Positions 1 to 51,047 of a stretch of 51,047 nt of DNA are shown one piece after another. Position numbers and translations under genes: made by a program. The stretch comes from a virus (lineage: Duplodnaviria > Heunggongvirae > Uroviricota > Caudoviricetes): positions 1-51,047 of the IMG/VR virus record IMGVR_UViG_3300032516_002776; one strand, 5' to 3'. The notes beneath the pieces are model-generated. The model had not been told where the DNA came from and ran no database searches. It saw only the letters and a program-made list of their open reading frames with translations. The stretch's first letter is position 1. Each line of letters begins with the position of its first letter.

Positions 1-68
1 TGATTATTATTGGATGTTTTCTTAACTTATCTACCCAAAAGATAATTGATTATATCAATAAAGTTTAA

Positions 69-76
69 TATTTATA
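69..76 (+). promoter_or_regulatory. Putative late-promoter motif TATTTATA
   Basis: Same octamer at 901, 6867, 10368, 14985, 16611, 23018, 47402, each just upstream of a gene start. Confidence 0.55.
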
Positions 77-82
77 TAGCAT

Positions 83-388
83 ATGAAGAAATTCGAATTG
101 AAACAATTGATAAGAGAATGTTTAAAAGAAGGTCAAGAAGAAGACGCCGCCGTTCAGAGAGCAGCAAATAAAAATATGTATGGCGGCCAGAGCAATATGG
201 GATTTAGTGCAGATAATAAATTGAACCCAAACATCATAAAGGTTGACAAGAGAACATTGGAGAAGATTTCTGAACTTTTAGGAGAAGCGATAAATTCTGC
301 GGGAGATAATTTGGGCAGAGATGGAGAATATATATCAGATAAATTGGTGGCTGTGGACGATTTGGTGGATAAATTGTTAGGGTTATAA
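83..388 (+). CDS. Hypothetical protein with N-terminal KxxLKQLIxE...LKE motif (candidate head-packaged protein)
   Basis: Starts MKKFELKQLIRECLKE; TATTTATA at 69-76 just upstream. Confidence 0.6.
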   Translation: MKKFELKQLIRECLKEGQEEDAAVQRAANKNMYGGQSNMGFSADNKLNPNIIKVDKRTLEKISELLGEAINSAGDNLGRDGEYISDKLVAVDDLVDKLLGL

Positions 389-394
389 ATTATT

Positions 395-868
395 ATGTCA
401 TCAGCAGGAAGATATTTTAGTGAGCGGGATTTAAAACTTATAGACAGTATAAATGCTGAGCTTATGGGTGATATTATTCAAACGATTGTTTGGGCGTATA
501 AGGTTTGTCCAACGGAAACGCAGACAAATATTTATGGTGAAACCGACCAGCAATCTGGAAAGTTTTATTTTCCTGGAATAGAAATCACTGCTATGATTGA
601 CCGTGGGGATATAACTACGGATGATGCTGATTTTGGGCCGGATCGAGACCAGACAGCGGTGTTTAAATTTCGTGAAAAAATGCTTAAATTGTGTGATTTT
701 TATCCACAAGTTGGCGATATAGTACTGTTTAATGAAAGGTATTATGAAATAGACAATGTTGTGCAAGAACAACTCTTGGGTGGACAAAGCGAAAAGAGCC
801 TTTCAATCATCTGTAATACCCATTACGCAAGATTCAGTAAAATCAATATATTAGACAGACAAAATTGA
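395..868 (+). CDS. Neck/head-closure protein (T4 gp14-like)
   Basis: Motifs 'TNIYGE...', 'FGPD', 'PQVGDIVLFNERYYEIDNV' resemble myovirus neck/head-closure proteins; lies directly before a gp15-like gene. Confidence 0.65.
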   Translation: MSSAGRYFSERDLKLIDSINAELMGDIIQTIVWAYKVCPTETQTNIYGETDQQSGKFYFPGIEITAMIDRGDITTDDADFGPDRDQTAVFKFREKMLKLCDFYPQVGDIVLFNERYYEIDNVVQEQLLGGQSEKSLSIICNTHYARFSKINILDRQN

Positions 869-911
869 TACATTTGTTATTAACTCCCCAAAAATTTTAC
901 TATTTATATTT

Positions 912-2075
912 ATGTGGAGAGGTAATACTCAAAATCCAGCACCGAATCCGATAGACCAGAAAGGTAATGTTTCTGATGTTAAAATATCAGAAAACAGAGC
1001 ATTAAATGTTCGCCGGGACTTAGATGTAGATAGAAATTTTACCGTTAATTTATTAGATATTGATGGTGCTATCTTAAACTACATAAATGATTATATAAAT
1101 ATTCATGTATTGGATAATGGCGATAGTGTAAAGGTGCCTGTTTTTTATGCGTCTCCTGAGAAGTGGAAGTCAGTTCAGAAGGATGGTGGTTTGCGTGACG
1201 GGCAAGGCAAGTTACAATTACCCGTGTTAGTATTTAAGAGAAACACCGTCGCTAAAAATCAAGAGCTATTAACTTTAAACAGACATTTAAGTTATCCTAT
1301 AATAAAAAAATATTATGAAAAAAATAAATATGATAATTTTTGTGTTTTAAATAAAAGTATGGCGCCGATTCATCAAATTTATTCGGTAACTCTTCCTGAC
1401 CATGTAACTATTACTTATCAATTTCTCGCTCAAACTGAATTTGTTGAGCAAATGAATACAATAATTCAAAAAATTAATTTTGCCGCGGAAGAATACTGGG
1501 GCGACCCAAAGCGTTTTCGCTTCCGAGTATATATAAGCGATTATAGTTTGACTACGGAAAATCAAAACGATAAGGATAGATTGATAAAATCTGAATTCAG
1601 CGCCACTGTTCAGGCATATTTGTTGGAAGATTCCTTTGAACAGAGACAGCTAACTACTAAGAAGTCTTTTACACCGAGACGAATTGTTTTTAATACCGAA
1701 ACGGTTATTAATAGTCAAATGGAGGCAATCAACAGGTCGTTGAATAATACAACATACAAAAAAGCGTATCCTTATTCCTGGGATGGTATTGCTACACAAA
1801 AAGACGGAGAGAAGTTTAGATTACCAGCTTTTCTTGCTGTGGAAGATTTTGAAGATTTAAATGGAGCACGTGCAATGAATAATGCAATAGAACAAATTAG
1901 AGCGGCATATCAAAAGGTTATTATCATCAATAATAACAGTGGAACTATTTGGCATACCCCACCGACAACTACAACTTCTCCCGGAGAAGAAGGTTGGATG
2001 GCACATGATGATAATTATATATATATATATGCATCTGGACAATGGTATCGTCAGTCGATATCAACGGGATGGTAA
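912..2075 (+). CDS. Tail terminator / sheath-stabiliser protein (T4 gp15-like) with C-terminal extension
   Basis: 'DIDGAIL...VKVPVFYASPEKW...RDGQGKLQLP' is typical of gp15-like tail completion proteins; extra C-terminal 'PTTTTSPGEEGWMAHDDNYIYIYASGQWYR' motif. Confidence 0.7.
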   Translation: MWRGNTQNPAPNPIDQKGNVSDVKISENRALNVRRDLDVDRNFTVNLLDIDGAILNYINDYINIHVLDNGDSVKVPVFYASPEKWKSVQKDGGLRDGQGKLQLPVLVFKRNTVAKNQELLTLNRHLSYPIIKKYYEKNKYDNFCVLNKSMAPIHQIYSVTLPDHVTITYQFLAQTEFVEQMNTIIQKINFAAEEYWGDPKRFRFRVYISDYSLTTENQNDKDRLIKSEFSATVQAYLLEDSFEQRQLTTKKSFTPRRIVFNTETVINSQMEAINRSLNNTTYKKAYPYSWDGIATQKDGEKFRLPAFLAVEDFEDLNGARAMNNAIEQIRAAYQKVIIINNNSGTIWHTPPTTTTSPGEEGWMAHDDNYIYIYASGQWYRQSISTGW

Positions 2076-2084
2076 ATTTTAAAA

Positions 2085-4376
2085 ATGAATAACCACGACA
2101 TATATATCCATCAATACAATGGCTCGGCTTTTGAAGAACGATCAATTTCTGGTTCAAATCTTGTTATTGGCACTGATGTTAATGGCCGATTAATAGGAAA
2201 TAAAGATGTTGGCGTTATTGTTAAGGGCGCTGGCAACAATTCGTCCATGCGTTGCACTAGTGGTAATACCGCGTCAGGAAATTATAGCACGGCTCTTGGC
2301 CGGTGTAATACTGCCGGCGAAGACTATGCAACAGTGGGCGGTGGTTATTGTAATTGTGCTTTCAGAGGAACTTCAACAGTAAGTGGTGGTTATTGTAATT
2401 CGGCAAGTGGTTACAGCGCTGTTGTTAGCGGAGGCGATTGTAATTTGGCTAGTGCCGGCGAAGCAGCAATCGGCGGTGGTTGTGCAAACACTGCTAGTGG
2501 GCCTTATACAACAATTGGCGGTGGTGCTAGTAATACTGCTAGTTCTTATGGTGCAACCGTGAGTGGTGGTTATTTTAATTCTGCTAGTGCTTATGGTGTA
2601 ACCGTGAGTGGTGGTGGCTATAATACTGCTAGTGGTTCAGGTGCAACGGTGAGTGGAGGTTGGTTTAATTCTGCTAGTTCTTATGCTGTAACCGTGAGTG
2701 GTGGTAAATGTAATACTGCTAGTTGTAAGTATGCAACAGTTGGTGGTGGTGAATGTAATACTGCTAGTGGTCTTTATGCAATCATAGGTGGCGGTTATTG
2801 TAATGCCGCCAGTTGTCAGTATGCAACCGTAAGTGGTGGCCGTGATAATATTGCTTCTGGTAATTCTGCAACGATGAGTGGTGGTTATACTAATACTGTT
2901 AGTGGTAATTATTCCGTAATAGGTGGTGGAGAATTGAATAATGCTAGTGGTTGTTATGCAACTGTGGGGGGTGGTAAATGTAATACTGCTAGTGGTCTTT
3001 ATACAATCATAGGTGGCGGTTTTTGTAATACTGTCAGTGCTTCTTATATTTCAACCGTAGCTGGCGGTCGAGGTAACATTATATGTACTGGCGGTGGTGG
3101 CAACACAATTAGTGGCGGTGCCAATAATACTGCTAGTACTATTTATACAACAATTTCAGGTGGATATTGCAATTCTGCTAGTGCTAGGTATGCAACTGTG
3201 GGCGGCGGTTGTTATAATTCTGCTGTCGGTTGTTCTTCTACAATTGGTGGGGGTATTGGTAATACTGTTAGTGGTAATTATTCAACGGTGGGTGGTGGTG
3301 CTGGCAATGCAATTTTAAATTGTTGCGATACAAATTCTAGTTATTATACTACTTTTGGAAGCAATGCTGGAACGATTGGCGGTGGTACAAGCAACACAAT
3401 TATTCATTGCATTGCTAATGTTAGTATTTGTGGTGCTATTGCTTGCGGTAACAATACTATTGGTGGTGGTTCTAATAATACTGCCGGATATACCATTAAT
3501 GGAAATTTTCAATGCTCTGGTTTTGCAACAGTTGGTGGTGGTTCTAATAATACTGCTACTCATTTAGGAACAACAATTGCTGGTGGTAAAGCCAATCTTG
3601 CTAGTTGTAAGTTTGCAACAGTGGGCGGTGGATGTAGCAATACTGCTAGTTGTAATTATTCAACGGTGAGTGGTGGTTATAATAATACTACTAGTGGCTT
3701 TTCAACAACAATCGGCGGTGGCTGTGGTAATACTGCTAGTTATAATTATGCAACAGTGGGCGGTGGATGTAGCAATACTGCTAGTGGTTATTACACAACA
3801 GTTGGTGGTGGCTGTGGTAATACTGCTAGTGGTGTTTATTCAACGATAGCTGGTGGTGACCAGAATAATAGTAGTGGTATGTATGCTACGATTGCTGGCG
3901 GTGGTGGCAATCTTGCTACTGGTTTATATGCAACAATAGGCGGAGGTTGGGGTAATACTGCTAGTAATAATTCTGCAACGGTAAGTGGTGGTTATATTAA
4001 TATTGCTAGTGGTGTTTATTCAACAGTAAGTGGTGGTCAAGTTAATACTGCTAGTTGTAAGTATGCAACAGTAAGCGGCGGCTATAAAAATATTGCTAGT
4101 GGTTCATATGCAACAATTGGTGGTGGTTGTAACAATCTTGCTGACGGAGATAGAAGTGGAATTTTGGGCGGTGCCAACAATAATATGTGTGGTGCAAGTG
4201 ATTCATTTATTGTTGGTTCGAATATACTTGCAACGGCTGTATGTACTACTTTTGTTAATAATTTGAATGTTGAGAATAATATAACCGCGGCAACATTTGT
4301 TGGTGGTAATTGTAATGTTAGTGGAAGCGGCACTGTATTACACTTCTGCCGAGGATTGTTTGTATGCGCAACATAA
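2085..4376 (+). CDS. Fibre/adhesin-like protein with about 40 Gly/Cys-rich ~15-aa repeats (YadA-head-like beta-roll)
   Basis: Tandem repeats of consensus ATVGGGxxNTASGxY visible throughout the translation; located among virion genes. Confidence 0.7.
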   Translation: MNNHDIYIHQYNGSAFEERSISGSNLVIGTDVNGRLIGNKDVGVIVKGAGNNSSMRCTSGNTASGNYSTALGRCNTAGEDYATVGGGYCNCAFRGTSTVSGGYCNSASGYSAVVSGGDCNLASAGEAAIGGGCANTASGPYTTIGGGASNTASSYGATVSGGYFNSASAYGVTVSGGGYNTASGSGATVSGGWFNSASSYAVTVSGGKCNTASCKYATVGGGECNTASGLYAIIGGGYCNAASCQYATVSGGRDNIASGNSATMSGGYTNTVSGNYSVIGGGELNNASGCYATVGGGKCNTASGLYTIIGGGFCNTVSASYISTVAGGRGNIICTGGGGNTISGGANNTASTIYTTISGGYCNSASARYATVGGGCYNSAVGCSSTIGGGIGNTVSGNYSTVGGGAGNAILNCCDTNSSYYTTFGSNAGTIGGGTSNTIIHCIANVSICGAIACGNNTIGGGSNNTAGYTINGNFQCSGFATVGGGSNNTATHLGTTIAGGKANLASCKFATVGGGCSNTASCNYSTVSGGYNNTTSGFSTTIGGGCGNTASYNYATVGGGCSNTASGYYTTVGGGCGNTASGVYSTIAGGDQNNSSGMYATIAGGGGNLATGLYATIGGGWGNTASNNSATVSGGYINIASGVYSTVSGGQVNTASCKYATVSGGYKNIASGSYATIGGGCNNLADGDRSGILGGANNNMCGASDSFIVGSNILATAVCTTFVNNLNVENNITAATFVGGNCNVSGSGTVLHFCRGLFVCAT
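2260..4200 (+). repeat. Degenerate ~45-nt coding tandem repeat array (ggtggtggttgtaatactgctagt-like)
   Basis: Recurrent 'aatactgctagt' and 'gcaacagtgggcggtgg' units in the DNA; boundaries approximate. Confidence 0.8.
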
Positions 4377-4729
4377 AGCAATTACTATTAATTATACCAG
4401 CGATATTTTTGCTCAATTCATGCGCATTAAATTCTACCTTGGTTAAAATTGGTAAAAGTGCAGATGCAATAGCTATGGTAGCGAGCAACGATATACCGCA
4501 GACACTTGCTTGTGCGAATGAAATATTATTAGAATCAAAAAAGACGGTCACAGCAACCACAGATATAATTAATCAAACAAAAGATAATCAAAAAGAATGG
4601 CACAAGATTTTAATAGATAATTGGTATGTAATTGTATTAATTATATTATTGTTATTTTTTGGTTTTTCCAAACATACATTTAAAACGGCTGGTATAGCTA
4701 TGTATCAAGGGTTGCGAATGAGAAAATAA
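4364..4729 (+). CDS. Lipoprotein with C-terminal transmembrane helix (unimolecular-spanin-like topology)
   Basis: Signal peptide with lipobox LNSC (Cys20); hydrophobic 'WYVIVLIILLLFFGF' followed by a basic tail. Confidence 0.5.
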   Translation: MRNIKQLLLIIPAIFLLNSCALNSTLVKIGKSADAIAMVASNDIPQTLACANEILLESKKTVTATTDIINQTKDNQKEWHKILIDNWYVIVLIILLLFFGFSKHTFKTAGIAMYQGLRMRK

Positions 4730-4798
4730 AATAAGTTTTTATAGTATAAAAAAACTATATAAATATGTAAAGGTTTTATTAAAAAAGTTACTAAAGTT

Positions 4799-5677
4799 AT
4801 GAAAAATCCAAAGTATGTTATTTTTGATGCGAGTGGCGGAATCGGCAAACATATTGCAGCAACAGCGGTTGTTAAAAATATAAAGTTAGCATATCCTGAT
4901 TCTAAATTGATTGTTGTTGCGGCGTGGCCTAGAGTTTTCATTGGCCATCCGGATGTTTGGCGAGTATTTGGAAATGGGGAGCTTAGGTATTTTTATGAAG
5001 ACTATATCAAAGACAAAGACTTTTTGTTTTTAAAATCTGAACCTTATCATCACACCGATTACATAAAGAAAGAAAAACATTTGGTTGAAGTTTGGACAGA
5101 GCAATGTGGTGTGCCTGTTGTTGAAACTATTCCACGATTGTATTTGAATGACCGGGAGATTCAATTTTACAATGGAAAATATGCAACTGATAAACCCTTG
5201 TTAGTTTTACAAAGCAATGGTGGAATGAATTTACCATTTCCGTATAGTTGGACGCGGGATATGCCTGTGGATTTTGTAATAAAAGTGTTAAATATATTAA
5301 AAACAAAATATCAAATCCTACATTTGAGAAGTGCTAATCAGCCACAGTTTGAAGGTACATTTAGTGTAACTAGTGATGATATTCGTGAACTTTTTGGAGT
5401 TGTAAATTTAAATTGTAAGCGACTATTAATTGATAGTTTTGGACAGCATGCTTCTGCGGCGTTGGGTAAAGAAGCAACGGTATTATGGCCAATTGATAAT
5501 ACTAAAATACTTGGATATCCATCAAACATTAATATTGTTTCAAAAACAATGACGCTTCAGTTTCAACGGCCTTACGCATATATTGAAGATTATAGATTGG
5601 AAGGTCCCTTACATGACTATCCATTTAATGACATGGAATTATTCAATCCAACAGAAATCGCGGAGGCATTATTATGA
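4799..5677 (+). CDS. Glycosyltransferase, GT9 (heptosyltransferase-like, GT-B fold)
   Basis: N-terminal 'GGIGKHIAATAVVKNIKLAYPDSKLIV' and C-terminal 'IDSFGQHASAALGKEATVLW' match the GT9 GxGD...DSGxxHxAAA pattern. Confidence 0.7.
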   Translation: MKNPKYVIFDASGGIGKHIAATAVVKNIKLAYPDSKLIVVAAWPRVFIGHPDVWRVFGNGELRYFYEDYIKDKDFLFLKSEPYHHTDYIKKEKHLVEVWTEQCGVPVVETIPRLYLNDREIQFYNGKYATDKPLLVLQSNGGMNLPFPYSWTRDMPVDFVIKVLNILKTKYQILHLRSANQPQFEGTFSVTSDDIRELFGVVNLNCKRLLIDSFGQHASAALGKEATVLWPIDNTKILGYPSNINIVSKTMTLQFQRPYAYIEDYRLEGPLHDYPFNDMELFNPTEIAEALL

Positions 5678-6513
5678 TAAATGAAAAGAATATATTTTTT
5701 AATAGTTCGATGCCTCGATCAATGTCAACATTATTTCAAAATATATTGATGCAAAATCCAGAGATTTATTCTACGCCGACAGATGGCAGTTTGGAATTGT
5801 TGTATGGTGCACGAATGAATTTTACAAGTTCTCCTGAATTTAAGGCGCAAGATCAGACATTGATGTTATTGGCCTGGCGTGGATTTTGTTATGCAGCTTT
5901 ACAGGGTTATGCAAATGGGCTGACTGCTCGGCCAAATATTTGTATTAAAAGTAGAGGAATTGGTATACATTATGATTGGTATAATGCCTTTTTCACACAA
6001 CACAATAAACCACTAAGAATATTTTGTATGGTTCGAGATTTGCGCCAAATTTTTAGTTCTATGGAAAAAATATATAGATTAAATCAAGAGAAACATCAGA
6101 ACATTCAAGATCATATTAATATGGCAGGCACTACTACCGCAAAAAGAATTGATTCGTGGATTGCTTCGCCTCCAATTGGATTAGCTTTGGAAAGACTTGA
6201 GCAAGTAATGCGTGAAGGTAAAGATAAAAATATTTTCTTTATCCGTTCAGAAGATTTAACTTCAACACCCGAAGATGCAATGAAGAAAGTTTATGATTAT
6301 TTGGAGATGCCTGTTTATAATCATAATTTTGATGAAGTCGAACAATATACTGTTGAAGATGATGATGTCTATGGCTTAACAAAATCATTACATAAGATTC
6401 GTAAAAAAGTTGAACCTGTAAAGAAGGATTATTTAGAGGTTCTTGGAAAAGAGTCAAGCGATTGGATAAATGGTCGCTTTGCTTGGTATCAAAAATACTT
6501 CAAATATACATAA
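5674..6513 (+). CDS. Sulfotransferase family protein
   Basis: PAPS-binding-like 'SSMPRSMSTLFQNIL', 'MVRDLRQIFSS', 'RSEDL..TPEDAMKKVYDYL'. Confidence 0.75.
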   Translation: MINEKNIFFNSSMPRSMSTLFQNILMQNPEIYSTPTDGSLELLYGARMNFTSSPEFKAQDQTLMLLAWRGFCYAALQGYANGLTARPNICIKSRGIGIHYDWYNAFFTQHNKPLRIFCMVRDLRQIFSSMEKIYRLNQEKHQNIQDHINMAGTTTAKRIDSWIASPPIGLALERLEQVMREGKDKNIFFIRSEDLTSTPEDAMKKVYDYLEMPVYNHNFDEVEQYTVEDDDVYGLTKSLHKIRKKVEPVKKDYLEVLGKESSDWINGRFAWYQKYFKYT

Positions 6514-6514
6514 T

Positions 6515-6820
6515 ATGGAAACTACAACTACAAATACTGCTGACGGACAAGTTATTAAGTTTAATCAAGAAGAATTGGATAAATTTAAGGTGCTTGAAAG
6601 AAAATATCAAGAAAGTATATTTCAGTTTGGTCAACTATATTTAGAACAATTAAGTATAGAAGACCAGTCAAAGAACTTAAAAATTGCACAAGAAAAGCTA
6701 ACCACTGATCATTTAGATATACAGAAAGAAGAGAGGGATTTTCTGACAACACTGGCAAATAAATATGGTGAGGGCTCATTGTCTTTGGCTGATGGCACCT
6801 TCATTCCTACTAAGAAATAA
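6515..6820 (+). CDS. Small coiled-coil hypothetical protein
   Basis: Start moved to ATG 6515 (the track's 6470 start overlaps the upstream gene); heptad-rich helix ending 'KYGEGSLSL'. Confidence 0.6.
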   Translation: METTTTNTADGQVIKFNQEELDKFKVLERKYQESIFQFGQLYLEQLSIEDQSKNLKIAQEKLTTDHLDIQKEERDFLTTLANKYGEGSLSLADGTFIPTKK

Positions 6821-6866
6821 TCGGTTTTTTATCTAAAAAAATGTGTTGTTTCAAAAAATATTGGCA

Positions 6867-6874
6867 TATTTATA
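6867..6874 (+). promoter_or_regulatory. Putative late-promoter motif TATTTATA (sheath)
   Basis: 55 nt upstream of the sheath ATG. Confidence 0.55.
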
Positions 6875-6929
6875 CTTAGATTTTAAATTATATTTTTAAA
6901 ATATAAGCAAATAAACAAAGGAATAACAT

Positions 6930-9900
6930 ATGCCAATCACAGAAGGTGGAAGATTTAGCCCAGTCGATACTATAGTAAGTCCTGGAGTGTTCACAAGAGA
7001 AAACGACTTAAGCGGTCTAGCTCAAGGCGTTGCCAATATTGGTGGAGCAGTTGTTGCGCCCTTTGCACGCGGCCCCGCTTTTACACCAACTCTTGTTACG
7101 GATGTCAATGAACTTGAATCAAAGTTCGGTCTTGCTGATGGAGTTTATTATGGTCCATATACAGCAAAACAATATCTACAAGAACAAGGCCGCGTAACAG
7201 TCTGCCGTGTTGGTGGTTTAACAGGCTATTATCAAAAAAATCCATATATGATTTATGCGTATCCTGGCACATGGACACGAGCTAATTGGCAGTTATTTAT
7301 AGATACGGGAAGCTTGAGTTCTTATATTGAAAGTAGTGTAGGTAATACAGATCCATTTGATGTGCTAACTTATACTTCCGCCTCAGGTATAACTTCTTCT
7401 TTAGCAGTAGCAGGAACTCTTTTTGCAACATTTACATCAATAACTGCTAGTAATTTGCCTGCTGGTTCTGGAAGTGCATATGCTGGCCAAACATTCGATG
7501 TAGGTACTTTTACTATAACATTGTCGGGTAGCCAATTTTATCTTACTTCTAGCATACAAGGAGATGGGGCTCAGTCACAAGAACAAAAATTACTACAAGC
7601 AATTGTTGAGAGCCAAACAAATATGAGTTTTCTAAGTGGTTCTTATACTGGAAAAATTCCTATAGTTGCTTCATCTACCTTTGGTGGAAGTGACATTTAT
7701 CTGGTTAATCCAAGTTTTGCAGTTTTTCGAGCGGCTGGTGGCTGCGGTTCTGTGTTGTATTTGGTTAGTGGTTCGGTTAGTGGTTCATTTGGTGATTACA
7801 CAGGAACATTTGCGTGGTCCGGCGGATTAAATTCAGATCCATGTGCTACTCCAACTGACAGTGGCAGTGTTCAGATTCTTGCAGTATTGGCAAATACACA
7901 ATATGTTTCTCAAGATTCTACTGATTTAAGTTTGGCAGGATTTAGTGGTTCAACCTTGACTCAAGTTCTAGCGGCAGGTTATACTGCGGCCGATGTTGTA
8001 AATGGTAAAAAATTCAATTTACTATTGAAAGATGGTATAAGTAATACGACATTTGGAACATATGAATTTTCATTAAATCGTACAGATAATGAGTATATAA
8101 CATCTGTATTCGGCAATGATGCTACGGCTGGCAATCCTGCTCTCTTTGTGAGAGGGCAAAAGATAGAAGCGGCATATTTGTATTCTATTTTCCAAGACAC
8201 CATTGATAAAGTTGTTGCTGAACCATGGAATTGGTTAATTGCTGGTGGCGTTTCTATTGTGCCTCAATCAGGCAGCACAACTCAAGCAAGAATTGGAGAT
8301 TTGTTGAACTTTACTGATGCTAATTCTTTGAATATTTCCGCTGGCGACAGTGCATTTTCTATAACAAATGCTTATACGCCTTGGATAAATTCTCAAGGAA
8401 TCGCTAACTGGGCAGGAAGCACAGGCGGCACAGCAAAGACTCGTTTCCCATTGTTTAGAGTTAATACTTTAGGTGATGGTACAGTAGAGAATAAGCGGGT
8501 TAAGATTGAAATCAGCAATGTAAAACTTGCTGGAACTGTTCCTGGTTCTGAATTTGGTTCGTTTACTTTGTCGGTGCGAGATTATAATGATACAGATAAA
8601 CGTCCTAAGACATTTGAAATATTCCAAAACTTGAATCTGGATCCAAATTCTGCAAACTTTATTGCTAGAAGAATTGGTGACAGATTTAATTATATAACCT
8701 TCGCGGGTAAAATAATTGAATTTGGTACATATGCTAATTTGAGCCGTTATATTAGAATTGAAATGACGGAAAATGTTTATCCTGATACCGCTGTTCCTTA
8801 TGGTTTTGCTGCTTACGCAACTCCTATTGACAGCAATTATGGAAAATTTATTCCAAAAATGCTATACAGTAAGGCCTCAACCTATTCTAGTCAGCCTGGA
8901 AAATATCCATCGGGATTAGTCTTTGGTGACCCTCCGGTTGGAGCAGATCAAGTATTACTTGATTTATATCCCGAAACGACAACGGGGGTTGGTGTTGATA
9001 TTGATACAAAACAATATTTCAACTCATTGCCAGCATTTGGTGCTAACATATCTGTAGGTGCTAATGTTCCATTCGATTTGGAAGATGACCTTACAGAAGG
9101 TGGTGTAACCGCTGGAAACAGTGTACCATCCATCTATGATGTTGCTAATGAGACAACATATGTTAAAATGCGTAAGTTTGTTCTTGGATTCCAAGGCGGT
9201 TTCGATGGTCAATGGCCGGGAATTCCAATCAATGTTGGTTCAGATATTATCGCAGGTAATACTCAAGGCCTTGACTGCACAGGAATTACAAGTGCGGGCA
9301 GTATTGCTTACAAACAATGCATTGCAGCTTTAGGTAATTCAGAAGAATGGGATATTAATCTTGTTGTTCTTCCTGGTATTTTCTCAAGCTTACACATTTA
9401 TGTAGCAAATCAAGTTGTTGAAATGTGTGAAGATCGTGGTGATTGCTTCTATATTATGGATAATGTTGTATTCCCAGCAAGTAATCAATCGACAGGAATG
9501 ATTGACGCAGCCGTTGCTGAAGCTGAAAAGTTTGATACAAGCTATGCTGCTACTTATTATCCTTGGGTTAGAATTCTTGATGTAAACACTAATAAAATTG
9601 TAAGTGTTCCTCCTTCGGTTGTAATGCCAGGAGTTTACGCAGCTAATGATAGAGCTTCCGCTGAATGGTTTGCTCCAGCAGGATTAAACCGTGGCGGTAT
9701 TACTCAAGCAATTCAAGTTCTTGATAGAACAACGCACGCAGACCGCGATGTTCTTTATGAGGGACGTGTTAATCCAATTGCAGCATTCCCAGGCCAAGGC
9801 ATTTGCGCGTGGGGTCAAAAGACTCTGCAAGTTAAGGCCAGCGCTTTGGATAGAGTTAATGTTCGTAGATTGCTGATTGCTTTGAAGAAGTATATTGCAA

Positions 9901-10169
9901 GCACAAGCCGATACTTGGTATTTGAGCAAAATGTAGCGGCTACACGAAATAGCTTCTTGGGTATTGTTAATCCATATCTTGAAAGTGTACAGCAACGCAG
10001 TGGCCTGTATGCCTTCCAAGTTGTAATGGATGATACAAATAATACGCCGGACATAATTGATAGAAATATCCTGTATGGACAAATCTATCTACAACCAGCA
10101 AAGACTGCTGAATTTATTGTGTTGGACTTCAATGTAATGCCTACCGGCGCTACATTCGCCAATCTATAA
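6930..10169 (+). CDS. Contractile tail sheath protein (gp18-like)
   Basis: N-terminal 'SPGVFTRENDLS', C-terminal 'WFAPAGLNRG', 'VNPIAAFPGQGICAWGQKTLQ', 'RVNVRRLLI', 'LQPAKTAEFIVLDF'; SD AAGGA upstream. Confidence 0.97.
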   Translation: MPITEGGRFSPVDTIVSPGVFTRENDLSGLAQGVANIGGAVVAPFARGPAFTPTLVTDVNELESKFGLADGVYYGPYTAKQYLQEQGRVTVCRVGGLTGYYQKNPYMIYAYPGTWTRANWQLFIDTGSLSSYIESSVGNTDPFDVLTYTSASGITSSLAVAGTLFATFTSITASNLPAGSGSAYAGQTFDVGTFTITLSGSQFYLTSSIQGDGAQSQEQKLLQAIVESQTNMSFLSGSYTGKIPIVASSTFGGSDIYLVNPSFAVFRAAGGCGSVLYLVSGSVSGSFGDYTGTFAWSGGLNSDPCATPTDSGSVQILAVLANTQYVSQDSTDLSLAGFSGSTLTQVLAAGYTAADVVNGKKFNLLLKDGISNTTFGTYEFSLNRTDNEYITSVFGNDATAGNPALFVRGQKIEAAYLYSIFQDTIDKVVAEPWNWLIAGGVSIVPQSGSTTQARIGDLLNFTDANSLNISAGDSAFSITNAYTPWINSQGIANWAGSTGGTAKTRFPLFRVNTLGDGTVENKRVKIEISNVKLAGTVPGSEFGSFTLSVRDYNDTDKRPKTFEIFQNLNLDPNSANFIARRIGDRFNYITFAGKIIEFGTYANLSRYIRIEMTENVYPDTAVPYGFAAYATPIDSNYGKFIPKMLYSKASTYSSQPGKYPSGLVFGDPPVGADQVLLDLYPETTTGVGVDIDTKQYFNSLPAFGANISVGANVPFDLEDDLTEGGVTAGNSVPSIYDVANETTYVKMRKFVLGFQGGFDGQWPGIPINVGSDIIAGNTQGLDCTGITSAGSIAYKQCIAALGNSEEWDINLVVLPGIFSSLHIYVANQVVEMCEDRGDCFYIMDNVVFPASNQSTGMIDAAVAEAEKFDTSYAATYYPWVRILDVNTNKIVSVPPSVVMPGVYAANDRASAEWFAPAGLNRGGITQAIQVLDRTTHADRDVLYEGRVNPIAAFPGQGICAWGQKTLQVKASALDRVNVRRLLIALKKYIASTSRYLVFEQNVAATRNSFLGIVNPYLESVQQRSGLYAFQVVMDDTNNTPDIIDRNILYGQIYLQPAKTAEFIVLDFNVMPTGATFANL

Positions 10170-10188
10170 TCCGCTGTTATGATATAAG

Positions 10189-10219
10189 AAAGCCGTGGTT
10201 GAAAAATCACGGCTTTTTT
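10189..10219 (+). terminator. Intrinsic terminator after sheath gene (probably bidirectional)
   Basis: aaagccgtggtt-gaaa-aatcacggcttt hairpin followed by a T run. Confidence 0.85.
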
Positions 10220-10379
10220 ATTTAGTACTTAAGCAGTACTTGTACTATTTTTTATAATCTTAATTTAAACTATTAACCAACTAATGCCTATTGCTTATTG
10301 CTTAAGCGGAATAACATGAAGAATATGACTTTTAAACAGCAAGTCAACTTTTAATATTTTATTACTATATTTATACTAA

Positions 10380-10901
10380 ATGGCTAATACCGACAGAATA
10401 TTATATCTCGATATGGATGGCGTGATTTCAGACTTTAACAAGCAAGTGATTAAATACACTAAATTGTCACTGGGAGAGCCCTTGGACAGCGATTTATTAA
10501 CGCAAAAATACGGCCGGAAGGAGCTTTTAACGATAATGGACTCTGGAGGGGAGGAATTCTTTTCTGAGATGCCTATTATGAAGGATATGTATGAGTTAAA
10601 GTCCTTCATTTTTAACAATTTTATAAATATTAAGATACTCAGTTGTATCAAGGGAAATCCTCCTGCCACTGATAGAATAAATGGTAAACTTAAATGGTTA
10701 AAGACTTATAGTTTCAATTTACCAGATGCCAATATTATACTTATAGATAAGAGTGTAAATAAGCAAAAATATGCTAGACCAAATGACATTTTAATAGATG
10801 ATATGGAAATAAATATAAATCAATGGAATCAGCGCGGTGGGATTGGAATATTACATAAAAATTCCAAAGATACAATCAGGCAACTTAGCCAATATGTCTA
10901 A
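10380..10901 (+). CDS. HAD-family 5'(3')-deoxyribonucleotidase
   Basis: Motif I 'LYLDMDGVISDF', motif IV 'ILIDD', 'W..RGGIGILH'. Confidence 0.85.
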   Translation: MANTDRILYLDMDGVISDFNKQVIKYTKLSLGEPLDSDLLTQKYGRKELLTIMDSGGEEFFSEMPIMKDMYELKSFIFNNFINIKILSCIKGNPPATDRINGKLKWLKTYSFNLPDANIILIDKSVNKQKYARPNDILIDDMEININQWNQRGGIGILHKNSKDTIRQLSQYV

Positions 10902-12357
10902 TAATATAAAAGATAAATTTAAAATTTACAACAATACTCTAGATCCGTTACTCTGGGATTCGGCCGGAAATCTTAAACCAGATGTTGCGAAACAATTGCT
11001 GACAATTGCTAATGAATTTTATGAAAGCTTGGAAATCAAACCATTGCTACGCAATGTAATACTTCTTGGTTCTGCTGCATCATTCAACTATAGTGCAAAA
11101 AGTGATATAGATATTCACTTGGTAATAGATTTTAAAGAGTTGGACATGGAAAATGAGGATGCGCATAAATATGTTAATGCATTAAAATCGGTATGGAATG
11201 ACAAACATGATATTCATATAAAAGGAAAAAATGTTGAAGTTTACATTCAGGATGTAAAACATATTACTCATGCCAACGGCATTTATTCATTATTAAATTC
11301 GATTTGGCTGAAAAAACCTATAAAAGAAAATACTGGAATAGTTGATAAGGAGCTTATAAAACAAAAATATAACGATATGGTTTATAAGATAGTCAATTTG
11401 GAAAAATCCACAGGAGACAACAAAACAAAAATTGAAAAAATAAAACAAATTCTCACCGACATATATGTAATGCGGCAAGCAGGTTTGGATTCTGCGGGAG
11501 AATTGAGCACAGAGAATATAGTTTTTAAGTTACTAAGACATCGTAATTTTATCAAACGATTGAAAGATTTAAAAGATGTTTTGTATGATAAAGCTCTATC
11601 GTTGAATGAAGCAATAGAGGCAAACTTACAAGTTAAAAAAGATAAAATTAGTGACCGCTTGACCAGATTTTTTCTATGGAATGGGGGACAAAAAGTTGGG
11701 AAGTTAGCAGTCAATCGTGGATTATATGAAAATTATTATGTAATTTCATCGTTTATTGTTCACAACAAAGCAGATCGCGGCCGTGGTTATGGCTCAAAAT
11801 TAATAAAAGCTGTTTTGGCGGATAAAGATTATGCTGATAGACCGCTGATTGTTAAACCAGAACCATATTATGATGATGACACAACAGTTTCAGAATTAAT
11901 GGATATGTATAAAAAGTTTGGGTTTATACCGTGGAAAGAAGATTTAAATTATATGATTTATAATAGACCATTGAATGAAAACATAAAGATTGATAATATT
12001 AATGGTATCGGTGCTGTTCCGTGGAATCAAGAAGTGAACTATCGAGGCTTTAAGCGTTATATGACGCCGAATGAATTTTTGAAACTTGCGTTGCCTATTT
12101 ACGAAAAAGAATCTATAGATTTTTATATAAATTTAATCAAAAAAGATGGGATAGCATCGCCGTGGTTAGAAGTTGATTGGAATAAAAAATTAAAATGTTG
12201 GAGAACAGTTGGCCACGAAGGAAGGCATAGAATGGCCGCAGTGCAAAAAATTTCTCCAAATGAAAAAATAGAAATCCATGTGTTTCCCCGTGGTATGAGA
12301 GCAAAAGACTTGACAGATGATATGAAAAATGCCATAATATTAAAACAATTAAAATGA
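10894..12357 (+). CDS. Three-domain protein: Pol-beta-type nucleotidyltransferase + GNAT acetyltransferase + ParB/Srx-like domain, joined by LNE sites
   Basis: 'LLGSAASFNYSAKSDIDIH' (GS..DxD); 'RGRGYGSKLI...MYKKFGF' (GNAT motifs A/B); 'GHEGRHRMAA' (ParB-like). Start moved to ATG 10894, which overlaps the upstream stop. Confidence 0.75.
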   Translation: MSNNIKDKFKIYNNTLDPLLWDSAGNLKPDVAKQLLTIANEFYESLEIKPLLRNVILLGSAASFNYSAKSDIDIHLVIDFKELDMENEDAHKYVNALKSVWNDKHDIHIKGKNVEVYIQDVKHITHANGIYSLLNSIWLKKPIKENTGIVDKELIKQKYNDMVYKIVNLEKSTGDNKTKIEKIKQILTDIYVMRQAGLDSAGELSTENIVFKLLRHRNFIKRLKDLKDVLYDKALSLNEAIEANLQVKKDKISDRLTRFFLWNGGQKVGKLAVNRGLYENYYVISSFIVHNKADRGRGYGSKLIKAVLADKDYADRPLIVKPEPYYDDDTTVSELMDMYKKFGFIPWKEDLNYMIYNRPLNENIKIDNINGIGAVPWNQEVNYRGFKRYMTPNEFLKLALPIYEKESIDFYINLIKKDGIASPWLEVDWNKKLKCWRTVGHEGRHRMAAVQKISPNEKIEIHVFPRGMRAKDLTDDMKNAIILKQLK

Positions 12358-12854
12358 AAACAAAATTAAAACAATTAATACCAGAAATAAATAAAAGTCT
12401 AAAAAGATTTTATGTGGCATACAATGAATATTCAGAGGTGACACGGCCTAGGAGTCCTGACGATGAGTGGGATGCTGATGATATTCTTACCACTGTTGAA
12501 TTTGAAAATGCCTTTATTGCTATTGATGGAGACACCGCTGGCAAGCACACTGTAGATGTTACATCTTATGCGGCGAGCGATGGTACTAGCGACCACTATT
12601 TCAGAGAAATGGATATAGAATGGAATGAAAATTTTGATGATATATATCTTGTTTACGCAAGATATTCAGATGGAGATACCTTTCATAGAGAAGAGGGCAA
12701 GTGGGCAGTAATTGCAGCTTTTTCAGATATTCATAAAGCAAAAACTTGGATAAAGAGGAATGAAGAAATTGTTGGTAAGAATTTTAGCGGATATTTTGAG
12801 AGATATCATGGCTTACACATTGAAAAATTACCATTTAAAAACTATACGATATGA
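12354..12854 (+). CDS. Hypothetical protein with N-terminal KLKQLI motif
   Basis: Starts MKTKLKQLIPEINK; acidic body with no recognised family. Confidence 0.55.
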   Translation: MKTKLKQLIPEINKSLKRFYVAYNEYSEVTRPRSPDDEWDADDILTTVEFENAFIAIDGDTAGKHTVDVTSYAASDGTSDHYFREMDIEWNENFDDIYLVYARYSDGDTFHREEGKWAVIAAFSDIHKAKTWIKRNEEIVGKNFSGYFERYHGLHIEKLPFKNYTI

Positions 12855-12895
12855 CAATATTATAGATATTTATTGATATACAAGGAATAAACGAT

Positions 12896-13390
12896 ATGGC
12901 AAAAAAACAAGATGTACAAAAAAAGAAATCAAGAATTACTAAAAAAAGTGTAATTCTAGTAGTAGTTAGCGCTTTGATATTATTGAGCTGTCTATATGCG
13001 ACACAAATATTAAAATGTAAGCGTCCATGCAAACACCCGTCCGTTGTGACAAATATTACTACAATCGTAACTAATAATGTTACAACCATTGTAACAAATG
13101 TTGTAACTGAACCTACGCCAATGCCAAAATTTGAGGATATTACCGGCGTTGATATGACTCAAAACTTTGTGCAAAAAACGAATGTCGTGGCATCCTATAA
13201 AACTAGCTGGGACAATAAGCATTTATGTACCCCACTTACAACTGAAATCAAGAAAACAGAAATTAAGACCATACAAGTTTCACAATTGAATTTAGTTTGG
13301 TTGGGCAAAAAACACACTCTCACCGAAGAAAAGCTAGTAAATACCTCTTGTAAAGTGGTTGAAAAATGCGTTGACCGAATTCCGTGGTAA
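12896..13390 (+). CDS. Membrane-anchored protein with Thr-rich stalk
   Basis: Basic N-terminus, hydrophobic helix 'VILVVVSALILLSCLYA', repeated TNITTIV/TNNVTTIV/TNVVT; SD AAGGA. Confidence 0.55.
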   Translation: MAKKQDVQKKKSRITKKSVILVVVSALILLSCLYATQILKCKRPCKHPSVVTNITTIVTNNVTTIVTNVVTEPTPMPKFEDITGVDMTQNFVQKTNVVASYKTSWDNKHLCTPLTTEIKKTEIKTIQVSQLNLVWLGKKHTLTEEKLVNTSCKVVEKCVDRIPW

Positions 13391-13391
13391 A

Positions 13392-14903
13392 TTAAATTCT
13401 ATTAGTAAATATCCATTTGCTGTTGCCACAATCCCAAATTCTATCATAGCCATTTAATTTCATATTTTCCCATTCACTCAATTTTGGATCAAAGGTTTTT
13501 AGAATCTTTTTTAACTTATGCTTTTGAAAACTCATGCGATTTTTTAAATCCTTATAATTGTTGATTATATAACTATATCCAGGAGGTGTGTGGTCTACAA
13601 AATTAAACCCTAATTTTTTATATAAATTACCATGAAAATATCTCCTATCACAATATGAAACAATATTTTTTGGTGCATAATTTTGAATGAAATAAACAAA
13701 TAATTTACTGGCGCCTCCATTAACTATGGTGTTTGTTTTGTTACAAAACCTTGTTAATTCCCACTGAAAGCATTTTTCAAATCGAGAACCTTTTCTAAAT
13801 GTCATAATAGACACCAAATCGGTTTTGTGATATAACCCAATTTTTATTGTAGATTTATCCTCTCCTTGTAAATGATTGCGGTTTAAAAATTCATTCTTTT
13901 CTTTTTCAGTCACTTCTATAATGCTACACTCGCGCGCATTAATTTTATCTATAACAGAAACATTTAATAAATTTTTAATTATAGATTTTACAATTTCTTC
14001 CTTATATAACCATTCATTTTCAAATATGTGTATAAGATTAATTCCATGATAAGCGCAGGATTTGGTTTTATTTAAATGATAAAGCCTGTTTGTTTCTCCT
14101 GAATTTTCACTGTGCCAATATAAACCATTTATCTCAAAAGCATATTTTTTGTCGGGAATATAAAAATCTAATTCCTTTCCAACTAATATTGTTCTATCAT
14201 TCCGTTTTATAATTGTTTCTTTATCAACTATTTCTTGAAGAAATTTATAAAATTTATTTTCAACGGTGGTTATTTTCTCAGGCTCACAATAATCACAGAA
14301 TAAATTATTTAAATTATACACAGTAGTTTCTAAAATTTTATTACAATTTAAACATTTTAATTTGTATAAATTACTAAAATGGTATCCTTTATAATCAACT
14401 TTAGAACACAATAACTCAAGCTTCTTATCTTTGCAAAAATTTATCAAAAAATCATAGTGATTAGATTTTTTAGTCAATGTGGTTTGTTCAACAATAGTTT
14501 TAGATTTTTGAGGATTATCTACACCATACCGAGATAACATAGTAGATTTTATCTTTTTTATGTTGTTATAATTTTCGATACCATACCTGTCTTTTAATGT
14601 TGCTTTAACGTTAATAATAAAATTAGGCATTTTTGCTGGATGATCAACACCATATTTATTTAACATTGATCGCTTAAAGGTGTCTTGAACCTTTTTTGTT
14701 TGCATTGGATGTTCGACGCCATATTTTTTTAAATAAGTCTTTTTTTGACTTTCACGCATTTTGTTAAGAACCGAAGGCGCGTGCTGTGCACATGTTTTAC
14801 TACAATATACTTGATGTTTTTTTTCATATTTGATGTTAAAATCCTTGCCACAAGTTGGACAACGATTAATTACAGTCAGTGGATTCTTTTTTGGTCTAGC
14901 CAT
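13392..14903 (-). mobile_element. Putative homing-endonuclease-like gene (Hef-like: Zn finger, KYGV repeats, Vsr/PD-(D/E)xK nuclease, C-terminal GNAT-like domain)
   Basis: CPTC..YCSKTC zinc finger; repeated KYGVEHP/KYGVDHP/RYGIEN/RYGVDNP; 'ELDFYIPDKKYAFEINGLYWHS'; 'IVSYCDRRYFHGNLYKKLGF'; opposite strand, inserted just upstream of the tube gene. Confidence 0.7.
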
Positions 14904-14984
14904 ATAGTTTATACCTTTACGCTTTAATGTCGTAGTATAATTATATGAATTGATAACTTTTACACAATTTTTTATATTTTAAAA

Positions 14985-14996
14985 TATTTATAAATA
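14985..14996 (+). promoter_or_regulatory. Putative late-promoter motif TATTTATAAATA (tube)
   Basis: Palindromic overlap of TATTTATA and TATAAATA upstream of the tube gene. Confidence 0.55.
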
Positions 14997-15041
14997 TGAT
15001 AAGAAATCATTGTAATAACAATAAACAAAGGAATTCATAAT

Positions 15042-15533
15042 ATGGCAGACCTACTTACAAACTCAGAAATATTTTATACTAGTTTTGAGCCAAAGGTTCA
15101 AAACAGATTTATTATGTATATTGATGGAATTCCATCATTTATACTAAAGAAATGTGATAGACCAAAATTTAATGCAGATAGAAAACCAATTGACCACATC
15201 AATTTGCAGCGTTACTACCGTGGAAAACATATTTGGCAAGAAGTAGCAGCCGAATTGTATGACCCAATTGTTCCATCCGGCGCACAAACCGTAATGGAGT
15301 GGGTTCGATTGAGTCACGAATCTGTAACAGGCCGCGATGGTTATATGGATTTCTATAAGAAAGATATTGTTTTTGATGTCCTTGGACCTGTCGGTGATAA
15401 AGTTGAAGAATGGACATTGAAAGGCGCATTTGTAACCAATGGTGAATTTGGAAATATGGACTGGGCAAATCTTGGAGATTATTTGCCAATTACAATTACG
15501 ATTAGTTATGACTATGCCCTGCTCCAATTTTAG
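15042..15533 (+). CDS. Tail tube protein (gp19-like)
   Basis: 'FEPKVQNRFIMYIDGIP', 'ELYDPIVPSGAQTVMEW', 'VEEWTLKGAF', 'ITISYDYA'; SD AAGGA. Confidence 0.95.
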   Translation: MADLLTNSEIFYTSFEPKVQNRFIMYIDGIPSFILKKCDRPKFNADRKPIDHINLQRYYRGKHIWQEVAAELYDPIVPSGAQTVMEWVRLSHESVTGRDGYMDFYKKDIVFDVLGPVGDKVEEWTLKGAFVTNGEFGNMDWANLGDYLPITITISYDYALLQF

Positions 15534-15555
15534 TACATAAAAGCAAGCTATACAA

Positions 15556-15594
15556 AAAATCCCCACATTATAAAGTGTGGGGTTTTTGTTTTTT
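15556..15594 (+). terminator. Intrinsic terminator after tube gene
   Basis: ccccaca-ttataaag-tgtgggg hairpin followed by a T-rich run. Confidence 0.8.
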
Positions 15595-15606
15595 TTAATA
15601 GGACAT

Positions 15607-15641
15607 AAAAATCCCGACTGGAATAACCAGCCGGGATTTTT
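15607..15641 (-). terminator. Intrinsic terminator for the convergent minus-strand beta-barrel gene
   Basis: aaaaatcccg(a)ctgg-aataa-ccag(c)cgggattttt hairpin with A/T tails on both sides. Confidence 0.75.
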
Positions 15642-15653
15642 GAATTACTGCGA

Positions 15654-16442
15654 TTAACGACCAACAGGGAACGGAGTGGCTTCATTACCACTGACGTTAT
15701 CCAATGTTGAGTGAATGCCCTTACCACCAAAGCCATAAACGACTTGGAATACAGCAAGATAGTCGCCGTGACTATCACGCTCGGCTTTAACGGCCAAATC
15801 CCAATTTTTATCAATGGAATAGGCCAAGGCAGGACCAGCATAAACGCCCTTAACATCTCCGCCCTTATAGCCAACAGTGGTTTCTGTGGAGAATCTATCG
15901 TTCCACTTATGAACCCAGAAGCCTGCACCACTATCGGTGGCTTCATCGCCATTACTATTGGTGTTCAGATGGAGAACGCCCTTACCGCCGAATGAGTTTT
16001 TATCATTGATACTCAAGCCGGCAATTGGACGAAATGCCCATAGATCCGAACCGCGTGTATTGCGATCATAGGTAAACAAGGCAGCTACAGCAGCGGTCTG
16101 ATTATTTTTACAAGGAAGGCCACGTAAGAAAAGGCCTGCGTTTCCATTATAAACGCCTTTATTTGCGCCAGAATCGGTTTCGGACATGCCTGCGCTACCA
16201 CCGAGTTGTCCGCCCAAAATAGCGTTATTATCGAACTTGTAGACAGCGAAGCCATCTTGGATTCCAACCGAAGCATTTAATGCCTCATTTTTATCATCGG
16301 CCTTTGTGATGCCACTAGAAGCGTTAATGTAAAGATTGGATGAAATGACTGCGGGAACATCTTCTACTCCACCCGCTCTAACAGCCATTGTACCAACCAA
16401 GGCAATAACAGCAATTGCAATTAATACTTTTACTTTATTCAT
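15654..16442 (-). CDS. Secreted outer-membrane beta-barrel-like protein
   Basis: Signal peptide MNKVKVLIAIAVIALVGTMAVRA; many amphipathic beta-strands with terminal 'AVFQVVYGF'; start moved to ATG 16442 (GGAG upstream). Confidence 0.6.
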   Translation of the reverse strand: MNKVKVLIAIAVIALVGTMAVRAGGVEDVPAVISSNLYINASSGITKADDKNEALNASVGIQDGFAVYKFDNNAILGGQLGGSAGMSETDSGANKGVYNGNAGLFLRGLPCKNNQTAAVAALFTYDRNTRGSDLWAFRPIAGLSINDKNSFGGKGVLHLNTNSNGDEATDSGAGFWVHKWNDRFSTETTVGYKGGDVKGVYAGPALAYSIDKNWDLAVKAERDSHGDYLAVFQVVYGFGGKGIHSTLDNVSGNEATPFPVGR

Positions 16443-16637
16443 ACTTTCTACTTTCTCCTGTTTTGTTTGTTTCAAATATAACCTATGTTATTTGTTTTAA
16501 TACATATAGAAAAACCAACCAAAAACGCAATATAAAAACAGAAAATTTAACCATTTTTAAACTTGAATTCTCTCAACTAATAATATGGAGTTTTTTGTGT
16601 TAAACTCTTTTATTTATATATTTATTGGTATATTATT

Positions 16638-16955
16638 ATGAAAAAATCACAACTAAAGCAATTAATCAAGGAAGTCATTAACCAAAGTCTTAATGAAGAT
16701 AAATTTTTTATTATCAATTATGAAAAACCAAAAGGCGGTTATTACGAAACATTTTATATAAATGCAGAAGACTCTGACGATGCTTTGAATAAAGTTGCCG
16801 CTAAATTAGGTCATGTTAATTTCTATATTAAACAGGCCAGATTAAATGATGTAGAGATGGAGGGTTTAAGAGATACAATAAAAGAACTCATTGATAAAAT
16901 GTCTGATGAAAATTTGCGTGGGTTGTTGAAACACATCAAATCAAATAAACTATGA
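16638..16955 (+). CDS. Hypothetical protein with KxxLKQLIxE...LNE motif
   Basis: MKKSQLKQLIKEVINQSLNE; TATTTATA at 16611-16618. Confidence 0.6.
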   Translation: MKKSQLKQLIKEVINQSLNEDKFFIINYEKPKGGYYETFYINAEDSDDALNKVAAKLGHVNFYIKQARLNDVEMEGLRDTIKELIDKMSDENLRGLLKHIKSNKL

Positions 16956-17206
16956 AAAAATCACAACTAAAACAGCTTATACACGAAGTAATACAGGAAT
17001 CCAAAGATGAATGGCGCTGGGTTGGTTCAGGCTTTAAACCGAGTGGAAATGTGTATCTATATAAAGGAAATAGATCCATTCTTAGTTGTCAAGATGGCGT
17101 TGATCCAAAAGATGCAGAATTTATACTCAAGGCTCTTAATAATTTTAATGCTAGCAACAATAATTCGTCTCAAGAACGAGCCGACCATTACAAAGGAAAA
17201 CTTTAA
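16952..17206 (+). CDS. Hypothetical protein with KxxLKQLIxEVIQE motif
   Basis: MKKSQLKQLIHEVIQE; first 20 nt identical to the preceding gene. Confidence 0.6.
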   Translation: MKKSQLKQLIHEVIQESKDEWRWVGSGFKPSGNVYLYKGNRSILSCQDGVDPKDAEFILKALNNFNASNNNSSQERADHYKGKL

Positions 17207-17457
17207 TGAATCGAGAAGCAAAATGGGTAATCATCAGAGTCGTCCTATATTTTGGGATAAGCTTTATTCCGGATATTTTAAATGTTATGGGAGAGTCGGC
17301 TAAGTATGAATATTGGCCATCAGGAGTTAGAATTACCGCAGCGGCTTTGAGCGGAACATTGGCGGGACTAATTTCAATAAAAGCATATTTAGACGGAACA
17401 TTTCAAACTTGGAATGAAGATAGAAAAAAACAAATAGAGGCAGATAAAACTATATGA
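17206..17457 (+). CDS. Small two-transmembrane protein (holin-like)
   Basis: 83 aa, two hydrophobic helices, charged C-terminus EDRKKQIEADK. Confidence 0.45.
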   Translation: MNREAKWVIIRVVLYFGISFIPDILNVMGESAKYEYWPSGVRITAAALSGTLAGLISIKAYLDGTFQTWNEDRKKQIEADKTI

Positions 17458-17852
17458 AGCGCATTGAACTTAAACGATTAATAAAAGAAGTAATACAGGA
17501 AGTATCTGCTACGGCTGAAGAAAATGTTGCAAATAGTGTTATTAGTAATTGGAAAGAAACACTGGGAACAACTAAAGTGTATAACATTGAAATTTCTTCC
17601 GACTCACGCACGCTAACGATTAAATTAATTGATGGTGGCACGGCACAAATAAGCTCACAGACACCTCTGATATTAAAACCATTTAATCATGTAAATGAAA
17701 GCAGAAAAAAAGAATTTAACAGAAAATGGGTTAAGCCTGGCTGTAAGTATTGTGAGGAGCATAAATTTGACAGAGATATGCCAGCTCATGAACCAAGTTC
17801 AGCTTGTGAATCAGGAAAGAAACCGCATTGCACATGTGATGCTTGCTATTGA
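17454..17852 (+). CDS. Hypothetical protein with KxxLKRLIxEVIQE motif and C-terminal Cys/His cluster
   Basis: MKRIELKRLIKEVIQE; after 'VNE' comes CKYC...H...C...HCTCDAC. Confidence 0.6.
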   Translation: MKRIELKRLIKEVIQEVSATAEENVANSVISNWKETLGTTKVYNIEISSDSRTLTIKLIDGGTAQISSQTPLILKPFNHVNESRKKEFNRKWVKPGCKYCEEHKFDRDMPAHEPSSACESGKKPHCTCDACY

Positions 17853-17860
17853 GGAATAAT

Positions 17861-19345
17861 ATGGAAAGATTAGAATTTAAAGAATTTTTAAAAGAAATCG
17901 TTGGCGAAATGATTGGCAAGGAAGAAGAACAACCATTAGAAGGTCAGTGTGCGTGGTGTTTAAGAAGGACTCGCAATGGAAAGGCGATTGGTTCACCTCT
18001 ATCCGCAAAATTACCAACTGCTTCCCATGGTATATGTCCTGAATGTAAAGAAAAGTTTTTTGATAATGGAAAAGATAGACCTTTAAATGAGGCAGAAGGA
18101 TATTGTCCTAAATGTGCCAGTAGATTGTATTCAGGCGATGCGGAATATATGGATAAAACTGGTGTATGCTCTAATTGTGTGACCTATGATAAAACTCTTG
18201 ATAAAAGATTTTATAATAAATATATTCAAGCTACCAAGGCTGATAAATCATTGGCCAAAAAAACGAATAACGAAGATAATAAATTTGATGATGCTGCTAT
18301 GAGCGTTGACCACGAAGAAACTTCTCGAGATAAGGCCCATAAAATTCTTCAAAAAAAGATGGGAAGTAAATATAATAAAGAAAGGGCTGACAGAGCAATA
18401 TTCCGAGCACGATTATCTCAATTTGATAAGAATAATGCAAAATTGGATGAAAATGTGATTAGATTTCGCGTTGGTGATACTTTTACGGTAACACAAAAAA
18501 GCTGGCAAAATTGTGATAATAACGCAAGAAGCATTAAGGCCTATCCAAGCTTCGACTTTGTTGCAAAGCTAAAGACATATATTGGTAAAGAAGGAAAGGT
18601 GACACATGCATTTCCTCCGGGTTATACATTTACAGGGGAATTTGAAGATGGTAAAGCGTTTCATTTGCAAGACAATTGGGTGGAAAAAACAGGCCAATTG
18701 GATATGTTTAATGGTCCCCTTGATGAATCTAAACTGAAACTTAAAGAACAAATAAAGAAAATGATAAATGAAGCGGGGGAAGAACCAGAACCAGGCTTGG
18801 AATTGCTAGGACCTGTTAATGCAAAATTTCACGCAGAAGACACTGTGACCATAGAAGATTTTACATTGCAGATTAAGATGATCTATAATTCGTTCAATAC
18901 ACGGCCTCATGATGAAGATTTGACTACAAATCATTATAAATTTGTTGGACATACTAGAGATGGAAAAGCTTTTGGAGGATTGATTCCTGTTATATTATTA
19001 GATGGTGATGGCAAAAAATTTGATAAACAATTAAATTTTCCGGGAATGCCAACAGGACACAATGAACAAATCAGAGAGAATACTGAAGCCGAACTATCAT
19101 TGGGTAAAGTTGTTGCAAAATTTAGAATTGGAGACAAGCTTCACTTCGGCCATAGAGGTATAATTATAAGAATAAAAAAAATAATACAACTTAGATCAAG
19201 TTATACAGAAACCGACATAGACCATTATATGATTGATGCAAAAACACCAGATTCAAAATATTTTGAGGGATTTATTCCTGTTGTAATTGCAGATGCAATA
19301 GGAAAAAAATACAGAAATGTACCATATAATTATGGTTGGAAATAA
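17861..19345 (+). CDS. Modular hypothetical protein: two Zn ribbons, helical segment, three SH3/KOW-like modules, separated by LNE/LDE/INE/IRE sites
   Basis: Start moved to 17861 (GAGGA SD); CAWC..HGICPEC; CPKC..CSNC; 'FRVGD', 'FHAED', 'FRIGD' modules. Confidence 0.6.
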   Translation: MERLEFKEFLKEIVGEMIGKEEEQPLEGQCAWCLRRTRNGKAIGSPLSAKLPTASHGICPECKEKFFDNGKDRPLNEAEGYCPKCASRLYSGDAEYMDKTGVCSNCVTYDKTLDKRFYNKYIQATKADKSLAKKTNNEDNKFDDAAMSVDHEETSRDKAHKILQKKMGSKYNKERADRAIFRARLSQFDKNNAKLDENVIRFRVGDTFTVTQKSWQNCDNNARSIKAYPSFDFVAKLKTYIGKEGKVTHAFPPGYTFTGEFEDGKAFHLQDNWVEKTGQLDMFNGPLDESKLKLKEQIKKMINEAGEEPEPGLELLGPVNAKFHAEDTVTIEDFTLQIKMIYNSFNTRPHDEDLTTNHYKFVGHTRDGKAFGGLIPVILLDGDGKKFDKQLNFPGMPTGHNEQIRENTEAELSLGKVVAKFRIGDKLHFGHRGIIIRIKKIIQLRSSYTETDIDHYMIDAKTPDSKYFEGFIPVVIADAIGKKYRNVPYNYGWK

Positions 19346-19354
19346 CAAGATAGA

Positions 19355-20629
19355 TTGATGAGAACGATTGCAATATATCCTGGACGATGGCAACCTTGGC
19401 ATAAAGGTCATAAGGCAAGTTATGATTATTTAGTTGCTCAATATGGTCTTGAGAACGTTTATATTACATCCACGGATGTTACAGATTCATATAAATCTCC
19501 ATTTACATTTGAAGAAAAGAAAGAGATGATGGTATTATCAGGAATTCCTGCTGATAAGATTCTTTTGGTAAAGCAACAATACAATTTAAAAGCGGTTGCG
19601 CCATTAATAGCTGGATTTAATATGAATACCGATAGAGTATTATTTGCTATATCAAGAAAGGATATGTTAAGCGACCCACGATTTAATAATTTTATGTTAA
19701 AAAGCGGACAGCCTGCTTATTTGCAGCCTGCTCCAGAAGATGTTACAAAAATTGAGCCAGCCGTAAAGCATGGTTATCTGATAGTAGTACCAACTAAGAT
19801 GTTTTCGGTATTAGGAAATGCGGTGAAATCTGCATCAGGTTTAAGGGATATGTATAAGAAACTTACGCCTGAGAAAAAGAAACAATTTATAATTGATTTA
19901 TTTGGTAAATTTGACAAGAATGTTTTTACTATGTTGAATAATAAATTGAGTGGAAACATTAAATTAAAACCTATTGCTGAAGCCCTTTTGGAAGCACATG
20001 GAGAATATAAAGGTTGGAAATTAACCTATTATCCAATTGGTTCGCAACACTGGAAAGCAAGTCGCTTTGGTGTAAATATGTGTGCGAATTCAAAAGAATT
20101 GTTAATACAAATGATTGATAATAGAAAAGACGATTTAAAAGAAGATGAGAGCAAACCACTTGAATCTGGTTGGTATGAATACAGAATACTTGGTATTGCG
20201 CCTGAAGTACCAGAGGGACATGAATTTCGTAGCAAAATAGCTGATTTGGAAAATCATCCCTACTTATGGGCAGATGAGTGCCCATACTCATTTCGTGACC
20301 GTGGCCAAATAAGTGTAAAAAAGAATGATGCATTAAAAGAAGATGATGGGGAAATTGCTCCGCATTCAAAAGATGCACAAAGAGCAAATGTTTTAGCTGC
20401 TACACAAATGATTAAAGCAAAGCAATTCAATACTAAAGATGCTCAAGATTCTTTAAAAACCGCAAAAGATAAATTTTTAAATACAAAATCGACAGATGAA
20501 CCGGATGTAGTAGACCGAGCAAAGGAAACAATGAAGCAAAAGGAATTATCTTTAAAAGCGCAAAAAAACAATTTAGCCGCTGCGCAAAAGAAATTAGTAG
20601 CAGTTAAACAAGGAAGTCCATTGTCATGA
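19355..20629 (+). CDS. HIGH-motif (cytidylyltransferase-like) nucleotidyltransferase with C-terminal accessory modules
   Basis: 'IAIYPGRWQPWHKGH', 'SPFTFEEK', 'SASGLR'; then LLE, LKE, LKE sites and a coiled-coil tail. Confidence 0.75.
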   Translation: MMRTIAIYPGRWQPWHKGHKASYDYLVAQYGLENVYITSTDVTDSYKSPFTFEEKKEMMVLSGIPADKILLVKQQYNLKAVAPLIAGFNMNTDRVLFAISRKDMLSDPRFNNFMLKSGQPAYLQPAPEDVTKIEPAVKHGYLIVVPTKMFSVLGNAVKSASGLRDMYKKLTPEKKKQFIIDLFGKFDKNVFTMLNNKLSGNIKLKPIAEALLEAHGEYKGWKLTYYPIGSQHWKASRFGVNMCANSKELLIQMIDNRKDDLKEDESKPLESGWYEYRILGIAPEVPEGHEFRSKIADLENHPYLWADECPYSFRDRGQISVKKNDALKEDDGEIAPHSKDAQRANVLAATQMIKAKQFNTKDAQDSLKTAKDKFLNTKSTDEPDVVDRAKETMKQKELSLKAQKNNLAAAQKKLVAVKQGSPLS

Positions 20630-21645
20630 AATTATTAGGTTTAATACCCAATACTTGCTTTAACATATTGACCGAAGGAATGGAATCGGATTATTATGTT
20701 AAGAAAACCACTCCCGACGAGGTTGCTGATTTATTATTGCGTGGCCATTATCTTGAAGCGTGGCCGTTTGCTGGCTCCGATTTTAAAAATTACATTTATG
20801 GAATTTACATTAGAAGCTCGGCAAATAAAACTGCCTTGCTTGGACTTGATGTAGCCACTAATGATTCTTTGGTGGGCTGTGTGGTTTATGGTTATGCAGA
20901 ACCTCATGCATCTTCTTATGTTTCCAAATGGGTGCGTGGCTTATTAAATCCTGATGAAACAGTTGATTCAATCTATGATAATTTAAGAAATATTGTAAAG
21001 AAAGATTCCGAAGAAGAAGTAAAAGCAAAGCAACGCGGTTATGAATATAAGTCAAAAGCAAAGCCGGTTGTATTAAATTTGTTGAATTCGACGAATATTC
21101 AAGACGCTCAAATTCTTGAGCTTAAACGATTGTATATTCTTCCAAAATTTGACACAAAAAATATAGAATCATTTTCTATTGCTAAGGCCAATGAATTTAT
21201 TTTTCAAGACAATCCAATGGTGCAAGCTATTTTGTCATTTTCCGATTCAAGAGTGGGTCACCACGGAGGAATTTATCAGGCAACAAATGCGGTATATGCA
21301 GGAATAACAAAACACAAATTACATCGGTATGTATACCTACGGGATAGTCTGACCAATTTAATCAAGAAATACCGAACGGCTTATGATGAATTAGTGTTTA
21401 ATTATCCAAAGAAAGATGACCTTAAAATTCCTATACAAAAATTGGGACCGGTCGATGATAAAACAAAAGGTGAGCGAGCATCTTTAGTAGCATTAAAGAC
21501 TAAATTGGCCAGTTTAACTGACCCAGCATTAAAGACAGCGTATCAAAATGTAATAAAGCACCTTGAGCAGCCAGAACAAGGTATGTTTGATCTTAGAAAA
21601 CAGAAGAAACTGGCAGAAGATAATGATGAGGAAATAAACATATGA
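20626..21645 (+). CDS. Mom-like GNAT-fold (DNA-modifying acetyltransferase-like) protein
   Basis: 'ELKRLYI', 'ILSFSDSRVGHHGGIYQATNAVYAG' parallel the protein at 46622; N-terminal 'ILTE' site. Confidence 0.6.
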   Translation: MKLLGLIPNTCFNILTEGMESDYYVKKTTPDEVADLLLRGHYLEAWPFAGSDFKNYIYGIYIRSSANKTALLGLDVATNDSLVGCVVYGYAEPHASSYVSKWVRGLLNPDETVDSIYDNLRNIVKKDSEEEVKAKQRGYEYKSKAKPVVLNLLNSTNIQDAQILELKRLYILPKFDTKNIESFSIAKANEFIFQDNPMVQAILSFSDSRVGHHGGIYQATNAVYAGITKHKLHRYVYLRDSLTNLIKKYRTAYDELVFNYPKKDDLKIPIQKLGPVDDKTKGERASLVALKTKLASLTDPALKTAYQNVIKHLEQPEQGMFDLRKQKKLAEDNDEEINI

Positions 21646-21881
21646 ATAAACAAGGATTAAAACGATTGATAAGAGAAGTTATAGATGAAGAAGCGATCGA
21701 GAAGGTTGAATATGCGGTTTTGTATCGCGATGCTGGCAACCGTGGAATGAATACATCGAATAATCGTGCCCGCCTTTGTACAAAATCGGAGCTTGATAAT
21801 ATAATAAGAGATGCCTTGCCGCAAATTTCGAAGATATATAAGCTTACAGAAATTCCTATTAAATCTTCTAATTTAAATTAA
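21642..21881 (+). CDS. Hypothetical protein with KxxLKRLIxEVIDE motif
   Basis: MNKQGLKRLIREVIDE. Confidence 0.6.
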   Translation: MNKQGLKRLIREVIDEEAIEKVEYAVLYRDAGNRGMNTSNNRARLCTKSELDNIIRDALPQISKIYKLTEIPIKSSNLN

Positions 21882-21931
21882 TAATATAATAACTTGAAAT
21901 TTTACCAAGTTAACTATATATTATTAAAGTT

Positions 21932-22816
21932 ATGGAAGACCAAAAAATAAATATCACACGCGGTAATGTTGCGCCAACAACTACCAGTCCAAAAGTAGAA
22001 ATTCCAAGTGCGGTTCGAGCCGCAATGCAAGCCTCTCAACCAGTTGAGAAACAAAAATATCCAAGCGAACCAATTGGTTTGCCATCGGAAGGTTTCTTTT
22101 ATGATGAAGCTAGTCCACTTAGCAAAGGTACTGTAGATATTAAGTATATGACAGCTAAAGAGGAAGATATACTTACTTCACAGAATCTTTTAAGAAAAGG
22201 TGTAGTGCTTGAGAGACTTCTTGAAAATCTTATTGTAACTCCTGGTGTAAAATTAAACGATATCTTAATTGGTGATAAAAATGCGTTGTTTGTTGCAGCC
22301 CGCCGATTGGCTTATGGCGATAGTTATGGGCCGATTGAAATAACGTGCCGGGGCTGTGGCGAAGAGAATAAGAAAACAGTAGATTTGTCTATTGTAAAGA
22401 ATAAAGAATTTGATTTTTCAAGATTTACCAAAGGCCAAAATAGCTTTGAATTTGAATTGCCTATGTCAAAAAAGAGAATAATATATAAACTCTTGAACCA
22501 CAAAGATGAAAGTGCAATTGATAATGAAATTACTGCTATGGCTAAAGCATCAAAAACAGGAACTTCTCCAGAAATAACCACAAGATTGAAAGCAATGATT
22601 GTGTCAATCGACGGAAATTCAGATAGAATGTATATTAACAAATATGTGGAGACAGAGTTGACTTCACGAGATAGTTTAGCATTACGGCAGCAAGTGGCTG
22701 ATAGTATGCCTAATGTTGATATGGAATTTGATTTTGTTTGTGACCATTGTAATCATAAAGAAAGGATAGACATACCGCTCACGGTACAGTTTTTTTGGCC
22801 TAACACAAGAGTATAA
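21932..22816 (+). CDS. Baseplate hub / tail assembly chaperone (T4 gp26/gp51-family-like)
   Basis: 'LPSEGFFY', 'IKYMTAKEEDIL', 'ILIGDKNALFVAARRLAYG', CxxC x2, ends 'FFWP'; immediately upstream of the tape measure gene. Confidence 0.8.
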   Translation: MEDQKINITRGNVAPTTTSPKVEIPSAVRAAMQASQPVEKQKYPSEPIGLPSEGFFYDEASPLSKGTVDIKYMTAKEEDILTSQNLLRKGVVLERLLENLIVTPGVKLNDILIGDKNALFVAARRLAYGDSYGPIEITCRGCGEENKKTVDLSIVKNKEFDFSRFTKGQNSFEFELPMSKKRIIYKLLNHKDESAIDNEITAMAKASKTGTSPEITTRLKAMIVSIDGNSDRMYINKYVETELTSRDSLALRQQVADSMPNVDMEFDFVCDHCNHKERIDIPLTVQFFWPNTRV

Positions 22817-23012
22817 AGTTGGCCTTCACAAACAGTTGTTTGAGTTAAGTTATTTTAGTAATGGCGCAATAAATGTGGATATTGCGTATAACCTACCGAT
22901 TCATATGCGCAATTTTTATTATCGGTTTCTCACCGAAATTAAAGAAAAAGAAGCGAAAGCACAAGAAAACCCTAATACTATATCACCGAAAGCTATAGCA
23001 AAACCCTTCTAA
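22791..23012 (+). CDS. Unlisted overlapping ORF (+1 frame), probable frameshift extension of the tail chaperone
   Basis: Read by hand: FFGLTQEYKVGLHKQLFELSYFSNGAINVDIAYNLPIHMRNFYYRFLTEIKEKEAKAQENPNTISPKAIAKPF*; begins in the T7 run 22790-22796; the only ATG is late and internal. Confidence 0.7.
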   Translation, partial: FFGLTQEYKVGLHKQLFELSYFSNGAINVDIAYNLPIHMRNFYYRFLTEIKEKEAKAQENPNTISPKAIAKPF

Positions 23013-23017
23013 CATAA

Positions 23018-23025
23018 TATTTATA
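23018..23025 (+). promoter_or_regulatory. Putative late-promoter motif TATTTATA (tape measure)
   Basis: 4 nt upstream of the tape measure ATG. Confidence 0.55.
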
Positions 23026-23029
23026 TATT

Positions 23030-25636
23030 ATGGCTGATATAATAAAAACGGAGGACATTAAAAATACTGAGGTTGGTCTTGACAAAGTTAGTAAAAAAGC
23101 GTCTGAGTTAAGAGATTTAATAAAAGAGCAAACTGTAGAATGGAAAAAAGTTGTTAGCCATGTTAATGAATTAAAACGTTCAATGGGTATACATGTTGAT
23201 TTAATGTCTAAGACAGAAAAAATCCAAGATAGAATACGCGGGACATTATCAGCAATTTCCAAGAGAACTGTTGTTGAGACGATGATGCTCAGAGAAAAGA
23301 AAAAAATCTCTGATAGTATTATGTCCTTGGAGAACGCCCTTCTCATTGCAAAGAAAAGTGGAAGCCAGGAAACTATAGATGCGTTAGAATCGAGCCTAAT
23401 TATAAACCGGAAGGACCAGAATCTGGCCACAGAGGGACTAGATCTAGCTCATAAAAGACTTGTGCATGCCAAAAATGTGCTGAAGATTAAAGATGAAGAA
23501 TATAAACTTGCTCTAAAAAATGAAAATTTAAAAGCTGGTGTCATTGCCGGAATGAGATCTATAGCAGGGTTGGCCGGTGAATCCGCGTCCGGAATGTCAA
23601 ACTTTGTGAGTTCAATGAAGGAAGCCGGCAAGGCAGGTGGACCAATAGGATTAGCGTTACAATTTATAGTAGAGGTTTTAAAATTTGGTTTTGCTAAATT
23701 TTTAGAAATTGATAAAGCGGCATTTGCTTTAAGAAAAGATTTTGGATTATTGCGCGATGAAAGCAAGACTTATTTTAATATAATTAGAGATACTTCTGTT
23801 GAGATGATAGGATTTGGTGTTACCTCAGAAATTGCACAAAAATCTGTTAGTGCTATAGCCGACCAATTTACAACCATACAGGCATTAGACAAAGATATGG
23901 TAAAACAAATGAGTTTAGTAAGTACTCAACTGGGAATTTCCGAGGAAACATCAGCTAAATTAAGCAAGACAATGGCAACAATGTCTGGCAAATCAACCAA
24001 AGAAGCATCCGCAAATATGATGTTATTTACAAGAGAAATGGCAAAGGCGGCAGGCGTGCCATTGGCTAAAGTATTAAAAGATATAGCAAATATTTCAGAA
24101 GACGTGCGTTTAACGTTTAGTGGTACAACCAAGAAGTTAGTTGAAAGTGTTGTTGAAGCTAGAAGACTTGGTATATCAATTGATAGTATGGCAAAATCTT
24201 CTTCTAAACTTTTGCATTTTTATGATTCCGTAAATCAAGAAATGGAAGCTAGTGTGTTGTTTGGAAGAAACATAAATATGCAAGAAGCTCGACGATTGTC
24301 CTTTATTGGAGACATTGAGGGAGCAAACAAAGAAATATTGAGACAAGTTAGTATGCTTGGTGGTTTTGATAGAATGAATTATTTCCAAAAGAAGGCATTA
24401 GCAGATTTAACAGGTAAGAGTATTGAAGATTTACAAACAATGACGCAACGGGAAAAAGATATGAATACGTTGCGTTCAACTGGAAATGCGGATGTACAAG
24501 CAGCTTTGCAGAAACAGGATGATGAAAAACGAAAACTGCAAAATTTGGATGAACATGGATTAGAATCCTTAGAAAAAACATTTTTAGCCGAAGTAAAGGC
24601 TAAAGATAATCGTGAAAAAATGGCCGCTCTGCAATCGAAATTTAATGAATTGATGATGAAATTGTCAGAGGTTTTTATACCGATTGCTGATGTATTATTA
24701 TCACTTGCTATTAAAATAATGCCTGCTATTTCTATGACTGCTGTGGTGATTGGCACGTCTTTTAAGTATATTGCAACATGGCTTAGGTTTATTGGACTTC
24801 ACGGTGGCATTTTTAGTAAAATATTTACTCCGCTTAGTAGAATTGCACTTTTTGCGGCAAAATGGTTAGAACCTATTGGTTGGGTAATATTGGCACTTCA
24901 GGGTCTTGCAAGTTGGTATAAAAGAATATTTGGAGAAGGTGGAATACTTGACGATTTTAAGGGTAAAAATTTTGGTAAAGGATTTATAAAAGTGTTATCC
25001 TTACTTTTTGGTCCGGATTTAATCTATGACATTGTAGTAAAACCAATTTTAGAAGTATTTGAAGGATTTGGCTTTGAATTTGCAAGAAAGTGGATTGATG
25101 GACTTGAAGCGGCGGGTGGAAAGATAAAGGATGCATTGGCGTATCCATTTGAATGGGCATGGAAAGAAATTAAAGATTGGTTTGGATATTCACCATCAAA
25201 ACTGGGTTTATTAATTATTAAAGGTATATCTTCTGTTGGAAGAGAATTATTAAATATTTTAACAATGCCATTTAAAAATGCATGGCAATTTATTAAAGAC
25301 ATTTTTAGTGTGGGTGATATTGGCCAACACATTTTAGATGTATTTAGTTCAATTGGAGAAATATTATATGATATAATTATTGCGCCATTTAAACGGGGAT
25401 TTGACTTTATTATGAGTCTTTTTCCGTCCGCATTTACAAGTGGTCCAACAATAGATTTAAATGCTCCACCAACAGCTGTGACTTCTGCCACAACAACCGA
25501 TCAACAAACTGTTTTGAATGAAAATACCGACAGAGTTGTTGACAAACTTGACGAATTGATTACACAACTAAAAAATGGTGGAATTGCTGTATATCTTGAT
25601 GGCAGACAAGTTAACAAACAGCTGGCCGCCCTTTAA
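23030..25636 (+). CDS. Tape measure protein
   Basis: 868 aa, long helical Ala/Lys/Glu-rich region then hydrophobic aromatic-periodic repeats; ends 'VYLDGRQV'; follows the chaperone gene. Confidence 0.85.
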   Translation: MADIIKTEDIKNTEVGLDKVSKKASELRDLIKEQTVEWKKVVSHVNELKRSMGIHVDLMSKTEKIQDRIRGTLSAISKRTVVETMMLREKKKISDSIMSLENALLIAKKSGSQETIDALESSLIINRKDQNLATEGLDLAHKRLVHAKNVLKIKDEEYKLALKNENLKAGVIAGMRSIAGLAGESASGMSNFVSSMKEAGKAGGPIGLALQFIVEVLKFGFAKFLEIDKAAFALRKDFGLLRDESKTYFNIIRDTSVEMIGFGVTSEIAQKSVSAIADQFTTIQALDKDMVKQMSLVSTQLGISEETSAKLSKTMATMSGKSTKEASANMMLFTREMAKAAGVPLAKVLKDIANISEDVRLTFSGTTKKLVESVVEARRLGISIDSMAKSSSKLLHFYDSVNQEMEASVLFGRNINMQEARRLSFIGDIEGANKEILRQVSMLGGFDRMNYFQKKALADLTGKSIEDLQTMTQREKDMNTLRSTGNADVQAALQKQDDEKRKLQNLDEHGLESLEKTFLAEVKAKDNREKMAALQSKFNELMMKLSEVFIPIADVLLSLAIKIMPAISMTAVVIGTSFKYIATWLRFIGLHGGIFSKIFTPLSRIALFAAKWLEPIGWVILALQGLASWYKRIFGEGGILDDFKGKNFGKGFIKVLSLLFGPDLIYDIVVKPILEVFEGFGFEFARKWIDGLEAAGGKIKDALAYPFEWAWKEIKDWFGYSPSKLGLLIIKGISSVGRELLNILTMPFKNAWQFIKDIFSVGDIGQHILDVFSSIGEILYDIIIAPFKRGFDFIMSLFPSAFTSGPTIDLNAPPTAVTSATTTDQQTVLNENTDRVVDKLDELITQLKNGGIAVYLDGRQVNKQLAAL

Positions 25637-25666
25637 TAATTGAATTTGGTTGATATATATTAATGT

Positions 25667-27898
25667 ATGCCTATATCATTTACAAGTCAAATAGTCCAGA
25701 CATATAATACTGCTGACCACAATAATTTATATCATAATTTCCCCAGTCCATACTCTGGCGGACAATCTTCCGCTCAATTGCTTAGTTTTGGATATAAACA
25801 GCCATATATTTACATTTATCCGGATGATGGCCATAAAGGTTTAAATCGACTAAAACGATATGAAAATCAAGCATTGCCGCTTGGTTCTGGTCACCAAGAT
25901 TTACTTAGAATTTCTCGGTTCTTTGCTTCTGGATATGGTGCTACTTTTTTATTAAATCAAACATTTTTGCAGTCCAGCCAAGCATTTAATGAAACAAGAC
26001 TTTATAATCCATTATTGCCTATTCAGGCCGCTCTACGTCCTGCATCTATGTTTTTGATACCACGGCCATCACGTTCTATTGATGTTTCTAGTCCTTTAGG
26101 CATACTTGGTACATTTACAAATGGATTGATTGGCGGGGCTGGACATAATCCAGTTTCAGGAACAACAAAAAATATTCCGAGTAATTTACCTAATAGCACC
26201 GCTGCATATTCGGGATTAATACGATTTGGCACTGCAAGAAAAGGAGCGGTCCACTTTAATAGTGTTTATGCTTCAACGGCAAATATTAGTAATTTATTTT
26301 CAAATGCAATAAGTCAATTAGCTGGACCGGTTGCAGCTATATCTAATACAATAACAGGAATAATGTCACCATTTAGCAATCCGATTCAGTTGACAGTTGG
26401 TGGGAAACCAGCTTTATATAGAGCCGACGAAGATGCATATACTGTATTAATTTCTGATATGAGTTCTAAAATGGCAGACCAAAGTCATGAAAAAGCGTTA
26501 AATGTTCAGAAATATACTAATACTCTTTTAGCTAGAGGTCCATGGAATTCTCCGTCTTTAATTCCTGGAACATATGAATATATAAATTCCAACAATCGCT
26601 CGGCAGTTTCTCCATTAGAGAAAAAATTATCAGAATATGATCCTGATATTCTTGACCCAAAGAATAGCAATACAGTAGTTGAAAATTATAGTCAAATATC
26701 AAGAGAGAATGAAATAATTAAACAACTGAAGAAATTATTGACCAATATAAGTCCGGATTATAGTAAAAGTGAGTATAGTTTGAATAATTTAACCATAGTA
26801 AACACAAATAGAGAAAATGGTATTGATAAAATTTATAAATATGATGCTTATAGTGCTCCTAAAAATGGATATGAAAATAATTATAAATTATTAAATGAAA
26901 GAGATGTTCTTAGCAGTCAAAATTTTAAGGGATTTCCTGGGTCAGGCCAAGTAGATAAAATTAATATATTAACAGTTTTGGAAAAAGATAAATTTGATAC
27001 AGCTAATTCATACCAACCTTATAATGATGATCAGATAGCATTTTATTTTCACGATTTTGTAAATGACAGATATATTCCATTTAGAGCAACAGTAAAAGGT
27101 ATATCAGAAAATGCAGCAGCAGAATGGGATATGATTACATATGTAGGACGTGCGGATAAATTATACAATTATAAAGGATTTACAAGACAATTAAATTTTG
27201 GTTTCCATGTAATTGCTAATAGCATAAAAGAATTATTACCAATGTGGACTAGAATAAATTATTTAGCTACATGTGTTAAACCATCAGGATATAAGGATAT
27301 AGAATTTAATGTAGAAAGTGAGAATTTAAAATATACCTCTAAATTTGTTATACCACCATTGATGGCAGTTACAATTGGAGATTTCTATAAAGAGCAACCA
27401 ATTATAATTCAAACAATAGCAATAACAATTCCTGATGATGCATTATGGGAAACATTATCAGAAAAATATGCGAAAAATAATAATTGGACATATCTACAAG
27501 ATAGAATAATATGGAATGATTCGCACAATAGATATGCTCAATTTCCAAGAGAATGTGAAATACAAATAACATCAAATGTTCTTGAACAATCATTTCCACA
27601 AATTGGCAAGCATAATTTTGGTGGCTTTAATTCTCCTGTTGGAAGTTTTTCAAAACAACTTATTGTTGGACAAGACTCTACTATTTCGGTATTTACGCCA
27701 ACATTGAATTCTAAAGGCATAAAAAATGCTTCTCCTGGAACACCACGGGTTATTGTTCAATTACCAACAGAAGATCCGTTGAATACAGCTTTACCTTTCT
27801 TGCCAAAGGCGCCTCCGAACATTCCATTGTTGATAAATGGCAATCCTAATCCGTTTGGTAATCTTGGTGGTGTGGGACCCCTTGGCGGAGGACAATAA
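25667..27898 (+). CDS. Baseplate/tail-tube-initiator-like protein
   Basis: C-terminal half 'IPFRATVKGISENAAAEWDMITYVGRADKLYNYKGFTRQLNFGF' is a tube-like baseplate fold signature; follows the tape measure gene. Confidence 0.65.
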   Translation: MPISFTSQIVQTYNTADHNNLYHNFPSPYSGGQSSAQLLSFGYKQPYIYIYPDDGHKGLNRLKRYENQALPLGSGHQDLLRISRFFASGYGATFLLNQTFLQSSQAFNETRLYNPLLPIQAALRPASMFLIPRPSRSIDVSSPLGILGTFTNGLIGGAGHNPVSGTTKNIPSNLPNSTAAYSGLIRFGTARKGAVHFNSVYASTANISNLFSNAISQLAGPVAAISNTITGIMSPFSNPIQLTVGGKPALYRADEDAYTVLISDMSSKMADQSHEKALNVQKYTNTLLARGPWNSPSLIPGTYEYINSNNRSAVSPLEKKLSEYDPDILDPKNSNTVVENYSQISRENEIIKQLKKLLTNISPDYSKSEYSLNNLTIVNTNRENGIDKIYKYDAYSAPKNGYENNYKLLNERDVLSSQNFKGFPGSGQVDKINILTVLEKDKFDTANSYQPYNDDQIAFYFHDFVNDRYIPFRATVKGISENAAAEWDMITYVGRADKLYNYKGFTRQLNFGFHVIANSIKELLPMWTRINYLATCVKPSGYKDIEFNVESENLKYTSKFVIPPLMAVTIGDFYKEQPIIIQTIAITIPDDALWETLSEKYAKNNNWTYLQDRIIWNDSHNRYAQFPRECEIQITSNVLEQSFPQIGKHNFGGFNSPVGSFSKQLIVGQDSTISVFTPTLNSKGIKNASPGTPRVIVQLPTEDPLNTALPFLPKAPPNIPLLINGNPNPFGNLGGVGPLGGGQ

Positions 27899-27911
27899 TT
27901 AAAGATAATAT

Positions 27912-28208
27912 ATGACACGATATCAAACAAATAGAAATATTAAACTATCTTTTGATGGTAATAGATTTTTTGGGACACGAACATATCCGATTATTGCTCC
28001 CCGAGATGATGATACTTTGTATATAACCAATGACACTGATTATTTAGATTCATTAGCATATAAGTTTTATAAAGATAGTAGTTTATGGTGGGTAATTGCT
28101 TTAGTAAACAATATAGGAACGGGAAGATTAAGCATAGAGCCGGGCACACAATTAAGAATCCCAATAAATGTGGAAAATGTAGTGAATGCTTTTAATGGAT
28201 TAAATTAA
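27912..28208 (+). CDS. LysM/tail-X-like baseplate wedge protein (gp53-like)
   Basis: 'DYLDSLAYKFYKDSSLWWVIALVNNI...PGTQLRIP'. Confidence 0.8.
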   Translation: MTRYQTNRNIKLSFDGNRFFGTRTYPIIAPRDDDTLYITNDTDYLDSLAYKFYKDSSLWWVIALVNNIGTGRLSIEPGTQLRIPINVENVVNAFNGLN

Positions 28209-28212
28209 TGTT

Positions 28213-30669
28213 ATGGCACAGATTTTATTACCACCTTGGGTAGCTGCACCGATACAGAAGCACATAAGAACGGAATTTGCTCGACGTTCTAACAATTATG
28301 GTATGTCATATTTAAAGACTAATGATAAGTCATATGATCCAGCATATAAAGGGCCACAAACACCATGGATACGTTGTGTATCGAATACCAAAGTAAGAAA
28401 TACAACCAATAATTATCAACGAGAAGGATTTGTTTTATATGGCGGAAAAACATTTGCAGAAAAATATGGAATAAATGGCAGAAAGCAAATTATAGGTTAT
28501 GATATGAAGGGTGAGCCGCATGAGATAGATAATAAAGATGCAGCTCAACCATTCCGGCCAATACCAGCAATTAAATCTATAGATGTTAAAATAAAAATGG
28601 ATGTATATAGATTTGCAATAATTCGTTGGGATGCTTTTTCTTTAGACCAAATGAATTATATGTCATATTATTTTTTTACACCAAAAAATACAATGTTACT
28701 GGAATGGGGTTGGAACAATTTCAACAGAGAAAGTCTGATTGATATATCTCAAATAGGAAAATTTGCAACATTTGATCCAGAAACTTCAACATATAGAACC
28801 AATGACGAATCTGAGGATGTTTTTGAAAATTTATTTTTTCTTGAAGAAGAAAATTCTTATGTAAAAACTTCTCATGAAAGACGGGGAATTTTAGATGCTT
28901 TTTCTAATCCAGGACTTTTCGAAGAAGGAACAGATCTTTCCGGTGGAAATTATGATGGAATGGTTGGCCAAATAACAAATTTTTCATATACATTTAATGA
29001 AGCAACATTGACATATGAATGCACGACCGAAATTGCTTCTAATTCTAAATACTATATGGCATTAGCAGTTAGAAATCTAACATATATTACAGATAAAAAA
29101 GATGAAACAAAAAGTAAAGAAATAAAAGGGTTTAAAGAATATTGGAGTGATACTTTTGTAAAAGATGTAATGAATGCTTATAGTAATCCAAATTATTTAA
29201 TTCAGGGGGTATCATTAGATGGCAGAGCGTTTATACCAAATAAATATTTTTCTGAAGTATTTAAACAGAAGAAAACGCAGCATTCTGATTTAACATATGT
29301 TACCATTGGATTTTTTGTTGAATTGTTGTCTAAATACATAGCAAAAACGGGGAAAATTACGCCAATAAATTTAGAAGATGTTTTTATTGGCGCACATCCA
29401 AATATGATATCAACAAGTCTTGATGTGTTGATACCAAACGCTCTCACCCCCAAATATTTACCAGAAAAATTATACAATAATCCAGATGCTTCGCCGTCAA
29501 GCACAAAAATTAAAACCCCAAAAAATGATGAGACTCCAATGGATGCGGCGAATAGATTGATGGAATCGGTGCTAAACAATGGACAACAAAGAGAAAATTT
29601 AAATGTGATGCTTAATTCTAATCGAGGGGGAGATGTATCTAATTATGCTTTTCCAATTATAAGCAACAAGAAAAATAATAAAGATGATGATGATAAACAA
29701 AGTCTTTATAAAGGCAAGTTGTCAAATATATTTATTAGCACCCAATTAATTAAACAAATATGTAATCAGCCTGATATAAAGACAATTTTAACGGCTTTGT
29801 GTAGCAGATTAAATGATGTAGGCGTGGTATGGGGATTAGAAGCGATATGTTCAGATAATAATACCATAAAAATAATAGATAATAGATTTACCGATGTAGC
29901 CTTGCTGAAAAAAGCAAAAGATTTATTGGGCGTCGATAGTGTAATTTATTATTTGGATACTACTTCTCAATTGTCGGTGGTTCGAGGATTTAAATTTGAT
30001 GTTAAATTGTCCGATGCAATCGCCAATTCAATTGTAGCAGCAAATCAAGCTAATAAATTTCCAGATAATAATCAAACATTGGATAATAGAGTAACCTGGC
30101 GTGTTCCAGACGACGTAGAAGTATCAGATTTAATAGTTCCAGAATTAGAAATGCAATCGAAGCGAGAAATAAAAAACGCAAAAACACTTGAAAGAAATCA
30201 AAAGATAGTTGCTGCCGGCGGTGCTGGAAAATTTAATGAGCAAGTTGCAAAGGCTTCAATAGCTGAAGATGAAAAAAAGGCCAAAGAAGTTGGTAATCCA
30301 GAGACAAAAGAGTTAGGAAATATAGATAAAGATTGCTTATATTGTGAAACAGAAAAAAATGGTATAAAAAGATTTACATTATCTGATAAATACAAATCAA
30401 AATATCAAGCAATGTTGAATGATGATACTGCACAATTTGTAAATGTTAATAGTATGCCTATCCCTGGAACGACAGCGGAATTTTCTGTAAATGGTATAGG
30501 TGGATTTAAAACTTTTCAAATATATGGCGTTAAAGCATTACCAAAGCCATATCAAGATAATATTATATTTAAAATAAAAGAGGTAAATCACGTCATATCA
30601 GACAATGATTGGAATACAACTATTATTTCAACTATAGTACCAGCAAGGGATTTACAAAAATTAATATGA
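28213..30669 (+). CDS. Baseplate hub-like tail protein (gp27-like)
   Basis: 'RPIPAIKSIDVK', 'TMLLEWGW', 'NYDGMVGQITNFSY', C-terminal 'F.IKEVNHVISDNDWNTTI'; position after the LysM wedge gene. Confidence 0.6.
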   Translation: MAQILLPPWVAAPIQKHIRTEFARRSNNYGMSYLKTNDKSYDPAYKGPQTPWIRCVSNTKVRNTTNNYQREGFVLYGGKTFAEKYGINGRKQIIGYDMKGEPHEIDNKDAAQPFRPIPAIKSIDVKIKMDVYRFAIIRWDAFSLDQMNYMSYYFFTPKNTMLLEWGWNNFNRESLIDISQIGKFATFDPETSTYRTNDESEDVFENLFFLEEENSYVKTSHERRGILDAFSNPGLFEEGTDLSGGNYDGMVGQITNFSYTFNEATLTYECTTEIASNSKYYMALAVRNLTYITDKKDETKSKEIKGFKEYWSDTFVKDVMNAYSNPNYLIQGVSLDGRAFIPNKYFSEVFKQKKTQHSDLTYVTIGFFVELLSKYIAKTGKITPINLEDVFIGAHPNMISTSLDVLIPNALTPKYLPEKLYNNPDASPSSTKIKTPKNDETPMDAANRLMESVLNNGQQRENLNVMLNSNRGGDVSNYAFPIISNKKNNKDDDDKQSLYKGKLSNIFISTQLIKQICNQPDIKTILTALCSRLNDVGVVWGLEAICSDNNTIKIIDNRFTDVALLKKAKDLLGVDSVIYYLDTTSQLSVVRGFKFDVKLSDAIANSIVAANQANKFPDNNQTLDNRVTWRVPDDVEVSDLIVPELEMQSKREIKNAKTLERNQKIVAAGGAGKFNEQVAKASIAEDEKKAKEVGNPETKELGNIDKDCLYCETEKNGIKRFTLSDKYKSKYQAMLNDDTAQFVNVNSMPIPGTTAEFSVNGIGGFKTFQIYGVKALPKPYQDNIIFKIKEVNHVISDNDWNTTIISTIVPARDLQKLI

Positions 30670-31049
30670 CCAATATTATTAATAAATATAGAAATTTAAA
30701 TCCTAATCCAGCATTGGATGGTATTGTTTATGCAAAAGAATATTTCCCCATTCCAACAACGGATGATTATACCAAACAAACTATAGAAAGATTTTTTGTT
30801 AAGCCTGTCAACAAAGAAAAAATAATTGAGGTTGGCCAAGAAAGATATCGAGCCTGTAGCGATTTTCTTTATATTAAAACCAGCATATATTGGAAAATTG
30901 CTGGTAGTAAAAATAGCATTATCATTAATAATAAAAAACAGGTAGTTGGTGTGGAAGAATTCAATAGCAAAGAAATAATTCGTGGGAATAAAGTCATCAA
31001 TGGTTTGAATGAAAAGCTTACAAATCCTTTGGAATTTTATAAAGCTTAA
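30666..31049 (+). CDS. Hypothetical baseplate-region protein
   Basis: Start moved to ATG 30666 overlapping the upstream stop; 'PIPTTDDYTKQTIERFFVK'. Confidence 0.55.
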   Translation: MTNIINKYRNLNPNPALDGIVYAKEYFPIPTTDDYTKQTIERFFVKPVNKEKIIEVGQERYRACSDFLYIKTSIYWKIAGSKNSIIINNKKQVVGVEEFNSKEIIRGNKVINGLNEKLTNPLEFYKA

Positions 31050-31055
31050 AAAAAG

Positions 31056-31083
31056 TTGATATATTTCTGAATTGTTGTATAGT
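31056..31083 (+). promoter_or_regulatory. Sigma70-like promoter for polymerase gene
   Basis: TTGATA-N16-TATAGT, 7 nt before the ATG at 31091. Confidence 0.55.
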
Positions 31084-31090
31084 TTAGGAA

Positions 31091-32458
31091 ATGGTTATAG
31101 TTAAGAGTGAATCTGAATACGCTGAATTTCTTTCAGATATTAATAGAAGCATATTATTTTTAGAGGCGGTTGTTTCTAAAAGTGGTATTCATAATGCTAT
31201 TAACGATGTATTATGTTTATTTATCTATAATCACACCAAGTCGAAATCATATTGTTTGAATTTATCCCACCAAGATTGTAAATGCTTATTAAAAGACAAA
31301 TATATAATCATAAAAGATATATTAAAAAAATCAAGTAAAACATTCGTACTTGATAAAAAGAAGTATATTCATCTCTTTAAAGAAAATGATTTTTATGATT
31401 TATTGATAACAGAATTTCAAACCAATAATACAAAGGAAGATGTGTCATTGGAGAATTGTGGATTTTTAAGTAGGAAATTTGGCCATGGGGATAAATTCAT
31501 ATATTTGAATCAAGTCTTGCCACTCGTCAAACAGATGGAGATATTTGAAGAGAAATATAAACAATATAAAGAAGAAATTTCCACATTTCATACAGATAAG
31601 GCATTTTCTAATATTAATGGAATTATAACGGAAACACTTGCTCAACTTGAAAGCAATGGATTGTGTGTAAATCCAAAAGAGTTTAACAAACATTTTGGAG
31701 ATAAAGGCGTGCAACCTGTGGAAGATAAAGTATATACAGAATATAATATATTTACATCAACGGGTCGGCCGAGCAATAGATTTTTTGGAATAAATTATGC
31801 TGCGTTAAATAAAGAAGATGGGTGTAGAAAGTCATTTGTTTCAAGATTTGGTAAGGATGGAATGTTATTGGTGATTGATTATAGTGCTTATCATCCGCAT
31901 ATTATTGCCAATTTGGTTAACTATAAAGATATAACTTTTGAAACGGATGTATATGATTTCCTCGGGCGGTTATATTTGAAAAAGGATAAACTGACTGAGG
32001 CCGATATTAAGAAGTCTAAGAATATAACCTTTCAGAATTTGTATGGTGGTATTCGCAAAGAATATAGAGCCATTCCATTTTTCAAAGAGATAGAGCAATA
32101 TATTGAGCATCGCTGGAAATTCTTTAAAGAGAATGGTTATGTTGAAACGCCGGTGTGGAAACGAAAAATAACTGATAAGCACATTGTAGATGCTAATCCG
32201 AATAAACTCTTTAATTATATATTACAAGCATCAGAAACAGAGTTTTCTTTGCAGAATATAAATAGAGTAAATGAATATTTGAAGAATAAAAAGACCTGTG
32301 TTATTTTATATACATATGATGCTATCTTGTTGGATGCTTGTAAGGATGATAAACGGCAAACTCTTAAAGATGTTAAGCAAATGATGATTGACAATCAATT
32401 CCCCGTTAAATGCTACTCTGGCAACAATTACCACGAAATGTCGTTAATTAGTTTGTAA
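31091..32458 (+). CDS. Compact, divergent family A DNA polymerase
   Basis: 'TSTGRPS', motif A 'IDYSAYHP', motif B 'KNITFQNLYGG', motif C 'YTYDAILLD'; no 5'-exonuclease domain. Confidence 0.8.
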   Translation: MVIVKSESEYAEFLSDINRSILFLEAVVSKSGIHNAINDVLCLFIYNHTKSKSYCLNLSHQDCKCLLKDKYIIIKDILKKSSKTFVLDKKKYIHLFKENDFYDLLITEFQTNNTKEDVSLENCGFLSRKFGHGDKFIYLNQVLPLVKQMEIFEEKYKQYKEEISTFHTDKAFSNINGIITETLAQLESNGLCVNPKEFNKHFGDKGVQPVEDKVYTEYNIFTSTGRPSNRFFGINYAALNKEDGCRKSFVSRFGKDGMLLVIDYSAYHPHIIANLVNYKDITFETDVYDFLGRLYLKKDKLTEADIKKSKNITFQNLYGGIRKEYRAIPFFKEIEQYIEHRWKFFKENGYVETPVWKRKITDKHIVDANPNKLFNYILQASETEFSLQNINRVNEYLKNKKTCVILYTYDAILLDACKDDKRQTLKDVKQMMIDNQFPVKCYSGNNYHEMSLISL

Positions 32459-32494
32459 TTTCGGGCAGTATTCTTATATTTATTGCTATAAGCA

Positions 32495-33946
32495 ATGATT
32501 ACCTTTGATAAGATGTTGACGGAGTATTTTTATACTCGTGACGATAATGGTGCGTTTTTTGATATTTGTAATCAAAAAGACTGCCAGGAACTAACCCAAT
32601 TTATAGCGGAAAACAAGACCGGTTTACTTAATGAATTTAGTATTGTTAGTTTATTAAAAGCCGGTGTTATTTTTGTAAAAAACAAATTCAAAACTTTAAC
32701 AGAAAGAATTGCAGATGTTATTGGAAGCAAAGATGTAAATACCGTTTTTGAAGTAACCATCCCCTATGTTGATGTTCCAGAATATAGAGCATTGGATAAT
32801 GTTTTTGATGTAGAACAAGAGCCAGCCGAAAAGCCAGCCGAATTAACTGAGGGTGCCATTGAATCCATAAAAGGAAATTACAATGAAGTTTTGACTTGTA
32901 GATATGTCATTAAGAAAAACAAAACCCCCATAAAATTATATATTGTTGGATTATTAGAAGAAGCTAAATCTAATGACGGAAACATTGTTGTTGTAGATTT
33001 AGATTCCGATGGTAAAAATAAAGCTGGAGAAATAAATGCTTTAGTAAACCGCTGGGACCAAAAATTAAAGATAGCAGCAAAAGATAAATATACAGAAATA
33101 GTAAGTGTAATTGATATGGCCAGTCACGATATGGCTGATTATATAATTAAGAACGTGGGTACATCCGGCGGAGTAATCTTAGCAATTTGGTTAGTAAATA
33201 CAGAATATATGAAGGGTGCAAGTTATAAAGCTGATATAAAATTAAAAATCAAGAAAGGCGGCGGAGAATTTTTAAAGAATTTTTCGTTGAAAATGTATAG
33301 TAATACAAGTGTAAATCTTATAAATTCTACTCTTATAAGTTCCGTAAAAAACTGGTGTGGAGAACAGGCATCGGCGGAAATGAAAAGAAAGGTAGAAAGC
33401 GATGACAAAATACAGCGTTTGATAAAATTAGAGCGACTTATTCATGGAGCTGTTAAACGCTCAAAAGCCGAAGAAAAGCCAAAAGATTATAGAGATTTTG
33501 TTAATGCAATGTATAAAGTATATGTTAAAGAGGGCTTTCAGATTTCCATTCCAAAGTCACAATTGTATACAACAGATGGATTGAGAATAATTAGAGGTAA
33601 TGTTCGAGAAAAAATTAACCCAATGTTGGCAACATATCTTTACGAATTTCTAAGACGATACATTTCCAAACCAGAGGGTAAGGATTATTTCATAAAGAAT
33701 TTTTTAATGTCAATCGGATTTTCAGATAAAGACACAGATTTCATATTAGCCGTTGTTGGTTCTAAACAGGTGAAAGATAAGAAATCAATGATAATTGATA
33801 AACATCCAGAGTTGAACTTTGATAATATGAAATTAGAACATACTCCTGGGACAGTTGGTATACGAATTGTAAATGATGGTAAAAAGATAGCAACATTGGG
33901 GTTCAAAGAGGGTAAATTTGTGACAGGATTAGTTAAATTTGACTAA
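32495..33946 (+). CDS. Hypothetical protein with PD-(D/E)xK-like nuclease motif and LNE/LTE sites
   Basis: 'YKADIKLKI...FSLKMY' resembles the restriction-endonuclease fold; TATTTATT at 32477-32484. Confidence 0.5.
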   Translation: MITFDKMLTEYFYTRDDNGAFFDICNQKDCQELTQFIAENKTGLLNEFSIVSLLKAGVIFVKNKFKTLTERIADVIGSKDVNTVFEVTIPYVDVPEYRALDNVFDVEQEPAEKPAELTEGAIESIKGNYNEVLTCRYVIKKNKTPIKLYIVGLLEEAKSNDGNIVVVDLDSDGKNKAGEINALVNRWDQKLKIAAKDKYTEIVSVIDMASHDMADYIIKNVGTSGGVILAIWLVNTEYMKGASYKADIKLKIKKGGGEFLKNFSLKMYSNTSVNLINSTLISSVKNWCGEQASAEMKRKVESDDKIQRLIKLERLIHGAVKRSKAEEKPKDYRDFVNAMYKVYVKEGFQISIPKSQLYTTDGLRIIRGNVREKINPMLATYLYEFLRRYISKPEGKDYFIKNFLMSIGFSDKDTDFILAVVGSKQVKDKKSMIIDKHPELNFDNMKLEHTPGTVGIRIVNDGKKIATLGFKEGKFVTGLVKFD

Positions 33947-33979
33947 TCTGAATTATATATATATAAGAATGGTTTAAAT

Positions 33980-34339
33980 ATGACAAAGAATGAGCTAAAA
34001 CAACTGATATTGGAAGTAATTGATGAAGCCGCAGGCAGTAGACTTTACAAGTATATATTTATAACCGATGCATATGGCAATGTTAAAGAAAAATTTAATA
34101 ATCTGACCATTGAAAAAATGGAAATGTTATTACCTTCTGCCTATATTTGTCTCACACAATATGCTACAGATATTTCTGGTGGTTTACGCATTTGGACAAT
34201 TGAAAATAGAAAAACCGGCCATGAACTTAGCAATGCTTTATTGATGTGTACTAAAGACGATGCTGTAGCAAAACAAATTGAGATGGGCGAAGTAAATCCC
34301 GCCGACCGAGATAAAAACTTTGAGATGGTTGCCATTTAA
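33980..34339 (+). CDS. Hypothetical protein with KxxLKQLIxEVIDE motif
   Basis: MTKNELKQLILEVIDE. Confidence 0.6.
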   Translation: MTKNELKQLILEVIDEAAGSRLYKYIFITDAYGNVKEKFNNLTIEKMEMLLPSAYICLTQYATDISGGLRIWTIENRKTGHELSNALLMCTKDDAVAKQIEMGEVNPADRDKNFEMVAI

Positions 34340-34355
34340 CTTATAGAAAAAGAAT

Positions 34356-34991
34356 ATGAGAACAATAGTTGAAAAATTTATAAATGAAATCTGTTTGGAT
34401 GAAAGATTGGAAGAGGGAATGTTTTTTATTGATGACAATAACCATATGGATATTCTTCAAGAGCACCTTCAAAATCGAGGCCTTTCAGAAGAAGAAGCAA
34501 TAGAAATGAGAAATAAAGTGGTTGAGGGGCGCTTTCCTGAACGGCAGGCGTATAATAAGATGGGTCTGTTAGTAACCTTTCCAACTCCAGAATACAAAAA
34601 GAGAGCCTTAGATAGAGGTACACATTTTGAGCAAGACCCGACTAAGCAAGCACCGAATGTTAAGTTTGATGCTACGGGTGCGCCAGTTACTCCACCAGCC
34701 GCTCCGGCTGCTCCAACTGCACCGGCTCCAGCTGCACCAACCGCTCCAGCTGCTCCAGCAGAAGCTCCACCAACGCCTAGTCCAGCACCTGCTCCGCCAC
34801 CCGCTCCAACAGCTGCTCCAACACCTGCACCCGCTCCAGTTCCAACGCCTGCTCCTGTTGCGACAGAACCACCAATAGCTGCTCCGTCTCCAGAACCACC
34901 AACAGTTTCACCAACTCCTGCTGAAGCGCCAAAGGAACCCGGTCAGAAAAAGGCCGAATCAGAATATGTAGAAAAAATTCTAAAATCATAA
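34356..34991 (+). CDS. Hypothetical protein with Pro/Ala/Thr-rich low-complexity tract
   Basis: About 85-aa PAAPAAPTAPAP... tract; N-terminal INE/LDE/LEE sites. Confidence 0.6.
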   Translation: MRTIVEKFINEICLDERLEEGMFFIDDNNHMDILQEHLQNRGLSEEEAIEMRNKVVEGRFPERQAYNKMGLLVTFPTPEYKKRALDRGTHFEQDPTKQAPNVKFDATGAPVTPPAAPAAPTAPAPAAPTAPAAPAEAPPTPSPAPAPPPAPTAAPTPAPAPVPTPAPVATEPPIAAPSPEPPTVSPTPAEAPKEPGQKKAESEYVEKILKS

Positions 34992-35027
34992 ACAAGATTT
35001 ATGCGTTATAGATAGAATGATATTAAA

Positions 35028-35420
35028 ATGAAATCGAACCAGCTTTTGTGTACATTTACAACACCAAATGATTATAAACTTATAATATCATCATTAAAAC
35101 GATTTTATTTTATTCCTGACAAAATATTCTTTATTTTTGAAAATGCGAATGCTCCCAATGAAATAATATTGACTTATAATGTAAGCGTGCGAGATACAAA
35201 TAACAAGTTTCCTTTTACAATTTCAATTCATAGAAAAAAAGACACAAATACACTTTATACATTGAATGCTATGAATTGTATAATAAAGGAAGAAAATAAT
35301 GGTGTTTTAGATAAAACTTTTGAGGTGGACTGGCCATTATATAAAAATTCTTTAATTATCACGACGGAAACAGGTTATAAAATTATAAATTTAAATCTTA
35401 TAGACACCGAAAGATTCTAA
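35028..35420 (+). CDS. Conserved-looking phage hypothetical protein
   Basis: 'QLLCTF', 'ISIHRKKDTNTLYTLNAMN', 'VDWPLYKNSLI' form a globular beta-rich domain; function unknown. Confidence 0.55.
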   Translation: MKSNQLLCTFTTPNDYKLIISSLKRFYFIPDKIFFIFENANAPNEIILTYNVSVRDTNNKFPFTISIHRKKDTNTLYTLNAMNCIIKEENNGVLDKTFEVDWPLYKNSLIITTETGYKIINLNLIDTERF

Positions 35421-35442
35421 TATATATATGAGGAATATTATT

Positions 35443-36084
35443 ATGACAAAAATTAAATTAAAACAATTAATTGAAGAATCCGCCATAGAACAACAAAGTG
35501 ATGTTATAAATTTAAAGGAAAATTCCTTAAACGGCGATTATATACGCAAATTAATGAAACTGAATCCTAAATGGAATCCTGAAGATGCTATAAAAGATTT
35601 TGGAGATCAATTTGATAGTGATGATGAACAAGACGAAAAAGAACATAGAGAATATATGGCTAATGCAGAAGAATGGATTAAAAATTTAATTGAATTTAAA
35701 CCTGGTGTTAAAATTGGCGATTGGGTTAAAGTTCATCCAAGACAAATGCAAGGTAATGTGAAATGGACCATTGGAAGAATTGAAGCAGAATCCCAAATGC
35801 AAGGCCATGATTATGGAGAGAGTGGGTATAAAGGACCATCAATAATACCTGCTTGGGATATACGCGTCTTCATGGAAGATGTACATGATTTTTATAATGA
35901 TAAAGAGCCAAATATTTATGTATTTGCGGGAGGAAAGATTTATTATAATTCAGGAATTATCTCTTACGCCCAACACGATGAAATTCAATCAAATTCCGGC
36001 GTGGAAACATATAAAACTTATAAAAAAGAAAATACTTTCACAAGGTTATCAGCGCAGAATTTTAAGATGCAAGATATAAAATAA
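35443..36084 (+). CDS. Hypothetical protein with KLKQLIEE motif and KOW/SH3-like module
   Basis: Start MTKIKLKQLIEE (35443; alternative 35428); 'LKE' site; 'VKIGDWVKV'. Confidence 0.55.
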   Translation: MTKIKLKQLIEESAIEQQSDVINLKENSLNGDYIRKLMKLNPKWNPEDAIKDFGDQFDSDDEQDEKEHREYMANAEEWIKNLIEFKPGVKIGDWVKVHPRQMQGNVKWTIGRIEAESQMQGHDYGESGYKGPSIIPAWDIRVFMEDVHDFYNDKEPNIYVFAGGKIYYNSGIISYAQHDEIQSNSGVETYKTYKKENTFTRLSAQNFKMQDIK

Positions 36085-36119
36085 TTAAAATTTAGTTATA
36101 ATAAATGATTTAAAATAAA

Positions 36120-36148
36120 TTGAAAAAAATGTAGGTTTTCAGTATACT
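36120..36148 (+). promoter_or_regulatory. Sigma70-like promoter
   Basis: TTGAAA-N17-TATACT upstream of the lipoprotein gene. Confidence 0.65.
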
Positions 36149-36188
36149 TCAATAGTTATTAAGGGTATACCCCCAAAGGAAATAAATT

Positions 36189-36671
36189 ATGAAATCAATA
36201 ATAGTAGTAGTATTGTCAGTATTAGCCGCATCTGCAATGTTATTTACAAGTGCTTGTTCGACCACAAACACAGTTGCGCAAAATGCATGCATTGCATCAA
36301 GAATAGTAACTCCATTTGCAATTGATGCAGGATTGCAATATGCAGTGAGTGATCCAGCAAATCGTCTTGTGATTGAACACCAGATATTTGTTGTCGCAGA
36401 TAGTATTGTAACATTGTCAACAAATGGAACAGTATCAGTTGATGCTGTTACTGCTGCATTCAATGTTGTAACAAATCCAACGCTTAAGTTGATATTGAAT
36501 CCAATATTAGGCTTGTATGAAACTTATTATGCCCAATTGCAGGGAAACAATACAGTTAGTCAGGCTACGCAAATTCTGGGATGTATTGCTGCTGATGCAA
36601 AGGCTGCAACAACACCAGCTGCTGTAGAAAAATCACAAGAGAAGGGACTTGCTTTGTATCGAAAGAATTGA
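36189..36671 (+). CDS. Lipoprotein
   Basis: MKSIIVVVLSVLAASAMLFTSAC lipobox; SD AAAGGA; own promoter and terminator. Confidence 0.7.
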   Translation: MKSIIVVVLSVLAASAMLFTSACSTTNTVAQNACIASRIVTPFAIDAGLQYAVSDPANRLVIEHQIFVVADSIVTLSTNGTVSVDAVTAAFNVVTNPTLKLILNPILGLYETYYAQLQGNNTVSQATQILGCIAADAKAATTPAAVEKSQEKGLALYRKN

Positions 36672-36693
36672 TACTAAATAGCATACAATTAAG

Positions 36694-36724
36694 AAACCAC
36701 GAATATAAAAATTCGTGGTTTTTT
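36694..36724 (+). terminator. Intrinsic terminator
   Basis: aaaccacgaat-ataaaa-attcgtggttt plus T run. Confidence 0.85.
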
Positions 36725-36749
36725 ATTGAAAAAATTTCATTATAATATG

Positions 36750-36777
36750 TTGAAAGATTTATTTTTTCGCGTATAGT
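36750..36777 (+). promoter_or_regulatory. Sigma70-like promoter for ssb-recA operon
   Basis: TTGAAA-N16-TATAGT. Confidence 0.5.
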
Positions 36778-36862
36778 TTGATATGTATAAGAGGACAGAA
36801 TAAAAAACTATAACTGTTTAAATTAGACTGTCCAATTTAACTAATTAAGGAATTAACTAATT

Positions 36863-37711
36863 ATGGCATTAGACCTAACAAAGATACAAAGTCGCTTGAA
36901 AGACCTTTCGAGCAAAAACTCTGAACGCAGTAAGTTGATATGGAAACCAGTTCCCGGAAAGCAAACCGTCCGAATTGTTCCCTACAGCAAGAATCCGGAA
37001 AACCCATTCATTGAGTTGAAGTTTCATTATAATATGAATAATAAAACATATCTCTCACCGGATACTTTTAATCGACCAGATCCAATTGTGGAATTCTCCA
37101 CCAAATTGAAGCTATCTGGCGATAAAGAAGAATGGAAGATTGGCAAGAAACTTGAGCCAAAACTCCGCACATTTGCACCTGTTATTGTTCGTGGACAAGA
37201 AGATGAAGGTGTAAAGTTTTGGGGCTTCGGAAAGCAAGTTTATGAAGCAATCTTATCTGTTATTGCTGACCCGGATTATGGTGATATTACTGACTTGGCC
37301 AGTGGCCGAGATATTGTTGTGGAATTCAAGACCGCCGAAGAAGCGGGCAAGAGTTTCCCAGAAACAACTATCATAGTAAAGCCAAATAAGACTCCCGCTG
37401 TTGACCCAACCAAGAAAGAATTAATTGAGAAGATTAAGAATCAATCTGATATTCTCGATTTGTTCCCAGAGTTGAGTTACGACGAGTTGAAGAATGTAAT
37501 GGATGCATGGTTACATCCAGAAGAATCCGACGATGATAAGACAAGCGCTACAGTAGGTACGTCTGAGACAGATACTCCGGCAACCAGTATTAGCGTTGCA
37601 GCAGCAGCTGCAGCCGCAAAGGTAGCATCTCCAAGCAATACCATTTCAAAGGAAAATGCTGAAGATATTACCAAAGCGTTTGACAATCTGTTCGGAACAG
37701 AAAAGAAATAA
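36863..37711 (+). CDS. Single-stranded DNA-binding protein (T4 gp32-like)
   Basis: 'WKPVPGKQTVRIVPY', 'PFIELKFHY', 'GVKFWGFGKQVYE', 'YGDITD..SGRD', acidic C-terminal tail; SD AAGGA. Confidence 0.88.
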   Translation: MALDLTKIQSRLKDLSSKNSERSKLIWKPVPGKQTVRIVPYSKNPENPFIELKFHYNMNNKTYLSPDTFNRPDPIVEFSTKLKLSGDKEEWKIGKKLEPKLRTFAPVIVRGQEDEGVKFWGFGKQVYEAILSVIADPDYGDITDLASGRDIVVEFKTAEEAGKSFPETTIIVKPNKTPAVDPTKKELIEKIKNQSDILDLFPELSYDELKNVMDAWLHPEESDDDKTSATVGTSETDTPATSISVAAAAAAAKVASPSNTISKENAEDITKAFDNLFGTEKK

Positions 37712-37803
37712 AATACAATTGAAAAATTGTATTATGTGAAAATGGGGCGGCGATTCCGAAACCAGTCGCCGCCCTATTGACACAAAGTTATTGAGGAAAT
37801 AAT

Positions 37804-38991
37804 ATGGCTAACAATAAAAAGAAATCAACATCTAATGAAAGTATAACAGAACACATTAATATACAACCAAAACAATCTCGCGACGATTTGCTGACAGATT
37901 TAGCTGAACAATTAAATAAGAATAATAAGGAGGGCGGTAAAATTGCTTTCTTTCTTGATGAACAAGATGACCCTTCAAGTATAACCGATTGGATTTCAAC
38001 AGGCAATTCAATTTTAGATTTAGCAATTAGCAATAGACCAAATGGCGGTTTGCCTGTCGGAAGAATGATAGAATTTAATGGTCTTGAAGGAACGGGAAAG
38101 AGTATGGTTGCTGCACATATCTGTGCAGAGACACAGAAAAAAGGTGGAAAAGCAATTGTAATTGATACGGAAAACTCTGCCGCACCAGCATTTTGGGAAA
38201 GCCTTGGAGTCAATCTTGCATCATTGTTGTATGTGCAAAGAGAAACTGTTGAGCAAATTTTTGAAACTATTGAAAATGCAATAGCTTATATACGAAAGAA
38301 TACAAAAGATGCGTTATTGACGATTATTGTTGATAGCGTTGCAGGAGCAACTACCCAGAAAGAATTAGAAAGTGAGCATGGTGTAGATGGTTATAACACC
38401 GGCAAAGCTATTATTATCAGTAAGGCAATGCGTAAAATAACAAATATGATAGGCCGGCAACGCGTTCTAATTGTTTATACAAATCAACTTCGTATGAATT
38501 TGGCCGCGATGGCATTTGGCGATAAGTATGTTGTTAGTGGTGGCAAAGCGCTTGCATTCCATTGCTCTGTTCGTGTGCGTCTTAGTAAAACAGGCAAACT
38601 TAAAAAGAATGATGTTATAATAGGTGATAGCCTTAAAGCGGTAGTTAATAAGAATCGTTTGGGACCACCATGGCGGCAGGCTGAATTCGATATTTATTAT
38701 GATTCTGGAATTGCAGACTATGCTAGTTGGATTGAAGTTTTGAAGAAAAATAATATTATTGAAAAAAATGGGCCGGGCTACATTTATACAAATAATGCTG
38801 GTGAGGAATTAAAATTTTCAACGAATGACTTTGTAAAGTTAATGTCAGAGAATCCTGAGTTGAAAACGGAAATTTATAAGAAGATTTGTGATGCTGTCAT
38901 TATGGTTTATAAAACTCCAAATTCGCATATTGTTGAGGATGCTGTGATTGATAATACGCCAGATGAAGATACAGAAAAGGCAGAGGACTAA
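37804..38991 (+). CDS. uvsX: RecA/UvsX recombinase
   Basis: Walker A 'GLEGTGKS', 'IIVDSVA', 'NQLRMN', 'SGGKALAFHCSVRVRL', 'KNRLGPP'. Confidence 0.93.
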   Translation: MANNKKKSTSNESITEHINIQPKQSRDDLLTDLAEQLNKNNKEGGKIAFFLDEQDDPSSITDWISTGNSILDLAISNRPNGGLPVGRMIEFNGLEGTGKSMVAAHICAETQKKGGKAIVIDTENSAAPAFWESLGVNLASLLYVQRETVEQIFETIENAIAYIRKNTKDALLTIIVDSVAGATTQKELESEHGVDGYNTGKAIIISKAMRKITNMIGRQRVLIVYTNQLRMNLAAMAFGDKYVVSGGKALAFHCSVRVRLSKTGKLKKNDVIIGDSLKAVVNKNRLGPPWRQAEFDIYYDSGIADYASWIEVLKKNNIIEKNGPGYIYTNNAGEELKFSTNDFVKLMSENPELKTEIYKKICDAVIMVYKTPNSHIVEDAVIDNTPDEDTEKAED

Positions 38992-38992
38992 A

Positions 38993-39301
38993 ATGAAAGC
39001 AAAATGTTTGCGTGATTGGAAAACTAAAGAGCGAATTGAATTGGGTGATGAAAAGTATACACGGAATCTAATTACGGGAAAAATGCAAAGTCATTCTTCC
39101 GTAAAAAAAGCGGCCCGAATATCCGCAAAACAGCTGATGAAAGCCAAAAAGATAAAAAAGATTTTCATTTCCAAAAAAAGTTATAATGCTGTCAAAAAAT
39201 TCTGCAAAGATTCAATTGCTGGAAAACATAATACTATTATTGCCGATGATGTATTAAAGGAAATAATTAGAAAATCCCGCCCAAAAAAAAGGATACAATG
39301 A
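38993..39301 (+). CDS. Small basic hypothetical protein
   Basis: Start moved to ATG 38993 (GAGGA upstream); Lys/Arg-rich. Confidence 0.5.
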   Translation: MKAKCLRDWKTKERIELGDEKYTRNLITGKMQSHSSVKKAARISAKQLMKAKKIKKIFISKKSYNAVKKFCKDSIAGKHNTIIADDVLKEIIRKSRPKKRIQ

Positions 39302-39906
39302 ACACACCACATCCATATGAAAATCAGCATAAAATGTATGCGTATAAAAATATAGATGGTACATTCTCTTTGCATGGAAAAACATTCCATTCAAAAGAAA
39401 GAATTAAAGAGTTGGGTGGGAAGTGGGACGCGGAAAAGAGACATTGGAATATTTCTGAAAATGCTTTATTGGAATTAAAGCCTTTGTTAATGATTAAAGT
39501 TAGATTGGCCGCACATTGCCATGAAGACGAAGAAATACGATTTGTGACACACAAGGAAGTAGCTTGTGGATTTGCTCGAGAAGGATGTAGCCGGTGTGAT
39601 ACGCCTGCCACTTGTGGCCAAGATGTAGCTATCTTGGAAGTGCTTGATAAGGATTCACAGCTATTAGCGGAAAAATATGAATGTTTGGATTCTAATAACA
39701 AATATGAAACATTACTAAATAAAACTTTGATTAATATTAAAAAATCTGAGACAGATGAAATTATAAAGGATGTGGCTATAAATGACATTCTTTCTAAGAA
39801 AACAGAAATAATATCAGCTTTTCGTGAAGCGGATGAAATGAAGAGTAAAATAAAAAACAATCCAGAGCAAATAGAATCAATATTGAAATCTTATGGATTT
39901 AAATAA
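39298..39906 (+). CDS. Hypothetical protein (GGKWD..W motif, Cys cluster)
   Basis: 'KELGGKWDAEKRHWNI'; HCH...C...CSRC...C potential metal site. Confidence 0.55.
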   Translation: MNTPHPYENQHKMYAYKNIDGTFSLHGKTFHSKERIKELGGKWDAEKRHWNISENALLELKPLLMIKVRLAAHCHEDEEIRFVTHKEVACGFAREGCSRCDTPATCGQDVAILEVLDKDSQLLAEKYECLDSNNKYETLLNKTLINIKKSETDEIIKDVAINDILSKKTEIISAFREADEMKSKIKNNPEQIESILKSYGFK

Positions 39907-39908
39907 AC

Positions 39909-40970
39909 ATGGAATCTCTTGATAAACAAGAAAGGGGTAAGCTTTGGTCTATCTTTCAGCATATGGATAAGACTGCTCCAGTTACTAACGCCGCTCTAAA
40001 AGACGAAGTTTTAATTGTTGATGGTCTTAATACCTTTATTCGTTCTTGGTCTGTCTCTACGACTTTAAACGACGATGGCATACATACAGGCGGCATATCT
40101 GGATTCTTAAAAAGTATTGGCTATGCAATAAAGTTGTTTAAACCAACCCGTTGTGTTATTGTATTTGATGGGGCGGGAGGGAGTTTACGACGAAAAAAAT
40201 TATATCCTGAGTATAAGAATAAGAAATCCAATAAAATGCGCATTAATCGTGCTTATGCGGGTTCGATTACTACTGATGATGAGGCCAACTCCATAAAAAA
40301 GCAATTATTTAGAGTAATCAATTATTTAGATTATTTACCAGTAACTACTATGTCAATAGATAATATTGAAGCGGATGATGCTATTGCGTATTTAGCAATA
40401 CAATATTTTAAAGATGTAAATTCTATAATAATGTCGTCTGATAAGGATTTTTTACAGCTTCTTAGTGACCGAATTAAAGTGTGGAGTCCAACTCGAAAAA
40501 AGCTTTATGGTTGTGCGGAAATGCTGACGGAATATGGAATTAGTTGTGAGAATTTTTTGAATTACAGACTTATTGATGGTGATATGAGCGATAATATTTC
40601 AGGCATAAAAGGTGCTGGTATTAAAACTATTAAAAAGTGCTTTCCGATATTTGCTGACAATCATTGTTATACATTACAAGAGATATACAATTATTGTGAA
40701 ACGCATAGAATGAAGTATAAATTGTATACCACCATTTTAGAGAATAAAGATATTTTAGAAAGAAATTATCAGTTAATGCAATTAAATGATACACAGATAC
40801 AAAGCTTTAGTCAATTAAGAATCAATGAAATCGTTGATAAACAACTTAATAAGTTAAACCGCTTTGAATTCTCAAAACTTATCACCGAAGATAAAATGTG
40901 GAATAATATACCAAATTACCAAATTTGGTTGGGTGAAGTGTTTAATCGACTTGATAATCTTGTTAAGTAA
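39909..40970 (+). CDS. rnh: 5'-3' exonuclease / flap endonuclease (T4 RNase H-like)
   Basis: 'LIVDGLNTFIR', 'VFDGAGGSLRRKKLYPEYK', 'EADDAIAYL', 'SSDKDFLQL', 'GDMSDNISGIKGAGIKT'. Confidence 0.92.
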   Translation: MESLDKQERGKLWSIFQHMDKTAPVTNAALKDEVLIVDGLNTFIRSWSVSTTLNDDGIHTGGISGFLKSIGYAIKLFKPTRCVIVFDGAGGSLRRKKLYPEYKNKKSNKMRINRAYAGSITTDDEANSIKKQLFRVINYLDYLPVTTMSIDNIEADDAIAYLAIQYFKDVNSIIMSSDKDFLQLLSDRIKVWSPTRKKLYGCAEMLTEYGISCENFLNYRLIDGDMSDNISGIKGAGIKTIKKCFPIFADNHCYTLQEIYNYCETHRMKYKLYTTILENKDILERNYQLMQLNDTQIQSFSQLRINEIVDKQLNKLNRFEFSKLITEDKMWNNIPNYQIWLGEVFNRLDNLVK

Positions 40971-40974
40971 TAAC

Positions 40975-41015
40975 AAAAAGGGGCTTGATATAAAATCAAG
41001 CCCCAATTGTTTTTA
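40975..41015. terminator. Terminator hairpin between convergent genes
   Basis: ggggcttgat-ataaa-atcaagcccc perfect 10-bp stem with A run upstream and T-rich run downstream. Confidence 0.8.
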
Positions 41016-41023
41016 TTTACTTA

Positions 41024-41878
41024 TTATGGACACCAGCCAGATGGCGGTGTAGCATACCCAGATGGAAAGCTCTTAGGATATGAAACCTTTCCTTCTTTTT
41101 TAACAGGCACGCCCATATCAATCAACGCTTCTCTGCTTGCGTAATAAATGTCGGATTGATAAACAATATTACCTCTTTCGAATTGGTCTGATACAACTTT
41201 GCTTTCAACAGAATTGCCCCAGCCAGAACCCATATCAAATCCTGACCCAGCCGAAGGCGCTCCACCTTTTAACGAACTCATTGGCTGACTACTTTTCGAC
41301 CGTACTATATCTCGATAGTCATCTATACTATTATTATAATTACACAATGTATTGTTAACAGATGATGCACCACCATATGATGTGGCGTTGTTGCTACCAT
41401 ATGGTATGTCCAAACACGGATTTGATGTAGTGGTTATAGTTGGCCATAAAGGAGGATAACAACATGGTGTCCATGTAACAACAGGTTTTATCTTTTCTTC
41501 ATATAATACAATGCCGATTATTCCACAATTTCTCTTGGCTTTGTTACTAATCCCTGCAGCATATGATTCATTCTTACATACGAATTTAAATGCTCCAACT
41601 TTATCGTTATCATACCTAAACCCTTTGATACGATAGCTATCGTTAGCATTTATTATATAACCAGCATCATTTAGACTTGCTGGTTTGCCTGTTAAAACGC
41701 TAAGACCATCCACCGAAACAACGGCTAAAATGCGTCCATAGCCATTATTATTTATTTTAATTTCATAAGCAGAAGATGCTTTTGCTTCGATATAGATTTT
41801 GCCGTCGTAAGTGTATTGTTTACACTTGTTTCCGTTGACGAGAACGTCAACGCTATTGTTTGTTAGTACTTGATACAT
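41024..41878 (-). CDS. Conserved hypothetical protein (beta-sandwich-like N-terminal domain, low-complexity C-terminus)
   Basis: Start moved to ATG 41878; 'AVVSVDGLSVLTGKPAS...GYII...IKGFR...F.F...SYAA...NCGIIG' is a recognisable but functionally unassigned family. Confidence 0.6.
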   Translation of the reverse strand: MYQVLTNNSVDVLVNGNKCKQYTYDGKIYIEAKASSAYEIKINNNGYGRILAVVSVDGLSVLTGKPASLNDAGYIINANDSYRIKGFRYDNDKVGAFKFVCKNESYAAGISNKAKRNCGIIGIVLYEEKIKPVVTWTPCCYPPLWPTITTTSNPCLDIPYGSNNATSYGGASSVNNTLCNYNNSIDDYRDIVRSKSSQPMSSLKGGAPSAGSGFDMGSGWGNSVESKVVSDQFERGNIVYQSDIYYASREALIDMGVPVKKEGKVSYPKSFPSGYATPPSGWCP

Positions 41879-42145
41879 ATTTTTTTTTCCTTTTTGTTTG
41901 GCCTCTCTTACAGAGGATTTTAATGATGATGTTGTATCATCGTTGTCAATATATAGTATCATAAAACAACTTTCAACTTTTTTTATTTCAAAAATATTTT
42001 TTATTTAAAACAAGTTGAAAAAACGCTGTTGATGAATTATTCTTGCGCATAAGCAAAGTAGAAAGATATTTATCTAAGTCACATGATTAACCCCATCACC
42101 AATTCATTTGTAAAAATTTTTCTCGCGGATGGGTTCAATAAAAAC

Positions 42146-42174
42146 TTGAGCAAAAAATATTTTTGCGATATACT
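42146..42174 (+). promoter_or_regulatory. Sigma70-like promoter for helicase
   Basis: TTGAGC-N17-TATACT; a second candidate TTGAAA-N17-TATTCT at 42015-42043. Confidence 0.5.
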
Positions 42175-42207
42175 TTTCAATGTGAGCAATCCATTCAATT
42201 ATAAATT

Positions 42208-43593
42208 ATGATTACAAACGACAAACATATTATCGACAACCTTCACAAATTCGGAAACGAATTTCAAATTAAGTGCATCTCTAGTTTACTTAGCGATAAA
42301 ACTTTCATAGAAAGAATCTGTGATATTTTAGATACAGATTATTGGGAAACCGATTCGCATAAGTGGATAGTAAAAACCATATCAGAATATTTTTATAAAT
42401 ACAAAGAAATTCCAACACTTACTACATTTAAAGTTAGTGTAGATTCAATTGAAAATGAAATATTAAAAGCGTCAGTTATTGACCAATTGAAAATGGTTTA
42501 TATAAAACTGAGTAGCACCGATATAAAATTTGTTAAAGAGCAATTTTTGGAATTTTGTAAAAATCAAAAATTGAAATCGGCTATTATTGAAAGCGTTGAC
42601 CATTTAAAAACCGGAAATTATGACAGAATAAAAAGTCTTGTTGATGGCGCAATGAAAGCGGGCATGGAAAGAAACATTGGCCATGAATATATAACTGATG
42701 TGGATGGAAGAATGAGCACCACGACCAGAGATTGTGTTAAAACAAATTGGTCTGTCATTGATTCAATATTGGATGGCGGTCTTGGAAAGGGCGAATTAGG
42801 TGTTGTAACTGCACCGGCTGGTATTGGAAAATCTTGGTTTTTAGCGCACATTGGTTCGGAATCAATGAAACAGGGAAAAAATATTGTCCATTATACACTT
42901 GAATTGAATGAAAATTATGTTGGTATTCGCTATGATGCTTGTTTTACTGGTATAGATTTTCAAAACATAAAGAATAATATTGATGTGGTTAAAGAAAGAT
43001 TGAAAACAGTACCGGGTAAATTATTTATTAAGTATTTTCCAATTAAAACCGCTTCAGCACAAACTATTAAGATTCACACCGAAAGAATTATGTCGTTGGG
43101 AACGAAAATAGATATGATTATCGTTGATTATGCTGATATATTGCGCTCTATAGATTCTATTAGAAATAGTAATAGTTATCAAGAAGCCGGTGGAATTTAT
43201 GAAGAATTAAGAGCGTGCGCTGGAGAATTGCAGATTCCTATTTGGACGGCGAGCCAAAGCAATCGTTCTAGTTTGGAAGTAGATATTATTCAAGCGAATA
43301 ACATTGCAGATAGTTATAGAAAAATAATGACAGCGGATTTTGTTATGAGCATCAGTCGTAAAATAGAAGATAAAATCAGCAATACCGCTAGAGTGCATGT
43401 AATTAAAAATAGATTTGGACCTGATGGTATGACTTATCCCACGCGAATGAATACCGGCAATGGAGACATTCAATTACACGATGAACGTTCTCAAGAAGGA
43501 ATCGGACTTATCGGAGAAATGAGCGAAGGCGAAAATGTTGTAAAGAAATTGTTATCTAATAAATGGAAATTTCACATGAATGAGCAAGAATAA
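42208..43593 (+). CDS. Replicative DnaB-like helicase (T4 gp41-like)
   Basis: Walker A 'APAGIGKS', 'YTLEL', 'IIVDYADIL', 'IWTASQSNR', 'KNRFG'. Confidence 0.93.
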   Translation: MITNDKHIIDNLHKFGNEFQIKCISSLLSDKTFIERICDILDTDYWETDSHKWIVKTISEYFYKYKEIPTLTTFKVSVDSIENEILKASVIDQLKMVYIKLSSTDIKFVKEQFLEFCKNQKLKSAIIESVDHLKTGNYDRIKSLVDGAMKAGMERNIGHEYITDVDGRMSTTTRDCVKTNWSVIDSILDGGLGKGELGVVTAPAGIGKSWFLAHIGSESMKQGKNIVHYTLELNENYVGIRYDACFTGIDFQNIKNNIDVVKERLKTVPGKLFIKYFPIKTASAQTIKIHTERIMSLGTKIDMIIVDYADILRSIDSIRNSNSYQEAGGIYEELRACAGELQIPIWTASQSNRSSLEVDIIQANNIADSYRKIMTADFVMSISRKIEDKISNTARVHVIKNRFGPDGMTYPTRMNTGNGDIQLHDERSQEGIGLIGEMSEGENVVKKLLSNKWKFHMNEQE

Positions 43594-43648
43594 TTGTTGT
43601 GGTTTTATAAAACTCAAATACTTATTGTTTATATACTGAAAAAGTTTT

Positions 43649-45613
43649 ATGAATACAAAAATCACTAATCCGATATTATCTTCCGATTTTATAAAAAAGT
43701 ATAAAAACAGACAGCCAAATTGGGGTTTTAATGGATTGGGCTATATTGTTTTTAAACGCACCTATGCACGAACTAAAGACGATGGCACAACAGAAGAATG
43801 GTGGGAAACAGTAAGGCGTTGTGTTGAAGGCGCACAACGATTAGGCGCTGATTATAGTGTAGAAGAAGCGGAACGCTTATATGATTATATTTTTAACTTA
43901 AAGGGATGTTTTAGTGGAAGAAGTTTGTGGCAGTTGGGAACAACACTCGTTGATGAATTAAAACTTGGAGATTCGCTATTAAATTGTTGGGGAACAAAAG
44001 TCTCTGAAATTGGCGATTTTAAATTTTATGTCATGGAGAGTATGTTTGGGGGTGGCGTTGGGGGAAATTTATCAAAAGAATACACACAAGAATTACCTCG
44101 AGTAAAACGAGATGTAAGATGTAGATTAAAAAAGACAAATGATGCGGATTATATCGTTCCTGATAGTAAAGAAGGCTGGAAGGAATGTTGGGGCAAGATT
44201 TTAGAGGCATATTTAAATACAGGCACTTCTTTTACATATTCTACAGTTTGTATAAGAGCCAGCGGCGAACCACTAAAAACTTTTGGTGGTATCGCTCCTG
44301 GCGAAAAACCATTGATAGATGGCACACAAGAATTGTGTAAGATTTTGGAACGCAGAGAGGGTAAAAAATTACGCACAGAAGATGTGTATGATATTATCTG
44401 TGTTGGTGGAGAAATGGTTAAATCTGGCGGTATAAGACGCACGGCTATTATTGTTGGTGGTGACCCCGATGATGCTGGTTATACAACTCTTAAACGATGG
44501 GATTTAGGCACAATGATACCAAATTATCGGTCTAATGCAAACAATTCTATATTGTGTCCTAAGTTTGAATATCTTTCTAACTCATATTGGGAGGCTTTCG
44601 CGGGTGGTGGCGAAGTATATGGATTAATTAATTTACCATTGATGCGAAAATATGGCAGACTGGGAGAAGAAAAGTATGGCGGACTTGATTTAAATTCTCC
44701 CGACATTATTATATGTAATCCGTGTGGAGAAGCAAATTTAGAGGATAAAGAACCATGCAATTTAGCCGAGTTGGTTTTGCCAAATATAAAATCTAAAGAA
44801 GAAATGTTGGATATAGCTATCTTATTATATAAGACACAAAAAGCTATTTGTAATATGAATTATGTTCATGAAGAAACCAATAAGGTTGTTCATCGAAATT
44901 TTAAAATTGGACAAAGTATCACAGGAATTTGTCAGCGATTGGATGTTGTAAAAGAATGGGGAAATTATACTTATAGAGGTCTTAGAAAATTTGACAAAGA
45001 GTGGTCAAAGAAAAAAGGTTATCCCGAATCCAATAGAATGACAGTAATACAACCATCTGGCACAAAAGGTTTAGTGTTTGGAACAACTCCCGGAGGACAT
45101 CCTGGCTTTTCAAAGTATTTTATCCGCCGAATAAGATTTTCATCGAATGACCCACTTATAGAGATTCTCAAACAACACAATTATCACATTGAACCCGAAA
45201 TAAGATTTGATGGTTCTAAAAACCATAACATATTAGTCATTGACTTCCCATGTGAATTTGATGATAGTACATTATTAGCAAAAGATTGTGGAGTGATTAA
45301 ACAATTGGAAATAATGAAAATGCTTCAAGAAGAGTGGGCGGACCAATCTGTATCAATTACTGCATATTATAAGAAAGAAGATTTGCCAGAAATAAAAGAG
45401 TGGTTAAAACAAAATTATAATAATAGTGTAAAAACTGTAAGTTTCTTGCTTCATAGTGAGCACGGCTTTATTCAAGCTCCATATGAAGAAATAAACAAAG
45501 AAACATATGAAGCATTAAAAGAGAATATTGTTCCATTTAAAGGATTTGAAACAATCACAGGCAGTGAGATTGATGGCGTTGAATGTACCAATGGTATTTG
45601 CCCAATTAAATAA
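43649..45613 (+). CDS. nrdJ: Class II (adenosylcobalamin-dependent) ribonucleotide reductase, monomeric type
   Basis: 'VFKRTYAR', 'LLNC', 'GGIRRTA', 'NPCGE', 'TVIQPSGT', C-terminal 'ECTNGICPIK'. Confidence 0.9.
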   Translation: MNTKITNPILSSDFIKKYKNRQPNWGFNGLGYIVFKRTYARTKDDGTTEEWWETVRRCVEGAQRLGADYSVEEAERLYDYIFNLKGCFSGRSLWQLGTTLVDELKLGDSLLNCWGTKVSEIGDFKFYVMESMFGGGVGGNLSKEYTQELPRVKRDVRCRLKKTNDADYIVPDSKEGWKECWGKILEAYLNTGTSFTYSTVCIRASGEPLKTFGGIAPGEKPLIDGTQELCKILERREGKKLRTEDVYDIICVGGEMVKSGGIRRTAIIVGGDPDDAGYTTLKRWDLGTMIPNYRSNANNSILCPKFEYLSNSYWEAFAGGGEVYGLINLPLMRKYGRLGEEKYGGLDLNSPDIIICNPCGEANLEDKEPCNLAELVLPNIKSKEEMLDIAILLYKTQKAICNMNYVHEETNKVVHRNFKIGQSITGICQRLDVVKEWGNYTYRGLRKFDKEWSKKKGYPESNRMTVIQPSGTKGLVFGTTPGGHPGFSKYFIRRIRFSSNDPLIEILKQHNYHIEPEIRFDGSKNHNILVIDFPCEFDDSTLLAKDCGVIKQLEIMKMLQEEWADQSVSITAYYKKEDLPEIKEWLKQNYNNSVKTVSFLLHSEHGFIQAPYEEINKETYEALKENIVPFKGFETITGSEIDGVECTNGICPIK

Positions 45614-45622
45614 AGAGGTTAT

Positions 45623-45871
45623 ATGAAAGAAGAGAGATTGCATGAAAAATGGCTAGAATATTGTGAGGGAAAAAATATAATATTTGAATTTGATAAATTA
45701 AAAGCACATTTACAAAAAGAAAAAATGAGTGCTATTGGAAAAGAGTCGGATGTATTGTCTTTTTGGACAAAAAATATTATGAAATTTATATCAGATTATA
45801 AAATTGATTGTAATGATTCTGATAACTTAAAAAAGCTGATTATGCTTTGTTTGACGATGGGAGAGTTGTAA
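45623..45871 (+). CDS. Hypothetical protein
   Basis: 82-aa ORF between nrdJ and thyX, GAGG SD. Confidence 0.5.
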   Translation: MKEERLHEKWLEYCEGKNIIFEFDKLKAHLQKEKMSAIGKESDVLSFWTKNIMKFISDYKIDCNDSDNLKKLIMLCLTMGEL

Positions 45872-45872
45872 T

Positions 45873-46583
45873 ATGGATAAAGGTTATACGATTTCAGTTT
45901 TAGACCATCATGGGTTTGTGCGTTATATAGACCATATGGGTACAGACCAAAGAATTTGTGAAGCGGCTAGAATAAGCTATAAGTCTCCAAGTAAGGGAGA
46001 AGATTCCGATAAGAAATTAATCGAATATCTTTGGAAGAATAAACACACAAGCCCCTTCGAGATGATAAAATTAACTCTGAATATCAAAATGCCAATCTTT
46101 GTGATGCGGCAGTATGTTAGACACCGGATGCAGAATTTAAATGAAGTCAGTGCACGATATACGGAATTACCGAATGAGTTTTATATACCAAAAGAATGGA
46201 GAAAACAAGATGGTAAGAATAAGCAAGGAAGTGTAAACGAAGAAAAATTCAATCCTAAATTGTGGGCAGATAGATATAAAGACGCTACGAATGCAGTTTA
46301 TTTACATTGCTCAGAATCTTATGCTCTTTATGAAAATTTAATTGATGCTGGTATTGCAAGAGAAATGGCTCGGATGGTGTTGCCTCTAAACATTTATACC
46401 GAAATCTACGCATGTTGGGATATGAAAAACCTCTTACATTTTATAACATTGCGTGGTGATGAACATGCGCAATGGGAAATACAAGAATACAGCAGGGCTA
46501 TTAAGTCTATTTGTAAAGAATTATTTCCTATGACAATGGAAGCTTATGAGAAATATAAGTGGAAGTTGATTGAAGAAATATAA
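45873..46583 (+). CDS. thyX: Flavin-dependent thymidylate synthase
   Basis: RHR-x7-SAR motif 'RHRMQNLNEVSARY', 'HTSPFE', 'EMARMVLP', 'HAQWEI'. Confidence 0.95.
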   Translation: MDKGYTISVLDHHGFVRYIDHMGTDQRICEAARISYKSPSKGEDSDKKLIEYLWKNKHTSPFEMIKLTLNIKMPIFVMRQYVRHRMQNLNEVSARYTELPNEFYIPKEWRKQDGKNKQGSVNEEKFNPKLWADRYKDATNAVYLHCSESYALYENLIDAGIAREMARMVLPLNIYTEIYACWDMKNLLHFITLRGDEHAQWEIQEYSRAIKSICKELFPMTMEAYEKYKWKLIEEI

Positions 46584-46584
46584 A

Positions 46585-46612
46585 TTGACTTTTTATTGTT
46601 TTTGGGTATAAT
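46585..46612 (+). promoter_or_regulatory. Sigma70-like promoter
   Basis: TTGACT-N16-TATAAT, 9 nt before ATG 46622. Confidence 0.65.
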
Positions 46613-46621
46613 TCTTGTGGT

Positions 46622-47398
46622 ATGACTGAATCGAATTTTGTAGACACATCAAAAGTTTATTTACGACAAATTGACAAATCTGTTGCAAAAAGTATGATTA
46701 TTACTTTTCATTATAGTCATAAATGGACACTTTGCCAAGTCGCTTACGGAATTTATTATAAAACAGATATTCATCTTGGCTTTATTGAAGGCACCCAAGA
46801 TGAACTGATAGGCTGTATAGTTTATGCTCAACCCGTAGGAAGAAGCGCAGCTGCTAGTATTACGCCCTTGCTGAATATTAGTGAAGTCTTTGAACTCACG
46901 CGGCTTTTTATACATGATGGCTATGGTAAAAATATAGAAAGTTATTGTATAACTCAATCGTTTAAACTATTACACAGAGATTTTCCACACATTAAATGTG
47001 TGTTGTCTTATGCAGATGGCGAACAACACCATAAGGGAACAATATATCAAGCCGTCGGCTTTATATATCAAGGCAACTCAAGTATTGCATTAATGCCCAA
47101 TTATAGTGTTAGTTTGGAGGGACCGCCAAATTATAAGTGGATTCATAGTCGGACAGTAAGTTCGACTTGGGGCAGTCATAATGTAGAGCATTTAAAGAAA
47201 GCAATTGGAAAAACGTTTTGGAGAAAGAAAGAAAGCAATAAACACCGCTATGTTATATTCATTTGCAATAAGATTTTAAAGAGAAAATTGATTGAGACAT
47301 TAAAGCATCCTGCCATAGCATATCCTAAAAGTACGGAACACAAAGACGAAATCGAAGAGATTAATTGTCAAAATAAACCGAAGAATTCATTTTTCTGA
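46622..47398 (+). CDS. Mom-like adenine-modification / GNAT-fold protein
   Basis: 'FHYSH', 'ELTRLFI', 'VLSYADGEQHHKGTIYQAVGFIYQG'. Confidence 0.7.
   Translation: MTESNFVDTSKVYLRQIDKSVAKSMIITFHYSHKWTLCQVAYGIYYKTDIHLGFIEGTQDELIGCIVYAQPVGRSAAASITPLLNISEVFELTRLFIHDGYGKNIESYCITQSFKLLHRDFPHIKCVLSYADGEQHHKGTIYQAVGFIYQGNSSIALMPNYSVSLEGPPNYKWIHSRTVSSTWGSHNVEHLKKAIGKTFWRKKESNKHRYVIFICNKILKRKLIETLKHPAIAYPKSTEHKDEIEEINCQNKPKNSFF

Positions 47399-51047: not shown

Follow-up and report, generated by a model that had tools for sequence, protein, structure and literature searches.

The 487-residue protein P0001, encoded by the ORF at 10894-12357 (+) of the window (the whole stretch of phage DNA analysed here, 51,047 nucleotides long), consists of three modules and is tentatively read as a three-enzyme protein with joints descended from head-protease sites, which most likely works uncut. 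It is a protein of the polyvalent type, and its modules (an ANT-like nucleotidyltransferase (NTase), a minimal GNAT and a ParB/sulfiredoxin (Srx)-like domain termed X) recur across large T4-like and jumbo phages. The two LNE sites of P0001 are, as judged from comparisons across these families, local copies of a family-wide module-edge motif, [LIVM]-x-E, and not chance occurrences; the motif travels with the C-terminal edge of the NTase and the N-terminal edge of X. It fits both the cleavage specificity of T4-type prohead proteases and the final residues of the capsid-targeting leaders of relatives. In the lineage of P0001 the leader is absent, with a link to an NT5C-type nucleotidase in its place, which suggests that the protein most likely works uncut as one enzyme. 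Expressed late, catalytically active and escaping cleavage, it would have nucleotides, or molecules derived from them, as its substrates during late infection.

The features of the locus are listed in Table 1. The ATG of P0001 overlaps the TAA (10899-10901) of the NT5C/HAD gene, which itself follows a TATTTATA motif, and this bears out the translational coupling described in the earlier note, whose ORF, motifs and coordinates for P0001 were likewise all found as described. The accessory operon, comprising the NT5C nucleotidase, P0001, a leader-bearing protein and a membrane protein, lies between the tail sheath and tail tube genes, and baseplate genes are also encoded in the window. The terminator-like hairpin would end the sheath transcript ahead of the HAD-P0001 unit. 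There are 19 copies of TATTTATA in the window against 11.4 expected, with plus-strand copies 3-55 nt upstream of the starts at 83, 912, 6930 (sheath), 10380, 15042 (tube), 16638, 23030 and 47424. The motif is common to sheath, tube and leader-bearing genes, and none was found upstream of replication genes in the window; it may function as a promoter, in which case the P0001 operon would be expressed late. No close DNA relatives of the phage were found in the cultured-phage collection, and an identical P0001 protein is also encoded on contigs of 204 kb and 108 kb.

Table 1. Modules and joints of P0001 and neighbouring features in the window.
Feature	Position	Strand	Evidence and remarks
Terminator-like hairpin and T run	10190..10220	+	gccgtgg...ccacggc then T run, read in the sequence; 3' of the tail sheath gene
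TATTTATA motif, candidate late promoter element	10368..10375	+	4 nt upstream of the HAD ATG
NT5C-type HAD 5'-(deoxy)nucleotidase gene	10380..10901	+	Pfam NT5C 27.9 bits (above cut-off); PHROG 2643; translationally coupled to P0001
Module 1, Pol-beta NTase core and helical domain, AadA/ANT-like, residues 1-235	10894..11598	+	Motifs, PHROG, Foldseek
Joint 1, residues 236-240 (SLNEA)	11599..11613	+	LNE (ttgaatgaa; L237 N238 E239) at 11602-11610; coil between helix 219-235 and GNAT; block pLDDT 80-84
Module 2, minimal GNAT acetyltransferase, residues 241-356	11614..11961	+	R-x-x-G-x-G motif, Foldseek
Joint 2, residues 357-365 (NRPLNENIK)	11962..11988	+	LNE (ttgaatgaa; L360 N361 E362) at 11971-11979; coil between last GNAT strand and first bridge of X; block pLDDT 82-87
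Module 3 (X), divergent domain of probable ParB/sulfiredoxin fold, residues 366-487 and stop codon	11989..12357	+	Structure matches, GHEGRHR
Coupled downstream gene	12354..12854	+	ATGA overlap with P0001; starts with the phage's leader MKTKLKQLIPE

Structure models and Foldseek returned three independent folds, of the kinds that had been named from the sequence, with a probable ParB/Srx fold for X. In module 1 the GS...SDID motif occupies residues 59-73, and G59-S60, D71, D73 and the third carboxylate, E115, are invariant or nearly so among homologues. The module matches PHROG 36119 (E 3.8e-34) and the folds of AadA (5g4a) and AAD(9) (6xz0) (Foldseek, E 5.6e-4, 256-276 columns), and its Pfam scores lie below the cut-offs (MTPAP-like 17.9, Polbeta 16.9 and NTP_transf_2 13.9 bits). 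This NTase family is found at no fewer than 564 viral loci, and some 50 homologues have the NT5C domain, which the coupled upstream gene encodes in this phage, joined to the N-terminal side of the NTase. Module 2 carries RGRGYGSKL at residues 295-303, which includes the R-x-x-G-x-G acetyl-CoA loop (295-300, with G300 invariant). Its Pfam scores are also below the cut-offs (Acetyltransf_7, 24.9 against 27 bits; Acetyltransf_1, 19.7 against 20.7), and it matches many GNAT structures at E ~1e-4, with AcrVA5 (6iuf) at TM 0.75 (Foldseek). A word search found no stand-alone GNAT relatives of the module, and a PDB-chain sequence search with both halves of P0001 gave nothing meaningful.

In X, GHEGRHR at residues 440-446 is the conserved Gly/Arg phosphate-binding motif of the ParB/sulfiredoxin superfamily; G443 and R446 are invariant among 136 sequences, and H441 and R444 nearly so. 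When X was modelled alone (pLDDT 92.8), its top structure matches all belonged to this superfamily (Srx, Noc, ParB, SerK, SbnI, PadC, KorB and Osa), with moderate scores (Foldseek E 5e-3; VIA Z 4-6.7, the best being Srx at 6.7; 76-88 residues, rmsd ~3.3). No ParB-type Pfam family, ddrB-ParB included, was matched at E <=0.1 in P0001 or in 81 X-containing relatives. X has no Pfam family and only one match among cultured phage genomes. An X homologue lies at 263311-263685 of Ralstonia phage RsoM2USA. The domain is present in 824 representative clusters, either stand-alone or within proteins of 1-3.7 thousand residues. X loci were searched with an alignment of 15 sequences. X is found in proteins together with ART-PolyVal, PcfJ, PBECR5 and lysozymes and is often fused to cell-wall hydrolases. 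Other partners of the P0001 modules (dCMP deaminase, 2H/Acb1-like phosphoesterase, NUDIX, cytidylyltransferase, GH19 and ART-PolyVal) either have nucleotides as substrates or are domains typical of cargo.

The AlphaFold2 model of P0001 has a pLDDT of 92.8 and a pTM of 0.61, meaning that the modules are well folded and their relative orientation is uncertain. Both LNE sit in the only two interdomain coils of this model, as assigned from its secondary structure and block pLDDT. Two or more LNE are found in shuffled versions of the protein with p = 0.021, and [LIV]xE in both coils with p = 0.004 (100,000 shuffles), while the total of [LIV]xE is ordinary (6 against ~7 expected). At joint 1, S236 and E239 are invariant in all 12 close homologues, and at joint 2 the Glu and [LV]-x-E are kept in 4/4; the middle residue of both joints is variable. 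In a leaderless clade, the combination of a strict joint Glu with a free middle residue looks like a recognition motif that may still be under selection. The placement of LNE at both domain borders, as the earlier note had it, is upheld, and two of the findings that it had named as counting against its idea, LNE buried inside a fold and homologues without Glu at the borders, are contradicted by this model and these homologues. Its expectation that modules would be shuffled among homologues while the border sites persist also holds, with [LIVM]xE as the persistent element.

This persistence can be followed at the edges of each family. S-[LIV]-x-E is general at the C-terminal edge of the NTase family, in fusions as well as in about 35 stand-alone NTases ending ...ELS-LNE-Fxx, where only 2-6 residues follow the edge Glu. 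As SLxE is kept in stand-alone proteins with such short tails, the motif is at least partly a trait of the domain itself. In the X family a Glu stands at -4 (31%) or -5 (14%) from a conserved Asp, against a background of 1.8% per residue. [LIVM]-x-E is found 4-6 residues N-terminal of the X core in 37/75 internal and 24/48 leader contexts (49-50%, against 5.3% expected), and is absent (0/11) where the protein starts at the X domain itself. On the other side of X, 18 of 21 fusions carry [LIVM]xE 6-9 residues past the GPLF motif at the joint to the next module (p = 2e-18), and stand-alone X forms end 1-6 residues past GPLF. In all, [LIVM]xE was found at four different joint types across these module families. 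An origin of the shared motifs as mere remnants of the leader of a downstream gene was rejected, since the stretch from GPLF to Glu, 6-9 residues, is too short for a leader. Fused HAD/NTase forms have G-[IV]-K-E at the joint although they have no leader, which may mean either that leaderless proteins are also cut or that the motif has another role.

The N-terminus of P0001, MSNNIKDKFKIYNN, contains no leader of 6-20 residues ending in (L/I)-x-E, the first [LIV]xE being at residue 143, and none of its 12 closest relatives has an N-terminal targeting leader. At least nine other ORFs of the window share the leader M-K-K-x-x-L-K-Q-L-I-x-E. Elsewhere, relatives of the modules start with T4-like leaders such as MRATEFITE and MKTFKEFLAE (MKTYQEFIAE in T4). 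About 20 of 46 multi-domain X proteins start with MRAxEF[IL]xE, protein P0090 of locus L082 starts with MKTFKQFLE and carries X and GNAT, and at another locus (L129) an array of leader-bearing genes encodes ADP-ribosyltransferase, X and GH19. One homologue, P0002, has a leader-like peptide, QLNE-DI-MKTNELKKIIKE, in frame with X and C-terminal to it. In the T4-like phage S-CREM2, gp156 (an NTase homologue that starts MKKLISE) and gp154 (which starts MKNFSSFLTE) were detected in virions (PMC10665884). The S-CREM2 protein gp155 was considered as a homologue of the HAD of the window and is not homologous. No match to prohead protease PF03420 or capsid PF07068 was found in the 115-kb record, which is 38% complete and in which the controls were also silent, or in five short contigs; an S77 protease is present in 4/5 large contigs that carry NTase homologues. 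No peptidase domain was detected in or adjoining P0001 with Pfam or PHROG.

According to the earlier note, P0001 would be a polyprotein that the head protease cuts into three separate injected enzymes, possibly takeover or anti-defence effectors; it would be loaded into the prohead and cut after E239 and E362 by a T4-type prohead protease. In favour of this are the folds, the coil joints, the four joint types, the shuffling, the leader-led polyproteins among relatives, the S77 protease of the large NTase contigs, and a homologue in virions together with its leader-bearing neighbour. The TATTTATA shared with sheath and tube and the frequent fusion of X to cell-wall hydrolases and ART-PolyVal point the same way, and T4 Alt is itself cut at ITE-6 and internally at LTE-619 (PMC5694885). 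However, T4 cargo loading depends on the leader (PMC5694885), and neither P0001 nor its clade has one, nor any [LIV]xE in the first 140 residues. Furthermore, a cut at the edge motif of stand-alone NTases would shed only a few residues, [LIV]xE is not depleted within the folded modules (4 seen against ~7 expected for the whole protein), and the phage's own protease is not seen in its incomplete record. Cleavage into three injected enzymes is on this evidence possible but rather unlikely. The late-type promoter context would be odd for a purely metabolic enzyme and would suit a packaged protein, which counts against the uncut enzyme that we prefer. Other observations on that side are the strictly kept joint Glu, the G-[IV]-K-E of leaderless HAD/NTase proteins and the virion-associated NTase homologue (PMC10665884).

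It is less probable still that P0001 enters the virion by means of the downstream leader-bearing product or an unrecognised signal, and is then delivered whole, or cut after delivery by something other than the prohead protease. The gene at 12354 is translationally coupled to P0001 and carries the leader of the phage, P0002 fuses both reading frames with a full internal leader, and the N4 virion RNA polymerase and ArdC are polyvalent proteins that are delivered unprocessed (PMC5512222). Against this, the fourth part of P0002 was compared with the product of gene 12354 and the two are not homologous, and a later cut would find no peptidase domain in P0001 or next to it. That the two LNE are a coincidence in an AT-rich, Lys/Asn/Glu/Leu-rich protein is highly improbable and was rejected: the ordinary [LIV]xE total and the identical codons, unremarkable given codon usage, would allow it, but the placement in both coils and the fixed positions of the motifs across distant relatives (p 1e-18 to 1e-27) do not.

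Among the closest known parallels is the processing of T4 IPI, IPII, IPIII and Alt, which are loaded by a capsid-targeting sequence and cut by the gp21 prohead protease. P0001 likewise belongs to a T4-like phage, its joints fit (L/I)-x-E, and the T4 leader is resembled by those of the relatives of its modules (MKTFKEFLAE, MRATEFITE and MKNFSSFLTE). Alt is itself an enzyme, processed at an internal site as well as at its N-terminus, and T4 cargo comprises varied enzymes, as here. T4 cargo proteins are, however, single enzymes with a leader, whereas P0001 is a leaderless chain of three, whose packaging and cutting are hypothetical. In phiKZ and SPN3US (S80 proteases), many internal head proteins are processed by a gp21-related head protease, in some cases at multiple sites, and long propeptides act as targeting signals (PMC5694885). 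Their motif has a small residue, S/A/G-x-E, in place of L/I-x-E, the phage lineage differs, and the cuts mostly remove propeptides and do not separate enzymes. The statement of the earlier note that protease-site joints could not be attributed to a described system is thus only partly right, given the internal LTE-619 site of Alt (PMC5694885) and the multi-site cuts of phiKZ and SPN3US.

Polyvalent proteins (PMC5512222) are similar in that several unrelated enzyme domains share one phage polypeptide, and P0001 has more than the two domains by which they are defined. Their catalogue of components includes GNAT, Pol-beta NTase and ParB/Srx (Iyer, Burroughs, Anand, de Souza, Aravind 2017, PMC5512222), the P0001 gene adjoins virion structural genes, and the domains that accompany X include those of polyvalent proteins. 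Entry into the host with the DNA is hinted at only indirectly, by the NTase homologue in S-CREM2 virions (PMC10665884) and by the lysozyme fusions of X. Processing by a built-in zincin-like MPTase has been proposed for them (PMC5512222), whereas P0001 has no peptidase. Their Pol-beta NTases are minimal and occur in conjugative elements (PMC5512222), whereas that of P0001 is a two-domain, AadA-like form found in phages. X also differs from their DdrB-like ParB in having no match to the ddrB-ParB Pfam model.

Bifunctional aminoglycoside-modifying enzymes such as ANT(3'')-Ii/AAC(6')-IId combine, in a single polypeptide, an AadA-like nucleotidyltransferase with a GNAT downstream of it. This order of modules is that of P0001, whose module 1 matches the AadA/AAD(9) fold; however, there is no sequence-level similarity, and P0001 is phage-borne with an additional ParB/Srx-like module.

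A wider reading, which is plausible but doubtful, is that [LIVM]-x-E serves as general punctuation in T4-like and related large phages, where each enzyme cassette carries its own head-protease site, and that P0001 is loaded by a non-canonical signal. The exchanged cassettes would be NTase, GNAT, ParB/Srx-X, HAD, lysozymes and ADP-ribosyltransferases, and every fusion that reached the prohead would be split there into single enzymes for injection. Should the joints be genuine protease sites, [LIVM]-x-E together with a leader would allow the injected cargo of uncultured T4-like phages to be read from sequence, and would explain how polyvalent proteins that lack a peptidase are taken apart. X, which is widespread and uncharacterised and probably has a ParB/Srx fold, recurs in fusions with GNAT, deaminase, lysozyme and ADP-ribosyltransferase modules and is a good target for biochemistry. 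The NT5C-NTase fusion link gives a tangible starting point for working out what this phage NTase family, present at more than 560 viral loci, does.

All motifs that the earlier note quoted from the three-module protein P0001 were found in its ORF, and the two ttgaatgaa strings correspond to L237-N238-E239 and L360-N361-E362. From the segment layout of the full-length AlphaFold2 model (pLDDT 92.8, pTM 0.61; see table), both LNE sites lie within the only two interdomain coils, and so the proposed placement at domain borders is borne out. Of the three folds named, NTase and GNAT also hold by signatures and structural matches, and the ParB/Srx-like one probably does. Module 1 matches PHROG 36119 over residues 12-237, carries the G-S...D-x-D signature and, by structure matching, resembles AadA and AAD(9), aminoglycoside adenylyltransferases with two domains. 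A minimal GNAT bearing an R-x-x-G-x-G loop makes up module 2; its Pfam scores are slightly below cut-offs, and its structural matches comprise many GNATs, including AcrVA5 at a TM of 0.75. No Pfam family covers module 3 (X), which reached a pLDDT of 92.8 when modelled alone with 136 relatives. Its best structural matches all belong to the ParB/sulfiredoxin superfamily, with moderate scores (Foldseek E 5e-3, VIA Z at most 6.7), and its GHEGRHR motif is conserved among relatives.

Features of the window and of loci with homologues
Feature	Location	Strand	Details
Tail sheath gene	6930-10169	+	terminator-like hairpin at its end
NT5C-type HAD nucleotidase gene	10380-10901	+	Pfam NT5C, above cut-off
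P0001 ORF	10894-12357	+	487 residues; ATG overlaps stop codon of HAD gene
P0001 helix	residues 219-235		AlphaFold2 model
P0001 coil SLNEA	residues 236-240		AlphaFold2 model
P0001 GNAT sheet and helices	residues 241-356		AlphaFold2 model
P0001 coil NRPLNENIK	residues 357-365		AlphaFold2 model
P0001 third module (X)	residues 366-487		AlphaFold2 model
Homing endonuclease, 503 aa	13392-14903	-	PHROG 3339, E 1.9e-115; DUF7487
423-aa protein	19358-20629		N-terminal cytidylyltransferase-like match, PHROG 395; no leader
Mom-like gene	20626-21645		follows gene of 423-aa protein
ORFs starting M-K-K-x-x-L-K-Q-L-I-x-E	83, 12354, 16638, 16952, 17454, 17861, 21642, 33980, 35443		
TATTTATA copies	69, 901, 6867, 10368, 14985, 16611, 23018, 47402	+	those 5' of gene starts
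Sigma-70-like boxes, ttgac...(17)...tataat / tatact	46580-46621, 49470-49510		before genes at 46622, 49511
Leader-bearing gene run	L082:4193-10780		starts MKTFKEFLAE, MKTFKQFLE, MISFKEFLLE, MMLTFKDFLE
Five consecutive leader-bearing genes	L129:2679-7295		starts MIIREVIE, MRATEFITE, MRATEFINE, MRIRDLTTE, MRYTEFIIE
gp154 cytidylyltransferase, gp155, gp156 NTase homologue	L126, Synechococcus phage S-CREM2 124608-126725		adjacent

The NTase family occupies at least 564 viral loci, and its members occur stand-alone or joined to GNAT (P0004-6), to GNAT and X (P0002, P0003), straight to X (P0087), to a dCMP deaminase (P0070), to a 2H/Acb1-like phosphoesterase (L032) or to DUF5661 (L005). In about 50 proteins of 377-391 aa (P0014-P0062) an NT5C/HAD module lies in frame ahead of the NTase. 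Judged from sequence, these fusions are a Rosetta-stone link to the HAD gene coupled to P0001 in the window, and predict that both act in one pathway. X comprises 824 representative clusters, with free-standing members as short as 135 aa and, at the other extreme, modules of chains as long as 3,703 aa. Its partners in 81 multi-domain relatives include GH19 (8), GNAT (6), cell-wall hydrolase (4), dCMP deaminase (4) and ART-PolyVal (3), as well as NUDIX, PBECR5, NT5C and cytidylyltransferase, which together make up the repertoire known from polyvalent proteins (PMC5512222).

At the first border of P0001, S236 and E239 are invariant in 12/12 close homologues, with L, I or V at 237 and position 238 free; at the second, [LV]-x-E is kept in 4/4. 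Across the wider NTase family S-[LIV]-x-E stands before every partner type, and it is absent from the HAD-NTase forms, which end ...LSK(I). Among 126 X representatives (pairwise identity at most 50%), the Glu of [LIVM]xE lies four residues ahead of the conserved X Asp in 31% and five ahead in 14%, against a background of 1.8% per residue. This edge motif was found in 37/75 internal X domains, in 24/48 behind a short N-terminal leader and in 0/11 proteins whose start is the X domain itself. After X, in the subfamily ending GPLF, [LIVM]xE follows 6-9 residues on in 18/21 continuing proteins (p = 2e-18), the sequences downstream being unrelated; stand-alone forms end 1-6 residues past GPLF. The HAD/NTase fusion joint reads G-[IV]-K-E in about 10/12, and this is missing from the split HAD and P0001 pair of the window. 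Four kinds of joint therefore share one motif, which persists at the borders while modules are shuffled among homologues. However, some 35 NTases that stand alone and end ...ELS-LNE-Fxx have S-[LIV]-x-E too, and this motif is therefore at least partly a trait of the NTase's own C-terminus.

Many NTase and X relatives start with a short amphipathic leader ending [LI]-x-E, for example MKFKTFLE, MKLFKFTEFINE and MSFKKLIIESLTIESLLNE in NTases and MRATEFITE, MRAQEFVTE and MRLRELLSE in X proteins. Those of the L082 run are very close to T4's MKTYQEFIAE, and one of its four neighbouring genes (P0090) combines X with GNAT, the joints reading MTE and LSE. The genes of this run have a repeated N-terminal domain in common, of which a 910-aa protein has a second, internal copy starting SFKTFLE. 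The T4-like contig L129, on which DNA polymerase B and Phage_DsbA are also encoded, carries an array with genes for GH19, an X protein and an ADP-ribosyltransferase (PF03496) among others; this array resembles an expanded T4 internal-protein locus. Whole leaders, Met included, also occur inside the longer X-family ORFs P0216, P0151 and P0143 (MRAAEFI..., MRATEFITE, MRAHEFITE), and look like fossils of fused neighbouring leader-bearing genes. In the window, M-K-K-x-x-L-K-Q-L-I-x-E-[VI]-x-x-E begins at least nine otherwise unrelated ORFs and looks like a capsid-targeting leader; the gene immediately downstream of P0001 has it and P0001 does not.

An S77 prohead protease is encoded on 4/5 large contigs with NTase homologues; the protease and capsid genes of P0001's own phage were not found in its 38%-complete record and probably lie beyond it. 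The NTase homologue of the T4-like cyanophage S-CREM2 (ORF156, gp156), which starts MKKLISE, yielded six unique peptides in purified virions, where the neighbouring cytidylyltransferase gp154 (start MKNFSSFLTE) was also detected (PMC10665884, Table 3). All of gp154, gp155 and gp156 are in the virion proteome, with the authors' caution that abundant proteins may carry over into the sample (PMC10665884). The leader-like N-termini of gp154 and gp156 go unmentioned there. In T4, gp21 cleaves Alt at both ITE-6 and LTE-619 (PMC5694885), and the latter cut is therefore a precedent for internal cutting of a packaged enzyme. At the family level, these data support NTase/X-type modules often being capsid cargo, and [LIVM]xE joints being, or descending from, prohead-protease sites.

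T4 cargo is loaded by its leader, whereas P0001 and its 12 closest relatives have no leader, nor any [LIV]xE ahead of residue 143; the P0001 lineage is tied to NT5C instead. Our preferred, still tentative, reading is that P0001 would act uncut as a multi-domain nucleotide-directed enzyme, its joint motifs being inherited. Cutting in the head into three injected enzymes, as first proposed, draws on the family-level cargo and joint evidence, but the missing leaders make it rather unlikely. Packaging by another route, with delivery whole or cut later, is more doubtful still. Chance is scarcely credible as the origin of the LNE joints: the [LIV]xE total in P0001 is ordinary by shuffles of the protein, but the placement of LNE in both coils is not (p = 0.004).

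The record to which the window belongs, from an uncultured T4-like phage, spans 115 kb and is 38% complete. After the sheath gene comes a unit of HAD, P0001, a 166-aa protein starting MKTKLKQLIPE and a membrane protein, followed by a homing endonuclease and then the tail tube gene. The endonuclease, between sheath and tube genes, adjoins this accessory operon and so identifies the site as a hotspot for insertions. TATTTATA lies 3-55 nt 5' of the sheath, tube, HAD-unit and several leader-bearing gene starts, and none was found ahead of the window's replication genes; it is a candidate late promoter element. Where it is just 3-6 nt from the ATG, transcripts would be almost leaderless. Two of the replication genes are preceded by sigma-70-like boxes, which point to a second, distinct promoter class for non-structural genes. 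The cytidylyltransferase family, virion-associated in cyanophages, has a leaderless putative member in the window.

The nearest published systems are T4 cargo with capsid-targeting sequences, polyvalent proteins, which built-in MPTase peptidases are proposed to process, and phiKZ and SPN3US head proteins, which are cut multiple times. No published description of L/I-x-E punctuation between enzyme modules was found. The present analysis adds quantitative joint statistics for NTase, X and HAD modules, defines X as a large family of probable ParB/Srx fold that has no name yet, links NT5C to the NTase and ties the NTase family to a published virion proteome.
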